A stretch of DNA of 63,042 nucleotides, filler included, from Stramenopiles sp. TOSAG23-2 (taxonomy: Eukaryota): assembly GCA_900128395.1 (NCBI GenBank). It is 54 parts of 54 records of this genome, joined end to end, with 100 filler letters (N's around TTAATTAATTAA, not from the genome) between each part and the next. Parts side by side here need not be neighbours in the genome. Positions count along the whole stretch, not along the records: positions 27,013 to 28,084 come from LT653831.1; positions 28,185 to 29,256 come from LT653832.1; 52 more parts are not named here. One strand, written 5' to 3'. This document shows positions 1 to 63,042 of this stretch, piece by piece. Under the pieces are notes generated by a model. The model saw only the letters and a program-made list of their open reading frames with translations, searched no databases and was not told where the DNA came from. The translations under genes were made by a program, and so were the position numbers. The stretch's first letter is position 1, and each line of letters begins with the position of its first letter.

Positions 1-284
1 TTCCTAAATAGTTCGCATTTATCATCATAAAAGAATGAATAAAAGCACGAAACACCACAAAAATCATCATCAACAAAAAAAATAAATATTGAAGAATATT
101 ATATCAATTTAAATCCATTATATATACCAGCACAAATGTACAGATAGAGACAAAACATATCATACTAGATATATACTATAAATACAAACCACAGGTGTGT
201 ATATTTATCATATCATAACGAAGAATACCATAACAAAATAAAAGAATAGAATAACGAAAAACTAAAATTTTACGTAATAAAATA

Positions 285-890
285 ATGATTTCGTATTTCC
301 AAATTGCATTGGCCATTGTAACTATAGCTTCTATTAATGCTAGTAAATGTCCAGATATTACAACACAACGAAGTGACTTTGTAAAAAATAAGTATGACCC
401 AGCATTACTAACAGGATTATGGTACGAACACATGTACATTGACATAGCACAACTTGGTGCATCTTGTGAACGTTTAAATGCAACGTATGATGCAACAACG
501 GGTGTTATAACGTCTGATTTTGAAGTCAAATATGGTGAAATACCATTTGCGATCACGGAAGTTTACACTCCTCCTAAAAATGATTCAATGAAAGGTGTTT
601 ATCTTAAAACTGTCAAAGAGCCTGGTTCTAAATTGCTTCAAATCCCAACTGTTGTATCTGATGTGCAATTTTTAAGCGGTTCAGAATCGTCTAGTTACGA
701 TACAGTCATTTTAACCTCTTGTGTTGAAAAGTTAGGACAAGCTATACATGAACTTGTATTTGCCACAAGGAAAAAAAATGAAAGTACAACTTTATTAAAT
801 CAGATGGAAAATACAGCCAAAGGTTTAGGTATTGAATGGAAAACTTTAAAGCAAGTGGATTGGACGAAAAAAGTGTGTGAAAAATTATAA
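285..890 (+). CDS. Secreted lipocalin (apolipoprotein D-like), complete
   Basis: Signal peptide; CPxI...KYDPALLTGLWYE matches lipocalin SCR1 (GxWY); C-terminal VDW...C; 201 aa. Confidence 0.7.
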   Translation: MISYFQIALAIVTIASINASKCPDITTQRSDFVKNKYDPALLTGLWYEHMYIDIAQLGASCERLNATYDATTGVITSDFEVKYGEIPFAITEVYTPPKNDSMKGVYLKTVKEPGSKLLQIPTVVSDVQFLSGSESSSYDTVILTSCVEKLGQAIHELVFATRKKNESTTLLNQMENTAKGLGIEWKTLKQVDWTKKVCEKL

Positions 891-1076
891 AAAAATAAAA
901 AATATATAATTTAATATATATGATATATACTGATTGTATTACATACTTCGTGTATTATCATGTAATATAATATATTATACGAAGCGTTCGTACGAAGTAT
1001 TTATAATCACCATTGTTGCTGTTGTGTCATTTCACTTTCTGTTGATCAAAAAAAATATTCTTTATATGTCTAGTAT

Positions 1077-1176
1077 NNNNNNNNNNNNNNNNNNNNNNNN
1101 NNNNNNNNNNNNNNNNNNNNTTAATTAATTAANNNNNNNNNNNNNNNNNNNNNNNNNNNNNNNNNNNNNNNNNNNN
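1077..1176. other. Artificial contig-joining linker N44-TTAATTAATTAA-N44 (first of 53 copies)
   Basis: An identical 100-bp block recurs every ~1.16-1.18 kb. TTAATTAATTAA gives stops in all 6 frames. The intervening contigs shrink monotonically from 1076 to 1060 bp. Confidence 0.99.
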
Positions 1177-2252
1177 AGTCTCCGTCGTCTGCTATTGATA
1201 GCTGTTTCACTCGAAGCCTCTCGCAGTCCATAAGAGAAGAACGTTGATCCAACTCCAAGAATATTTTTAGCGGTGTTTGGTGATAAACCTACCTCGCTTG
1301 ACATCTTGACGATACTCTTCGAAATATTTTTTGATCGTTCAAGGCTTTCTGCATCCATTAATTCTGGTTGCAACATTCCTTTTAATGTTGATGCCTGAAC
1401 TTCACCAGTCGCTACCGAAGGCTCCATTTTTGATAAACTTTTCTCCAACAAAGTACTGGCGATTTGATTATATTCAACAGCAGCATTTCGTTCTTCTTCA
1501 GTGACCTCACACGCAGCTTTAGGGCCATTGAAAAATCCGCTTTCACACTTGCACAAAACGACACACGATGGGTGTATTGTCATGCATTCCTCTTCTGGTA
1601 AACTTTTTGAACATGTTCCACGCCCCCCACACTCAGTCTTGTTCCACTTAGGACAAACTTTAGGAATCAATGCGGGTGGTACGTATACAAACACCTCTTC
1701 CACTTCATCTTCTTGTTCTTCTTCTCCTTGAAAACTTGGAGAGGGAGCAGTACTTTGAGGTGCTGATGTCACCGTTGACGTATCGTCTGATGCTTCCTCC
1801 TCTTCATCTTCAGTAGAAGTAGCGGCTGATAGCGTATTAAGTAAAGCAAGTGTTTTGAAAGGATCATCATCATCGCTGCTTGCCATTAACATATTTGCAC
1901 CTTGAGCCAATAGCTCTGTTTTTGAAATTTCAGGCATTGTAACACGGACATTCGCATATGCATATGCTTCACCACCATAATAATCAATTGCTTTCACAAT
2001 ACACAAGATAGTTTTGTTCACGCCTTTCCCCGCAGCAAACACCGTAGAAATATGAGATTTTTGCGTACTTTCTATGACAGTTAGCTCACTGGTCATGTCT
2101 GCATCAATATAATACCCAAACTGATATGAGACAATTTCATCTTCATCTTGCCAATTTTGCGTTGTCAATGTAACAGAGGTGTTGAGCGCAATTGCTTCAT
2201 ATGGGTTCACAATCAGAAAACCTGAGCTAGGCGGTTCATTCACATTTATATT
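1177..2252 (-). CDS. REJ-domain + EGF-like protein (polycystin-1/PKDREJ-like), internal fragment
   Basis: NEPPSSG..VNP..AL.T..T.T.QNWQDED..SYQFGY is a REJ-type motif, followed by EGF-like CGGRGTC...CKCESGFFNG..C. ORF is open across the contig. Confidence 0.7.
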
Positions 2253-2352
2253 NNNNNNNNNNNNNNNNNNNNNNNNNNNNNNNNNNNNNNNNNNNNTTAA
2301 TTAATTAANNNNNNNNNNNNNNNNNNNNNNNNNNNNNNNNNNNNNNNNNNNN

Positions 2353-3025
2353 CAAAGTCGTTTAATAGATCCGGAACATGCTTAGGCTTAAAAATTCTAA
2401 ATGGCGATCGTTTGGCATTTCCTCTTGGTGTTTTTTTGTATTCACATTTAAATTGTCCGTGCCCACCTTTCATTTTCAATCTTACATATAATATATTCGA
2501 GCCTTTTAAAATTTTAACAGAGTTCCATATAAGCCCCGTTCGAAACATATCGCCATTCAATGGATGTAAATCATTCAAGTAAAACGTGCTTACACCGGAA
2601 CAAGCTATATCAAAATTTCCTTCTGTTTTTTTCTTAAATTTAGTTACTGCCCAACCTTGCCACTCACTTGTCTCGACGCTACTTAAAGTTTGTACGTTTC
2701 TTTGCCAATCAATATTTTTTGGCTTTGGATATACTGTTCCTGAATTTGCATCAGAGTGAAGTTTTGACCACATCACTTTTCCTCCCGTTGCCATCTCAGA
2801 AAAATACTTTATTTTATTTGCTTTATCATAAAATGCTTTTATTATTCCCCCAGTTTGCGATGCAATTGGGTCTCCATCTAATTCATTTTTTCCAACTATC
2901 CATGGGCCTAAAAAATACCATTTTGACTTTCCAAAATTAAAATGTTTCACCGAACAAGCAATTTCAAAATGAAAAGATGAGAAAAACAATAATACAGCGA
3001 TCGAAAGAATGAAGCATCCTGGCAT
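2353..3025 (-). CDS. Secreted protein N-terminus (ARB_06907-like putative hydrolase family), 3'-truncated
   Basis: Hydrophobic leader; WYFLGPWIVGKNELDGDP and WQGWA motifs recalled from this family. Confidence 0.5.
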
Positions 3026-3529
3026 ATTTAGAATTAATAGCAAAACAAATAATTATATAGTAGTTCCTATTACTCCCGAACAAATTACAATGGGACAAAA
3101 AAATAATACAGACGACTACTGTTTCAGAAATTGAAATCTGAAAATGAATGTGTATAGCAATTATACTATAGTGCACTATACTATACGGTATCATTATTAT
3201 TATTATTATTATTGTATAATAATATAAAAAAAAAAAAAAAAAAAGATACCGCCGCGTAGTTACTGTAGACCAGTATAATACTGCACTCTGGCACTCCTAG
3301 TGGCACTGGTACGAGTAGTAATAATAAAAAAATATAATACAATAAATAAAATATAATAATGTACCAAGTAGAATGTAGTAGAGTACCAGAGTACCTGATA
3401 TAATATAAGATGTGTACATACAGATAGANNNNNNNNNNNNNNNNNNNNNNNNNNNNNNNNNNNNNNNNNNNNTTAATTAATTAANNNNNNNNNNNNNNNN
3501 NNNNNNNNNNNNNNNNNNNNNNNNNNNNT

Positions 3530-3874
3530 ATACCATACAACTTTGAATCGATATATGAAGAATATGTTAGATTATTACGCTTGGAGGATGAAGGTGGTAG
3601 TATTGGTGTTTCTACATATACGTTTACCAAGAAAATCATGTTTAAAGCATTTGAACAAGCACTTGCATTGGGATTATGCAAAGCGGTTGGAACAGGAAGT
3701 AGAACACGTTTCAATGGTGTCATGGCAGCCCAAAAAGCAAGTGTAAATCAATATGATTTACATTATCAAGCAGTACGTTTAATTTTAGATTTGAAACATT
3801 TAAAAGAATTATTTCGATTAGATAATGCAAATTTACCTACATTGGTAAAAACATGGACACAAAAGTGGATTTAA
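3530..3874 (+). CDS. ORC4: Origin recognition complex subunit 4, C-terminal winged-helix fragment
   Basis: The frame opens at the contig edge: PYNFESIYEEY...FTKKIMFKAFEQALALGL...YQAVRLIL...LPTLVKTW. This parallels ORC4 PFNFQMVYNEF...KPVVMKAFEHL...YQLMKL...CPTDVRQW. Confidence 0.8.
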   Translation: MPYNFESIYEEYVRLLRLEDEGGSIGVSTYTFTKKIMFKAFEQALALGLCKAVGTGSRTRFNGVMAAQKASVNQYDLHYQAVRLILDLKHLKELFRLDNANLPTLVKTWTQKWI

Positions 3875-4083
3875 AAGAGAAGGATATGCATTACCACAAA
3901 AGAGTTTTTTTACGAAAAATATATTTCGTACGACGCGTAAAAATTACGGTGTTCGTATATTAAAGTTTATATGTTTTTTTTACGAGATGTTAAAATATAA
4001 TACGCGCGTAAAAATAAAAGAAAAAACAAGCAGAAAACCAAAACAGACATTTTCTTTTTTTAGTTTTACCTCTCCCTGCGGGT

Positions 4084-4604
4084 TTACTCTTCCTTTAATC
4101 TATGTAAAGCTCTTTCTGGTACAACAATTTTAAATCGATATGGATTTCTATTACCTACTTCTAAATTTTGAAAGTGTTGCAATTGCATTGTATTATTTAT
4201 TAATTCAATCAACTCATCGATTTGATCTTTCTGTGCATTGATTTTCATTGATTTTGCTATTACCCATATTATCCCACATGCATTAGCTTGTATCTTTTTA
4301 TCATCTTTAAAACTTTTCATAGCAGTTGTTATTACTTTTACGATATTATTTTCAAGTGCTTTTTGACAATTTGGTGGATGATCAACAAGATAATATAAAA
4401 TATTTAAACCTTGGCTTTGTATACCAATATCAGGTGAATATATCTCCATACATTTTATAATTGATCTAATGCAATACGAATCCCCGATGACACCTCGCGC
4501 ACCATAAATAGCTGCGCGTAAAGATTGCAAAGATGTGTTTATCTCATTTATTATTTCTTCATTTTCTAAATATTTCACATTTGATTTTTCTTCCAAAAGT
4601 TGTC
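4084..4604 (-). CDS. Armadillo-repeat protein, C-terminal fragment
   Basis: Repeats such as IIKCMEIY..DIGIQSQGLNILYYL and VITTAMKSFKDDKKIQANACGIIWVI (LRRK2/aardvark-type ARM). Confidence 0.65.
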
Positions 4605-5203
4605 NNNNNNNNNNNNNNNNNNNNNNNNNNNNNNNNNNNNNNNNNNNNTTAATTAATTAANNNNNNNNNNNNNNNNNNNNNNNNNNNNNNNNNNNNNNNN
4701 NNNNGTTATGTTATGTTACAATATGTATCGATGTTTTTGATTATCATCTATTTTTTTTTGTTATATATATATTATATTATACATTTTTTTGCCACCAGTT
4801 TGGGTGTTCGATGATGCACATCAAAAACAGCCGTGATTCCGCCACCTTAACCTTTTATTCCACCGACCGATCAAAGGACATAGGAGGACATGTACATACA
4901 GTAAGTATAGTATCGTAATAGAGTAATTATTTGACCGTATTCTAATCTGGTCCTATTAGACTTTTTCCGAACTTTTCAAAGAACCGTATTGCTACTGTAA
5001 CTGTACTGTGCTACTGTATTCCCTTCCAACAAAAAGAGAAAGAAGAACAATTGACATTTGACATTTGACAAAATATATATTTTTTATATATCCAAAAGTA
5101 TACACAGCGTGATATTTGTTTTATATAATACATAGTAATTTTCTGTTAACATATATCATCTGCGCGCATAATAAATACATCTAACATATATAGTAACACA
5201 ACG

Positions 5204-5554
5204 ATGCTTCAACGAGGAACCAAGAATGTTTTTTTTTGGTTCTTGTTGTTGATAAATTTATTGATTTGCATCAGCAATGTTGTAAATTCTACCACAACCC
5301 ATTTCATTTCTGCATGTACAGATGACGATGCTGTTTTATGGGAAGGCCGAATACAAGAGGTGAAAACAAATGATACATCTTCTTCCCCTGGTGCGTGTAG
5401 CATTTTATACGATTGGAATGCAGTAACGTTTTACACAGAAATTGTAGTGACTAATGTCTCTGACAGGGCAGAAGCCGATAATAATAGCCTAGCTATTCAA
5501 ATAAATGGTGGGGGGGAACGAAATATAATACCATTCAAGGGACAATTTTATTAA
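5204..5554 (+). CDS. Secreted protein N-terminus, possibly CE2/SGNH esterase N-terminal domain-like; appears truncated or chimeric near 5515
   Basis: Signal peptide; LWEGR...YDW...F...NNSLAIQING pattern. An unrelated-looking reading frame takes over after a G-run. Confidence 0.35.
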   Translation: MLQRGTKNVFFWFLLLINLLICISNVVNSTTTHFISACTDDDAVLWEGRIQEVKTNDTSSSPGACSILYDWNAVTFYTEIVVTNVSDRAEADNNSLAIQINGGGERNIIPFKGQFY

Positions 5555-5882
5555 AACGTATATATTTAGAATTAGTCGTTCGCGATATCGAACGGGAAAC
5601 AAAATTTCTATGTTTGCCAAAATTTATTGAAGAAGATGAAGAACATCAAGTTGAGGATGAAATTGAAACGAAAGAGCCATCAAAATTACAAATTGCATTA
5701 GAGAAAATCAAAAATGCATTAAGTTCAAGAAATCGACGAAAGCTTATGCTTCAAATCGTGATTGGGACAAAATAGGCCAANNNNNNNNNNNNNNNNNNNN
5801 NNNNNNNNNNNNNNNNNNNNNNNNTTAATTAATTAANNNNNNNNNNNNNNNNNNNNNNNNNNNNNNNNNNNNNNNNNNNNAG

Positions 5883-6956
5883 AAGAAGCGGGAGAGAAAA
5901 CCCCCAAAGACGACGACGGGGACGACGGGGACGACGACGACGACGAATTTTGGTTTTGCATTCTTCGGAACGTTTCTGCAGTCGGACTGGTTTCAATCCT
6001 GGCTCGGACGGGTGATGATATACATGGTCGTTTTAGTCGTCGCGAGAACCCTGAGAAGCGTGGGCGAGAGAGGCCGGGATGGCGAAATGAGGAGAGGCTT
6101 TGGGGCGCTGAAAACGACGAAATCTGGTGGGGGTCGAATGTACGAAAACTACGGGAAATCGACGTGCGATGCGATTCGATGCGACTTTGCGAGAGCGCAG
6201 TTGAAAAGAATCACGCGGGAGGCGTTTCGAGGGACGGCGGTGAGCGCGTTCGAACAAATAGAAAGTAATGCGAGAGAAGGTAGTAAAAGTAGCAGAGTTG
6301 TAGAGAATGGTGGCTTTGACGGCTGGGAGAGCGAGATGGATTCGAACGCAAACAACAACAACAACAACAACAACAAACCTTTAGTTCTCGCTTTAGTCTC
6401 GGACGACCAGAGCGATTTCGATGCCATACTCAAACCAGGAAGCACGCTTAACCCGTTTAAAATGGCCGAAAAGAAAGGGTGTTTTAAGCGGTTAATAGTG
6501 AACGACCCGTACGAGAGTTCTTTGGTGACAATGAAAAACAAAAAGAAGAAACAGACGTCTTTCTCTTTGAACGACCCGAAAGAAATCGCCGAACGCAGAG
6601 GCGAGGTTCAAAAAGAACTCTCGCAATTCTTTCTAGAGTGCGGGAAGAAAATTGGCGGCGGCGTTGTTTACGTTCGCATGGCCAAACACATAAACGTCAA
6701 ATTGCTCCCGGCGTTACTCCCGGCCTTTTCCGAAAACGGTGGTTATACCCTCGATGGCGAGTTAGTCCCGTCGAAAGACTTTGTCTTCGTCCTCGAAGTG
6801 CTAAAACCAATCATCGAAAAATCCTCGGCGTTTAGCCGAGAGCGGAGCGAATACGCCAAGGCGTTGAAAAATGGCAACGAAGCCACGTTCACGCGAATCG
6901 TCAAAAGTAAACTCGCTTTTTACTGGGGAGTAGACGAGGAAGACGAATCGTTGTTG
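5883..6956 (+). CDS. Membrane-anchored degenerate AAA+/torsin-LAP1-like protein fragment on a compositionally foreign contig
   Basis: Open across the contig; one TM helix; C..GVVYV...LLPALL..FSENG...DG..V...DFVFVL resembles the torsin-like fold. Much higher GC and CpG than other contigs. Confidence 0.4.
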
Positions 6957-7056
6957 NNNNNNNNNNNNNNNNNNNNNNNNNNNNNNNNNNNNNNNNNNNN
7001 TTAATTAATTAANNNNNNNNNNNNNNNNNNNNNNNNNNNNNNNNNNNNNNNNNNNN

Positions 7057-8131
7057 GTTTTCATCTTTTCTATATAATTTCTCTCTTAAATAGTCACTCA
7101 AAGCAAGTGCTTTTGAGTCCGCATCTGCATCATCTAATAGGACAAACCCTGGTAGACGGACTCTAGGCCATAAATGCATATATTCAGCATTGTATACGGA
7201 TGTCGTGAATTGATCAAATTCATTCCATATATTATAAATAGTCATCGCTATTAAAATATAATACATGTACAACGAGGCGATATCTTGGGTTACACCATGG
7301 CGTTTGCCTATTTTACTTGGATCTCGAAATATTCTATATTGATGGACTTTTGATCGGGGATAGACAGCACCTGTAACATCAAATTCAACAGAGAAATGTG
7401 CAAGTGTAAATAAATCAAGCATGGATGGATTTACAAGGACAAATTCAACTACTACTACTCTGGTATTGGCATCAATGAAATTACACTTTTGCAACTTTTG
7501 CGATATTGCTTTGGCCTGTACGCCACTTTTTCCTAAACGTGGATCTGGTAATTCTGGGCTAAAACCACCACTTTGAATTTCCATTCCATCGAATGATATG
7601 CTGTAATAATCTTCTGTCTTTTCCTTACAATTGTTTCCTTTATCGGGCCTAGAACAATGGCGCTCCCCTTTTATAATTCCAATGCCATCGCAATATAAAT
7701 CATCCCAAGCAAGACTACTTCGTTTCGAGACTATTTCATTTTGTTTGTCTTCCTTTGTTAATTTATTGTAAAATTCATCATCACTTTTTGTAATATATGG
7801 ATACATACATTGACCATTATTTTTGCTATTCTTACCACCATATATTCCACTACATCTTCCTTTTAAATTGGAGCGAAGCTGCCTAATTCTAGGCCTACCA
7901 ACGATTCTACCAAATGTACTGACTGCGCCACGCATCCCTTTAGATGTTGTATTTTGTACTCTATACGGCAAAGCTTCGCCATACAAACCAGGCAACGCAA
8001 CGTTATCAAACCATTCATAAAATTCTTCTACGTTGGCTATGTCATTATAATTTAATGCCATGCCATCGCGAAATTCTTCATTGACAAACAATTCATTTGT
8101 TGCCCATTTGATATCGGACCAACGTTTATCG
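7057..8131 (-). CDS. Polycystin cation channel (PKD2/TRPP-like) TOP-domain fragment
   Basis: EFYEWF...LPGLY, IVGRPRIRQLRS, SGGF, LQKCNFIDANTRVVVVEFVLVNP, VEFDVTGAVYP. Confidence 0.85.
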
Positions 8132-8231
8132 NNNNNNNNNNNNNNNNNNNNNNNNNNNNNNNNNNNNNNNNNNNNTTAATTAATTAANNNNNNNNNNNNN
8201 NNNNNNNNNNNNNNNNNNNNNNNNNNNNNNN

Positions 8232-9136
8232 CTGGTATACTGATATTGAAAAATAAGTTTTGTCCTGATTTTGGACATTCTACGTCCAGTGTGTTTTCAA
8301 TAGTGTGTCGTTATAAATTTTAAATAGTTGGACATTTTCATGCTATTTCCATTGTATTTATTTTATCATAGCGAGTACCGTAGTCTAACATCCATAATAT
8401 AGTATATAGGTAATATAACTAAAGACAATAAGATTGTTGTCAATCTGGATTTCTATATCTGAGTTTAGTACAAACAGAATATTTGGTTATTTTGTAGCAT
8501 TATATACCATTAAATAAGTAGGGGTCTTACATATAGACATTATAAATATGTCATTATTAATAAAATATTCAATTTTAAAATGTTTATATATAGAAATATA
8601 TTTGTATAAATTATAAACACTAGCACAAGTATGGGTCCCAGTGGCAGACATAGGAATTTGCACAAAGTGTACCACATTTTCGTACCGGAAATTAATATCA
8701 ATAACATAAATATATGGCATTTTGATAGACTTTTTACGACTAGAATACAATCAAGTACAAATGTTCTACTTTTTAAACATTTTTATTTTAGCAAGGCAAT
8801 ATGCTTGACATATATATATATATATGAAAATTCTCAAGTCCAGAATTAGAACATGGAGATACACATAGACATTGTTCGATTATACATGTAAAAGAAAATT
8901 CTCAAGTCCAGAATTAGAACATGGAGATACACATAGACATTGTTCGATTAAACATGTAAAAATACATTTATATGTATAAAAATTGGTCTGAATGTATAGT
9001 TTAGATATAGTTATTGAAGATATATATAATAGATTATATCGTATATAACGTATTTATAGGTTTATACTCATTTTTCGTAACTGGTGGACGTAAAATGTCC
9101 AAAATCAGGACATTTTAGCATATATCCATATACCAG
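8232..9136. mobile_element. Non-autonomous TIR element (MITE-like, ~905 bp)
   Basis: Termini CTGGTATA / TATACCAG, plus a 28-bp inverted repeat at 8261-8288 / 9085-9112 (1 mismatch). No real ORF inside. Confidence 0.65.
8826..8961. repeat. 68-bp direct tandem duplication
   Basis: gaaaattctcaagtccagaattagaacatggagatacacatagacattgttcgatta(t/a)acatgtaaaa occurs twice. Confidence 0.95.
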
Positions 9137-9406
9137 ATATCATATAATATTATTTTTTTGGGAGTGTAGGAATATTGTCATGGGTGGGAATAAAAAATTA
9201 GAATAGCGTACATGTATTCTATATTACTCGTACGAGTATATATATATATATACAAGGAAGTAGAGGGACAGTTATTGAGGCGACCTCACGTAAGGATGGA
9301 AAATTANNNNNNNNNNNNNNNNNNNNNNNNNNNNNNNNNNNNNNNNNNNNTTAATTAATTAANNNNNNNNNNNNNNNNNNNNNNNNNNNNNNNNNNNNNN
9401 NNNNNN

Positions 9407-9538
9407 TCTATTCCAGCTGGTAAAACTAATATACCAATTTGTATTGGTTCTGCATGTTCTTCTTCCAACGCTTCAATCGTTGATTGTTTTAGTCTCTTAG
9501 CCGGTGCTGTTGTATTAGTAACTGTTGATGCCATCATG
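9407..9538 (-). CDS. Gene 5' end, possible F-box-like start
   Basis: MMASTVTNTT...EPIQIGILVLPAGI runs off the contig edge and lies downstream of an ankyrin gene. Confidence 0.4.
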
Positions 9539-9848
9539 ATGATATATATATATATATATATATTCAATGTTATCTGTTATATATTCTTTTTTTTTCATTA
9601 GGTATTATATATATGTATGTATGTATGTATATGTATTATCATTATTAATTGAATGTAAAAAGACCAACACTTTTTACGGACCAACAATTTAGACGGAAAA
9701 CAACACCTGGGAGATGAAAAGAGAGCCCTTTTGGTGATGGAGAGTGGAGAGAGGGGAAACATTAGAGTTAAAAGAGTTTAATATTCAAAATGGATATAAT
9801 ATGTTTTACAACTTGCATGTGTCTCTTTCTCTCTCTTCTCTCCTTTAT

Positions 9849-10481
9849 TTAATGATTTAAATCACCATTACCTCTTCCTACTCTTCTACCATTTTCATCA
9901 AAATAATTTGCTTTTCCACCTTTTGAACGTAAAAGTGCAATGATCTCTTGGCGAATTGGACTGCGATTATCACGATATGCCCAGTCCAGGGGAGTCAATT
10001 CCCCGACCTGCTTCTTATTAATGCTTTCAAGAGTCATATGAGTTAATAACAATTCAATCAACTCAGAAGTCGTTCTGTTATAACATGCTGCCCAATGCAA
10101 TGCATTCTGTCCATGCCTATTTGCAATATTAGGATCAGCTTCACCTTGTTCAATTAAATATTTAACTATTTGGAAATGTTCGTACGTTGCAGCTTCCATT
10201 AAAGGTGTCCTAACACCACCATGACTATCTTTACCGAGTTGATTCACGTATTCTTTCAATGTCATATTATTACCATTACTACCATTCCCATCATAGCCTG
10301 TAATTAATGATTTCACATCATCTAAACGTCCTTTCTCACATGCACATACTAATGGCGAACGACTTGATCCAAATTCTTTTATGTATTTCTTATTCAAATA
10401 TGGATATTGTATAATTTTACACATTTGATATAATGTATCATCGTTTCGGTTTTTACAAAATAATTGAATAAAGGATGAATA
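9849..10481 (-). CDS. Ankyrin-repeat protein, 5'-truncated
   Basis: SPLVCACEKGRLDDVKSLI, TPLMEAATYEHFQIVKYLIEQGEADPN, NALHWAA, TPLDWA. Confidence 0.9.
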   Translation of the reverse strand, partial: YSSFIQLFCKNRNDDTLYQMCKIIQYPYLNKKYIKEFGSSRSPLVCACEKGRLDDVKSLITGYDGNGSNGNNMTLKEYVNQLGKDSHGGVRTPLMEAATYEHFQIVKYLIEQGEADPNIANRHGQNALHWAACYNRTTSELIELLLTHMTLESINKKQVGELTPLDWAYRDNRSPIRQEIIALLRSKGGKANYFDENGRRVGRGNGDLNH

Positions 10482-11558
10482 NNNNNNNNNNNNNNNNNNN
10501 NNNNNNNNNNNNNNNNNNNNNNNNNTTAATTAATTAANNNNNNNNNNNNNNNNNNNNNNNNNNNNNNNNNNNNNNNNNNNNAATATAATATCTTGTTTTT
10601 GATCGATTTACTACTCTGCGTAATATGCATATATATGTATCTGTATTTTGGATGAAGATGTGTGTGACTATACACGTATACACAGTGTAGATAAATCTTT
10701 TCTAATATTATATCTTCTTGGATCTTATTCATTTTTTTTATTATTTTTGTGTTGTTGTGCTGCTTCTTTTTGGTGCTTTGTTGGGTGTGGTTAATTGTTT
10801 GTTGAATTAATAATATTAAACATAAAATTCCATTATTTTTATGCACACTACTTGTACCGTTTAATTGTACATTACTATTATATATATAATAATAGACTTT
10901 ATTATGTTAAAATACAATAATTAGATATAAATTATCTAATATCCGAATTAGTCTAGTATCGCGATGGCACACCTCCAATACTAAAAGTCACATAGTCGTC
11001 TAGCAGAGTGAAGCAAGCCCTAAGGCAAGCCTTATAGCAAGGTGCTGAACAAGAAATTTCTTCACCTCTATCTATCCATCGCTTACTGTACAGTATTTCT
11101 TAGTATGCCAGTATGCTTCTGTTAGAACTGTACCTGTATACTTTATTCGGGAGAGCCTGTATCCATAATAATCAAAGGTGCCATCAAAATAGCACAATAC
11201 AGTATTTTCTCCCTGGTAGCTATTTTGTTGGATAGCTTGATGGGAAAAAATACCAGGAATACCGAATACATGTACACTGGTACACCTCTCCCCCAGATAC
11301 TGTACAGCTGGACCAGCTCTCTCGTCGTAAGAAAAAAAAGCGATGATAATAAATAAAAAAAAGAAATGTCATATAGAATTAGAATAATAATAAAGTAAAT
11401 ATATATGGTACTGCACAACGAAAGACGAGTAAAAAAGCAAGATAAAATCTTATTTTCAACCATTTTAAATGCAATTAACTCATATTATTATAAATAATTT
11501 AATTAAAAGAAAGCAAAGTGCTAGAAAAGTGTATCGTTCTACTTATTGTTACAAAAAA

Positions 11559-11656
11559 ATGGCATCAATAACAACAGAAACTAATAATCAACAATTAGAA
11601 AAAGAAGAAGAAAATACTACTACTACCGCTACAACAATAGATTCAACCAAACCATT
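11559..11656 (+). CDS. Gene 5' end (MASITTETNNQQ...)
   Basis: ATG in aaaaATGG context, open to the contig edge. Confidence 0.45.
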
Positions 11657-11757
11657 NNNNNNNNNNNNNNNNNNNNNNNNNNNNNNNNNNNNNNNNNNNN
11701 TTAATTAATTAANNNNNNNNNNNNNNNNNNNNNNNNNNNNNNNNNNNNNNNNNNNNA

Positions 11758-12831
11758 TCAGATACTTGTAGTGATTGTCCAGTTGGTCGATTTGGTGTAA
11801 ATACAAATACAAATGTCACTGAGCATGATCAATTAGATGATTGTACGATATGTGGTGCAGGCAAATATAGCGAAAACGTAGCACAAACATCAGATACTTG
11901 TAGTGATTGTCCAGCTGGTACATTTGGTGTAAATAATAGTAATGTTGTAGGTGATCATGACGAAAAAGCTGATTGCACAACATGTAGTAGTGGTAAATAT
12001 CAAGGTGGGACCGGAGAAATTAGTTGTGAAGACTGTCCAGTTGGCAGATATCGAACAACTAATCTAACAAATGATAATCAAACTTGGAATGGCGACAATT
12101 TAAATGGAAATAATGCTGGAATGAATGCACTCACCGACTGTACGATATGTGGTGCAGGCAAATATAGTGAAAACGTAGCACAAACATCAGATACTTGTAG
12201 TGATTGTCCAGTTGGTCGATTTGGTGTAAATACAAATACAAATGTCACTGAGCATGATCAATTAGATGATTGTACGATATGTGGTGCAGGTAAATATAGT
12301 GAAAACGCAGCACAAACATCAGATACTTGTATAGTCTGTTCAGCTGGTACCTATTTACAAGATGACGCAAGCCCAACCGCAGATGAACATGACGACGCAA
12401 GCGATTGTCTTAATTGTCCAACTGGTACATACATGGATGTTGGTAATTCCGTTTCAACTGAACGTGATGATGCGAACGATTGTAAACAATGTGAAAAAGG
12501 TAAATACCAAGATATCGAAGCTCAAACATCATGTAACGTATGTGTAGCAGGTAAATATCGTGATACACCATTAATAAGCGTTGCGTATAATAGCACGGAT
12601 GGTAATGATGCAGATTTAGATGATTGTAAATTATGTCCAAAAGGTACATATTTAGAATTAGATCCAAACAATGATAGTAACGAAGAAGCGAGTGAACACG
12701 ATGAAGTCATAGATTGTAAAATATGTGGGGCTGGTAAATATATTGACGAAACTGGTAAGATTGCAGAGATTGATTGTAAACATTGTCCAACTGGCAAATA
12801 TTTAGAAGCTGATCCTGATACAAATGGTACC
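11758..12831 (+). CDS. Cys-rich repeat surface protein (GCC2/GCC3, ephrin-receptor-like CxxCxxGxY repeats), internal fragment
   Basis: Many CxxCxxG(K/T)Y units; near-identical nucleotide duplications of CTICGAGKYSEN.AQTSDTC. Confidence 0.85.
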
Positions 12832-13138
12832 NNNNNNNNNNNNNNNNNNNNNNNNNNNNNNNNNNNNNNNNNNNNTTAATTAATTAANNNNNNNNNNNNN
12901 NNNNNNNNNNNNNNNNNNNNNNNNNNNNNNNATTTACATTATTATTTGTATGATCTACATCTTCTCCCCATATTTTATGGTCTATACATTTTATTATAAT
13001 AAACATCAGAGAGAGAGATGTATATGTCACACACATGTGTGTGTGTACACATGTAACTGTGTAACTGTCCATTCTACAAAGTCTCAAATCATGAAAAACC
13101 TTAAATTCAAACATCACAGCTTCCTTTTTCCAAAATAA

Positions 13139-13904
13139 TATTGGGAAGATTACGGTTCTGACCTGTTTTATATTATACTAGTAATTACGGTTCTGACCTG
13201 TCAAAAAAAAACAGGTCAAAACTGTAATATAGCTTTAGATGACAGGTCAAAACCGTAATATAAAAACAGGCCAGAACTGTAATATAATAAAGTAAAATAA
13301 GCTAAAACTCTATCCAAATTTCTTTTTAAAATAGTGTTAAAATTTCCGATTTTATTCTTATTAGAAAAAGGATTAACTTAGAAATTAATAGTAATATGTG
13401 TTAATTTTTACTGGTACTATAGGGTTGCAGAAAATAATACACACATATTAAATGATAAACAATACAATTTTCAATCATATATAGGCACGTATCCTTAAAA
13501 AAAAGATATAGAAGATTTTTTGTCGTATACTACACAGAAATAAAGTACAAAATTCGGGCAAAAGCGGTTGTTTTTTCAGTGGTTTTGCCCGAATTTCAAA
13601 CTTACTTCTAAAATTAAGGAGCGCCTATTAATGATGGTTAAAATCTACGTTACAACGAGGTGTAGGTACATAGCACTATAATAATGAAGGAATAGGGCCA
13701 AAAAATTCCACAAAAATATTTGATTATATTTTTTTTAGAATTATTCTAGAATTATGGTCATTTATCAACTACCCCATTTCAACAGGTCAGAACTGTAATA
13801 ACAGCTGTAACAGGTCAAAACTGTAATATAAAAACAGGTCAAAAAAACCGTAATATCAAAACAGGCCAAAAGTAAAACAGGTCAAAACCGGAATTTTCTC
13901 AATA
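13139..13904. mobile_element. TIR element with ~10 subterminal 18-bp repeats and a palindromic centre
   Basis: Imperfect TIRs tattgggaagattacggttctgacctgttt / aaacaggtcaaaaccggaattttctcaata; ACAGGTCA(A/G)AAC(C/T)GTAAT clustered at both ends; 14-bp stem at 13550-13563 / 13583-13596. Confidence 0.75.
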
Positions 13905-14875
13905 ATATTATTGAACAACATTTTTTAATAATTCTACCACTCTAATAATCATAGGTCCTAGACTCGATAATAAGACCATTTAAAATAGCCAACAGAAAAA
14001 ATTAAANNNNNNNNNNNNNNNNNNNNNNNNNNNNNNNNNNNNNNNNNNNNTTAATTAATTAANNNNNNNNNNNNNNNNNNNNNNNNNNNNNNNNNNNNNN
14101 NNNNNNAAATTTCAACAACCTTTTAGCATGACCCTTTTTCATACCAACTTCTGTTATTAATAGTTTGCACTTGATATATAAATTCTGTGATTTATCTATA
14201 ATACTACATAGAAACACATATATATCAATCAATTCTTTCATTATTAGTAGTTATTATTACTAAAAAGAGGAATTTAAATTTCAAATTGTCGTAAAAAATA
14301 ATTTGTCATTATTTGTACTTAGTACTATACAAATATATGTCTATATAAAGACATCATATCAAATGACTATAATTTATACTTGAAGGGGAAATTAGAATAT
14401 CAGAAATATAATAATAATTATATCAATTTAAATTATCATATTATATCAATTTAAATTTTCATAATAATTTCATCATCCTATCAAATGACAAATGACAAAC
14501 ATGCCTTGAATGCCCTTTATAATCTATAATTTAATGCCTAAAGACTTTGTTAGACCTAGTAGGAAGTAGGAACACGGACGGAACACAGGCCATCAAATAT
14601 CCATATGTTTGTAACACGAAAATGAAAATTTACCAAGATGTAAATGTACATATCCTGTTGTTTTGGTGGGGAATGTTTATCTCGGATCTACCGTTTGGCA
14701 TTTTAGTGAAAAGTTATCTTTGCCACCTTGATGTATTATACTGTAAGGATCTGGTATAATATGCTGTTTNNNNNNNNNNNNNNNNNNNNNNNNNNNNNNN
14801 NNNNNNNNNNNNNNNNNNCACACCTGAACAATCCATGTATGTTATCACTTCATCAGTAATATAAGCCACATCAAT

Positions 14876-15180
14876 TCAATTATTATTATCATCGTCTCCA
14901 ACATCTTCTTCGTCATCATCGGACATCTCCACAACCATTCCCGTACCTTCATAACCTTCAGGATAACCTTTTCTTGTTGCACCTTTTGATATTAAAAACT
15001 CATTCATATCCCTGCTAGCCGAAAAATTCGCCATATCCAACGGCCTTAGGTTACCCCACCCACCATTTTCTTTATTAATTACGTCTAACGTACATGTACT
15101 GTGGTTTACTAATAGCTTTAATACAGGTAAATTATCAGGAACTGTACATGCATAGTGAACAGCATTACAACCATCACCTG
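14876..15180 (-). CDS. Ankyrin-repeat protein C-terminal fragment (not in ORF track)
   Basis: Manual translation: GCNAVHYAC...VLKLLVNH...INKEN...LRPLDMA...EFLISKGA, acidic tail, TGA. Confidence 0.75.
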
Positions 15181-16268
15181 NNNNNNNNNNNNNNNNNNNN
15201 NNNNNNNNNNNNNNNNNNNNNNNNTTAATTAATTAANNNNNNNNNNNNNNNNNNNNNNNNNNNNNNNNNNNNNNNNNNNNCATAGTGAATAGTGTTATTT
15301 GTTAAGTGTACAGTTTTCTCACGGTTTAGAGGGTATTATAGCACTACTGCGGTCGTCTCACCCCTCTCTAGGAGCTACTCCTATGTACATGTACATCATC
15401 ATAACGAACACATTTTTACCACAAGCTGTGTGCCTGTGCACATATATAATATTGGATATATAAATATATATATTATATATATATTGGATCCACATAGTCA
15501 AAATATATATCTAGATATAATAATAATAATGATGATGATGGATTGAAAAATATAATACAAAAAAGGGGAAAATACAAGACGACATCTAGATTAAAAAAAA
15601 AAAAAAAGATCACATACTGTGTATAATAATATATATATATATATACATTTAACCATTCATGATGGAGCGATATCCTGATAAAATGGAAGGAGAATTGCCA
15701 ATACGTGTATCCTCACCATTAAGTGGAAGAAAAAATAAGCAACGACAATCACCGAAACATTATCATAATTATATATGGCAATTTGAGAAAGGAGATGGTG
15801 GAGATACCTTTTGAAGGAATTAAACAAGTTGTTGTGAATAACATTGATAAAAAGATTCAAATTAGATCTATACCAACACAAACATCTCGATCACAAACTT
15901 TTTCATATGATTTTGGTGCCGAAGAAACCTCAATTGGAGATTCAAATAATAATAACGACAATGGCAATATCCGTTTGCAAGGGGATGAAAACAGTCAAAA
16001 CATTTCAAAGGGAAATGCCCATATTCAAAATATAAGTAAGAAACCGAACGTGTATTCACCAAATAGAAGTATGTATATATATATATTATACGAGAAGTAT
16101 ACATTATTCGCGTAGCAAATATTTTCCGTGCCGTAATAATCTACGAATAGTACATATCGACTTGGTACTCTCACCTCTACGACGTATTAAATAACATATA
16201 TCTATCTATAATCAATCTTGTATTTTTATCAACTATCTCGATATTTTCGTGTAACTATATCCCTCTAC

Positions 16269-16301
16269 TTATTAGTTACGGCAGACTGCCGTAACTAATA
16301 A
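16269..16301. repeat. Perfect 16-bp inverted repeat with 1-nt spacer
   Basis: ttattagttacggcag-a-ctgccgtaactaataa. Confidence 0.95.
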
Positions 16302-16893
16302 TATGGAAATTTATATCCACACATAGTTAGACTACACCATCTACAAATTTCATCNNNNNNNNNNNNNNNNNNNNNNNNNNNNNNNNNNNNNNNNNNNNTT
16401 AATTAATTAANNNNNNNNNNNNNNNNNNNNNNNNNNNNNNNNNNNNNNNNNNNNGTTGATCCAAATGAAAGTATTTATATATTTCAACATCCATATCTCT
16501 TGTCGTTGTTGTATATATATATATATAGTATTGTTCTTTTTTGGTATTTTTCTTTTGGCTATGTAATATATATATATGATATATCGTATATTTATAATTC
16601 CACACGCTTTGTTGGACAAAGCGTTTTAAAACAACACAAAAAAGATAAATGGAAAAGTATATGCAATAAAAATGTAAAGTTCAACTCGATAGAAAACAAT
16701 AATGCAATGGAGAAAGATATAACCAATTGGTATTTTTGAAATGATATGGTATCCAAGATGATATATACGCAATATTATCTGTCATTCGATGTACATATAT
16801 CGAGATACCAAAACGATTGAAAGTTTGATTTCATTTTTGGTTTCCTATTTTCAAAGGTTTATTTGATGATATTAATTTATATATATTTATGAT

Positions 16894-17062
16894 ACGCATA
16901 ATTTATTGTTTTTTAATTTACTCATGATAATTCCTACTCTTCTCAAAAGAATACGCACAAATAAACTGAAATAATCTATCGCACATTAATCATTAATGTG
17001 TTGATATTCCCATAATAGAGAAAACCAATGAAGGTAAATAGACGGTATCAACTACTCGTAGC
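16894..17062. repeat. Dispersed non-coding repeat family, copy 1
   Basis: Highly similar to the reverse complement of 35207-35620 and partly to 18991-19103. Confidence 0.9.
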
Positions 17063-17628
17063 ATATAATATTATTTTATCTTCAAATGACCAGCCAACAA
17101 CTTTAAAAGAGAAGTGAAGCAATTGCAACACACAAAGAAGATGCGCGTGTAAAAGGGGAGAGTGTACCAACACATTTTTCATGATGTGGTATTAATATTT
17201 ACTCTTGCATATTTTTTACGGAAATGAAAAGCTAACATGTACACTCTCACTCTCACTAAATAAAAAATGCACACTCTCTCTAAACAACCAGATAGTTCAC
17301 ACAACAAACAACAACAAACAACAACAAACATGTAATATACTCTCAAACCCTTTACACACATAAATTATTTTATATTATATAATTGGAAAAGGCTGTGATA
17401 AATATTATATACGTTCCTAACATTTCATATCTATGTTGTATTTTCTCGTCTATATCCATAAATATATATAAATACAATTTACCCGATTGGTTTTGGTATC
17501 TATTTTACGCACTTGGGAATTGATGCCCNNNNNNNNNNNNNNNNNNNNNNNNNNNNNNNNNNNNNNNNNNNNTTAATTAATTAANNNNNNNNNNNNNNNN
17601 NNNNNNNNNNNNNNNNNNNNNNNNNNNN

Positions 17629-18381
17629 TTTTGGAACGGTATTGCTTGTTCCAATGCTGAAAGTGATAATGCATTTTCTTGTGACGAACCATGGGAAAGT
17701 CAATCACCAAATGGTATGATATGGCGTAGTCCATGGGAAGCTGCAGCACAGAATTCCACGAACCCAGACTTCTTCTCACGCGATCAAGGATTAGGTATCT
17801 TGACACATTTAACAAATTCAAATGCAGATAACGTTACGTGGTATGATAAATGGTGGCAATTTATTGATGGAAATAAAGGATCGATGTGCCCTGGTAGTTT
17901 CTATGATTGTAAATTTGTTACACCATTTTGGTGCACATTTGATACAGTTGCTAGTAAAAAAGGTTTAAAAGAACCAAATGAAAGTTGGATGCTACCAAAG
18001 TTTGGAAAAGGTGCATGTAATAATCAAAACCTATACATTTACATCAGTTGTAAATATAATGATAATGGTTCCGGTTTGCATTTAGCTGCATTAGATGTTT
18101 ACATACGTAGACAATTGAATATTTGGGATCAAGTTTTACAAAACTCTGCCGATGTATTACATAAACGAGATCCACAAAATGCATTTTTCAGATGGTTATC
18201 AGAAGGTACATCAGATGGATTAGCAGATTTGATTATAAGTCAAGTGCCAAAAGATGGCAATCATACATTACACCAATGGTCCTTCGTACGTGAAGATTCA
18301 GAAAAGGCATGGGAGCAATCAATGGGATGGGATTATATTTTCTTAATCGATCATTTATTAAAGGCTCCTGTGGTTGTTTAA
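17629..18381 (+). CDS. Uncharacterised protein of the 'SQ..G..WRSP...FSRD..LG' family, 5'-truncated
   Basis: Open from the contig edge: FWNGIAC...ESQSPNGMIWRSP...FFSRDQGLG...QWSFVRE...SMGWDYIFL. Confidence 0.7.
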   Translation, partial: FWNGIACSNAESDNAFSCDEPWESQSPNGMIWRSPWEAAAQNSTNPDFFSRDQGLGILTHLTNSNADNVTWYDKWWQFIDGNKGSMCPGSFYDCKFVTPFWCTFDTVASKKGLKEPNESWMLPKFGKGACNNQNLYIYISCKYNDNGSGLHLAALDVYIRRQLNIWDQVLQNSADVLHKRDPQNAFFRWLSEGTSDGLADLIISQVPKDGNHTLHQWSFVREDSEKAWEQSMGWDYIFLIDHLLKAPVVV

Positions 18382-18595
18382 AACTATATATGTATCGATA
18401 ATGATATGCATATAGTTTATTTGCAATGTACGATTTATAGATATTGTGCAAAAGTGTATGTGTTTGTCGTCTGCGTGTAATAATAAAGAAAAAGAGAAAT
18501 ACATTGAGGACGTTATTTTAAAGTTTAGAGAGTAAATATTCGTAATAATATATTTTTACGTATTAAATTATATATTTGACACCTTTTGAGTTTTT

Positions 18596-18702
18596 TTAAT
18601 CATTTAAATCACCATTACCTTCTCCTACAAATCTACCATTCTCATCATGACAATTTGCTTTTCCACCTTTTGAACGTAAAAGTGCAATGATCTCTTGGCG
18701 AA
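18596..18702 (-). CDS. Ankyrin-family paralog, extreme C-terminus
   Basis: RQEIIALLRSKGGKANCHDENGRFVGEGNGDLND* is nearly identical to the end of 9849-10481. Confidence 0.85.
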
Positions 18703-18990
18703 NNNNNNNNNNNNNNNNNNNNNNNNNNNNNNNNNNNNNNNNNNNNTTAATTAATTAANNNNNNNNNNNNNNNNNNNNNNNNNNNNNNNNNNNNNNNNNN
18801 NNCATGCGCCGCCGCAAGCTAATACTCTATAAGCACAAGTAGGTCTGAGTCCAGCATAACACTCTCGATGAAAGTGATGTGAACAGTCCGTGGGTTTTCC
18901 AAAGTTTGGTGGTTTTGAAATCCCCAGGAGTGGATTCATAGCAACCATTGTATTGGATGAAATATATATATATATATATGCAAAAAAATA

Positions 18991-19103
18991 GTGTCGTTGA
19001 TATTCCCATGATAGAGAATACCAATTACTCGTAGCAGTTGATGAAAAACGAACATCATAGGAAGGCGGAGAATAAATATAACATATTATTCTCTTACTCA
19101 TAT
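18991..19103. repeat. Dispersed non-coding repeat family, partial copy
   Basis: gttgatattcccat...acatcataggaaggcggagaataaat is shared with the reverse complement of 35418-35530. Confidence 0.85.
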
Positions 19104-19230
19104 TCGTATATTATATATATATATATGATGTGTATAAAAATTTTCATTTGTACAGCAGAATAATAAATACGTACACACCCAGCACCACACAAAAATATGC
19201 ACGCACACATTTCGTCGCGCAGTACAAACT

Positions 19231-19876
19231 TTAAAACCACCATTTCTCTTCTTTGAAATTATTTTCAATATCATCCCATGTAATTATTTTTTCATTGCCT
19301 AAAACTTTCCTATCATCATCACAGATGGATTCATGTAACATCAATGAATCAATTACATTTTGACCTTTCGCAAATGCACTAGGCATTACTTCATTTGAAT
19401 TCAATACACAATTTGGTATAAGACCCATACGTTGATATCCCTCGGCAACAAGTTCACTACAAAAAATTGTTTCCAAATTTTCATCTGATTTGTCCTTCAT
19501 TATACTTAAATCTGGTGGATGTGTAATTATTAGAGATAATAATTCACTTAAAACATTTCTCTCATACGAACATATGATTCTAAGACATCACGTTGATTAT
19601 CATTCAAACGAGACCGTTTACTAATGTATTTCATAGCGTTGTATAGTCTTCGTTTTTCTATATCCTTTGCCGACATGCTACTATTTTGTTGATCTGCTTT
19701 ATGTTCTTGAATCAGTAGATGATCATCAACACCTTGTAAACGACGGGCCAATAATAACTGATTCTTTCGCTTAAACAAACGCAAAAATTGACCTAATGGA
19801 TATGTATAGCAGCCAATTTGATTTGCTTCAAACAATTGCATTTGCCCATCATGGAATGGTTCCCATTCAAATCGGG
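19231..19876 (-). pseudogene. Permuted papain-like NlpC/P60 (YiiX/YebB, C92-like) amidase, frameshifted near 19565
   Basis: LFEAN..G, RRL and LESYVR lie in one frame. YERNVLSELL...IFCSELVAEGYQRMGL...PSAF lies in another. Confidence 0.7.
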
Positions 19877-19976
19877 NNNNNNNNNNNNNNNNNNNNNNNN
19901 NNNNNNNNNNNNNNNNNNNNTTAATTAATTAANNNNNNNNNNNNNNNNNNNNNNNNNNNNNNNNNNNNNNNNNNNN

Positions 19977-20237
19977 CAAGAAGATAGTGCAGCGGCACAA
20001 GAAAGTTTAAAAGAACAAATCTCAACACCATTATTACAACGTAATGTTGAAGATGGAAAAAATCAAGTCATTGTAACTAGTACAATTAATGGCGAATCGA
20101 TTGTAATTGAAAAAGAAGCATCAGAAGCTGAATTGCTTGCGAAGAAATACAATAGATGGTTAGCATACGGTTATCCAATTGGATTTTTCATCGTAAATGT
20201 CTTGATGTTTAGTGTCGTTCCAGATTTATTGTCGTAA
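19977..20237 (+). CDS. C-terminus resembling the M4 helix of a pentameric (Cys-loop-type) ligand-gated ion channel
   Basis: Manual translation ends LAKKYNRWLAYGYPIGFFIVNVLMF...* (A..(D/N)R....P..F...N pattern). Confidence 0.45.
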   Translation, partial: QEDSAAAQESLKEQISTPLLQRNVEDGKNQVIVTSTINGESIVIEKEASEAELLAKKYNRWLAYGYPIGFFIVNVLMFSVVPDLLS

Positions 20238-20493
20238 ATCAAATGTTGTAATATTGCATTAATATATTAATATATTATCATATATGCAAATATGACATGT
20301 GGAAAGAGTGAAAGAGAGAGAGTGCGTTTGTATTTTTTTAGATATTTGGCGTCACCACACGCGTTTCTAAAACAAAATATTTTTGAATTTATCGTACACA
20401 CATTAATATTTAAGATCTATTATAACTAATTACTAATCTACTACACACTTGAAAATACACTCCCTCTCCCCTTTTCTAATCTCCTTTTCTCCT

Positions 20494-21050
20494 CTACGTC
20501 TTTGGTACTTTAATGATACCAAATTGATACAAGATTGGGCAGATAATTCCCCATAATAACATTAAACAGACAAGAAATTGTACAACTTTACCTGCCATGA
20601 ATGAAGCTTTAATACAATTTTGATTTTTTTCTATTTGTCGCATGGCTGCTTCCAATTCATTTAAGCGTTCTTGTTTCAATGCCATTTTCGCTTTTTCTGA
20701 TTTTAATGCTTTCCCTATTTGATTATTTAATGATTCTTGTATAGATTGTAATTTTTTCATTGCAGATGCATTGCCTTTTAAATATTTTGCTAAGTCTTTT
20801 ACATCGTTGCTTATAGATTTGACAGTATCTTGCATTTTACCTAAATTATTTGATACAGCTGCACGGTCCGTTGCAATTTCTTCGCTAACATCTGCTTGAA
20901 CTTCTGTTATGCCAATTGCAGTAAATGCGGCACCAGCTTTTCTATCTGTTGTGTCCTTCGCAAATGCGCCACCACCGCCACCACCATGTTTCATAGCTTT
21001 TTTCAACTTTATAGCACCACAAGCACATTTATTAAATACACAACGATGGC
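20494..21050 (-). CDS. Tail-anchored coiled-coil protein, SNARE-like
   Basis: ~60-aa heptad coil followed by a C-terminal TM segment (VVQFLVCLMLLWGIICPILY). Confidence 0.5.
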
Positions 21051-21150
21051 NNNNNNNNNNNNNNNNNNNNNNNNNNNNNNNNNNNNNNNNNNNNTTAATT
21101 AATTAANNNNNNNNNNNNNNNNNNNNNNNNNNNNNNNNNNNNNNNNNNNN

Positions 21151-22223
21151 TTCTTCTTCTTGTTCATGTTGTTGCTCTACTTCCTCTTGATTCCATGTAC
21201 TTTCGTTATATTCATTTGTTCCATTCTCATCATACGTAGAAACATCATAACCACTTTCATCCACTACCGCTGTATCACCATTATTATTATTAGTAGTATA
21301 ATCAACATTTTCATATTCCTCCGTATATGTTGTATCATCATAATTATAACTATTTTCATCATAATATTGAACAGCATCCGTTCCTTCTCCATTATTTTTA
21401 TTATTATCATCATACGTCGTATTATTATAATAACTATCATCATATTTCCCTTCATATGTAGTTGTATCATTTTCATCATATGCTGCATATTCATATTGTT
21501 CTTCTTCTTTTTCCAGTATTGCACCCACTACTGTCGGTTCTACTTCTTCTTGTTGCTCCTGCTGCGAATAATTATATTCATGATTATTATGCCAATATTT
21601 TAAAAGTACATCTTGTAGCACATCATTTGGCAAACTATCTAAAATAGATTCACCAGTACCTGCATTTGCAAATGAATCTTCAGCATATTGGGATGACTTC
21701 ATTAAATTCGAACGAGATGATATTTTTTTTTGTGGTGGAGCCTTCCATTTGTAAACTCGTACCTCTTTGATATTATCAATATTTTCATCATTTTTTTCTT
21801 TGTTATTATTCATAATTTTTTTAGTAATTGGTGTTAACGTTTGTTGCTGCAATTTGGAATAATTATTTTCATCGTTGGAATTTGCTCGTGGAGTAAACTG
21901 TTCACTACTTGCATTTTCACTATTAATATGATTCTTCTCCTTGTTCTTCTTCTTCTGTTTTTTTTTTCTTGTTTCTATTCGTCTTTTTTGCTTTTTTCAA
22001 CTTTTGTTCTTCATCGTATTTTTTTTTGGAAGTTTCAAGCAACCGTCTTAATTTTCTATTTTTTGCCTCAGCTTTTAATAGATCATGCGACAACGCTTTT
22101 ACTCTATCATTTAATGCTTCTTGCAATTTAATATTGTCGTCGATAGATTGATCGCCATCGTTACTGTTCTGCATGTTACCTTCATTCGTTTGCAATTTTG
22201 CTTGTGCAGTTGCAAGTTTCATT
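21151..22223 (-). CDS. Coiled-coil + Tyr/Asp/Glu-rich protein fragment, probably one gene split by an indel in the T-run at ~21958-21967
   Basis: Two open frames join seamlessly if the homopolymer length changes by one base. Confidence 0.55.
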
Positions 22224-23686
22224 NNNNNNNNNNNNNNNNNNNNNNNNNNNNNNNNNNNNNNNNNNNNTTAATTAATTAANNNNNNNNNNNNNNNNNNNNN
22301 NNNNNNNNNNNNNNNNNNNNNNNAGTTGTTTCACTTCACTTTGATCAAATAAATTATATTTAATTAAATATCCATTTTTTTGATAAAATATTAATTCTTC
22401 TGTTGTCAATTTCATGTTTACTATTATTTTTAGGATGCTGAAATGACACACACACCAAAACTATACACACGCACGAGTGCAGGACAGAAGAAAATTCATT
22501 TATTCTTGATGAAAGATAAAAAGTAAAAAAGCTATTAGAAAAAAGGGAAGACGGACTGAACAAGAAGAGTAGATTTTGAAGGAGATTTGTTTTTAAGGAT
22601 TTCCGTTCTATACTTTAACTTTCTCGAAACTACGCTCCTCGTATAAAACAATAACTAAACCTAAACCACTAAACACTAAACTAAAACCCTTTCACAAATA
22701 CCATCTAGAAGAAAGAATTATATTAGAATATAAAATATTGTACTCAGGAAACCTGCCATGCTATATACTCTCCATCAGCAGCATCATATAGCATCATAGC
22801 CACAGATAAATGATCTCTCGAAACATCTCGGACTGTTCCCACTTTCTTATACTTGTTAGTAAAGATAAGACTACAGAAAGTTAGACTTAACTTTCATAGG
22901 CGAAATGGCCGAGATGTTTCGAGAGATAAATGATCGAAGATGTTCTCTAAAACCAGCGACAACAGAAAAGCATCTTTTTTATGGTCTGTATCGCGGAAGT
23001 TGAAGTGAAATTCATCCTGTAAAAGCAGGTAAATACTGTAGGATATTAATATCATAGGTCTAACCTCCTCTGTTTTTTTGTTAAAATGCATCTCTGGACT
23101 ATATTCATTTACAGATGTGGTATAAATGTAAACAAATAGAAGTATAGATAAGATATATATAATCTTTATGAAATATATTTGTTTGCATTAAATATAGTAG
23201 TTACACACACACACACACATATATATATTAATATTAATATTAAACGAAACGGGATATAGAGACAACTGTATAAGTAACCATTGACAATCATGGCGAAAGT
23301 TTTGCATGCCAGGGATACAGCAGCAACGAATAAGAAAAATTCGTTATCTCTAGAAGATAAAGCGCCGAATTGGAGTCAACTTACATTATCATGGTTNNNN
23401 NNNNNNNNNNNNNNNNNNNNNNNNNNNNNNNNNNNNNNNNTTAATTAATTAANNNNNNNNNNNNNNNNNNNNNNNNNNNNNNNNNNNNNNNNNNNNTAAA
23501 TTATTAGTACATTATTATTATTTCAATAAATTTGTTACTAGGCTATTTATATATGTATATATATTACAGTATTTGCTAAAACACAAACATTAATACATAT
23601 AACCTCCAGTGTTTTTTGTACGCAATCATTCGATATTGAGCCAAATTAAGTTAACGGTGTAAAACAGTTCATAATAGATTAAAAAT

Positions 23687-24568
23687 ATGAGTGCATCTCC
23701 CACAAGACGATCATCAACATCAAAAAAAGATGTCGAAGAAGACATTATGGAAAGTATACCCTCTCCAGTTAAACAAACACAAAGATTTTGAGATTTCAAC
23801 AACTTTAGGTACTGGTACATTTGGAAGAGTAAAATTAGCACAACATTTGCAAACAGGTATTTTTTACGCCGTAAAAATCATGATTAAATCTGAAATTATT
23901 CGTCTGAACCAACTGACACATGTTCAGTCGGAAGTTGACGTTTTAATGCGTATAGAACATCCTTTTATTGTAAAAATGGCAGGATTTTATCAGACAGATA
24001 CTAACTTATGTATTGTGACCGAATATCTAGAAGGTGGTGAACTTTTTTCCCTTCTAAGAGAACAAACGCGTTTCCCAATCGAGACTGTGCGTTTGTATTC
24101 ATCACAAATACTGCTAGCAATAGAATATTTACACAGCATGGGTCTTGTTCATAGAGATATAAAACCTGAGAATATTTTATTGACACGAAATGGTTATTTA
24201 AAAGTAGTAGATTTTGGATTTTGTAAACTTGTTGATGATAGAACATGGACTCTATGTGGTACACCAGAGTACATAGCGCCTGAAGTCATTACAAGCAAAG
24301 GTCATGGACGTGGTGTAGATTATTGGGCATTTGGTATTCTAGAGTTTGAAATGCTTGCTGGTTATCCACCGTTCTTCGCGAAGGATCCATTTGGTATATA
24401 CGATAAAATATTAAAAGGTGCTATAACATTTCCACGTCATTTCGATGCAAAGATTAAAAATTTGATCGAAAACTTATTACAGCCAGATATTACAAAGCGT
24501 TTTGGTTGTTTGAAAAACGGCATAATGGATATTAAGATGGATACATGGTCTTCAACTATTAATTGGGA
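23687..24568 (+). CDS. cAMP-dependent protein kinase catalytic subunit-like (AGC, PKA/PRKX), 3'-truncated; start ambiguous (23687 out of frame, or 23730)
   Basis: LGTGTFGRV, HRDIKPEN, DFGF, RTWTLCGTPEYIAPE, GYPPF, KRFGCLKNG..DIK. Confidence 0.95.
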
Positions 24569-24668
24569 NNNNNNNNNNNNNNNNNNNNNNNNNNNNNNNN
24601 NNNNNNNNNNNNTTAATTAATTAANNNNNNNNNNNNNNNNNNNNNNNNNNNNNNNNNNNNNNNNNNNN

Positions 24669-25740
24669 ATCATTATTATTATTATCATTATTATTATTAT
24701 CATTATTATTATTATTATGATTATTATTATGATTATTATTATTATTATTATTGCTATTATCATCTTTTATATCCATAACTTTATTAGTACCTTCATCATT
24801 ATCATTGTTTTTGTCTATCGGTGCTTCTTTTATAGGTGATGGCAAAAATGTTTCTTTCTCAGGTGATGAGGAGAAAAAACCACTGACATTTCTCCATGAT
24901 TTTCTATTTTTTCGCTCTTTTGGAATATTTGTAATTTTTAATTTTGTTGTTGATTTTAATGCCTCTGCATCTGATATTCTTGCTTCTAAAACACGTTTTG
25001 ATTCTTCTAATATTTGTATTCTTAATTCAGCAATTTTAATATTTAATTTTCCTGCTAGAAAATATGGCAATCGTAATTGTTTATCGAAACCATAACGCAT
25101 TAATTGTGCTTGGCGATTTTCAGTATATTTCCTCAATTCCTCTAATTTTTGTAAGCGTCGACGCAAAGCAATATTTAATTTTTTCAACTGTTCCTTGAAA
25201 TTATCTATATAGACTGTTAAATCAGCAACTGCTTGTCGTAATAAATACATTTCTTCACTTTCCTTCCAAAGTAAAGATTTTACTTGTGCAAAACGGTTAG
25301 ATTTAAAATCAAAATATAATTCTTCCTCTTTGACATTGAACGATTTATTTACATGATGATCTGTATCGCCAAATTTTATACTATCTAATGCATCAAACTC
25401 TTCTAAAGATAATCTTGAGCCTTTATCTAAAATATCAAATTCATCAAATCCAGCATCTGTTGAAACTGATCGTCGATGTGTTGCATGGCTCCCACCATCT
25501 ACCAATAACTTTTGCAATTGCTGCGGCCCTAATTTCAAACTGGCTTGTTTATTCTGACGTCTTAACAATAATTTTGCATCGTCTTGTACTTGTTTTATTT
25601 TATTAATTAATAATTGTTTTCCTTTTTTCTTTTTATTATTATCTTCTTCTTTATTATTTTTAGTATTATTATTATTTATCGCACTATGCGTTATGTATGC
25701 ATTATCAATAATACCCGACATTTTTTAAAAAAAAACATGG
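24669..25740 (-). CDS. Asn-rich coiled-coil protein fragment
   Basis: Long open frame with a heptad region and poly-Asn. Confidence 0.6.
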
Positions 25741-27012
25741 NNNNNNNNNNNNNNNNNNNNNNNNNNNNNNNNNNNNNNNNNNNNTTAATTAATTAANNNN
25801 NNNNNNNNNNNNNNNNNNNNNNNNNNNNNNNNNNNNNNNNGTGGTTGGTTTGTATTTTGCATCATCATTTGTTGATTCATATTTATATATATTATTTTCT
25901 ACAACAATCTTTCTTATTTCCCACTTCTATATATATACGCGTGTGTTATTATAATTTGGTAAAAATGAATATGAAATATACCTATGTTTGATAATAATCT
26001 ATCTTGGAATAATAATGTACATGTGGATAAGTTTATGACTATATATGTTATTAATTTGTTTTATTAGGGATATATATATTTACTCAAAATGCAAAATTAA
26101 AATGTGGACGAACTGATTTATTTTAGGAACCTTTCCTGGCAATGCTGTGTATATGCTAAATCCAAATTGGATGAGCTGGCCCAGCTTGGGAGAGGCAAAA
26201 CAAAGCTACTCCAAATATAAAAATAAATGGGTGGGAGTTTTACAAACATTCATACGAATAGGTTCAGACTGTATTACAAAACAGACAAATAACTTAAAAA
26301 TAGGAAACATTTACCTATAATAATACGATACAAATATAATAATTAAGGTACATATAATAAATATACATATAAATTTAAAACATATAACAATACAATACAT
26401 ATACTACTAACTAGGAACATATACTACTCTAAGAATACATAAAAATAAAAGAAAGAGAAGCGTCAGAGTATGAAGGTGAGGTAAGCCAACTCAGGTCTAC
26501 ACTCAAGTGGGCTGTTAGACATCAAAACGACACCTATCAAAATAGCAGGTAAATATCATTAAGCGTTCCATTTTGTGATTTTTTATAAAATATTTATATT
26601 ATTTTTTTTTATTAGATTTTAGATTTATAGATTAAAATACGCATACATAGAGATAAAAATACGATACGTGTATATATACCCCCTTCCCGGATTTAATAAT
26701 CGTTTTAATGACAATTATTATTATTATTAAAATTAATTATATTATTATCGATTGATTGTTACGTATTTGTAAGGTTTGGAACATAAATAAATAATATTTT
26801 AATAAAAGAAACTGCTAATTTAATTTTTTTGAATGTTGAACTAAAAAAAGGTTACTTAATAATAACAATGGCAGCAATAGTACAACAATGGGTCGATGAA
26901 AATAATAATAAANNNNNNNNNNNNNNNNNNNNNNNNNNNNNNNNNNNNNNNNNNNNTTAATTAATTAANNNNNNNNNNNNNNNNNNNNNNNNNNNNNNNN
27001 NNNNNNNNNNNN

Positions 27013-27582
27013 CATGTTACGAATGAAGATGTAGATTTTGATGATGGTGATAATTATAATAGTAAAGAGATGAATAACGTTAAAAAGAAGAAAGATACTT
27101 TTTACCAACGATATAATGATCATAACGACGTTGCTGATGAAGTAAATTCTAAACGTATTTTGAAATTAAATAATGACGTACGTAATGTAAATGGTGAACG
27201 TGTTTCAAACGATGTTCTTCATTTGGATGAGAAGAATGTTGTATTTGATAATCGAATCAATATTGGAAATGGTAAGGGACGTGATTTGGAGGAAAGAAGA
27301 CTTAGGAATGATATTGGTCGATCGTTGGTAAGTGAATGGAATGAGGATTTAACATCTGGAACGTATATATTGTTACATGATGTGAAAATAACAGATACTG
27401 TTAAGGTTGAGGATGGTACATTGGACATTACTGGTATTGTTGGTGGCGATGGTAAACGACCAGCAATTGATGGTGGTGGTACCCCAGGCTGTAAAAGCAA
27501 TTGTCCTGGTTATAGAGTATTTGTTGTTGACCGTTCTGATCCCAAATTGATATTAACAAATTTGACGATCAAGAACGGCTGG
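27013..27582 (+). CDS. Exon encoding the start of a right-handed beta-helix (Pmp/pectin-lyase-like) domain, preceded by an RRL putative processing site
   Basis: LDITG....RPAIDGGG...YRVFVV...KLILTNLTIKNGW ends exactly at a phase-0 donor TGG|GTATGT. Confidence 0.75.
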
Positions 27583-27704
27583 GTATGTAGATATATATAT
27601 ATATTTCACTTTCAGATCATTTTTCAATAATGGTTTTCTTTATGTATCAAAGCAATTACTAACTGTTTCAATTATGTTATATTATGTTGTGAAAAAACGT
27701 GTAG

Positions 27705-27707
27705 GTT
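27705..27707 (+). CDS. 3-nt microexon (GTT, Val)
   Basis: acgtgtAG|GTT|GTAAGT; branch point TACTAAC at 27657. Confidence 0.65.
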
Positions 27708-27802
27708 GTAAGTAATTTTCAATACTGGTTATCTGTTTTCTTTACGTTTCAAACCAATTACTAACTGTTTCAATTATGTTATGTTATGAAAATCACGTGT
27801 AG

Positions 27803-27805
27803 AAT
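27803..27805 (+). CDS. 3-nt microexon (AAT, Asn)
   Basis: acgtgtAG|AAT|GTAAGT; branch point TACTAAC at 27759. Confidence 0.65.
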
Positions 27806-27905
27806 GTAAGTAGATTTCAATATTGATTGTCTGTTTTCTTTTATGTATCAATGCAATTACTAACGGCTTCAATTATGTTATGTTATGTTGTGAAAAAACG
27901 TGTAG

Positions 27906-27908
27906 GCT
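27906..27908 (+). CDS. 3-nt microexon (GCT, Ala)
   Basis: acgtgtAG|GCT|GTAAGT; branch point TACTAAC at 27858. Confidence 0.65.
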
Positions 27909-28008
27909 GTAAGTAGTTTTCAATACTTGTTGTCTATTTTCTTTATGTATCAAACCAATTACTAACTGTTTCAATTATGTTATATTATGTTATGAAAATC
28001 ACGTGTAG

Positions 28009-28011
28009 TAT
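28009..28011 (+). CDS. 3-nt microexon (TAT, Tyr)
   Basis: acgtgtAG|TAT|GTAAGT; branch point TACTAAC at 27960. Confidence 0.65.
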
Positions 28012-28611
28012 GTAAGTAGTTTTCAATATTGATTGTCTGTTTTCTTTTACGTATCAAACCAATTACTAACTGTTTCAATTATGTNNNNNNNNNNNNNNNN
28101 NNNNNNNNNNNNNNNNNNNNNNNNNNNNTTAATTAATTAANNNNNNNNNNNNNNNNNNNNNNNNNNNNNNNNNNNNNNNNNNNNGGTTGAACCGGAACGA
28201 GAATGTAATGAGAATGACATTTTCTTTTGGATTGATATATTATATATATATATACGAGTATGTATGTATCTCTATCTTGATACGAAATTATACAAAACGA
28301 TATATCTATATGCCTGTTTATATCTCTATAATATCTCTCTATCTTTTATAGGATATCTTTACTTTTGTATTGTGTTGTTTCTTCTTTCACTTTGTATTAA
28401 TATTGAAGGGTATATGTAAGAATAGCGTACTAATAGGTGCATATAAGCACATAAGCTGATTGATGATCTTTGAAAAAAAATAACTGTCACATTCTTTGAA
28501 ATGATGAAAAATATGAATTCATATAAGTACGCTATTTAGAATACACGTACCTCCTAGCAAAGACCTGAATTAATATAGGCCCCTGAACTTATAACACCCT
28601 TAAATTAAAAT

Positions 28612-28812
28612 TGGTTCAAAAAGGTGGTCCACAGTATTCACCTGCTATATATGGAATAGCATACAAGATAGACATATTTAGAATATATTATAGTATTATA
28701 TTAGTATATAAAAAGTACGCTTAATAAATGTAATATAGTAATACCATTGCAATGCTATGTAGTGTATATACCACTATAGCAGGGGAATACTGTGGACCAC
28801 CTTTTTGAACCA
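28612..28812. mobile_element. MITE-like 201-bp element with 38-bp inverted repeats
   Basis: tggttcaaaaaggtggtccacagtattc(a)cctgctata at 28612-28649; reverse complement at 28775-28812 with 1 mismatch. Confidence 0.7.
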
Positions 28813-29356
28813 CATAGGATAGTGCTAATCTAGGTCCTAGACTTTAAGGTAATTCGAGTGATGGTATGTTCATGCTATTCGTTTGCATACGAGGACCTAT
28901 GACTTGTTGTTTTAAAATGGTTGATTAAACATTTGATGGACACATGTGTGCATGTATATATATATATAATATATATATGCATTAGCAGCAGGTTAATATA
29001 TTGCCAATTAAACGTTTGGGAAAGATTTCGATATAGTATCAGTAGTGTTTCATCAATATATAATACATACCAGTACCAATATCAATATCATTAATATATA
29101 TATATATTAGTAGTAAAATATTTCGGTATTTTTTCATTATAGTAGTGTTTCATATATATATATACAATATGTCATGGCCACGTAAAATATTTAAATTACA
29201 GGATGGATTTATAAGACAAGATCCAGAACAATTAGTTGGGAAAAAAGTCCTTTTACNNNNNNNNNNNNNNNNNNNNNNNNNNNNNNNNNNNNNNNNNNNN
29301 TTAATTAATTAANNNNNNNNNNNNNNNNNNNNNNNNNNNNNNNNNNNNNNNNNNNN

Positions 29357-30265
29357 CCAGTAATAAAAATGGTAAAATCAGCCCGTAACCATCAATCATT
29401 ATATGTTGAATGGGAAATGCCAATAGCCTTGAATACGAGCTTTATCAATACAATAAAAAATATTGTTTTAACACCATATAATGCAGAGACCAATGAGGAG
29501 GATTTGCTGGGCAAAACAAAGTTTCCAGCAAATGCCTCACATGGAATTACTAATCCGTTGTCAAATTTTATTTTTGACCAAGTTTATACATTGGCAATTC
29601 ATTACGAATATGTTACAAATGCACATAGTAATCCAACAAGGCCGTGGGCAAAAAACTGGAAAACAACGAAAGATTGTAGTGCTGATGATTTTTACTTAAA
29701 TATAGAGGGAACAGACATGATAGATAGTAAAAAATGGCTTTGTAAACCATGCCCTGAATTTGCTTCTTGTAAAGGGGCTGTAACAATAAATCAATTAAAA
29801 GCTAAATTTGGGTATTGGTCATTGAACAAAACGCAATATTATCAATGCTTGCAACCAAGTGCATGTTTAGGTGCTATAAATAAACGTTACATTGATCGCT
29901 TTCATGAAGCCAGAATTGAGCACAATGAGACATGCGCAACCTCTCTTGGTTTTCAAAACAACAGTCGTTTATGCGCATCTTGCGCTGCAAGCTTTGCAAG
30001 AGGAAATGGACTTGGTACATGTGTAAAATGCGAAAAAGATACAAATGTATTTGTTTTTTTCGCTGGTGTTCTCGTAGCCTCTATGGTTTTAATAATGCTC
30101 ATCAAAATTACAGTTTTTAAAAAAGTTAATATTGAAGAAGATGCGCAATTTCACCTACGGTGGGGTATCAAAAAAGAAGATCAAGTCCAATTTAGCGATG
30201 GCGTTAAGAAAATTGCGCTGTCATATTTACAGACAGTATTATTAGCAGCATCAATGAATGTCCCA
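29357..30265 (+). CDS. Large membrane receptor-like protein (FN3-like + Cys-rich + start of multi-TM region), fragment
   Basis: CKPCP..ASC.G.......K.GYW...C..PSAC.G...RLCASC...F.R....C.KC, then a TM helix and KIALSYLQ. Confidence 0.75.
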
Positions 30266-30427
30266 GATTCTCTACCAGCAAATTGAATCTTAACCTTTTT
30301 CGGGCCATTCGACCAGGCCGGATAAATACGAAAACCTGTGATACTATGTGATTTTTGTAAATCAAACAAAACCCAAGTATCCGAAGACATTTTTAAGTGC
30401 ACGCGAGTATCTAAATTACCATCAATT
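30262..30427 (-). CDS. F5/8 type C (discoidin-like) domain fragment, fused head-on to the preceding gene
   Basis: DGNLDT...WVLFDLQKSHSITGFRIYP...GPKKVKIQ. Confidence 0.6.
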
Positions 30428-31233
30428 NNNNNNNNNNNNNNNNNNNNNNNNNNNNNNNNNNNNNNNNNNNNTTAATTAATTAANNNNNNNNNNNNNNNNN
30501 NNNNNNNNNNNNNNNNNNNNNNNNNNNTATAAATTGTTGTTGTTGTTGTTCTATGTTCTATATATCTATCGTTTGTATCTATTATAGTGCTTTTTGTGAT
30601 ATTATTATTATTTATATTGATTGGTAATGGTAATTGTATGCTATTAATATTATTCAGTGCTATGCAGATGCTAAATTCATTTTTGTGATTCCATTTATTT
30701 TTGTGCAGCTTTGATGGCTGGATGGCAGCAATCCTTAGCAAGGTATATTGTGACAAAATGAAAGTTGTGGCACACTCTCAACACACCATACATTGGCTTG
30801 TAAACAGGAAACATAGGTCCTTGAGTGTAATGGACTGGTTCAAACCGATACACCGTTTCAGTAGCATTAGCTGGTGTGTAATCTATGGCTGCTTGGTATT
30901 CTAATTGATTCACTGATGTTGTAAGTGATTGCTTGTTTCTTCTGGGGAAAGAATATGCAAACTCAAGCAAACATTGCTGTTGTGGTGCTGCAGCACCATC
31001 ATAGATGGTGTGTTGGCTCACAGTATGACACCAATTTGTTTTGTAAGTGCTTCTTTTATTGTTTTCGGAGAAGCAATAACGTTTGGAGATTTTGGATAAC
31101 TATCCTTCAATAATGTTATGTGTCTCGATTTCTTCTTCATGACAGTGGCACACAACCTGTGTTGCTTCATCTTTCCTGTTGCTCTTAGTTGAGCTAATCT
31201 TTGCTCTGATTTCTGGTGCTTAGAACAGTATCT

Positions 31234-31440
31234 AATGCACAAGAAAATCTAGAAAAGTTAGGAGGTAGTATTTTATTCAGCGCAATGGATTTATTAAGCA
31301 GGTTTTGGCAAATTAAGTTAGATGACGAATCAAAGCAGAAAACGGCAGTAGCAACTCCGTACGGATTATTTGAACATGTAGTCATGCCTATGGGTCTCTG
31401 CAACGCACCGCAAACATTCACGCGAACTATAGACTTATAA
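31234..31440 (+). mobile_element. Ty3/Gypsy LTR retrotransposon reverse transcriptase fragment
   Basis: FSAMDLLSRFWQI...KTAVATPYGLFE..VMPMGLCNAPQTF; truncated before YxDD. Confidence 0.9.
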
Positions 31441-31755
31441 GTTTTCATCAATACTTTTCTTCTATGTATTTAAAAACGGCCTCTATGATGCACTCCGTTT
31501 TCCATTTTTCATGTTACAATTAGGGTAAAAATATATACACTAATAATACAAAAAACAGAATTTTAAAGTCAACAAACAACAAACACACACATATACTCNN
31601 NNNNNNNNNNNNNNNNNNNNNNNNNNNNNNNNNNNNNNNNNNTTAATTAATTAANNNNNNNNNNNNNNNNNNNNNNNNNNNNNNNNNNNNNNNNNNNNAC
31701 CTTACCGGTAATATATTTTAAATATAATATTTTTTATATATATATAGATTAAATA

Positions 31756-32694
31756 TCAATCCTCTTTAAATTTCTTTTTCCATATAATATATGAACCACA
31801 TCCAGTAAAAAATAAAAAGAACACAATGGAGAGAACAATCAAGAAATAATGCCACCATTTTAAAATCGCTTTCGTATACAATGTATCATCACGATATTCA
31901 GCTTGATCAATTAAAATAAATGCACGTCCATCTTTTCCCCAATAATCAATACTTTTTAGATTTTCTGCTGTTTTTTGTTTTACACGATAACGATCATAAT
32001 CTAATTTAAATTCACCATAATAACGTCCCCATTTCTTACTATCAATTGGTAATGCATTATAAATTAGATGTGGATCAATTGTTATATTTAGTACTGTTGG
32101 TCCATTGAATTGCGTTCCATTTAACTTTTCAGTATAAAATGGTATTTTCTGCAATGAAAAATCTGTCATTCCATAAAATTGAATTCGACCATATACATTT
32201 ATTGCACGTGAAGATGCCCACATAGATTTACCAATTTGATCATTTACATACCAATAATTAAAGCTTGTATCTTCTAAACAAAATAGATTTGCGATGGATC
32301 CACTAGCAGTTGTTCCATTACATTTACGAGGTGTATGATCCTTCGTATTTTCAAATCCACAAATTAATTTCACTTTCCAAATAACCTTCTTTGATTTTTC
32401 TGGTGAATCCATGTTCGATAAACGATAACATGGTGGTATACCATGTAAGTTTGTATTGTATCTATATTGATTTAATATTTCTTTGGATAATGTAGCGCCA
32501 TTTGTTTCAAGGCATCGCTTAATATTTGGATTTATCCAAGTTAAATTGCACATGTTTGTTTTTAAATTTTCACATGTCAAACCAGCGTAGCTGTATGCAT
32601 ATTCGTGCGTTAGATGACATATGCAATATAAAGAGGAATAGAGGCTAAAAAGTACATGATGATATATACTACTTACTCGTGTGGACATGCACAA
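31756..32694 (-). CDS. Single-pass membrane protein, C-terminal part
   Basis: 312-aa ORF with a C-terminal TM segment (WWHYFLIVLSIVFFLFF) and a basic tail. Confidence 0.6.
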   Translation of the reverse strand: MCMSTRVSSIYHHVLFSLYSSLYCICHLTHEYAYSYAGLTCENLKTNMCNLTWINPNIKRCLETNGATLSKEILNQYRYNTNLHGIPPCYRLSNMDSPEKSKKVIWKVKLICGFENTKDHTPRKCNGTTASGSIANLFCLEDTSFNYWYVNDQIGKSMWASSRAINVYGRIQFYGMTDFSLQKIPFYTEKLNGTQFNGPTVLNITIDPHLIYNALPIDSKKWGRYYGEFKLDYDRYRVKQKTAENLKSIDYWGKDGRAFILIDQAEYRDDTLYTKAILKWWHYFLIVLSIVFFLFFTGCGSYIIWKKKFKED

Positions 32695-32912
32695 AAAGAT
32701 TGATTATATGATACCTTAAGACATGGAAAAGTTATTGATGACTCATTTAATAACGTTGATCCAATCTTNNNNNNNNNNNNNNNNNNNNNNNNNNNNNNNN
32801 NNNNNNNNNNNNTTAATTAATTAANNNNNNNNNNNNNNNNNNNNNNNNNNNNNNNNNNNNNNNNNNNNATATATATACAAATATAGATAGATAAATACTT
32901 GTCACAACAACG

Positions 32913-33937
32913 ATGGGGCAAATTATTGATCGTGCATCGTCGCCATTGTTTCTAACAAATACGCAGAAAAAAGTGGAAGAGATTACACAAAATTGGACAG
33001 TAGAAACTATTGTTAGTGCTGCAAATGTTGCTAAGGTTAAATATTTCAATACTAGAAGAAACTATTCTTTAACCTTTGATGAGTTTATAACATTGCCATT
33101 TTTATTTTTGTACAGGCAACCAACCAATGAGAGTGAATCCATAGACAATTTAGAGCGCGTATGGGCTTTATTTGTTAATGGTGGTTTTGAAGATGATGAA
33201 ATTGATGAAGATACTGGTGAGATTATTTATCCAACATCTTGGAACAATGTACATATAGATGGTTTACAATTTTTTTCATCCATTTTATGGGTCTTACCAC
33301 GAAGAAGCGATGATCGCGATAAGCTTTTTGCAACATTCACTTTATTTGATTTTTCAAATCGTCAACAGCTAAGCGAAATTGAAGTAATTACATTGTTATC
33401 TTGTTGCTTAAGCGGGTTGCATATATTTACAGAAGGTTTTGTTTTATTGCCACGCGTTGATCACTTACAATTTATAGTCCAACATATTTTTGAAAATGTA
33501 AAAAAAGAATCATACTCCTCGTCCATAGATAAACATAATAATAAGAAAAAACAAACAAAACGTAACGCTACAACTCGTATTGATTATCCTTTGTTCGTTC
33601 AATATTATGATGAGATGGAACAAACATCTATAGATGCTCTCCTCTTAGCTGATGTTAAGTCCAACATATTTTTGAAAATGTAAAAAAAGAATCATACTCC
33701 TCGTCCATAGATAAACATAATAATAAGAAAAAACAAACAAAACGTAACGCTACAACTCGTATTGATTATCCTTTGTTCGTTCAATATTATGATGAGATGG
33801 AACAAACATCTATAGATGCTCTCCTCTTAGCTGATGTTATTCGAAAAACGCGTGAGCCGGGCGGGATGAAAGGTTCAGATAAATGGCAAGGAACACGAGA
33901 TTCATGGATGGAATCCTTTTTGTTTTCATCAATTGAG
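32913..33937 (+). CDS. EF-hand (calcineurin-B/NCS-like) protein, interrupted by a 182-bp tandem duplication
   Basis: MGQ start (possible myristoylation); DKLFATFTLFDFSNRQQLSEIEV EF-hand. Removing one repeat copy restores the frame. Confidence 0.65.
33476..33839. repeat. Exact 182-bp tandem duplication
   Basis: 33476-33657 = 33658-33839. Confidence 0.95.
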
Positions 33938-34037
33938 NNNNNNNNNNNNNNNNNNNNNNNNNNNNNNNNNNNNNNNNNNNNTTAATTAATTAANNNNNNN
34001 NNNNNNNNNNNNNNNNNNNNNNNNNNNNNNNNNNNNN

Positions 34038-35005
34038 ATCCAGAAGCACATGCATTATCGTATGTCGTGAAAAATATAGATATGTCTGCATATAAAGGAG
34101 GAAAAGTACGTGTGACTTTTCGCATGTATGCATTTAATAATTGGGAACATTATTGTGAGTTAAATGGTGATCGCGTATTGATGCATGATCATAAGCAATA
34201 TAGAAAGGACAACCCAAGTCATAGGGCTTACCACTATCGAAATCTTGATCACATTGAAAAAAGAGCACGAGGTATGCATGCTGACCTTGGACCAAATGTT
34301 TGTCCATATGGCTATCCTTCGGTTTATGCAAAAGTATATAATAATCGAACCGGAAAGTATGATTTTATTTGGCATAAACGTGGGAAACGACAATTAGAAT
34401 GGGAATGTGGGGAATTAGATGTCTATACTGGTAAATTGTTTCATCCGGATAGTAGCACAAATGCGGAATCAAGTAAAAAGTGTATATCTACAGTAAATGT
34501 TGTAATACAACCCCCAGCAAATGGGATTTTAAAACTTATGATAGGTGTCAATATGCCAGAATGGAATATGGCAGAATGGAGTAACGAAAACTCAAATAAA
34601 ATAGCGCTCTGGGCCTTTGATGGATTAAAAATATACAATGTCGAAACAGAGATGGAATCACGGACATGCGAACTTGCAACTTCCAATGTGAAACGAAATT
34701 TTAAACTAGGTATGTTTAGCTTTCATGAAAATACCAATGGTTATTCAGAGAAGCCAGTCATTGGATCGGATGATGTAAAAATGGCATATAGATGTACTAC
34801 AGTTGAAAATGTAAATGAAAATGGAGACCCAAACGGTAATGGAGAAGCTAATAATGTGGAAAAGCAGCAATACACCGACTTACCATGTGACCCGAAGGGT
34901 GAGGTTGTATACTCAAATCACCCTGGAACAACGAAAGGCGGAAGATACCGTTGGCAACATAAAGCTTGCATAGATATAAACAAAGAAACATGGCCAAATG
35001 GAGGT
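34038..35005 (+). CDS. Extracellular-type unknown protein exon ending at a GTAAGT donor (35006)
   Basis: Long ORF whose composition turns to (TA)n intron-like sequence right after GGT|GTAAGT. Confidence 0.6.
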
Positions 35006-35040
35006 GTAAGTTTCATCACTACATTTCATATTTTTCATTC

Positions 35041-35079
<39 letters not shown>

Positions 35080-35206
35080 TATACCCCAGATACATATTCA
35101 TAATTTNNNNNNNNNNNNNNNNNNNNNNNNNNNNNNNNNNNNNNNNNNNNTTAATTAATTAANNNNNNNNNNNNNNNNNNNNNNNNNNNNNNNNNNNNNN
35201 NNNNNN

Positions 35207-35620
35207 CATCTATTTACCTTCATTGGTTTTCTCTATTATGGGAATATCAACACATTAGTGTGAGATAGATTATTTCAGTTATTGTATTCTTTTGAAGAGT
35301 AGGAATTATCATGAGTAAATTAAAACAATAAATCATGCGTAAATTATAGATTATATAATAATATATATATGAGTATAAGAGAAATAATATACCGTATATG
35401 ACTTGTACCCTGGTACAATTTATTCTCCGCCTTCCTATGATGTCCGTTTTCCATCAGCTATTATGAGTAGTTGATACCATCTATTTACCTTCATTGGTAT
35501 TCTCGATTATGAGAATATCAACACACTAGTGTGAGATAGATTATTTCAGTTATTGTATTCTTTTGAAGAGTAGGAATTATCATCTTGAGTAAATTAAAAC
35601 AATAAATCATGCGTAAATTA
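35207..35620. repeat. Dispersed repeat family, ~1.5 tandem copies (period ~271 bp)
   Basis: 35207-35345 is similar to 35478-35620; matches 16894-17062 and 18991-19103. Confidence 0.9.
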
Positions 35621-35712
35621 TCATATATATATTATGAGATCTCATATATATTACGAATGTATGTATCATATATTAAATATAAGCATATATAGAGACATTA
35701 ATAAACATCAAT

Positions 35713-36264
35713 TCATATATCATCATCATTGTTATCTTCTACATCAAACCCTTTCCATGCTTTCTCTGCTTCTTCATTAGTAACATCGCCTAAATCTAAT
35801 GCTAACATTAATTCTTTTAATTTCTCTTGTTTTTTCTTCTCACTTTCATATATAATAACACTTAAATGTTCAGTCAGCAATTGCTTTTTCTCACGCAATT
35901 CATTTACACTTTCATTTAACTCTACTAATTCTTTTTGTTTGATTTTAAAATTTGTTTCAGCAGATACCAATTGACTTTGTGTATATTCTATTTTTCCTCT
36001 TAAAACATGGATTTCTTTGGAAGTATCTGAATCTAATAATGATAATGTCTTTTTGATTTGCTTTAATTTAATTTCTTCCGCTTGCATTTTTTCAAACCTA
36101 TTTTGTAATGTATTCGATACTAATTTTTGTTTTTTTTCTATCTCCTGCTTTAATTTTGCAGGATTATCATTATAATATGCATTTGCTTCTTGTTGCGATG
36201 ATTCATTCTTCTTCGTATTAGTATTATTGGTATTATTATTGGTTTCAGCAGCTAATGTCGACAT
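35713..36264 (-). CDS. GORAB: RAB6-interacting golgin-like protein
   Basis: KLKQIKKTLSLLD...I.VLR.KI...K.LLTEHL..II...E.KK..KL.ELM matches the GORAB signature. Confidence 0.75.
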   Translation of the reverse strand: MSTLAAETNNNTNNTNTKKNESSQQEANAYYNDNPAKLKQEIEKKQKLVSNTLQNRFEKMQAEEIKLKQIKKTLSLLDSDTSKEIHVLRGKIEYTQSQLVSAETNFKIKQKELVELNESVNELREKKQLLTEHLSVIIYESEKKKQEKLKELMLALDLGDVTNEEAEKAWKGFDVEDNNDDDI

Positions 36265-36374
36265 CGTGGTAAGANNNNNNNNNNNNNNNNNNNNNNNNNN
36301 NNNNNNNNNNNNNNNNNNTTAATTAATTAANNNNNNNNNNNNNNNNNNNNNNNNNNNNNNNNNNNNNNNNNNNN

Positions 36375-36605
36375 TGATTTCATATCTAACATACTAAGGA
36401 TGGTATAAACAATATTCCGCCCAGCACCACCACTTGGCAATATATCAATGAATGACGGGTCATCATTAACAATATTCATTTCACTCATTTCTTGCACAAT
36501 AATAGGATCCAAAACAACAACTTCTGCATGGTTATTCGTAATATCTTCCCCTTTGCTCTCATCATCCTTGTCGTTATTATTATTTATAAATGAAGCCATG
36601 TTCAT
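36375..36605 (-). CDS. Gene 5' end with F-box-like motif
   Basis: FIDILP......IVYTILSMLDMKS. Confidence 0.45.
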
Positions 36606-37249
36606 GTAATTATATATATATATTGTTTGTATAGAGATTTTACAAGAAGTACTAATATTCTTCTTTATATAATACAATACACCTCTCTTGTATCTTATGA
36701 TGGTATATATTAATTTTAAATTGAACTTTTAATTATAAAATAATATATTTGGAACACAGGTGTTTTCTATGTGTGTGTATATTATCATAATATTATATTA
36801 TGATATATACTTAAACAAAATTATTAATTAATATTTATAATACACCACTTATAGAGATAAAAAATACACATTTTGGTATAACACTGGTTAAAACACACAC
36901 GTTGAAGCGTGTATGATACACTACAAAATAATTTTTGAAATAAAACATGCACTTTAAACCTTCAACAAAGTCCATATATATATATTTTTGTGATGTTTTC
37001 TGGTGTCATACATTATTACACATAATATATATATATATCTTTGATCAAAAAGTAACTTTTACAAAATATTCTAATTTGTGGTATCATATGCATATATGCA
37101 TACATATCATACGAATCATAAAATATATCATACGAAAATATGAAGGAGGGGGTATGATATATATGATATGTTGTCTTGTATTTAAATACATGTGCAATCA
37201 TTAATCACTGAAAATGATAATATACGGTGATAATAATCATCTTCACTCT

Positions 37250-37442
37250 CTATAATATCTCATATCCACGTTTTCCACCTTTTGAACGTATAAGATCAAT
37301 GATCTTTTGTTTAATTGGACTTTTATTATTAATATATGCATGGTCCAGGGGAGTGTACCCGTACGCGTCCTTCTTATTAATGCTAGTAAGAGACATATTA
37401 GTTAATAAGAACTCAATCGACTCGGTATCCTTTTTGTTATTA
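37250..37442 (-). CDS. Ankyrin-family paralog, C-terminus
   Basis: IEFLLTNMSLTSINKKDAYGYTPLDHAY.NNKSPIKQKIIDLIRSKGGK. Confidence 0.85.
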
Positions 37443-37543
37443 NNNNNNNNNNNNNNNNNNNNNNNNNNNNNNNNNNNNNNNNNNNNTTAATTAATTAANN
37501 NNNNNNNNNNNNNNNNNNNNNNNNNNNNNNNNNNNNNNNNNNA

Positions 37544-38610
37544 TCCAAAAGAAATAAAGTGCTTAATCAAAATTTTGATGCTATGACCTTTATATCGCAA
37601 TTAAGTACTGGACAATTTCATGAAAGATCTGATGAGACAGACGTGGAGAAACCTCCATGCTTTTATGTCGAGTGGGAACAACGAGGTCAACAAAGCGATC
37701 CAAGGCGTCAAGATGACGAGGAGGATGAGGATAACAATAATAATAATAATGAACCTCAAAACAGAACCAAATACAGAGTAATCTTTGAGGAGAAACGCGT
37801 TATTAACAGAGATCAGTTGCAACAAAACTCTGATACGATACTTGTCTTCACCCACATGTTTCGCCGTGCTGTTCCAGGTGATGTTTATCTCAGTACAATA
37901 TCAAATGGTACATATGTGCTAAAGTCCGATATCGAACAATTGTTGACACCAAGGGGTAGGACTTCAAACACTATGATGCCGGTAGGAAGGTCAGGTTTGA
38001 TGTTAATTCGAGGTTGGAAAGTTTCAGTTGGAAAAAGTGCAGATAATGGTATGTTCCTCAACGTTGATATTGCCAATGAATATTTACAACAGGATAATAT
38101 TCAAATGATGATGGAAAGAATTGCACGAGTAAAAATCAATGGTCCTGTAGCTGACCGTATGAAACAACAGATTGATGAGCAATTAGTCGGAAAATATGTT
38201 ATTACTGCATATAATGGCAGGAAATACCGTATTGACAGCATTGATTGGGACACAACTGCTGGGTCTAAAATGCCAGAAGAAATTCAAAAAAAGTTCAAAA
38301 AGAAAAATTCCATGAAAGCTGAGGAACCTGATATCACATATATTGACTATTGCGAGAAATTATATGGTGTAAAGCGTAGGGATATAAATGCCAATTGCCC
38401 AATGCTTGTAGCAAAAATTAAGAAAAGAGAGGGGGATATTTTCGTGAAATTGGTACCATCTTTATGTTTCAAACGTGGCCTTACGCAAGAACAAGATAGT
38501 GATGGTTTTTTGCGCAGCCAAATGTGTAAATCATGCACAATGGCACCTCGTGATCGACTTCAATTTATTGATCAATTTGTGCAAAAAATGAGCCAAATCA
38601 TGCGAGAGTA
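37544..38610 (+). CDS. PIWI-clade Argonaute, N/L1/PAZ/L2 fragment
   Basis: GKYVITAYNGRKYRIDSIDWD...TYIDYCEKLYG...PMLV...LVPSLCFKRGLT...TMAPRDR matches the PIWI-type PAZ (VLTxYNNKTYRxDDIDWD...LIPELCxxTGLT). Confidence 0.85.
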
Positions 38611-38710
38611 NNNNNNNNNNNNNNNNNNNNNNNNNNNNNNNNNNNNNNNNNNNNTTAATTAATTAANNNNNNNNNNNNNNNNNNNNNNNNNNNNNNNNNN
38701 NNNNNNNNNN

Positions 38711-39777
38711 TTGCTATTATTACGTTTATTACTAACTGTTGGAATACCTTGATTCATTTCATCTACATTCATATTATTTTTATTTGGACCAAAAAAATCA
38801 GCATATGTTAAATCATCGACATTATCTTTTCCCTCTGATGATGCTATTGTTGTTGATTCATTTACAACTTTTTTTTTCTTCTTTTTCATCTTGTATTTTA
38901 CGTTTTGTTGTTGTAATGCTTCATTGCCTTCTTTTTCTAAATCAATACCATCTTCAAATTCTTCATCAGAGGATGACATATCATCATCATCGTCGTTATT
39001 ATAATTATTATTATTATTACCTTTGTTAACTGCATCGTCTTCCTCCTCATCATCCTCGTCTTCCACATTCTCATCCCCATACATAGTAGCATAAATGTCA
39101 ACAGATTCATCTAATTCACCTAAATCTTCTTGTCCATCTGCAAATTTTTCAAAATCCTCAAAATTAAAAAATTTATCTTGTTCCATGTTTAATTTAATTT
39201 TCTCTTTCAAATCATTATCAACATCTTCCTCCTCGTCTTCCTTTTTCTTTCGCCGTATATTATTTCTTGTATTTTTATTACTATCATTATATGGCACTTC
39301 CTCGTCGTCATCATCGTTATCATTATCATCATCACTATCACTATTACTGCTACTGCTGCTGTTGCTATTAACATTCATGTTGTTATCACTTTCACTATCG
39401 CTACCACTATCACTATCATTATCGCTATCATCGTCTTCCTCTTCAATCAAAGTAATATTATTTAGAGTCTCCTCATCATTTAGTGCTGTTTCATAGTGTT
39501 TAATTATTGGTATATTTTGCATATTAATTTGTTCCCATATTTGTTCAAAATCTAAACCATCGATGAAAAGTTCAGACAATTCGCTACCAGGAATGACTGA
39601 AGCGCTTTCATCTGCATGTTTCTTCGCATGATCAAAGTACAATTTAACACATGTCAAAAGATTTTTGGACATCTTGTCATTTTTTATATAAAATTCTTCT
39701 GGTTGATTAGCAATATCTTGTAAAAATGTACGTGCCTCAATAAAATTTTTTGGTTGATTATTATTTTCATCTGTTAT
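38711..39777 (-). CDS. MPP10: U3 snoRNP protein Mpp10, N-terminal fragment
   Basis: LSELFIDGLDFEQIWEQINMQN, EQDKFFNFEDFEKFAD, LTYADFFGP and acidic tracts. Confidence 0.9.
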
Positions 39778-39879
39778 NNNNNNNNNNNNNNNNNNNNNNN
39801 NNNNNNNNNNNNNNNNNNNNNTTAATTAATTAANNNNNNNNNNNNNNNNNNNNNNNNNNNNNNNNNNNNNNNNNNNNTA

Positions 39880-40944
39880 CAGATGTTTGTGCCCTCCGTG
39901 GGACAACGCTGTTGACGCCGCTCTTTTTTTTTTTTTTTTTTCATCACATTAAAAAATTTCCCCCCCTGTTTTATAAGTACAATATTAGTATACTATATTT
40001 GTAGGGGTTGATAGGGAAATGTGTAGAAAATACCACCTTTCTCGCGCTTTCGATTATAAACTTTGAATTGACACTAAAAAATAATATATATATAAGAAAT
40101 AAAAGATAAAACATCATATCGTATTCTTTAATTGTTTTATTAAAAAAGCGTTTTGTTTATATTTTTACATATCCATAGCAATTTCATTTACAACATCTTT
40201 AATTAAAGCATTCCTAACTTTGTCACTTTTTGAATTTGGTAGATCAAATTTACAATCTGGAAAACAATGCGCAAATGTTGTTACTAGATCCTCTTTACCA
40301 ATTTCAGTTAAAGTCTCATCCATAAAAACAAACATATGAGGATCTAGACCTTCAATACGTTTGTAAAAAGCAGCACGTTCAACTTCTGGTCGCTCCTTTG
40401 CTATTCTAGTTAAATTGTTCAGACTTAATCCAATAGACTTCAAGTATACATATATTGTTGAAGTATGTATCTTTGGTAGACCCGACGCAACCATTCTATT
40501 TTGCAGTTCATCTAAATAGTCTTCAGGATATTTAAGTGCTAAATTCTTTAAAACAATTTGTTGTTCACGTGTCAACTTTTTTTTCCCTTTCCTCGATGAA
40601 ATAAATTGCTTTGTAATCGCTTTCGGTTCACCATATCGTTCATAGTGCTTCACCCATCGTTGGAGCGTCGATTTAGTAATTCTACATGGAGCTCCATGCA
40701 TCATACCTTCCTTATTAGATAACCATCTAAGCGGTTTATCTAAGTTTTCATAATAAAACAATAGTGTTTCAGTTTGAATTCGTAGTGCCGACCATTCCGA
40801 ATGCTTTGTATTTCTTTCAGTTTGTAGATTATTATTCTGATTAACCACGGCACGCGATTTACGTTTCTTTATTTTTTTTGTGGAACGAGGCATTGTATAT
40901 GTGTACAGTAAGTAATAAATGGCACCAGTATGTTTTATTTACAC
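39880..40944 (-). mobile_element. IS630/Tc1/mariner-superfamily element (one terminus plus internally deleted transposase)
   Basis: The contig begins TA|CAGATG...; subterminal motif at 39976-40020; transposase ORF 40165-40893. Confidence 0.75.
40165..40893 (-). pseudogene. IS630/Tc1-like transposase with HTH domains and the first catalytic Asp, lacking the rest of the DDE core
   Basis: STLQRWVKHY..YG, P..YLDELQ..., STIY..LK..GLS...L..IAKER, then FVFMDET directly followed by C-terminal-like I.KEDL..TFAHC. Confidence 0.8.
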
Positions 40945-41223
40945 NNNNNNNNNNNNNNNNNNNNNNNNNNNNNNNNNNNNNNNNNNNNTTAATTAATTAA
41001 NNNNNNNNNNNNNNNNNNNNNNNNNNNNNNNNNNNNNNNNNNNNCTTCATGAAGCATTGTATGGTGCAATGGAAATGCCAGTTGATAATAAATAGAGTAC
41101 ACGAAGCGTAAGAAGTAATAATATAATTATTACGACAATTTTAATACACACACATGATGCATTAAATTAGTTTTTTTACATTTTTGCGCTGTCTTCTACA
41201 TTAAGCACTTAACACTATTATTG

Positions 41224-41528
41224 TTATTTATTTTTTTTTGAATGTTTCGATATTTTTTTATCCCCGGATGCTTTACCTTCATCTAATGAGTCTGTAATTA
41301 AAATAAACGTAGCAATTATAGCAATAATTCCCAAAGGTATCATAATTATAGCTAACCAACCAAAATAATACCTAGGATTGGAAAATATTTCAAAAACCAA
41401 TTTATCATACCAAGGCTTTTTGGAAGATGATATAATAATTTAAAGGGTTAGAACGTATACGTCAAACGTTTATTAAAAATAGACCTGATATATCTTATAC
41501 TTACCGCATCATCAGGTAATTTTACCAT
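41224..41528 (-). CDS. Spliced small membrane protein, SMIM15/UPF0542-like (exons 41528-41505 and 41415-41224; 71 aa; not in ORF track)
   Basis: MVKLPDDA|PWYDKLVFEIFSNPRYYFGWLAIIMIPLGIIAIIATFILI...KKNK*; 89-nt GTAAGT...CTAAC...AAG intron. Confidence 0.65.
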
Positions 41529-42211
41529 TTTAAATCTAGATTTAGAAATAGACAATAAAAGGCTTTATATATACTACCACCATATATATACTATTAATAC
41601 GTATAGTGGATTTGCAATTTATTTCGTTTCATATAATTCTAGTTATACCTCAAATCTCATTAGTAATGTATCTTACCAGCTTAATCCTTTGCTGGTGAAT
41701 AATAATAATATTATCCGAATAGACAAGCACAATAACAATAAATAATAATTTATTTTTTCGAAGTTAGTAAAAAAAGAGATCTATATTATTGCTGCCGCCT
41801 GGTTATCGGTATGTTTTGCTGCCACTTCTTTTTTTTTATTTTTTTGAGGTTTAAGGGTTTAAATTAAAATTTAGATGAGCATGATGGGATACATTATTGG
41901 CCTTTAAGAATGCTATAATAACAACATCAAATAGTAAAAAAGCGTTCCTGGCGTTCCCTCTTATATTATATGTAATCTGGTAATATAATTTTTAAAATAC
42001 AAGAATAATATTAATAAAGGATACATATATATGTATATATAATACTATAAAACATTATTAGAAGATAAAGATACAAACACGATGAGATTAACAGATTGGA
42101 AAAAACATGCANNNNNNNNNNNNNNNNNNNNNNNNNNNNNNNNNNNNNNNNNNNNTTAATTAATTAANNNNNNNNNNNNNNNNNNNNNNNNNNNNNNNNN
42201 NNNNNNNNNNN

Positions 42212-42986
42212 ATGCTTTTGTATTACTTTGTAATCCTTCGTTTAATGCACGTACACTTGCTCCACCACATTCTATTGTCAGAAATATGACGATCCATGTC
42301 AATGGTTCATCGAATTGATTATCACCTAGGCATGTTCGTTTAATTAATTGAGCTGTAGACTTTGAAAAAAGTACCGATAATGAACCAAACACCGCTGCTA
42401 AAAATGCATACAAAGGCCCAGGTAAGACTCGATTTGTAAATTTCCCTAAATACCAACGATACAATAAAACACTCAATACAGCAAATACAATAAAACACAT
42501 TAATACAATGAAAGCTGGTCTATAATATAATTCTTCTAATTGATTTGCAGTGAAATCATGCTCTGCATGACTTGAATTAAGGACTACAATCACAGCACCT
42601 GCAATAATCAATATCATGGATATAATATGCATCCATGATAATTCTTCTCTTAACAAACATGGTGCAAATAAAGTATTAGAAACCAAAGAGAAAGCACCTA
42701 ATGTGGCTAACATAGATTGAGCAGCAAATGATAATGCAACAGCATTTAACACTTGACCTAAAATAAATAAAGCAAAACCTAGCTTCCATTGCCAATGTGA
42801 CGATTCTACGATGGACGCATCTTCCCCTCCAAATTGTACTCCCTCAGTATCTCCAATTTCTCTTTCCACACGTTTTGCATGTATTATAAAATCAAGCTTT
42901 TGAAGAAGCATTCCTATATTTGTAGAAACGGAACCTAATAAAGATAAAGCTACACCTATTATCCATCCTGGAAAATGTGCTGTCAT
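42212..42986 (-). CDS. NIPA-family magnesium transporter, 3'-truncated
   Basis: GVALSLLGS...GMLLQK, W.LG..LF.LGQ.LN..ALSFAAQSMLATLGA.SLVSN..FA...L.E. Confidence 0.9.
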
Positions 42987-43383
42987 ATTGTTATTATTAT
43001 TATATTATTATTGATGATGATGATATGGGTGAATGTGTATTCCTCCGTAGTTGTATGTTTAATACCGAGAGGAAGAGAGTGTATATACAAGGATATATAT
43101 TAAAATAATTTGATTTATTATAATTTGTATTATTTTATTGTGCTGCTGTTGCTACTACATTTTTTGTATTATTAGAATTATAATATTATAATAGAGGAGA
43201 GAGGAGCTATGGAGCTATTAATAGAGAGGGAAAAGGATTTAAAAGATGAAATGTCCATTAACGACGTGGATGAAAAANNNNNNNNNNNNNNNNNNNNNNN
43301 NNNNNNNNNNNNNNNNNNNNNTTAATTAATTAANNNNNNNNNNNNNNNNNNNNNNNNNNNNNNNNNNNNNNNNNNNNAAAACG

Positions 43384-43386
<3 letters not shown>

Positions 43387-43414
<28 letters not shown>
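43387..43414. repeat. (AC)n microsatellite
   Basis: ~14 AC units. Confidence 0.9.
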
Positions 43415-43420
<6 letters not shown>

Positions 43421-43428
43421 CCAAAAGC

Positions 43429-43866
43429 ATGTCATCGAGTAATGATGACGACGATGAGAATGTTAATAAAAAAAATTGGTGTTATGCTACGGCTGGGAAT
43501 CTCACAAAAGCAAATAGAATTGATCCACAAGATTGTAAATCTAAATGTTGTGTAACTCACCCAGACGCTGGAGGGAAAAAAATTTGCGGAACTAAAAGTG
43601 AGTGCACGACTGGCATAACTATTTTCATTATTATTGCTTGTTTCCTTTTTTTAACTTCCTGCCATAGTTTTCTTAAATATCGGTGTAAATGCAGACCTAA
43701 AAAACGTAATAGTGAAAATCATATAGAATTACAAGAGAACACAGATATTAACTTCAAAAATAATCAATTAAATAATTCAACAGAAGAAATGAGTAATACT
43801 AACTTGAATATGAAAAAAGCTACAGCAGCAGCAGAAGAAGAAGATAAACCACCAGACTGGGAGTAA
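43429..43866 (+). CDS. Small single-pass membrane protein with Cys-rich N-terminal part
   Basis: 145-aa ORF; Cys cluster, then TM ITIFIIIACFLFL. Confidence 0.55.
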   Translation: MSSSNDDDDENVNKKNWCYATAGNLTKANRIDPQDCKSKCCVTHPDAGGKKICGTKSECTTGITIFIIIACFLFLTSCHSFLKYRCKCRPKKRNSENHIELQENTDINFKNNQLNNSTEEMSNTNLNMKKATAAAEEEDKPPDWE

Positions 43867-45924
43867 TCAATCTGTTAATGTAGGTATCAATAGAATTGGC
43901 GATTTTATTTACTTAAAATTCTAGAAACACGACACAGTTTAAAATTATCCTATGTAATACAACACAACAACAACTATAAATCATTTTCGTTAAATATTTG
44001 AAGATACACAAAAAATTATACATGGTGAATTAGATGAAAGTGAAGTGAAAAAAATTACGGAAAGAAAGAAGAAGAAGAAACGCCCATCCACATTACGTAA
44101 AGCTATTAATCGTGATCGTAGAAAACGTTGGTTTGAAGCAAATCCTGAGGTTTTGATTGCAAAAAAAACATGTTTAAAGATGAATATGTATTTAAATGTT
44201 GCAAGATTATTGAAAATGGAAATGGCTATCCCAACAATATATAAAGATAGTGAAGATTATGCTATTGTCGTTAATAATTTGGCGAAAGATAAATTAAAAG
44301 AATCTATTTCCCCTTCGAAAAAAAATAAGAACAAGAAATTAAAAAATAATAATAAAAACAGCAACAAAAAGCAAGTGGGTAAGAAAAAGAAAGGTAGTAG
44401 TAAGAATAACAATAATGAAATGCAAGTTATTGAAGAAGAAATTNNNNNNNNNNNNNNNNNNNNNNNNNNNNNNNNNNNNNNNNNNNNTTAATTAATTAAN
44501 NNNNNNNNNNNNNNNNNNNNNNNNNNNNNNNNNNNNNNNNNNNTGTTCCCATGGATTTGGAATATTATCTTCTTCCATTATATTTTGATGTTCTTTGGAT
44601 GGGGTATTCTTGTTTTGTTTCATTGTGTATTGCTATATTCTTGCAAAACGTGATGATATTATACAAATAAAAATAAAGGTGGGTTCAATAATATGGAGAG
44701 ATGTATGTGATGTATGTATATTTACTTGTTTTTCTTATATCATTTGCAATAATATATATATATAGTACTATATCTATCATTCAAAGCTATTATTTATAAG
44801 AAATTAAAATATATATATCTAATAAAAGCCCGTGGGATTCCATAGTGTGCTGACCAATTTAAAAGGCGCTGCCATATTAATATGTTGAACTATCTACTCT
44901 TTACCCGGTACGAAAAACTGAAATGAAATTGAAGACGACAGAGGAAGACGCTCGCCACTACGAGGAGCTCATATTTTAAGGTATGGGCTGTAGCAGGGAA
45001 TAACAAAGGGAATCAGTAACTCGCCACTTTCAACCTTATGCAAAATATATTAGACAACTAAGTATAATTTCATGTATACTAAAATTTCTATCAATACCAA
45101 ATATACGTAGGAAGATTAGTAAATATATGAATACAATAAATTATACTTCATACTTCATATGTACATATTTAGCCAAAAAGTAAGATTGATTTTAGTAGAA
45201 ATTTGTTTATTGTGATAATCATTTTTACCTTAATGAATATATTTTTACGAGAAAAATTTCCATCGCAACAACAACAAATGTACCGTTGCGTTGGCCAGTT
45301 GGAAGCACACATCTATAAAAAATAAAAATGCATTTATATGTACAGACTGTTAGATGTGAAAATACCTAATATGAATTGAATTATATATATATATATGTAT
45401 GTATATATCCCCTCTCCTATATTCAAGGATAAGGTACAATCGTGTTTTCTAATTATTTTGTAAGGTTACATTATAATATATTTTTTGTAAAATGGTGGAG
45501 TATGCAACGAAAGGCAAGGGTATTCTCAATAATACGCAACGACCTATGACCTCAATCGACTCTATATCTGAAGTTATTGATAAGCCAAATTTTTATCCTT
45601 CTACATCTNNNNNNNNNNNNNNNNNNNNNNNNNNNNNNNNNNNNNNNNNNNNTTAATTAATTAANNNNNNNNNNNNNNNNNNNNNNNNNNNNNNNNNNNN
45701 NNNNNNNNTCATTGAAATCCACAGAGTGTGCCAATATTTTTAAGATACAAAAATATTGGTGGAGGTAAACAGATGCAATTAACACATTATATGCATCAAT
45801 TGAAAACCGTGTATTGTTCAAAGATGTGTGATACATCGTACCGTGCAACCTTCTGTTGATAAAACATGGACATTATACATGAATGTACTCTTATTATCTT
45901 AGTAATATGATACTGCATTTTTAT

Positions 45925-46773
45925 TTATCTCTTGGAAGGTATATTAAACACACAAAGTAAGTTGTTGTAGAATAATCTCCACTCATCAATGGTAATTGTT
46001 GTGCGCTGTAAAGTAATTGTATCACAATCTTGTTTTTTAGGGACATTGTACTTAATAAAAATATCAAAGTCGTCCAAATTCTCCTTTAAATCTGTCCCAA
46101 TATGTGTTAGTTCGTTTGCTTGTATCTTGATATTCTCACAATTATCAATATTTATCTGATAGTTTAGCAACTTTAATTTGAGAAATATATTTCCAAATTC
46201 GTTATTTTCAGCACATACACTCCATCTTCTTTTTGTTTTTTCATTGCCATTGTGCACCATTTCGATATCGACCGTCATTGGGTTTGTAAGGTACCCCATT
46301 GCCTTAATCCGGCTATGATCACTAAAATTATATTTAAGCTTATCAAATTTTTCTAATACGTCTTCTTTTTCTTCCGCAATTTTACGTTTTAATTCATCCA
46401 TTTTCTCTTGTAGTTCTACCAATTCCATTGCTTTCTGCTCAATCGATTTTATGGAATCAATAACGCTATCAATGTCAGTAAATGTTTTTTGTTCGTATTG
46501 GCATGCATGGTATAAGCCTAATCGACTATGGCTGGCTATGTCATTCTTAGGGTAACTTGCATCCACAACTTTAGTCCCATCTTCTATCACATATTGTTCA
46601 TTAAGAATTACAGTAAACCTAGTTTTACCATTCTTGTCATGCCATTGTTCGGAAGGATTAACATTATTTCCTATGACACTTGTGAAACTTGTAAGGTTTG
46701 TCGTACGGTCTGTTCTCCGTCTATCAAAGTTTTGCTGAAATTCTATATAGTTTTTGATGTATTTGTCACGTTC
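45925..46773 (-). CDS. Unknown coiled-coil protein, 5'-truncated
   Basis: ORF open to the contig edge; no low-complexity tracts. Confidence 0.55.
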   Translation of the reverse strand, partial: ERDKYIKNYIEFQQNFDRRRTDRTTNLTSFTSVIGNNVNPSEQWHDKNGKTRFTVILNEQYVIEDGTKVVDASYPKNDIASHSRLGLYHACQYEQKTFTDIDSVIDSIKSIEQKAMELVELQEKMDELKRKIAEEKEDVLEKFDKLKYNFSDHSRIKAMGYLTNPMTVDIEMVHNGNEKTKRRWSVCAENNEFGNIFLKLKLLNYQINIDNCENIKIQANELTHIGTDLKENLDDFDIFIKYNVPKKQDCDTITLQRTTITIDEWRLFYNNLLCVFNIPSKR

Positions 46774-46873
46774 NNNNNNNNNNNNNNNNNNNNNNNNNNN
46801 NNNNNNNNNNNNNNNNNTTAATTAATTAANNNNNNNNNNNNNNNNNNNNNNNNNNNNNNNNNNNNNNNNNNNN

Positions 46874-47713
46874 GAACTTGGACGTTGGATCGTTGATCAT
46901 CCAGATATTGTTCATATTACTTTCACTGGTAGTGCAGCAACTGGTAAAAATATCATGAAATCTGCAGCTGGTACATTGAAAAAATTGACATTGGAATTAG
47001 GAGGTAACGATGCAGCAATTGTTATGCCTGAAACAAACCTCGATGAAGTTGCACCAAAAATTTTCAGTGCTGCTATGTTCAACTCTGGCCAAACCTGTGT
47101 TGCAATCAAACGTGTATTTGTCCATGAAAGTCAATATGAAGATTTCGTTGGCAAAATCGGTAACATTGCAAAACAAGCAACTGTTGGTGATGGCACACAA
47201 GACGGTATTGCATATGGTCCAATGAACAATGAAATGCAATTGAAACGCATTGAAATGTTAGTTGACGATGCTAAAAAAAATGGTGGCCGTATTTTATCTG
47301 GTGGCGAACGTATTACCGTACCAGGTAAAGAAGGTGGATACTACTACCCTCCAACCATGGTTGCTGATTTAACTGATGAAGATCGTCTTGTTAAAGAAGA
47401 ACAATTCGGCATGGCATTACCAATCTTGAAATACAAAGATGTGGATGAAGCATTGGAACGTGCAAATAACTCTGAATATGGTTTAGGTGGTTCCGTATGG
47501 GGTCCAGATGCAGAAAAAGCAGCTGAAGTTGCTGTACAGCTTGAATCTGGTATGAGTTGGGTCAATCAACATTTAGTACGCAGAGATGAAGTAGCACCAT
47601 TTGGTGGTGTTAAAGCAAGTGGTCTTGGAAGCGAAGGTGGTGGTGCAATCGGCTTAAAAGAATTCGTTGATGTAAAGAGCTTGTACGTGAAAAAATTAAA
47701 AAGTGGATTGTAA
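46874..47713 (+). CDS. Aldehyde dehydrogenase, C-terminal half
   Basis: ITFTGS, LTLELGGND, FNSGQTCVA, EEQFG, PFGGVKASGLG. Confidence 0.97.
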   Translation, partial: ELGRWIVDHPDIVHITFTGSAATGKNIMKSAAGTLKKLTLELGGNDAAIVMPETNLDEVAPKIFSAAMFNSGQTCVAIKRVFVHESQYEDFVGKIGNIAKQATVGDGTQDGIAYGPMNNEMQLKRIEMLVDDAKKNGGRILSGGERITVPGKEGGYYYPPTMVADLTDEDRLVKEEQFGMALPILKYKDVDEALERANNSEYGLGGSVWGPDAEKAAEVAVQLESGMSWVNQHLVRRDEVAPFGGVKASGLGSEGGGAIGLKEFVDVKSLYVKKLKSGL

Positions 47714-48038
47714 GCTTTTTTTTGTCACACACACTATATATATATATAATATATAGTGGTTTACTACGACGTACGTAATTTGCATTATATATATATAGTA
47801 TATAGAACTGAGCGTTACTATATATATTATGCATGTACGAAATTCGTATGATACGTATATGTATTTTATAAACTGGGTGAAATATTTTTTTTCTTGAGAT
47901 TAATGTGCACATATTATACTCGTAATATTTTTTCTTCANNNNNNNNNNNNNNNNNNNNNNNNNNNNNNNNNNNNNNNNNNNNTTAATTAATTAANNNNNN
48001 NNNNNNNNNNNNNNNNNNNNNNNNNNNNNNNNNNNNNN

Positions 48039-49102
48039 ATGATTGATTAATATTAAAATTTGCTCATTCATTTTGTACAGGGATTGATTTAATAATGGTG
48101 AACGATTTAAAAAAATTAACAATGATAAACGTTGTGTACCATTCATATTGTTATTGTTATTATCTAAAGAATCTACATTATCAAATACAACGGCAATATC
48201 CTTCAATATTAAATCCATATTATTCTGTAACGCCAATTTTTGATTTTTGCTAATGTTTCTACTTTTAGGTTTGCCATAATCTAACATAGAACGTAATGAC
48301 ATTGCAACCTCTCCGCCTAAGTTTTCCAGCACAGCTTTCAATAAAATTTTACAAATACGAAAGCTCCAGATTGGGCAACAAGCAATACTGAAAGTGTTTG
48401 TATGTCCCATAATGTCAACTTCATATTCAAAATCATCCTTTAATGCTTTATATATAAATACAAGAGCTGCAGGTGTAATTTTTCTACACAATTTTTGTAC
48501 ATGTGATACATATTTAACAACGCGTGAATTGTCCATAATCGCATCGCCATCCTTGTTATTAATAATTTCATACAATAACATTCGTTTTCGTTTCTTATCA
48601 CCATCTGTTTTATCTACAACACTTAAATCATGTCTGTTTCCCAGTAATGATCTACACTCACAAAGTAATTGTAAGTGATTAATAACATCCCTACCAACAT
48701 TAATATTATTACTGCTACTACTTTTCCAAAATATATCTATTACTTCGTTTCCTATTTTAACCCGGTTTGATGGTTTCGTAGAGAAAGTATATGATGAAAA
48801 ATCGATTTCTTTTTCTTTTTCTATTAAATTAATAATTACGCCAATTGTTTCGTGTAAGTTGCGACTTTTATTGAAAAACGAATTTGTTAATACATGTTGT
48901 AATTCATCCTCTATCTCAAGCTTTTCAAAACACTTTTCATTATTAATGTCATTCAAATCTAATTGTGAAGATGCGTTTAATGCTAAATTTAAATATGTAC
49001 GGTCTATAGCATATATTGCAACCTCAACACAATGTTTCACCCAAGCAATAGTATGATTTTCTACTATTTTCAATGCTACTGGATTATTTAGAAACGGGTT
49101 TT
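48039..49102 (-). CDS. Unknown helical protein, internal fragment
   Basis: ORF open across the contig. Confidence 0.6.
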
Positions 49103-49459
49103 NNNNNNNNNNNNNNNNNNNNNNNNNNNNNNNNNNNNNNNNNNNNTTAATTAATTAANNNNNNNNNNNNNNNNNNNNNNNNNNNNNNNNNNNNNNNNNN
49201 NNCACAAATTTGTTTACGGATATTTATGATGACAAATGAAATAAATGGAAAGAATAGTAATGTGTTTTTCATATAAATATAGAAGATGCGATGATAAAAC
49301 TCATGTGAGTTGTGTCGTTCACAATGCTATTCCCATGTATTGTCCATTCAGATGCTATCTATACTATTATGCTATTATAGATTCAAACAAACCAGAGACG
49401 GTTTTTTTTATTCTATTTATAGCGGATAAATTTTTTTATAAAATTAATTTGTCAATTAG

Positions 49460-50009
49460 CCTATCTGAATACGTGAATAAACGTATACTAATATGGGTAC
49501 TCTGAGTTTCGTTCCACTTTTTAAATATATTTCTCCTAACATAATTCACTTATATTCGTATACTAATATGGATACTCTGGGTGTTCAACTTAAAATATAT
49601 TTCCCCTATCATATCTCACTAATATTAGTATACTAATATGGGTACTCTGAGTTTCTTTCCACTTTTAAAAATTTAAAATATATTTTCCCTATCACATCTC
49701 ACTATTATTGGTATACTTTATTGTACTCGAATTTCAAAAAAAAAGATTTCCCCTATCACAATACACGCATATTGGTATACTAATATGTATACTTGAGTTT
49801 CCAAAACGATTTCCCTATCGCAATACATTAATATTGGTATACTTAAAATGTACTTGATAAAATCAAAATGAAAATATTTCAATATTTCCCCTATCGTAGC
49901 TCACTAATATCAGTATACTGATAACGTACTTGATCGTAGTTTTTTTTTTTAAAGTTCGAATATTCCCTCCCTATCACAATACCCCTTCTTTTAATATACT
50001 ACTAAGTAC
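49460..50009. repeat. Degenerate array of ~8 units (60-85 bp) with core TTTCCCCTATC-N9-11-ATATT(A/G)GTATACTAATAT-GTAC
   Basis: CCTATC and GTATACT recur with conserved spacing; the linkers are variable and AT-rich. Confidence 0.85.
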
Positions 50010-50366
50010 AAATTCTATTAGGAAGAACGCAGATCAAAATTATTTGAATTTTTCAGTTGTTTTATTTAATATGGACACAGCACTGCACTCGTGGGAACAC
50101 ACCATTAACCTTGATCCATGCAGGTATTCTATGGCGTGTCAATGAAATAGATAGAATCGTAGATAATATATATGTATATATATGTATATATTGTATTGTA
50201 TTTGTGTGGAAGTGTGGAAGTCTTGAATGAGGATTGAATATATATATACATAGTTCTTAGACGACTNNNNNNNNNNNNNNNNNNNNNNNNNNNNNNNNNN
50301 NNNNNNNNNNTTAATTAATTAANNNNNNNNNNNNNNNNNNNNNNNNNNNNNNNNNNNNNNNNNNNN

Positions 50367-51321
50367 TCTTGCGATTATATTAACAATACATGAAATGGTA
50401 TGTATTGGTATTTCTTTTTTTTATTTATTTTGTTTTTATATACAAAATACACACATATATTAATAATACTGCTGGAATGCTGGAATACACAAAATACACA
50501 CTTTCTTTCTTCTTTCTCCCTGCTGCGCTGCTGCGCAGCACTTCTTTTGCACTATACCACCTTCTTCTCCCACATCCCACATCAGCTGAGATTTCAAGCT
50601 TCCTCACTTCAGGAAGTGTGTATACCAGGTATACTCCTCGTATACATACTACAGTATTTATAATAGTGGTTTTGTGGACACTAATTGCATAGACATAGCA
50701 TTGGTTTCAACAATATGAACAGAAGATCCTTAATACACGCTCGATTTGGGCTTGATATACTCAAATCCCAAACAACAACCTTCACACATTTTCCCATACT
50801 TTATTTTTAAGGAAATACTTAAAAAAACAACTTAATCATATGTGATATCGATAAATAGTGCAATAATTATAATAAAGGTGCATTTGAGTTAACTTTTTTG
50901 ACTACAAAATTGGTAGAGAGAGGGTTCGTAATGATATTACAATGGTAGATGTGGTATGCCTCTCCTCGTAAATAACCAAAATAGTGGTAGCTACGAGAGC
51001 TATACTTGAATTTTTTTATGTCATTCCTGGCGGCATTCATAATTAGAATATTTAGAATAGCACAATACATTTTAATACTACCAGGAAATACACTAAATTA
51101 TACACAGCTGGACAGGTGCACACTACTGGTGGTATGATGGCCAGGAGAATATATTTATATTTCATACTCTATAAATTTAGCTCTACACTTATACATCACG
51201 ATCTTACAGCACTAATGCATATATACGTATACCTGTTATATATTGTATATAAAAACAAAATAAATAAAAAAAAGAAATACCAATACATACCATTTCATGT
51301 ATTGTTAATATAATCGCAAGA
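50367..51321. mobile_element. 955-bp segment bounded by a perfect 79-bp inverted repeat (MITE/foldback or strand-switch artefact)
   Basis: 50367-50445 is the exact reverse complement of 51243-51321. Confidence 0.6.
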
Positions 51322-51532
51322 TAGTCATACATAATCTATACAAAAACATGTGGCGTTTTTTTTTAAAAAAACAAAGTAAATTAATAAATAATGTATTAAT
51401 ATTGAAAAATAATAATAATAATAATAATAANNNNNNNNNNNNNNNNNNNNNNNNNNNNNNNNNNNNNNNNNNNNTTAATTAATTAANNNNNNNNNNNNNN
51501 NNNNNNNNNNNNNNNNNNNNNNNNNNNNNNAC

Positions 51533-52593
51533 GTAAGGCACTATGAATGGAATATTGAAGACAGTGGAATGGATTATACTGCAGGTGATGCATTAGGTGT
51601 TTTCTCGACAAACGGAAAAGACAGAGTCAACCAATTTTTAGATTGGTATGGATTGAAAATGGACGACGTAATTACTGTAACTCCAACCAATGAAGATGAA
51701 GCGATCCTTCCAGTAGAAAAATCGATGACAGCAGGCCAATTGTTTACACAATATTTGGATATCTTTGGTAGACCAAAACGATCTTTCTACGAGATGCTTA
51801 TGATCTTAGCTACGGATGAAGAAGAAAAAGCTGTTTTGAAAAATTTGATCTCAAAGGAAGGAAAAGACGAATTGAGAGAACTGATCGATGACACGGTTAC
51901 ATATGCAGATTTGATGAAGATGTTTCCATCTGCACAAGTTCCATTGGATTATTTACTTGAATTTGTACCATCAATTAAACCACGTTTATACTCAATTGCT
52001 AGTGATGCAATGATGCATCCAAATCATATTGAGTTATGCGTTGTTGAGGAAGATTGGACTAAAAATTCAACTGGAGAAATGCGAAGAGGCCAAAGCACTT
52101 GGTTTTTGCGTAATTCACACGTTGGTTTGGATTGGGGTGATGTTCAACAAATTCGTGATGAACCAGAAGAACCATTTGGTGAAGTAGGTAAAGAAAATGG
52201 TCCAATGATTCCTTGCCGCGTAAATCCTGCAGTTGTGCACTTGCCAGAAGATCCAAAAACCGGTTTAGCACCATTCAGAAGTTTCATTCAGCAACGAGTA
52301 AAACAAAGAGAAGAAGGCATTGAAGTTGGCGATATGTTGTTATATTTCGGTGCAAGGTACGAAGCAACAGAATTTTTATATGGTGATGAAATCTACGCTT
52401 ATGAAAAAGACGGCATTTTAACCGACTTGAAATGTGCATTCAGTCGTGACCAAGAAGAAAAAATTTACGCTCAGCATAGAATTGCAGAAGATAAACAGTT
52501 ACTGTATGATTACATGGTGAAGAATGATGGATCATTTTACTTATGTGGACCTGCTGGAAATATGCCAGTGCAAATGAAAGCTGCTGGTGTGGA
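51533..52593 (+). CDS. Diflavin reductase FAD/NADP-binding module, sulfite reductase Met10-like or PNO C-terminal type
   Basis: YTAGDALGV, LDIFGRP, IKPRLYSIAS, RRGQST, TGLAPFRSF, LYFGAR, AFSRDQ..KIY.QH, FYLCGP. Confidence 0.85.
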
Positions 52594-53283
52594 NNNNNNN
52601 NNNNNNNNNNNNNNNNNNNNNNNNNNNNNNNNNNNNNTTAATTAATTAANNNNNNNNNNNNNNNNNNNNNNNNNNNNNNNNNNNNNNNNNNNNATCTATA
52701 TGAATGATTTCTATATGTTTTTTTGCATACAAAATATCTGAGTAGCTATATCCTGGCTAGCTGTAAATGTTTATTAAATATATCGATGCATTTATTATTT
52801 ATCGGATGCATTTATTTATTATTATTATTTGTTGTTTGTGTAAAAATTATTCGTACTGTAGTGTGCTAGTGCACTACTACTATTAGTATAAAAAATTATT
52901 CTCCTTATAACTTCAATTCTTCTGTTTAAGGATTTTTCGTCGACGACTTAGACTACCTTAACCTGAGGTAAATCGACGAGGACCTCCAGAAAAAAAAAAC
53001 ACATTACCAGGTATAATAGCTTGTAACATGTGCACCGGCCATATAATAGTTACTGTAATAGATTGTATTTAATGTGTAGATTACCTGATCTACACAAAAC
53101 CGGATCAATACGTTATATATATTAGATATCTGTGTATACAAGAACATATAGAACGAAAAAAAGAGAGAGAGAGAGAGAGAAAGTATATTTACATATTTTA
53201 AACTGTTTTTTTTTTTAAACGAACAAAAGAAGAAACATTGTTGTATATCAAAAAAAAAAATCAAAACATATTCTTATAAAATC

Positions 53284-53712
53284 ATGGATTTTGATGATGA
53301 TGAACTTGTTCCACCACCACCACCACCGACATCATTTAATGATGATAACAATCGCATTACATCTCCATCGATGTCCTCGCAAGCAAACTTTCCACAATTT
53401 GCACAAATGCACCCAAATCAATTTGTAGATATTCAGCAATCACGACAAGAACAACAGCGTACAAATGTCGCGTTACAAGATAATTTGAGAATGTTAGGTG
53501 TAAATGTTGATATTGAAAATAGAAAGAAAAAATCTTTACAACAACAACAGCAATTGTATCAAAATAATCAAAATAATAATTCGAATCGTCCACGTCGCAT
53601 TATGAGAGATGGCTTTAATTTGAATCATGTACCAATAATTAGACAACAAATGAATTATAATAATAACAACAACAATAACAATATCAATGACAATGGCAAT
53701 ATTTACGATTGA
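53284..53712 (+). CDS. Gln/Asn-rich low-complexity protein
   Basis: ATG-initiated 142-aa ORF. Confidence 0.45.
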   Translation: MDFDDDELVPPPPPPTSFNDDNNRITSPSMSSQANFPQFAQMHPNQFVDIQQSRQEQQRTNVALQDNLRMLGVNVDIENRKKKSLQQQQQLYQNNQNNNSNRPRRIMRDGFNLNHVPIIRQQMNYNNNNNNNNINDNGNIYD

Positions 53713-53855
53713 TACACAACAAATGTCTAACATGTTAAAATCTTGTACTAAAAAANNNNNNNNNNNNNNNNNNNNNNNNNNNNNNNNNNNNNNNNNNNNT
53801 TAATTAATTAANNNNNNNNNNNNNNNNNNNNNNNNNNNNNNNNNNNNNNNNNNNN

Positions 53856-54469
53856 TTTTGCCATAAACGTGAGTTTTTGATAGATAAATCGTTATGTTTT
53901 TCTTTTTGTGTAGTAAAATCTGTTTTAATTTTATCAAATAAATCATTTACGCCATAACATTTACTTTGTTCGGAATTAGTTACTTCACCGGGTTTACATG
54001 GTGTACATATTGGATTGATACCACCGGCACTATATGTATTGATTGGGCATTTGGTACATTCAATTGTTTTGCATATACATTTATATTTCTTACTACAATT
54101 ATATATTGATTTGTCGTGGTTATTCCACCTATAATTATTAGCACCACTATGATGAAAACATCCAGCTGGTATATTCGCCAAACCCTGTCCTCGGCCTCGT
54201 CCTAAAAATCCTAAATTTTGATCAATATTATTCTTCCTATTATAATCAGCTGCTATTTTACATTCTTGCCATGTTGTTATTTTATGTAGACCACGACATT
54301 GTGATGCAGGAACATTATTATAACGAAAATCTGTTGGTATCGTACCGTAACCAGCTTGACAAGTAAGATCCTTTTCACCACGAACAACAAATATCAGCAT
54401 ATACTGCAAGATTAGCAATAACATAACTATATTGATGACGTTCATTTTCATACATAAACATAAATTCAT
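53856..54469 (-). CDS. Secreted Cys-rich protein, 3'-truncated
   Basis: Signal peptide; ITTWQEC...PAGC...CS..YKCICK; CP.NTYS.GG...CTPC.PG. Confidence 0.7.
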
Positions 54470-54722
54470 TTTGTCAATTTGTAAATCAAATGTATAAATA
54501 CGCAGTGTCTTTAATTGTTTAATAATTTTTTTTGGTTAAATTGTTTTTTGTTATGATTACAATAATAATAATAATAATCAACTTTAGTTTCTTTTTATTT
54601 TTTTGTTTTTTGCTTTTGTATGTATTTACTTCTTTACTACTTTATTAATACTAGTGTCGTGAATCTCTTGGTATTCCGACCCCCCTTTTTTATATTGTCG
54701 CGTAATCCCGATATAATTTTTA

Positions 54723-54917
54723 CTGTGCCGGCCAGTCGTAAATTTTCGGTATAATTTTTAGTATACTTAAACACTATATTTACCTATCAAATACACAAAT
54801 TAATCGGTTTTCAATAAATTTCGAGTGTGAGTTTTGGATTAATTTGTGTGTTTGATAGTTATATATAGTGTTTAAGTATACTAAAAATTTGTACCGAAAA
54901 TTTACGACTGGCCGGCA
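54723..54917. mobile_element. Foldback MITE with ~80-bp arms and Tc1-like terminus
   Basis: TA|CTGTGCCGGCCAG... arm 54726-54805 pairs with 54837-54917 (few mismatches) around a 31-nt loop. Confidence 0.75.
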
Positions 54918-56625
54918 NNNNNNNNNNNNNNNNNNNNNNNNNNNNNNNNNNNNNNNNNNNNTTAATTAATTAANNNNNNNNNNNNNNNNNNNNNNNNNNN
55001 NNNNNNNNNNNNNNNNNTAAAAAAATTAATATTCTTCAGAATTTAGAGTTGTAAATAATTTAAGAGGGGTATTGATATGATACGAGCTTGTACATTAATA
55101 CAGAGATAACGACAAGTATTTAATGATTTTTTTACGAAAAATTGTGTAATATGATCTGGTTTAAAAGTGTTTTAATATACGAAGTATGTACTTTGTATAT
55201 ATATAATTAATTTACATAACGTTCGAACATGTTGGAAGGATAGAAACCTACTTGTGCTTGTAGAGTATTAGTTTGCAGAGGTGCATTAGAGCTTTACTAT
55301 AGTAGGATAACATATTATTCTTGCGATTGAGTATTGAGCAAACCATACGTATTAATTTACATTATTATAAAATAATTTTACTTCCTGTGGTAAATACTAT
55401 GCTGAAAGATACTCTAGATCTCAGAAATAATATAGTCAGCCCTATGCATACTCGTACAATATATATATATATATATATATATATGCATTACTGTAATATA
55501 GTAAAGCTCCTAATGCACCACGTCTGCACTCTACATTATATTCATTAATAATGATAAAATAAAATTATAATTTTAACCATCAGTAGTACGTACTCGTATG
55601 ATATGATATATCATATTCGTATATTATATATAATATAATTTGTGTTCCAGGTGTTCACAAGCTATCATCGATATATTTCAACGCGTACTTTTTATTACAT
55701 TAAAATTAAAATATCATACACACTCTGTCCAAATGTGCGACGAATATTTATTTTTATATAAAAATACGTATATACATACATCATAATATTATACATATAA
55801 AACTTAATAATATATATATTATATTCTTCGTATATATAATACGAATATATATTTTAACCATCACATATATCATATCATAATAAAAAAAATATATCATCAC
55901 ATCAAAATAAAAATTTCATATTGATGAGGTGTGTTTTTAAATGGAAAGTTAGCCAAATATTGACAGTATCGAAGAAGAATTATGATGTCCATAGGATACA
56001 TATATATTGTTCTTTTTCTATACATAAATTTTATTGTTTCGATTGTATATTATCATAATTTGATAAACAATTCATAAATNNNNNNNNNNNNNNNNNNNNN
56101 NNNNNNNNNNNNNNNNNNNNNNNTTAATTAATTAANNNNNNNNNNNNNNNNNNNNNNNNNNNNNNNNNNNNNNNNNNNNTTAAATTGGATTTAAATGTTT
56201 CAATTTTAAATTTTTGTTTTTTTTTATAACGTTAAATTAAATAATGGCATTATTACATATTAAAAGCATTATAATAATTTAAAACACTTAAGAAGCTATT
56301 TAAAAAAATGGCTTTTTTAAAATTAATTATTTATTATTGTATCTTATTATCCTATTTATAGTTATATTAAGAAATTTAATACAATTTTTAGAAAAAATAA
56401 GAACTTTAAAATTTTCAAGTGTTAAAAAGCAATAAAATTTTTAAAAGGTTGTAAAAACAGTGAGAACGTGCGAACGCACGAACGTCTCTAATGCACCATC
56501 ACCGCTACCACCGTTAGATATGTACGAACACAATATAATAATAATAATACAAAACATCAATAACAACAAATTATAATCTATTCTTAAAAAAGAAACAAAC
56601 ATTACCAACATATATATCTTCAAAT

Positions 56626-57240
56626 ATGGCATATACCCCCGAACATGATAAGCATTTAGCAAGAATATTGTCAAATAAAAGAAATAGGAATTCTTCCGGA
56701 AAAAAGAACAATAATAATGATAGTTTTGCACTTAATAAAAACGACAATTATGACACTAATGGTATTAATGTCTTAAGTAGCCTTAGTAGTACTATTGTTA
56801 CAAGCTCACCTCGCGATACTAGAACGACTAGTAATAGTGAGGGTAGACGTAACAATAATGTTCATATTGATCGTGTAGGCAAGCTGTTAAATTCTACATT
56901 AATAAAAGTGAGTCATAAACCTTCACGTCAAATGGAACTTATGAACAACAACATCAATGATAATAATAATAATAATAGTAATAATAACAAAAACAACAGT
57001 GGTGGTATTGATAATAATAATAATTTCTACAACACCAATACTAATAATCTTGATAATAGAATTCAAACATCGATACAATCAATGTCAAAAGAAAAAAGTA
57101 GTGGATTGGAAATTTTGAATAGGATAAGTTACTCAACACCACCATCATCAGTTCCCAATAGTTACAAAAATAGTGGGAGGACAAAATCACCGTCAAGAAA
57201 TTCAATGATTAAAACACAAAATGATATTTTTCAAGACTTT
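56626..57240 (+). CDS. Asn/Ser-rich protein N-terminus
   Basis: ATG-initiated and open to the contig edge. Confidence 0.55.
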
Positions 57241-57730
57241 NNNNNNNNNNNNNNNNNNNNNNNNNNNNNNNNNNNNNNNNNNNNTTAATTAATTAANNNN
57301 NNNNNNNNNNNNNNNNNNNNNNNNNNNNNNNNNNNNNNNNAAGTGTGTATAAAATTAGGAGTAAAAATATACATCGAATAATATTCCCAAGAACTGCAAG
57401 CAAAAACAAACAAAATAAACGTACAACAAATACGTTCACAAACATATTAAAAAAAAAAAGGCAAACAAATACACGTATTGCAAACAATATAACCATGAGT
57501 ATCCCAACTATCATATTGACCCCGTCAATACAAAAAAATCTATAACAAAATAATGATGATAATAATAATAATAATAACGAAATTTCATCCCCAAGCACCA
57601 ACATCAACAACTCCACCACCAACAACAACAATAATAATAATAACAATGTCATATTACCACCATCATCCATACAAGCACCAATAGTAGCAACACCAACAAT
57701 AACATCATCAGCATCATCAACAACAACAAC

Positions 57731-58401
57731 TACAATAATACTATTGATGTACAAAGTATTGGTGAAGGATTAAAAGCAAACAATACATTAACGAAATTTT
57801 ACCTAGAGAATAATAATATTACTGATGTACAAAGTATTGGTGATGGATTAAAAACAAACAATACATTAACGAAATTGTACCTAGATAATAATAATATTAC
57901 TGATGTACAAAGTATTGGTGATGGATTAAAAGCAAACAATACATTAAAGTACTTGTACCTACATCGTAATAATATTACTGATGTACAAAGTATTGGTGAA
58001 GCATTAAAAACAAACAATACATTAACGAAATTGTACCTACATCGTAATAATATTACTGATGTACAAAGTATTGGTGAAGGATTAAAAACTAACAATACAT
58101 TAACGAAATTGTACCTACATCGTAATAATATTACTGATGTACAAAGTATTGGTGAAGGATTAAAAACTAACAATACATTAACGAAATTGTACCTACATCG
58201 TAATAATATTACTGATGTACAAAGTATTGGTGAAGGATTAAAAACTAACAATACATTAACGAAATTGTACCTACATCGTAATAATATTACTGATGTACAA
58301 AGTATTGGTGAAGGATTAAAAACTAACAATACATTAACGAAATTGTACCTACATCGTAATAATATTACTGATGTACAAAGTATTGGTGAAGGATTAAAAA
58401 C
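57731..58401 (+). CDS. RI-like/NLRC3-type leucine-rich repeat region built from 78-bp (26-aa) tandem units
   Basis: (NNITDVQSIGEGLKTNNTLTKLYLxx) x ~8.5; the later units are identical at DNA level. Confidence 0.9.
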
Positions 58402-58790
58402 NNNNNNNNNNNNNNNNNNNNNNNNNNNNNNNNNNNNNNNNNNNNTTAATTAATTAANNNNNNNNNNNNNNNNNNNNNNNNNNNNNNNNNNNNNNNNNNN
58501 NAATTTTATTAGAAGTTCTTAAAAATTGGCTGAGATATTGATGTTGGCATGGGGGAAATCTTTGTCGATTTGAGCCATATAATTATATTTTACTTCGTAT
58601 TTTTTACTTCATTAAACTCAACAACCCTTCAACATTTGCATCGCACATTACAGCCTGTTCTAATAAATTTTCATATGTATGGCAATGGCTTTCGTATATC
58701 TTTTGAAACACACCTTCCTTACATAATTTATATTCTGGGTCATCATCTAATGTCAATTTCAACTCATTATTATTATTATCATTTGTATTA

Positions 58791-59562
58791 TTAGAAATAC
58801 CAAATGTTTTTTGTAAATTTGTCATTTCTACTTTTTGTATTTCCTTTTTCACTTTTTTTTTGAAGCATATCAATACAATCTACTATTCCTGTATTCATAA
58901 CTTCTATTAATTCTTTCAATGGTTTTAATAATTTTGCAGGCGCTACATTTCCTTGTATGTTATTATCGTTATTATTAGTACTACTGTTATTATTGTTTTT
59001 TTTCTTCTTCTTTTTTTTCTTTTTCTTCTGTTTCTTCAATGATTTCATATTTGATGAATTAGATATAATTCCATAAAATAAATATATAATCATCGAGAAA
59101 CCTTTTGTAAAAAAATGTGAAAGTGTTTTAATTATATTTGGATGCATATACATATCATCTATCATGTCAATAGTATTTTCATAACTCCATGTAGAAGAAA
59201 TGACTTTTTCAAAAAAAATCGACATATCATTTTTAATTGACAAAATAGATTCTATACAATTATTGCTAGTTTGATCATTTTCATTATTCATGGTATCTTC
59301 GTTTAAATTTAAGATTTCACGTACAAGCTCAAATACTTTCATTACTATTGCATTATGTGGAATTTCATTGTTTATGTCATTATTATTATTGACGACATTT
59401 TGAAATAATTTAAAATGGTCATCAAATCCATTTAAATCAAGATTAAATAATGCAAAAAACATTTTCAAATGTAAAAACAATACTTTCATATTTCTTGCAT
59501 TTTTATCTTTCATTTTACTTTTAAATTCAATGGAATCTTGTTGATAATTCAATGGTGTTAAA
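58791..59562 (-). CDS. Unknown Asn/Lys-rich protein fragment
   Basis: Long ORF. The overlapping downstream frame 58604-58873 suggests a frameshifted continuation. Confidence 0.5.
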
Positions 59563-59662
59563 NNNNNNNNNNNNNNNNNNNNNNNNNNNNNNNNNNNNNN
59601 NNNNNNTTAATTAATTAANNNNNNNNNNNNNNNNNNNNNNNNNNNNNNNNNNNNNNNNNNNN

Positions 59663-60335
59663 CACTTAATGTATTTAATTTATTTTGCAATTGATTTATT
59701 AATATTTTTGCATGTTTTCGTTTTAATGTTATATCTAGGTTACCATCATTGTTATTGTTATTGTTATTATTATTATCACTACTGATTAAATCAGCAGTAG
59801 CTCCATTAACTAAACGATCAAGATTAAGAAGCTGATTAACATCTGTTAAATCTCCATTTTCATCCATTATAATTTGACGAGCTTCAGCTATTAAGTCACT
59901 CATTTCACCACTTACTCCAACTCGTAATGCTTCTTGGGTAGCTGCAGATATTGCTTCCGGCGAAGCATCTGCCGCTACAGCTGCTGTAATTTGTTCGATA
60001 TGATCGATACCTTCAATTCCTGCATCTCGTATTGCTTTTCTTGTTGCTTCTGCTATTTCTTCCGGTGTTGCATCTGCGTTTATGGTTGCAGTTATGATTC
60101 TTGGGCGTTTTCTTCCACCATTATTATTATTACTATTGGAACTTCCTTGTGGTTTATCTTTCAATGCTGATAAAATTTTATCCAACGATGATCTTATTTG
60201 CGATTCATATTTATTTGAACTTTCTTTTCCACTAGAATATGGATTTTGAGTTATACCGAACATGTCATAATTTATAAGGGAACAAAATGGTCCGTCTAAA
60301 GAAGAACATTCTTCCCCTTCACCACCTCTTTGTTG

Positions 60336-60367
<32 letters not shown>

Positions 60368-60563
60368 GATCAATTTTCATGTCGGCATTATTTTCTTCCA
60401 TACTTTTTATTGCTTGTTCTAATGCTGACAAAATCACTGTATCTGATGTTGAAGCATCCATTGTAGCATGCACTATTATTGTAGAACATATTATTATTAT
60501 TATTATTATTATACATTTGTAGACCATATTATTATTATTATACATATTATTATTATTATACAT
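59663..60563 (-). CDS. Putative secreted Asn-rich protein with duplicated ADA(T/S)PE.I..AT..A.R.G motif, 3'-truncated
   Basis: Hydrophobic poly-Ile leader; internal repeat. Confidence 0.6.
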
Positions 60564-60823
60564 TTATTTATTATATATGTTTTATATATATATACATACA
60601 ACTCTTATACGCTATAAGCTAAATAAAATGTTGATATGTGTGCTCTGATATTTCTATTGTTTGTTGACACAAATGATTAACTCTCTATATATATTTTTGG
60701 TATTAAATTATTATATTTACATNNNNNNNNNNNNNNNNNNNNNNNNNNNNNNNNNNNNNNNNNNNNTTAATTAATTAANNNNNNNNNNNNNNNNNNNNNN
60801 NNNNNNNNNNNNNNNNNNNNNNG

Positions 60824-61882
60824 GTATGTTTCAATGGCATGGAACGACCTGACTTTCAAATTCCAACAACATTGAAAGGGACAAACGTTGGCTCCATTAC
60901 ACATGTGCGATCGCCAATACTTGAGACTTGGTACAAAGATCTTCGCGTTTTATATACGAAAAGCAAATGCATGCAAATATATCAAGATGCATATAATTGT
61001 GGGCAATACTGTGATGACAAGACTCGTGAACAGAGAGAAGCAGAGGGTGGAAAAAAACAAAACAAAGGGGATTGTCTTGACGATTGCCAATTAAGACTTG
61101 CAGCTGTTCAGTGGGCAAATGCTGCCAGGGGTAATGCTCAAGGCTTTCAAGCATGTTTACCAGACACTCCAGTATCACAGCTCTTTAGCAATATTACTAA
61201 TGTTCGCTCGCTTACAGATCAAGAAGTAAAAGATAAGTGTGATCCTAAAGTGCTTAAATTCTGCCCACAACTAGATGATGTGTTTAAAATCCAAGAAATA
61301 GCTGAGGAATGTCAAGAATTTGATGCTCGAGACATTGCAGCACATTTTAAATCCATCGACTTAGATACGGAAATTGACAATGCTGTCGCTAGCAAAGTAC
61401 AATCTGGTGTATATGGAAACTTGACTACCAGAGATTATACAGATAGAGGCGTAACAACTTTCTTCTCCCGATTTATAGGCAAAATGGTTGAGGCATTAGG
61501 TGACAGCGATCAACTAATGTTGGTAATGAACACGGGTATTAACAAAGGGAATGCGGTTTTTCTCCTATATGCCTTTACACCAGTTCGTATTTGCGATTTA
61601 ATGACGGGAACTTTTGCAAAGCCTACTGCTGAAACGGCGCAACTTAAAACAGCACGAATGCTTCGATATGATACAGCGTTAGCAGCGGGTCTAAATGTTA
61701 CAGCGGATAAATCACCTAAATTTTCAACCCTTTGCAAAGCGTACATGGAAATCGATGCTGTACGTGGATTATCAACTACTGAACAAGCTGATGCTACTAA
61801 ATTGAACGAATATTTAGTTGAAAAATGGAACGAAGACAAAGAGCATTTACCAACTAGCGCACAATTTAAAAAATGGAACTTA
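60824..61882 (+). CDS. Unknown protein, internal fragment
   Basis: Open across the contig; Cys cluster (CGQYC...CLDDC). Confidence 0.65.
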
Positions 61883-61984
61883 NNNNNNNNNNNNNNNNNN
61901 NNNNNNNNNNNNNNNNNNNNNNNNNNTTAATTAATTAANNNNNNNNNNNNNNNNNNNNNNNNNNNNNNNNNNNNNNNNNNNNAA

Positions 61985-62668
61985 AATATTAAAAAAGTAG
62001 ATCTTTCAAAGTTCGATAAAGATGTTCGTGTTGAATACGATAGACCTGAACCAATCAGTAATCGCACACGCAGTAGTAGTAGTAGTAGTAGGAATGCTAA
62101 TGCTTCTACCAACCCAGCTAACATTATTTATGAAGGCTATTCATTTATTTTATCAGAAATTTCTAAAGTTTTTAAACAAGAAATAAATGAAAAGGTACTT
62201 AATGGTGAGAATGTGAAAGTTCCAAATAAAATTGGGGGTCATGAGATTAACGAGAAAGTATATAACATGCTTTTTGAATTTTGCGACGCGGCTACCAGAT
62301 CAGGTAGTCTTACAATGAAAAATGAAATCATAAACAAAGAAACGTTGAGTTCATTTTTAATTGTGGATAAGAAATACATGTTTGAATTGAAAGCTTGGGG
62401 CTATAGTAGAAAGATCAATATGTCTCATGCTTTATCGACAAAAATTACGCAAAATAATTTGTCGATATTTTTATCAGCGTGTTATTTGAATGGGAAGGAA
62501 CTTGTGTCTATTGAATTCAAAGATCGAATTTTCGGTTATATGAATGCCAACAGAAGGTGTTTTGACGGGTTGGAATTATCCACTTTGCCAGTTCCTAGGA
62601 GTGTTTTAGGTGAAATTATCGAGACTGTAAAGTGGTCCACAAGCAAGAAGCGTAAAAGATTCTGTTAA
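61985..62668 (+). CDS. Unknown protein, C-terminal fragment
   Basis: Frame open from the contig edge to TAA at 62668; basic C-terminus. Confidence 0.55.
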   Translation, partial: NIKKVDLSKFDKDVRVEYDRPEPISNRTRSSSSSSRNANASTNPANIIYEGYSFILSEISKVFKQEINEKVLNGENVKVPNKIGGHEINEKVYNMLFEFCDAATRSGSLTMKNEIINKETLSSFLIVDKKYMFELKAWGYSRKINMSHALSTKITQNNLSIFLSACYLNGKELVSIEFKDRIFGYMNANRRCFDGLELSTLPVPRSVLGEIIETVKWSTSKKRKRFC

Positions 62669-63042
62669 TGTTAAAAAATAAAAAAATATGGCATATATAG
62701 TAAATATATATGATATGTCATATATTTACGAGTAAAAGAAATTTATAAATAAATATACTCGTATGAGTAAAAGAGAATTAAATAATGTGTTATGCACAGA
62801 TGTTTTATAAAGAATAATACGAAAAATGGAAAAAAAAATGGAGAGGAAACACAAAAGTAAAAAAACAAAAAGGGAAAAAGAAGCATATTTTTACACACAT
62901 ATTACGTGTGTGTGTTAATATTTTTTATGTTATACTCGTATTACTGAAGCGTTCGGTAAAAACTCTCACACAACAACACTTTTTTTCTCTAGAACAATTT
63001 AGGCCTCTTATTTGCACTACCATCAGTAGTGCCATCATCTAT

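What the first reader, a model, noticed from the sequence alone, without database searches (positions are those of the whole stretch)
27583..28084. Tandem array of single-codon (3-nt) microexons in a beta-helix surface protein: candidate splice-based diversification system
Seen: the exon ends ...LTNLTIKNGW at a phase-0 donor (27583). Five homologous ~95-122-bp units follow, each with GTA(A/T)GT and a perfect TACTAAC. The four complete units end in ACGTGTAG about 40 nt after the TACTAAC. Between each AG and the next GT there are exactly 3 nt, different every time (GTT Val, AAT Asn, GCT Ala, TAT Tyr; none a stop), while the flanking splice signals are invariant. Established: TACTAAC is the optimal U2 branch point, and strong branch points favour microexon inclusion. 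In Pmp/pectin-lyase-like beta-helix repeats, the residues after 'NLTIxNG' form the variable loop before GGA(I/V). Inference: any subset of these symmetric exons keeps frame, so the gene could build that loop one codon at a time by exon skipping or choice (at least 2^4 variants from the visible part). This recalls schistosome micro-exon genes or Dscam, but at single-amino-acid resolution and generated by intron tandem duplication. The array runs off the contig, so it may be longer.
Basis: partly seen in the sequence, partly recalled or inferred. Interest (0 to 1): 0.93.

Follow-up and report, generated by a model that had tools for sequence, protein, structure and literature searches.

The report
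Tandem mini-introns separated by single codons
A surface-protein gene of an uncultured marine protist carries a row of near-identical 100-base introns with exactly one codon between neighbours, which could build a protein loop one amino acid at a time, but no RNA read yet shows how it is spliced.

Summary
After the exon end ...LTNLTIKNGW (27582) come four complete intron-like units and one cut unit. Each has GTA(A/T)GT, a perfect TACTAAC and, in the complete units, ACGTGTAG. Neighbouring units are separated by exactly 3 nt: GTT, AAT, GCT, TAT. The window is a chain of ~1-kb contigs, and the array ends at a contig end. Two independent metagenome loci show the same layout. L001, a paralogue, has spacers GGT and CCT. 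L002 has CAA and GGT, then the predicted next exon GGGMYIQSG... in phase 0. Across 7 aligned units, the 16 splice-signal columns show 0 changes. The other intron columns average 0.35 changes. The first two spacer bases show 4 and 3 changes, more than any other column. The unit is 86% identical between paralogues whose exons share only 48% of amino acids. No dispersed copies, Rfam family or stable RNA fold were found. The splicing question stays open: RNA-library contigs cover only part of the exon, and no protein in the databases crosses the junction as a spliced form. Best reading (about 0.5): each unit is a separately excised intron that leaves a single-codon exon in a beta-helix loop. Combinatorial splicing is possible but untested.

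The parts
27016..27582 (+). Upstream coding exon, open from the contig start. It ends ...LILTNLTIKNGW in phase 0.
   Evidence: ORF listing. Homologues P0001, P0002, P0024, P0025 and P0028 are 76-85% identical and all read on into the same intron. RNA-library contigs of three studies lie on 27084-27489.
27583..27704 (+). Intron unit 1 (122 nt): GTATGT donor, TACTAAC at 27657, and the first AG after it is the TAG at 27702-27704.
27705..27707 (+). Spacer 1, GTT (Val if retained)
27708..27802 (+). Intron unit 2 (95 nt): GTAAGT, TACTAAC at 27759, ACGTGTAG
27803..27805 (+). Spacer 2, AAT (Asn if retained)
27806..27905 (+). Intron unit 3 (100 nt): GTAAGT, TACTAAC at 27858, ACGTGTAG
27906..27908 (+). 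Spacer 3, GCT (Ala if retained)
27909..28008 (+). Intron unit 4 (100 nt): GTAAGT, TACTAAC at 27960, ACGTGTAG
28009..28011 (+). Spacer 4, TAT (Tyr if retained). DNA contigs of run X2 also carry G at 28009, giving GAT.
28012..28084 (+). Intron unit 5, cut by the contig end 18 nt after its TACTAAC

Best explanation
A short spliceosomal intron sits at a conserved phase-0 position of a multigene family of large surface/membrane proteins. The position lies between the strand ...N-x-T-I-x-N-G-(W/Y) and the GGG(F/M)YI strand of a beta-solenoid. This intron has been tandemly duplicated together with one adjacent codon, probably the GGT that begins the next exon. The result is a row of complete ~100-nt introns: GTAAGT, then TACTAAC, then a first AG 38-43 nt downstream. 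Single in-frame NNT codons lie between them. I infer that the spliceosome pairs sites across each short unit (intron definition) and removes the units one by one. Each leaves its codon, so the loop before GGG is encoded one residue per unit: W-V-N-A-Y-... in the window. Loop length would then change by unequal crossing-over of units, and loop sequence by point changes in the spacers. Shown here: the anatomy, its recurrence in three assemblies and two paralogues, the frame, conservation of the internal splice signals, and excess change in the spacers. Inferred: separate excision of each unit and retention of the codons. Speculative: regulated or stochastic skipping that makes many isoforms.
For: (1) Anatomy and chance.
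(2) Independent recurrence. A metagenome scan with the branch-point 25-mer returned 2 loci, and both are arrays in the same gene family. L001 reads exon ...LTNITIQNGYA | first intron | GGT | unit | CCT | unit (cut). L002 reads unit | CAA | unit | GGT | unit | exon GGGMYIQSGH.... All 8 of 8 junctions have exactly 3 nt. A ninth triplet, GAT, appears in DNA contigs of run X2.
(3) In 8 of 8 complete units, the first AG after TACTAAC is the acceptor in front of the spacer or the exon.
(4) Selection signature from 7 aligned units and 99 non-spacer columns with 29 parsimony changes. The 16 signal columns (TACTAAC, TAG, GTAAGT) have 0 changes (P = 0.006 if changes fall uniformly). Spacer positions 1, 2 and 3 have 4, 3 and 1 changes, against 0.35 per column elsewhere and a maximum of 2. 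Poisson P(>=4) = 0.0005 and P(>=3) = 0.005. The spacer pair is the highest of 101 adjacent-column pairs, with a sum of 7 against a next best of 4. Gaps occur in 9 of 106 columns and in none of the spacer columns.
(5) The unit is 86% identical over 100 nt between the window and L001. Their exons share 48% amino-acid identity over 101 aa, and blastn aligns only a 73-nt block at 78%. The intron is therefore constrained or homogenised while the spacers are not.
(6) Frame. The upstream exon ends in phase 0 and the L002 exon starts in phase 0.
(7) Room in the protein. Family members with no intron at this site have 4, 9 and 12 residues between NG and GGG (P0015, P0020, P0026). In the AlphaFold model of P0026, this stretch (146-162) is the low-confidence gap between strands 144-146 and 164-166. 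A direct W-GGG joint would be shorter than any loop seen.
(8) Plausibility. In S. cerevisiae, synthetic pairs of short tandem introns are spliced, and 37 of 100 natural-intron pairs gave more than one isoform (passages of PMC8496845). Exons of 3 bp exist in animals (listing) and in schistosome MEGs (abstract of PMC10526429).
Against: No RNA evidence either way. The three RNA-library contigs laid cover 27084-27327, 27090-27247 and 27233-27489, and none reaches 27582. The tool also warns that DNA can be present in RNA libraries.
None of the proteins I fetched and read from the three word-index searches or the exhaustive HMMER search (17 of its 23 hits read) crosses the junction as a spliced form of an array-bearing gene.
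Absence of stops is not informative (P = 0.53 for 8 triplets).
The third spacer base is T in 7 of 8 junctions. It is the most conserved of the three, the opposite of a normal codon, so part of the pattern may reflect donor context rather than coding.
A 3-nt gap puts the acceptor inside the U1 footprint of the next donor. This is my own knowledge, not tested here. Internal sites might therefore be blocked.
The statistics rest on 7 related units from 3 loci, one alignment and one NJ tree. The first four triplets are the ones that prompted the hypothesis.
Homogenisation bounded by intron ends could mimic diversifying selection.
L002 is rearranged or chimeric just 5' of its array, so no single record shows exon-array-exon.
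Confidence: 0.5

Rival explanations
1. One composite intron. The whole array is an intronic minisatellite removed in a single step, or from any donor to the last acceptor. The internal splice sites look perfect only because the copies are young or homogenised, and the triplets never reach the mRNA.
For: The array has tandem head-to-tail structure with a two-unit higher-order period. Skipping everything also keeps the frame. There is no RNA proof of inclusion. A 3-nt exon is sterically awkward (own knowledge). L001's first intron contains an ordinary internal ~43-nt repeat with ACTAAC motifs but no AG/GT joints, so intronic repeats do arise in this family.
Against: A neutral satellite should diverge evenly. 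Instead, 16 signal columns have 0 of 29 changes (P = 0.006), and the two bases after each AG change about 10 times faster than other columns. The first AG after every branch point is the proposed acceptor in 8 of 8 units. With nearest-site pairing across short introns, leaving strong internal sites unused would need an extra mechanism. A W-GGG joint gives a shorter loop than any homologue shows.
Confidence: 0.3
2. A self-propagating or gene-converting intron that behaves like an introner within one gene family. The unit spreads or is copied between paralogues and next to itself. Its high conservation reflects recent copying, and the triplets are leftover target or junction bases of no coding significance.
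For: The unit is far better conserved than the flanking exon between paralogues: 86% nt identity against 48% aa identity. Many DNA contigs of run X2 (99 laid, most on the array) carry unit variants.
Against: blastn with word size 7 found no copy outside the arrays in the ~57 kb rest of the window, the other 14 kb of L002, or L001; the next best hit had E = 0.07. GTAAGT and TACTAAC are not enriched elsewhere in the window: 17 seen against 39 expected, and 7 against 13.6. The neighbouring triplets differ, so they are not target-site duplications. Independent insertions would not all fall exactly 3 nt apart. This reading is also compatible with the triplets being exonic.
Confidence: 0.12
3. Tandem introns that each host a small RNA, as in snoRNA host genes. 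The exons would then be irrelevant.
For: Tandem intron arrays of this kind exist: SNORD115/116 in SNHG14 (abstracts listed).
Against: The Rfam scan of the contig at E <= 10 gave only two chance-level rows (19.1 and 15.7 bits against gathering scores of 50). Four units fold no better than shuffles (z from +0.2 to +1.85; 112-198 of 200 shuffles fold at least as well). The host is a protein-coding gene with the frame preserved.
Confidence: 0.03
4. Assembly artefact of a fragmented, amplified single-cell or metagenome assembly.
For: The contig is only 1072 bp and ends inside the repeat. L002 has a suspicious inverted joint at its array.
Against: The same acceptor-3 nt-donor joints occur in three separately assembled records. 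DNA contigs of run X2 cover 29 of 30 bins of the contig. Proteins from further ENA assemblies read into the same first unit (P0024, P0025, P0029).
Confidence: 0.02

Closest known systems
Schistosome micro-exon genes (MEGs)
   Same: A series of symmetric (3n) very short exons, down to 3 bp, in genes for exposed proteins. Variation arises by exon choice (abstract of PMC10526429 and listing).
   Different: MEG exons range from 3 to 81 bp and are separated by long, unrelated introns (up to 5 kb), and nearly the whole small secreted protein is built from them. Here every exon is exactly 3 nt, the introns are ~100-nt tandem copies of one another, and the array fills one loop of a >1000-aa multidomain protein of a protist. 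Alternative use is not shown here.
Isolated 3-nt microexons of animals (e.g. Drosophila homothorax, human MAP4K5, RPS24)
   Same: A single codon flanked by an acceptor and a donor and retained in mRNA (titles and abstracts in the listing).
   Different: Those are single exons between long introns. As I recall, in vertebrates they depend on dedicated enhancers. None is described as a tandem array with duplicated introns. Searches found no such case.
Intron gain by tandem duplication, and introns from tandem arrays (Zhuo et al. 2007 PNAS)
   Same: Tandem duplication creates new, adjacent splice-site pairs, so a repeat array can yield several introns.
   Different: In the AGGT model an exon segment is duplicated and becomes an intron. 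Here a whole existing intron plus 3 nt is duplicated. I saw the Zhuo paper only as a reference entry because it is not held. Its content, and the later criticism that RT template switching on repeats can fake such splicing, are recalled.
Introners / introner-like elements
   Same: Families of near-identical short introns with strong signals, known from marine protists and fungi (listing).
   Different: Introners are dispersed through many unrelated genes. This unit was found only in arrays at one intron position of one gene family, and no target duplication is present.
Recursive splicing at AG|GT ratchet points; NAGNAG tandem acceptors
   Same: Closely apposed acceptor and donor signals, stepwise removal of intronic sequence, and single-codon differences in the product. 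These points are recalled, not tested.
   Different: Ratchet points have no nucleotides between AG and GT and leave nothing behind. Here 3 nt intervene, and only 3 of 8 triplets (GTT, GGT, GGT) could even begin with a G needed to rebuild a donor at the new joint.

Membership tests
U2-type spliceosomal intron (each unit) | 5' GT donor that matches the consensus | tested here: met
   The first unit has GTATGT. GTAAGTA is invariant at 8 of 8 internal junctions.
U2-type spliceosomal intron (each unit) | Branch-point motif followed by an AG-free stretch up to the acceptor AG | tested here: met
   TACTAAC is present in all units of the window and L002 and in the complete array unit of L001. The first downstream AG is the acceptor in 8 of 8 units, 25-43 nt away.
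U2-type spliceosomal intron (each unit) | Absent from mature mRNA, with exons joined at GT/AG | not testable with these tools
   The one read-laying run gave RNA-library contigs only on 27084-27489. No junction-spanning protein was found.
Microexon (exon of 30 nt or less retained in mRNA) | Flanked by a functional acceptor and donor, with length a multiple of 3 and no stop | tested here: met
   All 8 of 8 spacers are 3 nt and none is a stop. The absence of stops is not significant.
Microexon (exon of 30 nt or less retained in mRNA) | Present in mature transcripts | not testable with these tools
   Same limits as above.
Schistosome-type micro-exon gene | Most of a small secreted protein is encoded by microexons separated by long introns | tested here: not met
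   The introns are 95-122 nt. The host is a >1000-aa protein with Ephrin_rec_like repeats and a multi-pass membrane region.
Introner / introner-like element | Many dispersed near-identical copies in unrelated genes | tested here: not met
   No copy was found outside the arrays in the window, L001 and L002, about 72 kb in all. The sample is small.
Neutral intronic minisatellite | Head-to-tail repeats whose columns diverge at a similar rate | tested here: not met
   The array is tandem, but the signal columns have 0 of 29 changes and the spacer columns 4 and 3 changes, against a mean of 0.35.
snoRNA-hosting tandem introns | A structured small RNA with box motifs inside each intron | tested here: not met
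   No Rfam match near a gathering score. Fold z-scores are from +0.2 to +1.85.
Recursive splice site | AG directly abutting GT (zero-length exon) | tested here: not met
   Three nucleotides intervene at 8 of 8 junctions.
Chlamydial Pmp repeat / right-handed beta-helix (host protein) | A match to Chlam_PMP or Beta_helix profiles, or a beta-helix fold | tested here: inconclusive
   No Chlam_PMP hit appeared for P0026 and P0015 at E <= 10, or for P0020 and the L002 exon at E <= 0.01. Beta_helix PF13229 scored E = 3.6e-4 in P0015, below its cut-off. The AlphaFold model of P0026 has mean pLDDT 49.9, with repeat blocks between residues 160 and 350 at 72-91. Foldseek found nothing at E <= 0.001. The top long matches are beta-helix enzymes: PL6 alginate lyase at E = 7.9e-3, AlgG and the P22 tailspike.

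The most novel reading that the evidence does not exclude
The array is a splice-level diversity generator. All donors, branch points and acceptors are equivalent and every exon is one codon, so stochastic or regulated pairing of any donor with any later acceptor would give a cell population many in-frame variants of one exposed beta-helix loop, differing in length and sequence. Unequal crossing-over and fast change of the codons would renew the repertoire over generations. This would be the first system that assembles a protein loop one amino acid per exon from tandemly duplicated introns.
Probability: 0.15. Interest if true: 0.95.

Novelty: new variant of a known kind. Interest (0 to 1): 0.74.

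Why it matters
If the triplets are retained, this would be the densest exon-intron packing I know of: one codon per ~100 nt intron, repeated. It would also be a natural experiment on the lower limit of exon size under intron definition. It would show a simple route by which intron duplication adds residues to a protein one at a time. A surface-protein family of an abundant uncultured marine protist could then vary a loop through array length, spacer mutation and possibly splice choice. The pattern found here makes this directly testable with a few junction-spanning reads: internal splice signals frozen, the two bases after each AG changing about 10 times faster than the intron, and the intron better conserved than the exon. 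If the triplets are not retained, the array is still an unusual case of strong decoy splice sites that must be ignored.

Tried and rejected
Whole-genome access: none is held for this window. The record behind L002 is not held either.
RNA test: the single sequencing-run run and the single read-laying run (runs X15, X16, X20 RNA and X2 DNA; min_likeness 90) gave one RNA-library contig per run. All three lie inside the exon and none reaches 27582. The array has no RNA cover, which under the tool's own rules proves nothing. Summed DNA depth over the array (up to 887) against the exon (9-90) is not a copy number and is not used as evidence.
Protein searches for spliced forms: the 189-aa exon with 'longer' gave 3 hits. 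Two read into the intron and one is an intron-less genomic paralogue. The last 90 aa of the exon gave 5 hits, all intron read-through. The first 90 aa of the L002 exon gave 11 hits; I fetched 8, and all 8 start at the Met of GGGMYI. The exhaustive HMMER search gave 23 hits, of which I fetched 17. Only P0015 and P0020 cross the site, and neither is shown to derive from an array-bearing gene.
More loci: genome contigs gave 0 hits by pattern and 0 relatives by protein. Viral contigs gave one 21-mer hit, L003, which lies in unrelated coding-looking DNA with no unit homology and was rejected as chance. It gave 0 relatives by protein.
Small-RNA idea: rejected.
Pmp membership: not supported.
Structure: the P0026 model is poor overall, so I use it only for the position of the loop. 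Fold matches are weak.
Literature: Zhuo et al. 2007 is not held. Searches for tandem arrays of 3-nt exons or tandemly duplicated introns with microexons returned no such case. That shows only that nothing turned up in the held library. Supplementary files were not consulted.

Full report
WHAT THE WINDOW IS. The 63-kb window is not one stretch of genome. It is 54 contigs of about 1.06-1.08 kb (one with an internal gap) joined by N/TTAATTAATTAA spacers. The finding lies in the 1072-bp contig 27013-28084. The DNA is AT-rich, about 24-50% G+C per contig. Its ORFs are eukaryotic in style, with Asn-rich low-complexity runs, Cys-rich CxxC...G.Y repeats and LRRs. Eleven contigs are open in one frame from end to end, so introns seem sparse. 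No whole genome is held. The runs that hold the contig are marine or seawater metagenomes, plus one small run that is probably the source.

THE OBSERVATION. It is confirmed as described. The exon is open from the contig start and ends AAG AAC GGC TGG (..IKNGW) at 27582. Then follow unit 1 (27583-27704, GTATGT donor), GTT, unit 2 (27708-27802), AAT, unit 3 (27806-27905), GCT, unit 4 (27909-28008), TAT, and unit 5 (28012-28084, cut by the contig end). Every unit has TACTAAC, and the four complete ones end ACGTGTAG. The composite pattern occurs 4 times, against 0.01 expected. The branch-point 25-mer occurs 5 times, only here. TRF finds periods of 102 (84% matches) and 201 (90%), so two subtypes alternate. 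GTT/GCT and AAT/TAT are therefore paired copies that differ at one base each.

INDEPENDENT COPIES. One scan of metagenome contigs with the branch-point 25-mer returned two loci, and both are arrays in the same gene family.
- L001 (1578 bp, gene on the minus strand) encodes a paralogous exon ending ..LTNITIQNGYA. It is 48% identical over 101 aa. A longer first intron follows, then TGTGTAG-GGT-GTAAGT, a unit, CGTGTAG-CCT-GTAAGT, and a unit cut by the contig end.
- L002 (14.7 kb) holds the 3' end of an array: unit-CAA-unit-GGT-unit. The last unit ends ..TTATATAATAG and is followed in phase 0 by GGT GGT GGG ATG TAC.., i.e. GGGMYIQSGHVTIVNSHFADNTA.. This exon is a 733-aa ORF with Ephrin_rec_like repeats (E = 2.9e-9) and a multi-pass membrane region.
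- In all, 8 of 8 junctions have exactly 3 nt and none is a stop. DNA contigs of run X2 add a ninth triplet, GAT (28009 T>G). They also carry a loose end after 27791 reading GGGTGGTGGTT, which I read as another terminal unit running into a GGT GGT GGT exon.
- Caveat: just 5' of its array, L002 joins an inverted segment. This is a minus-strand ORF that begins with the family's cytoplasmic-tail motif and continues into an OTU-like domain. L002 is therefore rearranged or chimeric there, and no single record shows exon-array-exon.

THE HOST PROTEIN. The exhaustive HMMER search found 23 relatives. Of the 17 I fetched, all but P0015 and P0020 are genomic ORFs that read straight into an intron right after NG(Y/W/F/H), sometimes one residue later. 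The intron position is therefore conserved across the family.
- Three members cross the site without an intron. P0015 reads NG-NAGN-GGGFSI, from a 14-kb contig. P0020 reads NG-RSPGIHSGN-GGGFYI; it is a EukProt gene model, g3014.t1. P0026 reads NGF-GRYLSLYNEAR-GGGFYI; it is genomic, because it reads into a later intron just as L002 does.
- P0026 has seven GGG(F)YI..N-x-(T/A) coils, and L002's exon aligns from its last coil onward, at residue 335, with 75% identity.
- Pfam gives no Chlam_PMP hit and only a sub-threshold Beta_helix hit in P0015.
- An AlphaFold model of P0026 is poor overall (pLDDT 49.9), but repeat blocks between residues 160 and 350 reach 72-91. The stretch 146-162, which is the array position, is a low-confidence gap between two strands.
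- Foldseek finds nothing at E <= 0.001. The best long matches are right-handed beta-helix enzymes.
- So 'beta-solenoid with a variable turn at this site' is reasonable, and 'Pmp-like' is not shown.

IS IT MORE THAN A SATELLITE?
- I aligned 7 junction-centred units (4 from the window, 2 from L002, 1 cut unit from L001). I counted parsimony changes on a tree built without the spacer columns.
- The 99 non-spacer columns carry 29 changes. The 16 signal columns (TACTAAC, TAG, GTAAGT) carry none (P = 0.006 if changes fall evenly). Other intron columns average 0.35 changes, and none has more than 2.
- Spacer positions 1, 2 and 3 have 4, 3 and 1 changes. Poisson P is 0.0005 for 4 or more and 0.005 for 3 or more. 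The spacer pair is the top of 101 adjacent pairs, with 7 against 4. Gaps occur in 9 of 106 columns but never in the spacer.
- In 8 of 8 complete units, the first AG after the branch point is the proposed acceptor.
- Between the window and L001, the unit is 86% identical over 100 nt, while the exons are mostly too diverged for blastn (one 73-nt block at 78%).
- These three facts do not fit a neutrally decaying repeat: internal signals frozen, the two bases after each AG changing fastest, and the intron better kept than the exon. They do fit units whose splice sites are used and triplets that are either free or selected to differ.
- Weak points: few and related units, one alignment, and a hypothesis prompted by four of the triplets. 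The third base is T in 7 of 8 junctions, which looks more like donor context than codon behaviour. Absence of stops means nothing (P = 0.53 for 8).

RIVALS TESTED.
- Dispersed mobile intron: sensitive blastn finds no unit outside the arrays in about 72 kb, and GTAAGT and TACTAAC are not enriched elsewhere. The triplets are not target duplications.
- Small-RNA host: no Rfam match near threshold, and the units fold worse than shuffles.
- Artefact: three assemblies and further ENA-derived proteins (P0024, P0025, P0029) share the structure.
- Single composite intron: not excluded.

THE MISSING PIECE. RNA-library contigs from three studies lie on 27084-27327, 27090-27247 and 27233-27489. All three word-index protein searches returned only genomic read-through forms or intron-less paralogues.

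MECHANISM PROPOSED. Shown: the anatomy, recurrence, frame and selection signature. Inferred: intron-definition splicing removes each ~100-nt unit separately, 5' to 3', and leaves one NNT codon per unit. The turn before GGG would then read W-V-N-A-Y-... in the window, YA-G-P-... in L001 and ...-Q-G-GGG in L002. The origin is most simply a duplication of 'intron + first GGT of the next exon', because GGT is the triplet seen twice and the exon starts GGT GGT. Unequal crossing-over would then follow, consistent with the two-unit period. Yeast data show that tandem short strong introns are spliced and often give several isoforms: 37 of 100 natural pairs (passages of PMC8496845). Some skipping is therefore plausible but untested here.

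COMPARISON AND NOVELTY. Single 3-nt exons are known (listing). Schistosome MEGs have series of symmetric exons of 3-81 bp, but with long unrelated introns (abstract). Tandem duplication can create introns; Zhuo 2007 was seen only as a reference entry. Introners are dispersed. A tandem array of duplicated mini-introns, each followed by one codon, did not turn up in three searches. I rate it a new variant of known kinds, of high interest. The structure is secure and the splicing outcome is open.

Noticed in passing
window 1-63042: The window is a concatenation of 54 contigs of about 1.06-1.08 kb, sorted by length and joined by N/TTAATTAATTAA linkers. Neighbouring 'genes' are therefore not neighbours in the genome.
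   Followed up: yes
L002 2441-3424 (minus strand) and the joint near 3385-3400: The array in L002 abuts an inverted segment. This is a minus-strand ORF that starts with the family's cytoplasmic-tail motif (..RSDESVMQRRESYVEM, also at about 6480 on the plus strand) and continues into an OTU-protease-like region (..APDGDCAYHSI.., ..HYDWL). It looks like an amplification chimera or a real rearrangement, with a few bases of microhomology at the joint.
   Followed up: partly
L002 6640-8050: Downstream of the gene's stop lie several decayed tandem copies of its last exon or tail. One ~120-bp segment is repeated three times around 6890-7260, and further ..CCCF.DK.SDE..RESYVEM tails follow. This suggests repeated partial 3'-end duplications in this family.
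   Followed up: no
L001 about 140-390 (gene strand = minus): The first intron of the L001 paralogue is about 250 nt long. It contains its own internal ~43-nt repeat with ACTAAC-like motifs, without AG/GT joints. It also has an AG...GTATGT pair 24 nt apart that would make an in-frame, stop-free mini-exon.
   Followed up: no
window 29357-30286: Another contig encodes the C-terminal part (Cys-rich module plus first membrane helices) of a paralogue of the same family: 36% identical to P0026 residues 648-895 by tblastn.
   Followed up: partly
window 27151-27278 (run X2, record 7): One 331-nt DNA contig joins the middle of the upstream exon directly to sequence like the ..VNSHFADNT.. part of the downstream exon. 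It may be a deletion paralogue, a pseudogene or a chimeric unitig.
   Followed up: no
window 33476-33839: A perfect 182-bp direct tandem duplication (2.0 copies, 100% matches), partly inside an ORF. It could be a real recent duplication or an assembly artefact.
   Followed up: no
window 57644-58453: A near-perfect tandem array of 28-residue leucine-rich repeats (..NNITDVQSIGEGLKTNNTLTKLYLHR..) fills a whole contig.
   Followed up: no
window 11757-12831: A contig made entirely of Cys-rich C..C..G.Y repeats, with a 132-bp period. The motif looks like the Ephrin_rec_like repeats Pfam found in the L002 exon; this contig itself was not scanned.
   Followed up: no

Follow-up and report, generated by a model that had tools for sequence, protein, structure and literature searches.

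Introners, or introner-like elements, are families of near-identical short introns. The microexon genes (MEGs) of Schistosoma carry runs of small symmetric exons, encode secreted or surface proteins and undergo fast non-synonymous change, and the locus described here is like them in these respects, as far as the available text of the sources goes (PMC4015677, PMC4350168). The ROCO-LRR and NB-ARC-TPR genes of Ectocarpus use one 72-nt exon per solenoid repeat, and the accessible part of their description reports intra- and intergenic recombination together with diversifying selection on these candidate receptors, to which the present family offers parallels (Zambounis et al., PMC3341825). In tandem genomic duplication, an exonic segment containing AGGT is duplicated and new splice sites are created, and the table in the available part of that source leaves out simple duplications of introns that already exist (Yenerall and Zhou, 2012; PMC3443670). 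The neural microexons of vertebrates are described, in the portion of the source at hand, as having an extended region from branchpoint to 3' splice site (PMC12871342). No description of single-codon exon arrays was found in the literature searched, in which subscription papers were thinly covered.

The window, meaning the whole stretch of DNA analyzed here (63,042 nucleotides from Stramenopiles sp. TOSAG23-2), consists of 54 contigs of approximately 1.07 kb each with N-linkers between them, and the finding lies on one of these, G000:C5126 (27013–28084). The contig begins with an open 5' coding exon (exon 1, 27013–27582, plus strand) of 190 amino acids, the start of which is off the contig and the end of which is in phase 0; it encodes part of a beta-helix, Cys-rich, multi-pass membrane protein and stops within the first beta-helix coil (...LTIKNGW). 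A tandem array with a monomer of approximately 102 bp and an excess of similarity at two units (201–206 bp) occupies 27631–28084, and the introns and putative 3-nt exons of this region all lie on the plus strand. Intron 1 (27583–27704, 122 nt), which has a unique 5' part with a GTATGT donor, the repeat body, the branch point TACTAAC, and a type-A acceptor, leads to a putative exon GTT (Val; 27705–27707); intron 2 (27708–27802, 95 nt), with donor type CAATACT and a type-B acceptor, leads to putative AAT (Asn; 27803–27805); intron 3 (27806–27905, 100 nt), with donor type CAATATTGATT and a type-A acceptor, to putative GCT (Ala; 27906–27908); and intron 4 (27909–28008, 100 nt), a mosaic with donor type CAATACT, a type-B acceptor, and a middle like that of unit A1, to putative TAT (Tyr; 28009–28011). 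Intron 5 is partial (28012–28084), the contig ending past its branch point inside a 34-nt exact repeat, and the contig does not reach the rest of the gene downstream. All four triplets are flanked by AG and GTAAGT with TACTAAC 39–44 nt upstream; this branch point is present in every window intron, and no AG occurs from branch point to acceptor. Another contig, C2828, was considered as the direct continuation of C5126 and not accepted, the overlap being only 6 nt of low complexity. The sequence occurs in marine and aquatic runs.

Three further features were observed elsewhere in the window. The neighboring contig has a MITE-like inverted repeat (28612–28812) with arms of 38 nt that are 97% complementary and enclose 125 nt; a stretch of 182 nt is present in two exact copies at 33476–33839, which may be an amplification or an assembly artefact; and a 78-nt coding repeat, which we take to be LRR-like, occurs in 8.6 copies at 96% identity (57734–58401).

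The end of exon 1 has 13 matching places in the genome. Proteins of intronless relatives have a signal-like N-terminus along with beta-helix coils, Cys-rich repeats of the Pfam type Ephrin_rec_like, and a multi-pass membrane region; among Pfam families, Ephrin_rec_like was above cut-off in C637, Chlam_PMP, TRP, and DUF7630 were below it, and the window's gene family gave no Pfam match to an LRR or TPR family. The AlphaFold model of the coil region of C1346, an intronless paralogue standing in for the window's product, has a pLDDT of 93.2 and consists of stacked three-strand coils, and its best Foldseek matches are beta-helices (Rhombotarget A, AlgE4, and Pel9A). The array site falls in this model at the turn between the N-x-A strand and the GGG strand, where intronless genes have 2–12 residues (one 13-residue value in the set is a mis-capture). 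This loop site is found in three states, being intronless, split by a single phase-0 intron (C4225 and L058), or occupied by an array of triplets. Among 107 homologous proteins, the exon-end motif is present in 68, of which 64 continue into GT at the same place. C4225 (L055) also has two beta-helix start domains in tandem, with single phase-0 introns at the loop site.

The tandem pattern AG-NNN-GTRAGT is concentrated in this family, whose contigs hold 45 of 48 and 39 of 39 genome matches (reversed-pattern controls gave 22 and 2). After 10 coil-exon tails had been dropped from 101 candidates, the census counted 91 microexons, 81 on nine contigs of the genome and 10 in five metagenome loci, with sizes of 3 nt (89), 6 nt (one), and 9 nt (one) and no stop codon in any of them. 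Most arrays have 2–12 codons, whereas that of C637 has 17 and exceeds any intronless loop seen (2–12 amino acids). The introns are alike within one gene, whereas those of different genes of the genome are 38–74% identical (shuffled control 42–54%); AG, GTRAGT, and CTAAC are nevertheless kept across these very different intron families. The last intron of an array has the donor half and branch point common to the others with a short tail, so that all introns of an array, including the one before the 69–72-nt coil exon, share these two elements. The median distance from branch point to acceptor is 71 nt before triplets (n = 95, with up to 10 mis-calls) and 24.5 nt before coil exons (n = 14). The window's own repeat unit occurs on at least two contigs, C5126 and C2828, among the matches listed, with a weak match on C778; its intron motif was absent from the viral contig and genome contig collections searched, and Rfam gave no match in the window array. 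In the viral contigs, the sole match to the generic array pattern (L107) is a tandem repeat with an invariant triplet and was set aside as chance.

Several members of the family depart from the regular form. C778 (L004:5204–6151) has diverged introns, exons of 9, 3, 3, and 6 nt, and one GTCAGT donor, and may show what the arrays were like at an older or earlier stage. Damaged units and junctions are present in C6755 and C116. In C1505 (L049:5195–5735) and C6755, foreign sequence lies within array units, with the branch point replaced in some; these inserts would be explained by chimera or decay. In C116 (L065), blocks of a coil exon plus a triplet are repeated nearly exactly, and after two of the coil exons comes a GTATGT donor with a shortened 5' part.

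Within the window array, acceptor, donor, and codon markers alternate between types A and B throughout introns 1–5, each where the first-pass annotation had placed it. The acceptor ends are GTGAAAAAACGTGTAG in introns 1 and 3 (27689 and 27890) and ATGAAAATCACGTGTAG in introns 2 and 4 (27786 and 27992), while the donor-side markers are CAATACT in introns 2 and 4 (27720 and 27921) and CAATATTGATTGTCTG in introns 3 and 5 (27818 and 28024); the two codons of each like pair do differ, as that annotation said, by one non-synonymous change. TRF favors a period of 201 (90% matches, score 747) over one of 102 (84%, score 658), and codon-centred units are 89% (A1–A2) and 90% (B1–B2) identical, against 82, 78, and 84% for neighbors. 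The alternation had been read as the organizing rule of the array, which on that view grew by repeated duplication of a fixed two-intron cassette of approximately 200 bp. The pattern is imperfect, however. Units A1 and B2 are 88% identical, which goes against a clean dimer, and three columns, which the first-pass annotation had not mentioned, conflict with the split, TAC/TAT grouping introns 2 and 5, AAAC/AAAG grouping 2, 4, and 5, and TTATA/TTATG grouping 1 and 4. A strict count gives three supporting and six conflicting columns, although three of the six conflict through the diverged part of intron 1 alone and fit the A/B split for introns 2–5. The predicted odd and even clustering appears in the tree insofar as introns 2 and 4 separate from 1, 3, and 5, but its support is just 65/78. 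The four-gamete test, applied to biallelic columns across the ten introns that C5126 and C2828 have together, finds 28 of 66 pairs incompatible.

It is improbable that the alternation arose by chance or through misassembly of near-identical units. Tests of the odd and even split gave p from 0.08 to 0.40 overall, with permutation p = 0.133 for the five introns and p = 0.083 for the four codon-centred units, a value below which four units cannot fall, so that the test has little power and alternation beyond chance is not demonstrable from C5126 alone; furthermore, the contig breaks within the repeat and related contigs have chimeric-looking junctions. On the other hand, the longest exact repeat within the window array is only 36 nt, which makes a wrong order through assembly unlikely, and the donor, acceptor, and codon markers alternate in phase. 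One local duplication or conversion event of two units (approximately 200 bp) probably shaped the four window units, and the alternation is likely the trace of this single two-unit step, partly overwritten later.

As a general rule of growth, the fixed two-intron cassette is largely refuted by the sister arrays and is considered unlikely. A local two-unit repeat does recur in C637 (offsets 2, 2, and −2). In contrast, lag-2 periodicity was absent from C2828, which has the same intron family as the window and five triplets followed by a coil exon (p = 0.42 and 0.55), from the 17-unit array of C637 (p = 0.23), and from two arrays of C1505, with 11 and 8 units tested (p = 0.15 and 0.41; 11 of 12 units were taken into the loop-2 test). 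The first acceptor is of the ATG form in all six informative relatives, against GTG in the window, as read from translation, in which alleles and close paralogues are indistinguishable. Run X19 has an unspliced 250-nt contig in which two consecutive units are B-like, one with ATT where the window array has TAT (28009–28011). In the longer arrays, nearest-neighbor units lie at offsets of 1 to 13 units, and in C1505 and C116 the repeated blocks include the coil exon. The metagenome locus L064 (1177–1578) joins a C1505-type exon 1 and intron 1 to a window-type intron (83–86% identity), a mixed structure that points to paralogues having exchanged array units. On the simplest reading, the array consists of monomer units recombining at many offsets, and the window records one two-unit event. 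The alternation is itself a minor recombination trace in arrays that turn over. Of the dimeric unequal crossover first proposed, the two-unit step is retained and the dimer as the unit is not; "intron gain by tandem duplication" is the wrong label for either, since existing introns were copied rather than an exonic AGGT segment of the kind described in the available text on that process (PMC3443670).

Diversifying selection on the triplets had also been suggested. The window by itself gives a hint of it that falls short of significance, since the comparison of like units finds differences at two of six codon sites and at 17 of 240 intron sites (p = 0.06–0.07), whereas the larger arrays have a clear excess of divergence. 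Diversity at codon positions 1, 2, and 3 is 0.78, 0.10, and 0 in C637 (20 units; intron mean 0.034), 0.56, 0.69, and 0.21 in C1505 (19 of 25 units; intron mean 0.085), and 0.71, 0.71, and 0 in the window together with C2828 (seven of nine units; intron mean 0.082), a contrast inflated by the constraint and homogenization of the intron columns; C2981, with three units, was too small and was left out. Position 1 exceeds every intron column in all three sets, none of 148, 107, and 99 columns, respectively, reaching its diversity, and position 2 exceeds all intron columns in two of three. No variation is seen at position 3 in C637 or in the window with C2828, and little in C1505; since the same base is position −1 of the donor, this constancy may come from splicing and not from the site being silent. 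The minimum numbers of changes at positions 1, 2, and 3 are 11, 9, and 3 among 71 codons (not independent events), and only three of 540 differing codon pairs, which are likewise not independent, are synonymous. At the first microexon, each of five public relatives has a triplet set that excludes those of the other four, all NNT, as deduced from protein read-through, and Gly, Asn, Ala, Tyr, Ser, and Asp account for 65 of 79 microexon residues. Across the larger arrays, the triplets have diverged more than the introns.

A mutational origin of this diversity, with a process (local hypermutation, or conversion templated by a donor pool) aimed at the triplets in place of selection on ordinary mutations, is highly improbable. 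It would account for units of C637 that are nearest neighbors at an intron distance of 0–0.007 and nonetheless have different codons, as well as for the limitation of change to two bases. It fits less well with the sparing of position 3 and the flanks, which is as expected from selection on the amino acid, and searches turned up no template, inverted repeat, or RNA family in support of it; hypervariable residues also occur in exon 1, which is ordinary coding sequence. In the alignment of 13 close sequences over 27440–27560 of exon 1, a few columns near C-x-x-x-C and VF have 5–7 residues while their neighbors are fixed, and these variable columns may form a second hypervariable surface.

Four of six RNA runs, from four studies, were searched at 80% likeness. 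Pieces of exon 1 were found in the RNA libraries of all four studies; no joint across any intron, including the donor at 27582/27583, was found in these four runs, in which coverage consisted of exon 1 pieces, and the sole RNA-library contig inside the array is unspliced. A 36-nt piece of run X16 matches at 27582–27617 but is flanked by unrelated sequence, and the match was put down to chance. The homologues listed by the protein searches and the cluster members listed (at most 15 per cluster) included no recognizable spliced product. Such results would suit an intronic minisatellite whose triplets are never translated and whose exon 1 joins the coil exon directly, as would the broken units of some arrays. 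That explanation is nevertheless very unlikely, given that it leaves unexplained why all 91 spacers have lengths divisible by three and hold no stops, why AG, GTRAGT, and CTAAC persist across intron families of 38–74% identity, and why change is concentrated at codon positions 1 and 2. A further argument comes from the intronless paralogue C1544, whose first 220 nt are 100% identical to exon 1 and whose loop, followed by a 72-nt coil, has NNT at eight of eight codons, as expected of a reverse-transcribed mRNA, against 42 of 90 in control loops (p = 0.003; 10 of the control codons are mis-captured and non-loop). P0017 has the same exon end followed by an intron, and C1544 fits intron loss through an mRNA copy, though it may instead be an old intronless form. 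After one coil, C1544 (L056:613–2220, minus strand) switches abruptly to unrelated sequence, possibly at a chimeric or fusion junction. From the conserved frame and from C1544, the triplets would be spliced and translated. A system of hypervariable single-codon exon arrays in receptor loops is unusual, and for this gene it is supported across samples.

All exons are symmetric and in phase 0, so alternative inclusion is possible, any donor joining any later acceptor in frame to produce combinatorial loops. This would supplement the translated array rather than replace it, and we hold it as a tentative possibility: the 17 codons of C637 are more than the longest intronless loop (2–12 amino acids), and schistosome MEGs vary through exon skipping according to the available part of their description (PMC4015677). 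Most arrays, at 2–12 codons, nonetheless match the intronless loop range with all units included; the splice signals are of full consensus and the branch points distant, which favors inclusion; and the four RNA runs gave no supporting contig. Alternative inclusion is unneeded, except perhaps for the 17-codon array.

The evidence on loops, introns, and codons is best combined in a reading that we regard as probable, namely, that an array of phase-0 single-codon exons supplies a variable beta-helix loop, recombines at any offset, and diversifies its codons. The array that starts in the window would supply a loop, variable in sequence, that links two coils of a right-handed beta-helix, the protein being by prediction a surface receptor. 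The repeat unit of the array is a monomer, made up of a long acceptor tail, one codon, and the donor half of the next intron. Because every intron of an array has this donor half and the branch point in common with the others, units could be added, removed, or swapped at any offset through unequal crossover or gene conversion, in steps of one, two, or three units or of a block with the coil exon, and every such step would alter the loop by whole codons while the frame is kept. Within a gene, the introns would be homogenized while codon positions 1 and 2 diversify, most likely via selection for new binding surfaces, and position 3 would retain the founder's pyrimidine, by which stop codons would also be excluded. 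The observations establish the architecture, the family census, the mosaic units, the hypervariable triplets, and the beta-helix fold of an intronless paralogue; that the triplets are spliced and translated, that unequal crossover is the mechanism, that selection is the cause, and that the loops bind ligands are inferred.

If the triplets are translated, duplication of an intron plus a codon amounts to in-frame insertions, deletions, and swaps of single residues at the loops of a surface protein. This would be a compact route to evolving binding surfaces and a form of exon shuffling at its smallest unit, and it makes two matters testable: how a spliceosome handles up to 17 successive three-base exons, and whether protists have diversified receptor repertoires. 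A broader proposal holds that a free-living marine protist builds a hypervariable repertoire of receptor loops, residue by residue, from one-codon cassettes that undergo both recombination, inside a gene or from gene to gene, and combinatorial splicing, C1544 being a reverse-transcribed snapshot of one product; it is doubtful as a whole, and, if true, it would describe a residue-level diversification system without a described counterpart.

Compared with the known systems, the arrays differ from each in a definable way. Unlike the window unit, which is tandem and bound to its gene, introners are dispersed over unrelated genes. The process of tandem genomic duplication is similar in that a DNA duplication raises the number of introns, and L064 suggests a transfer of intron units between paralogues that is akin to intron transfer, as both are set out in the available text (PMC3443670); the units here, however, copy whole introns with donor, branch point, and acceptor, and each gain adds a codon. 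The vertebrate neural microexons share the long distance from branch point to acceptor before very short exons, but the accessible part of their description presents them as single, conserved, and regulated, whereas those of this family are arrayed and hypervariable (PMC12871342). Against the Schistosoma MEGs, in which microexons form most of the coding sequence, the exons here are single codons set in defined beta-helix loops and make up approximately 1.3% of the coding sequence in C637; the introns within a gene are near-identical, and exon skipping of the MEG kind is a possibility here, no contig in the four RNA runs crossing the array. With the Ectocarpus receptors, the family shares a coil exon of 69–72 nt per repeat and intra- and intergenic recombination, represented by the repeated blocks of C1505 and C116 and by L064. 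As far as the available description allows the comparison, it is distinct from them in that its coil exons vary comparatively little and what varies is a loop split into one-codon exons (PMC3341825); moreover, its members are membrane proteins with a beta-helix fold and no LRR or TPR domain, and no inverted spare exons were seen. The arrays work in the manner of repeat receptors that duplicate exon-intron units and are closest to the LRR exon shuffling of Ectocarpus and to the schistosome MEGs, while being a member of neither.
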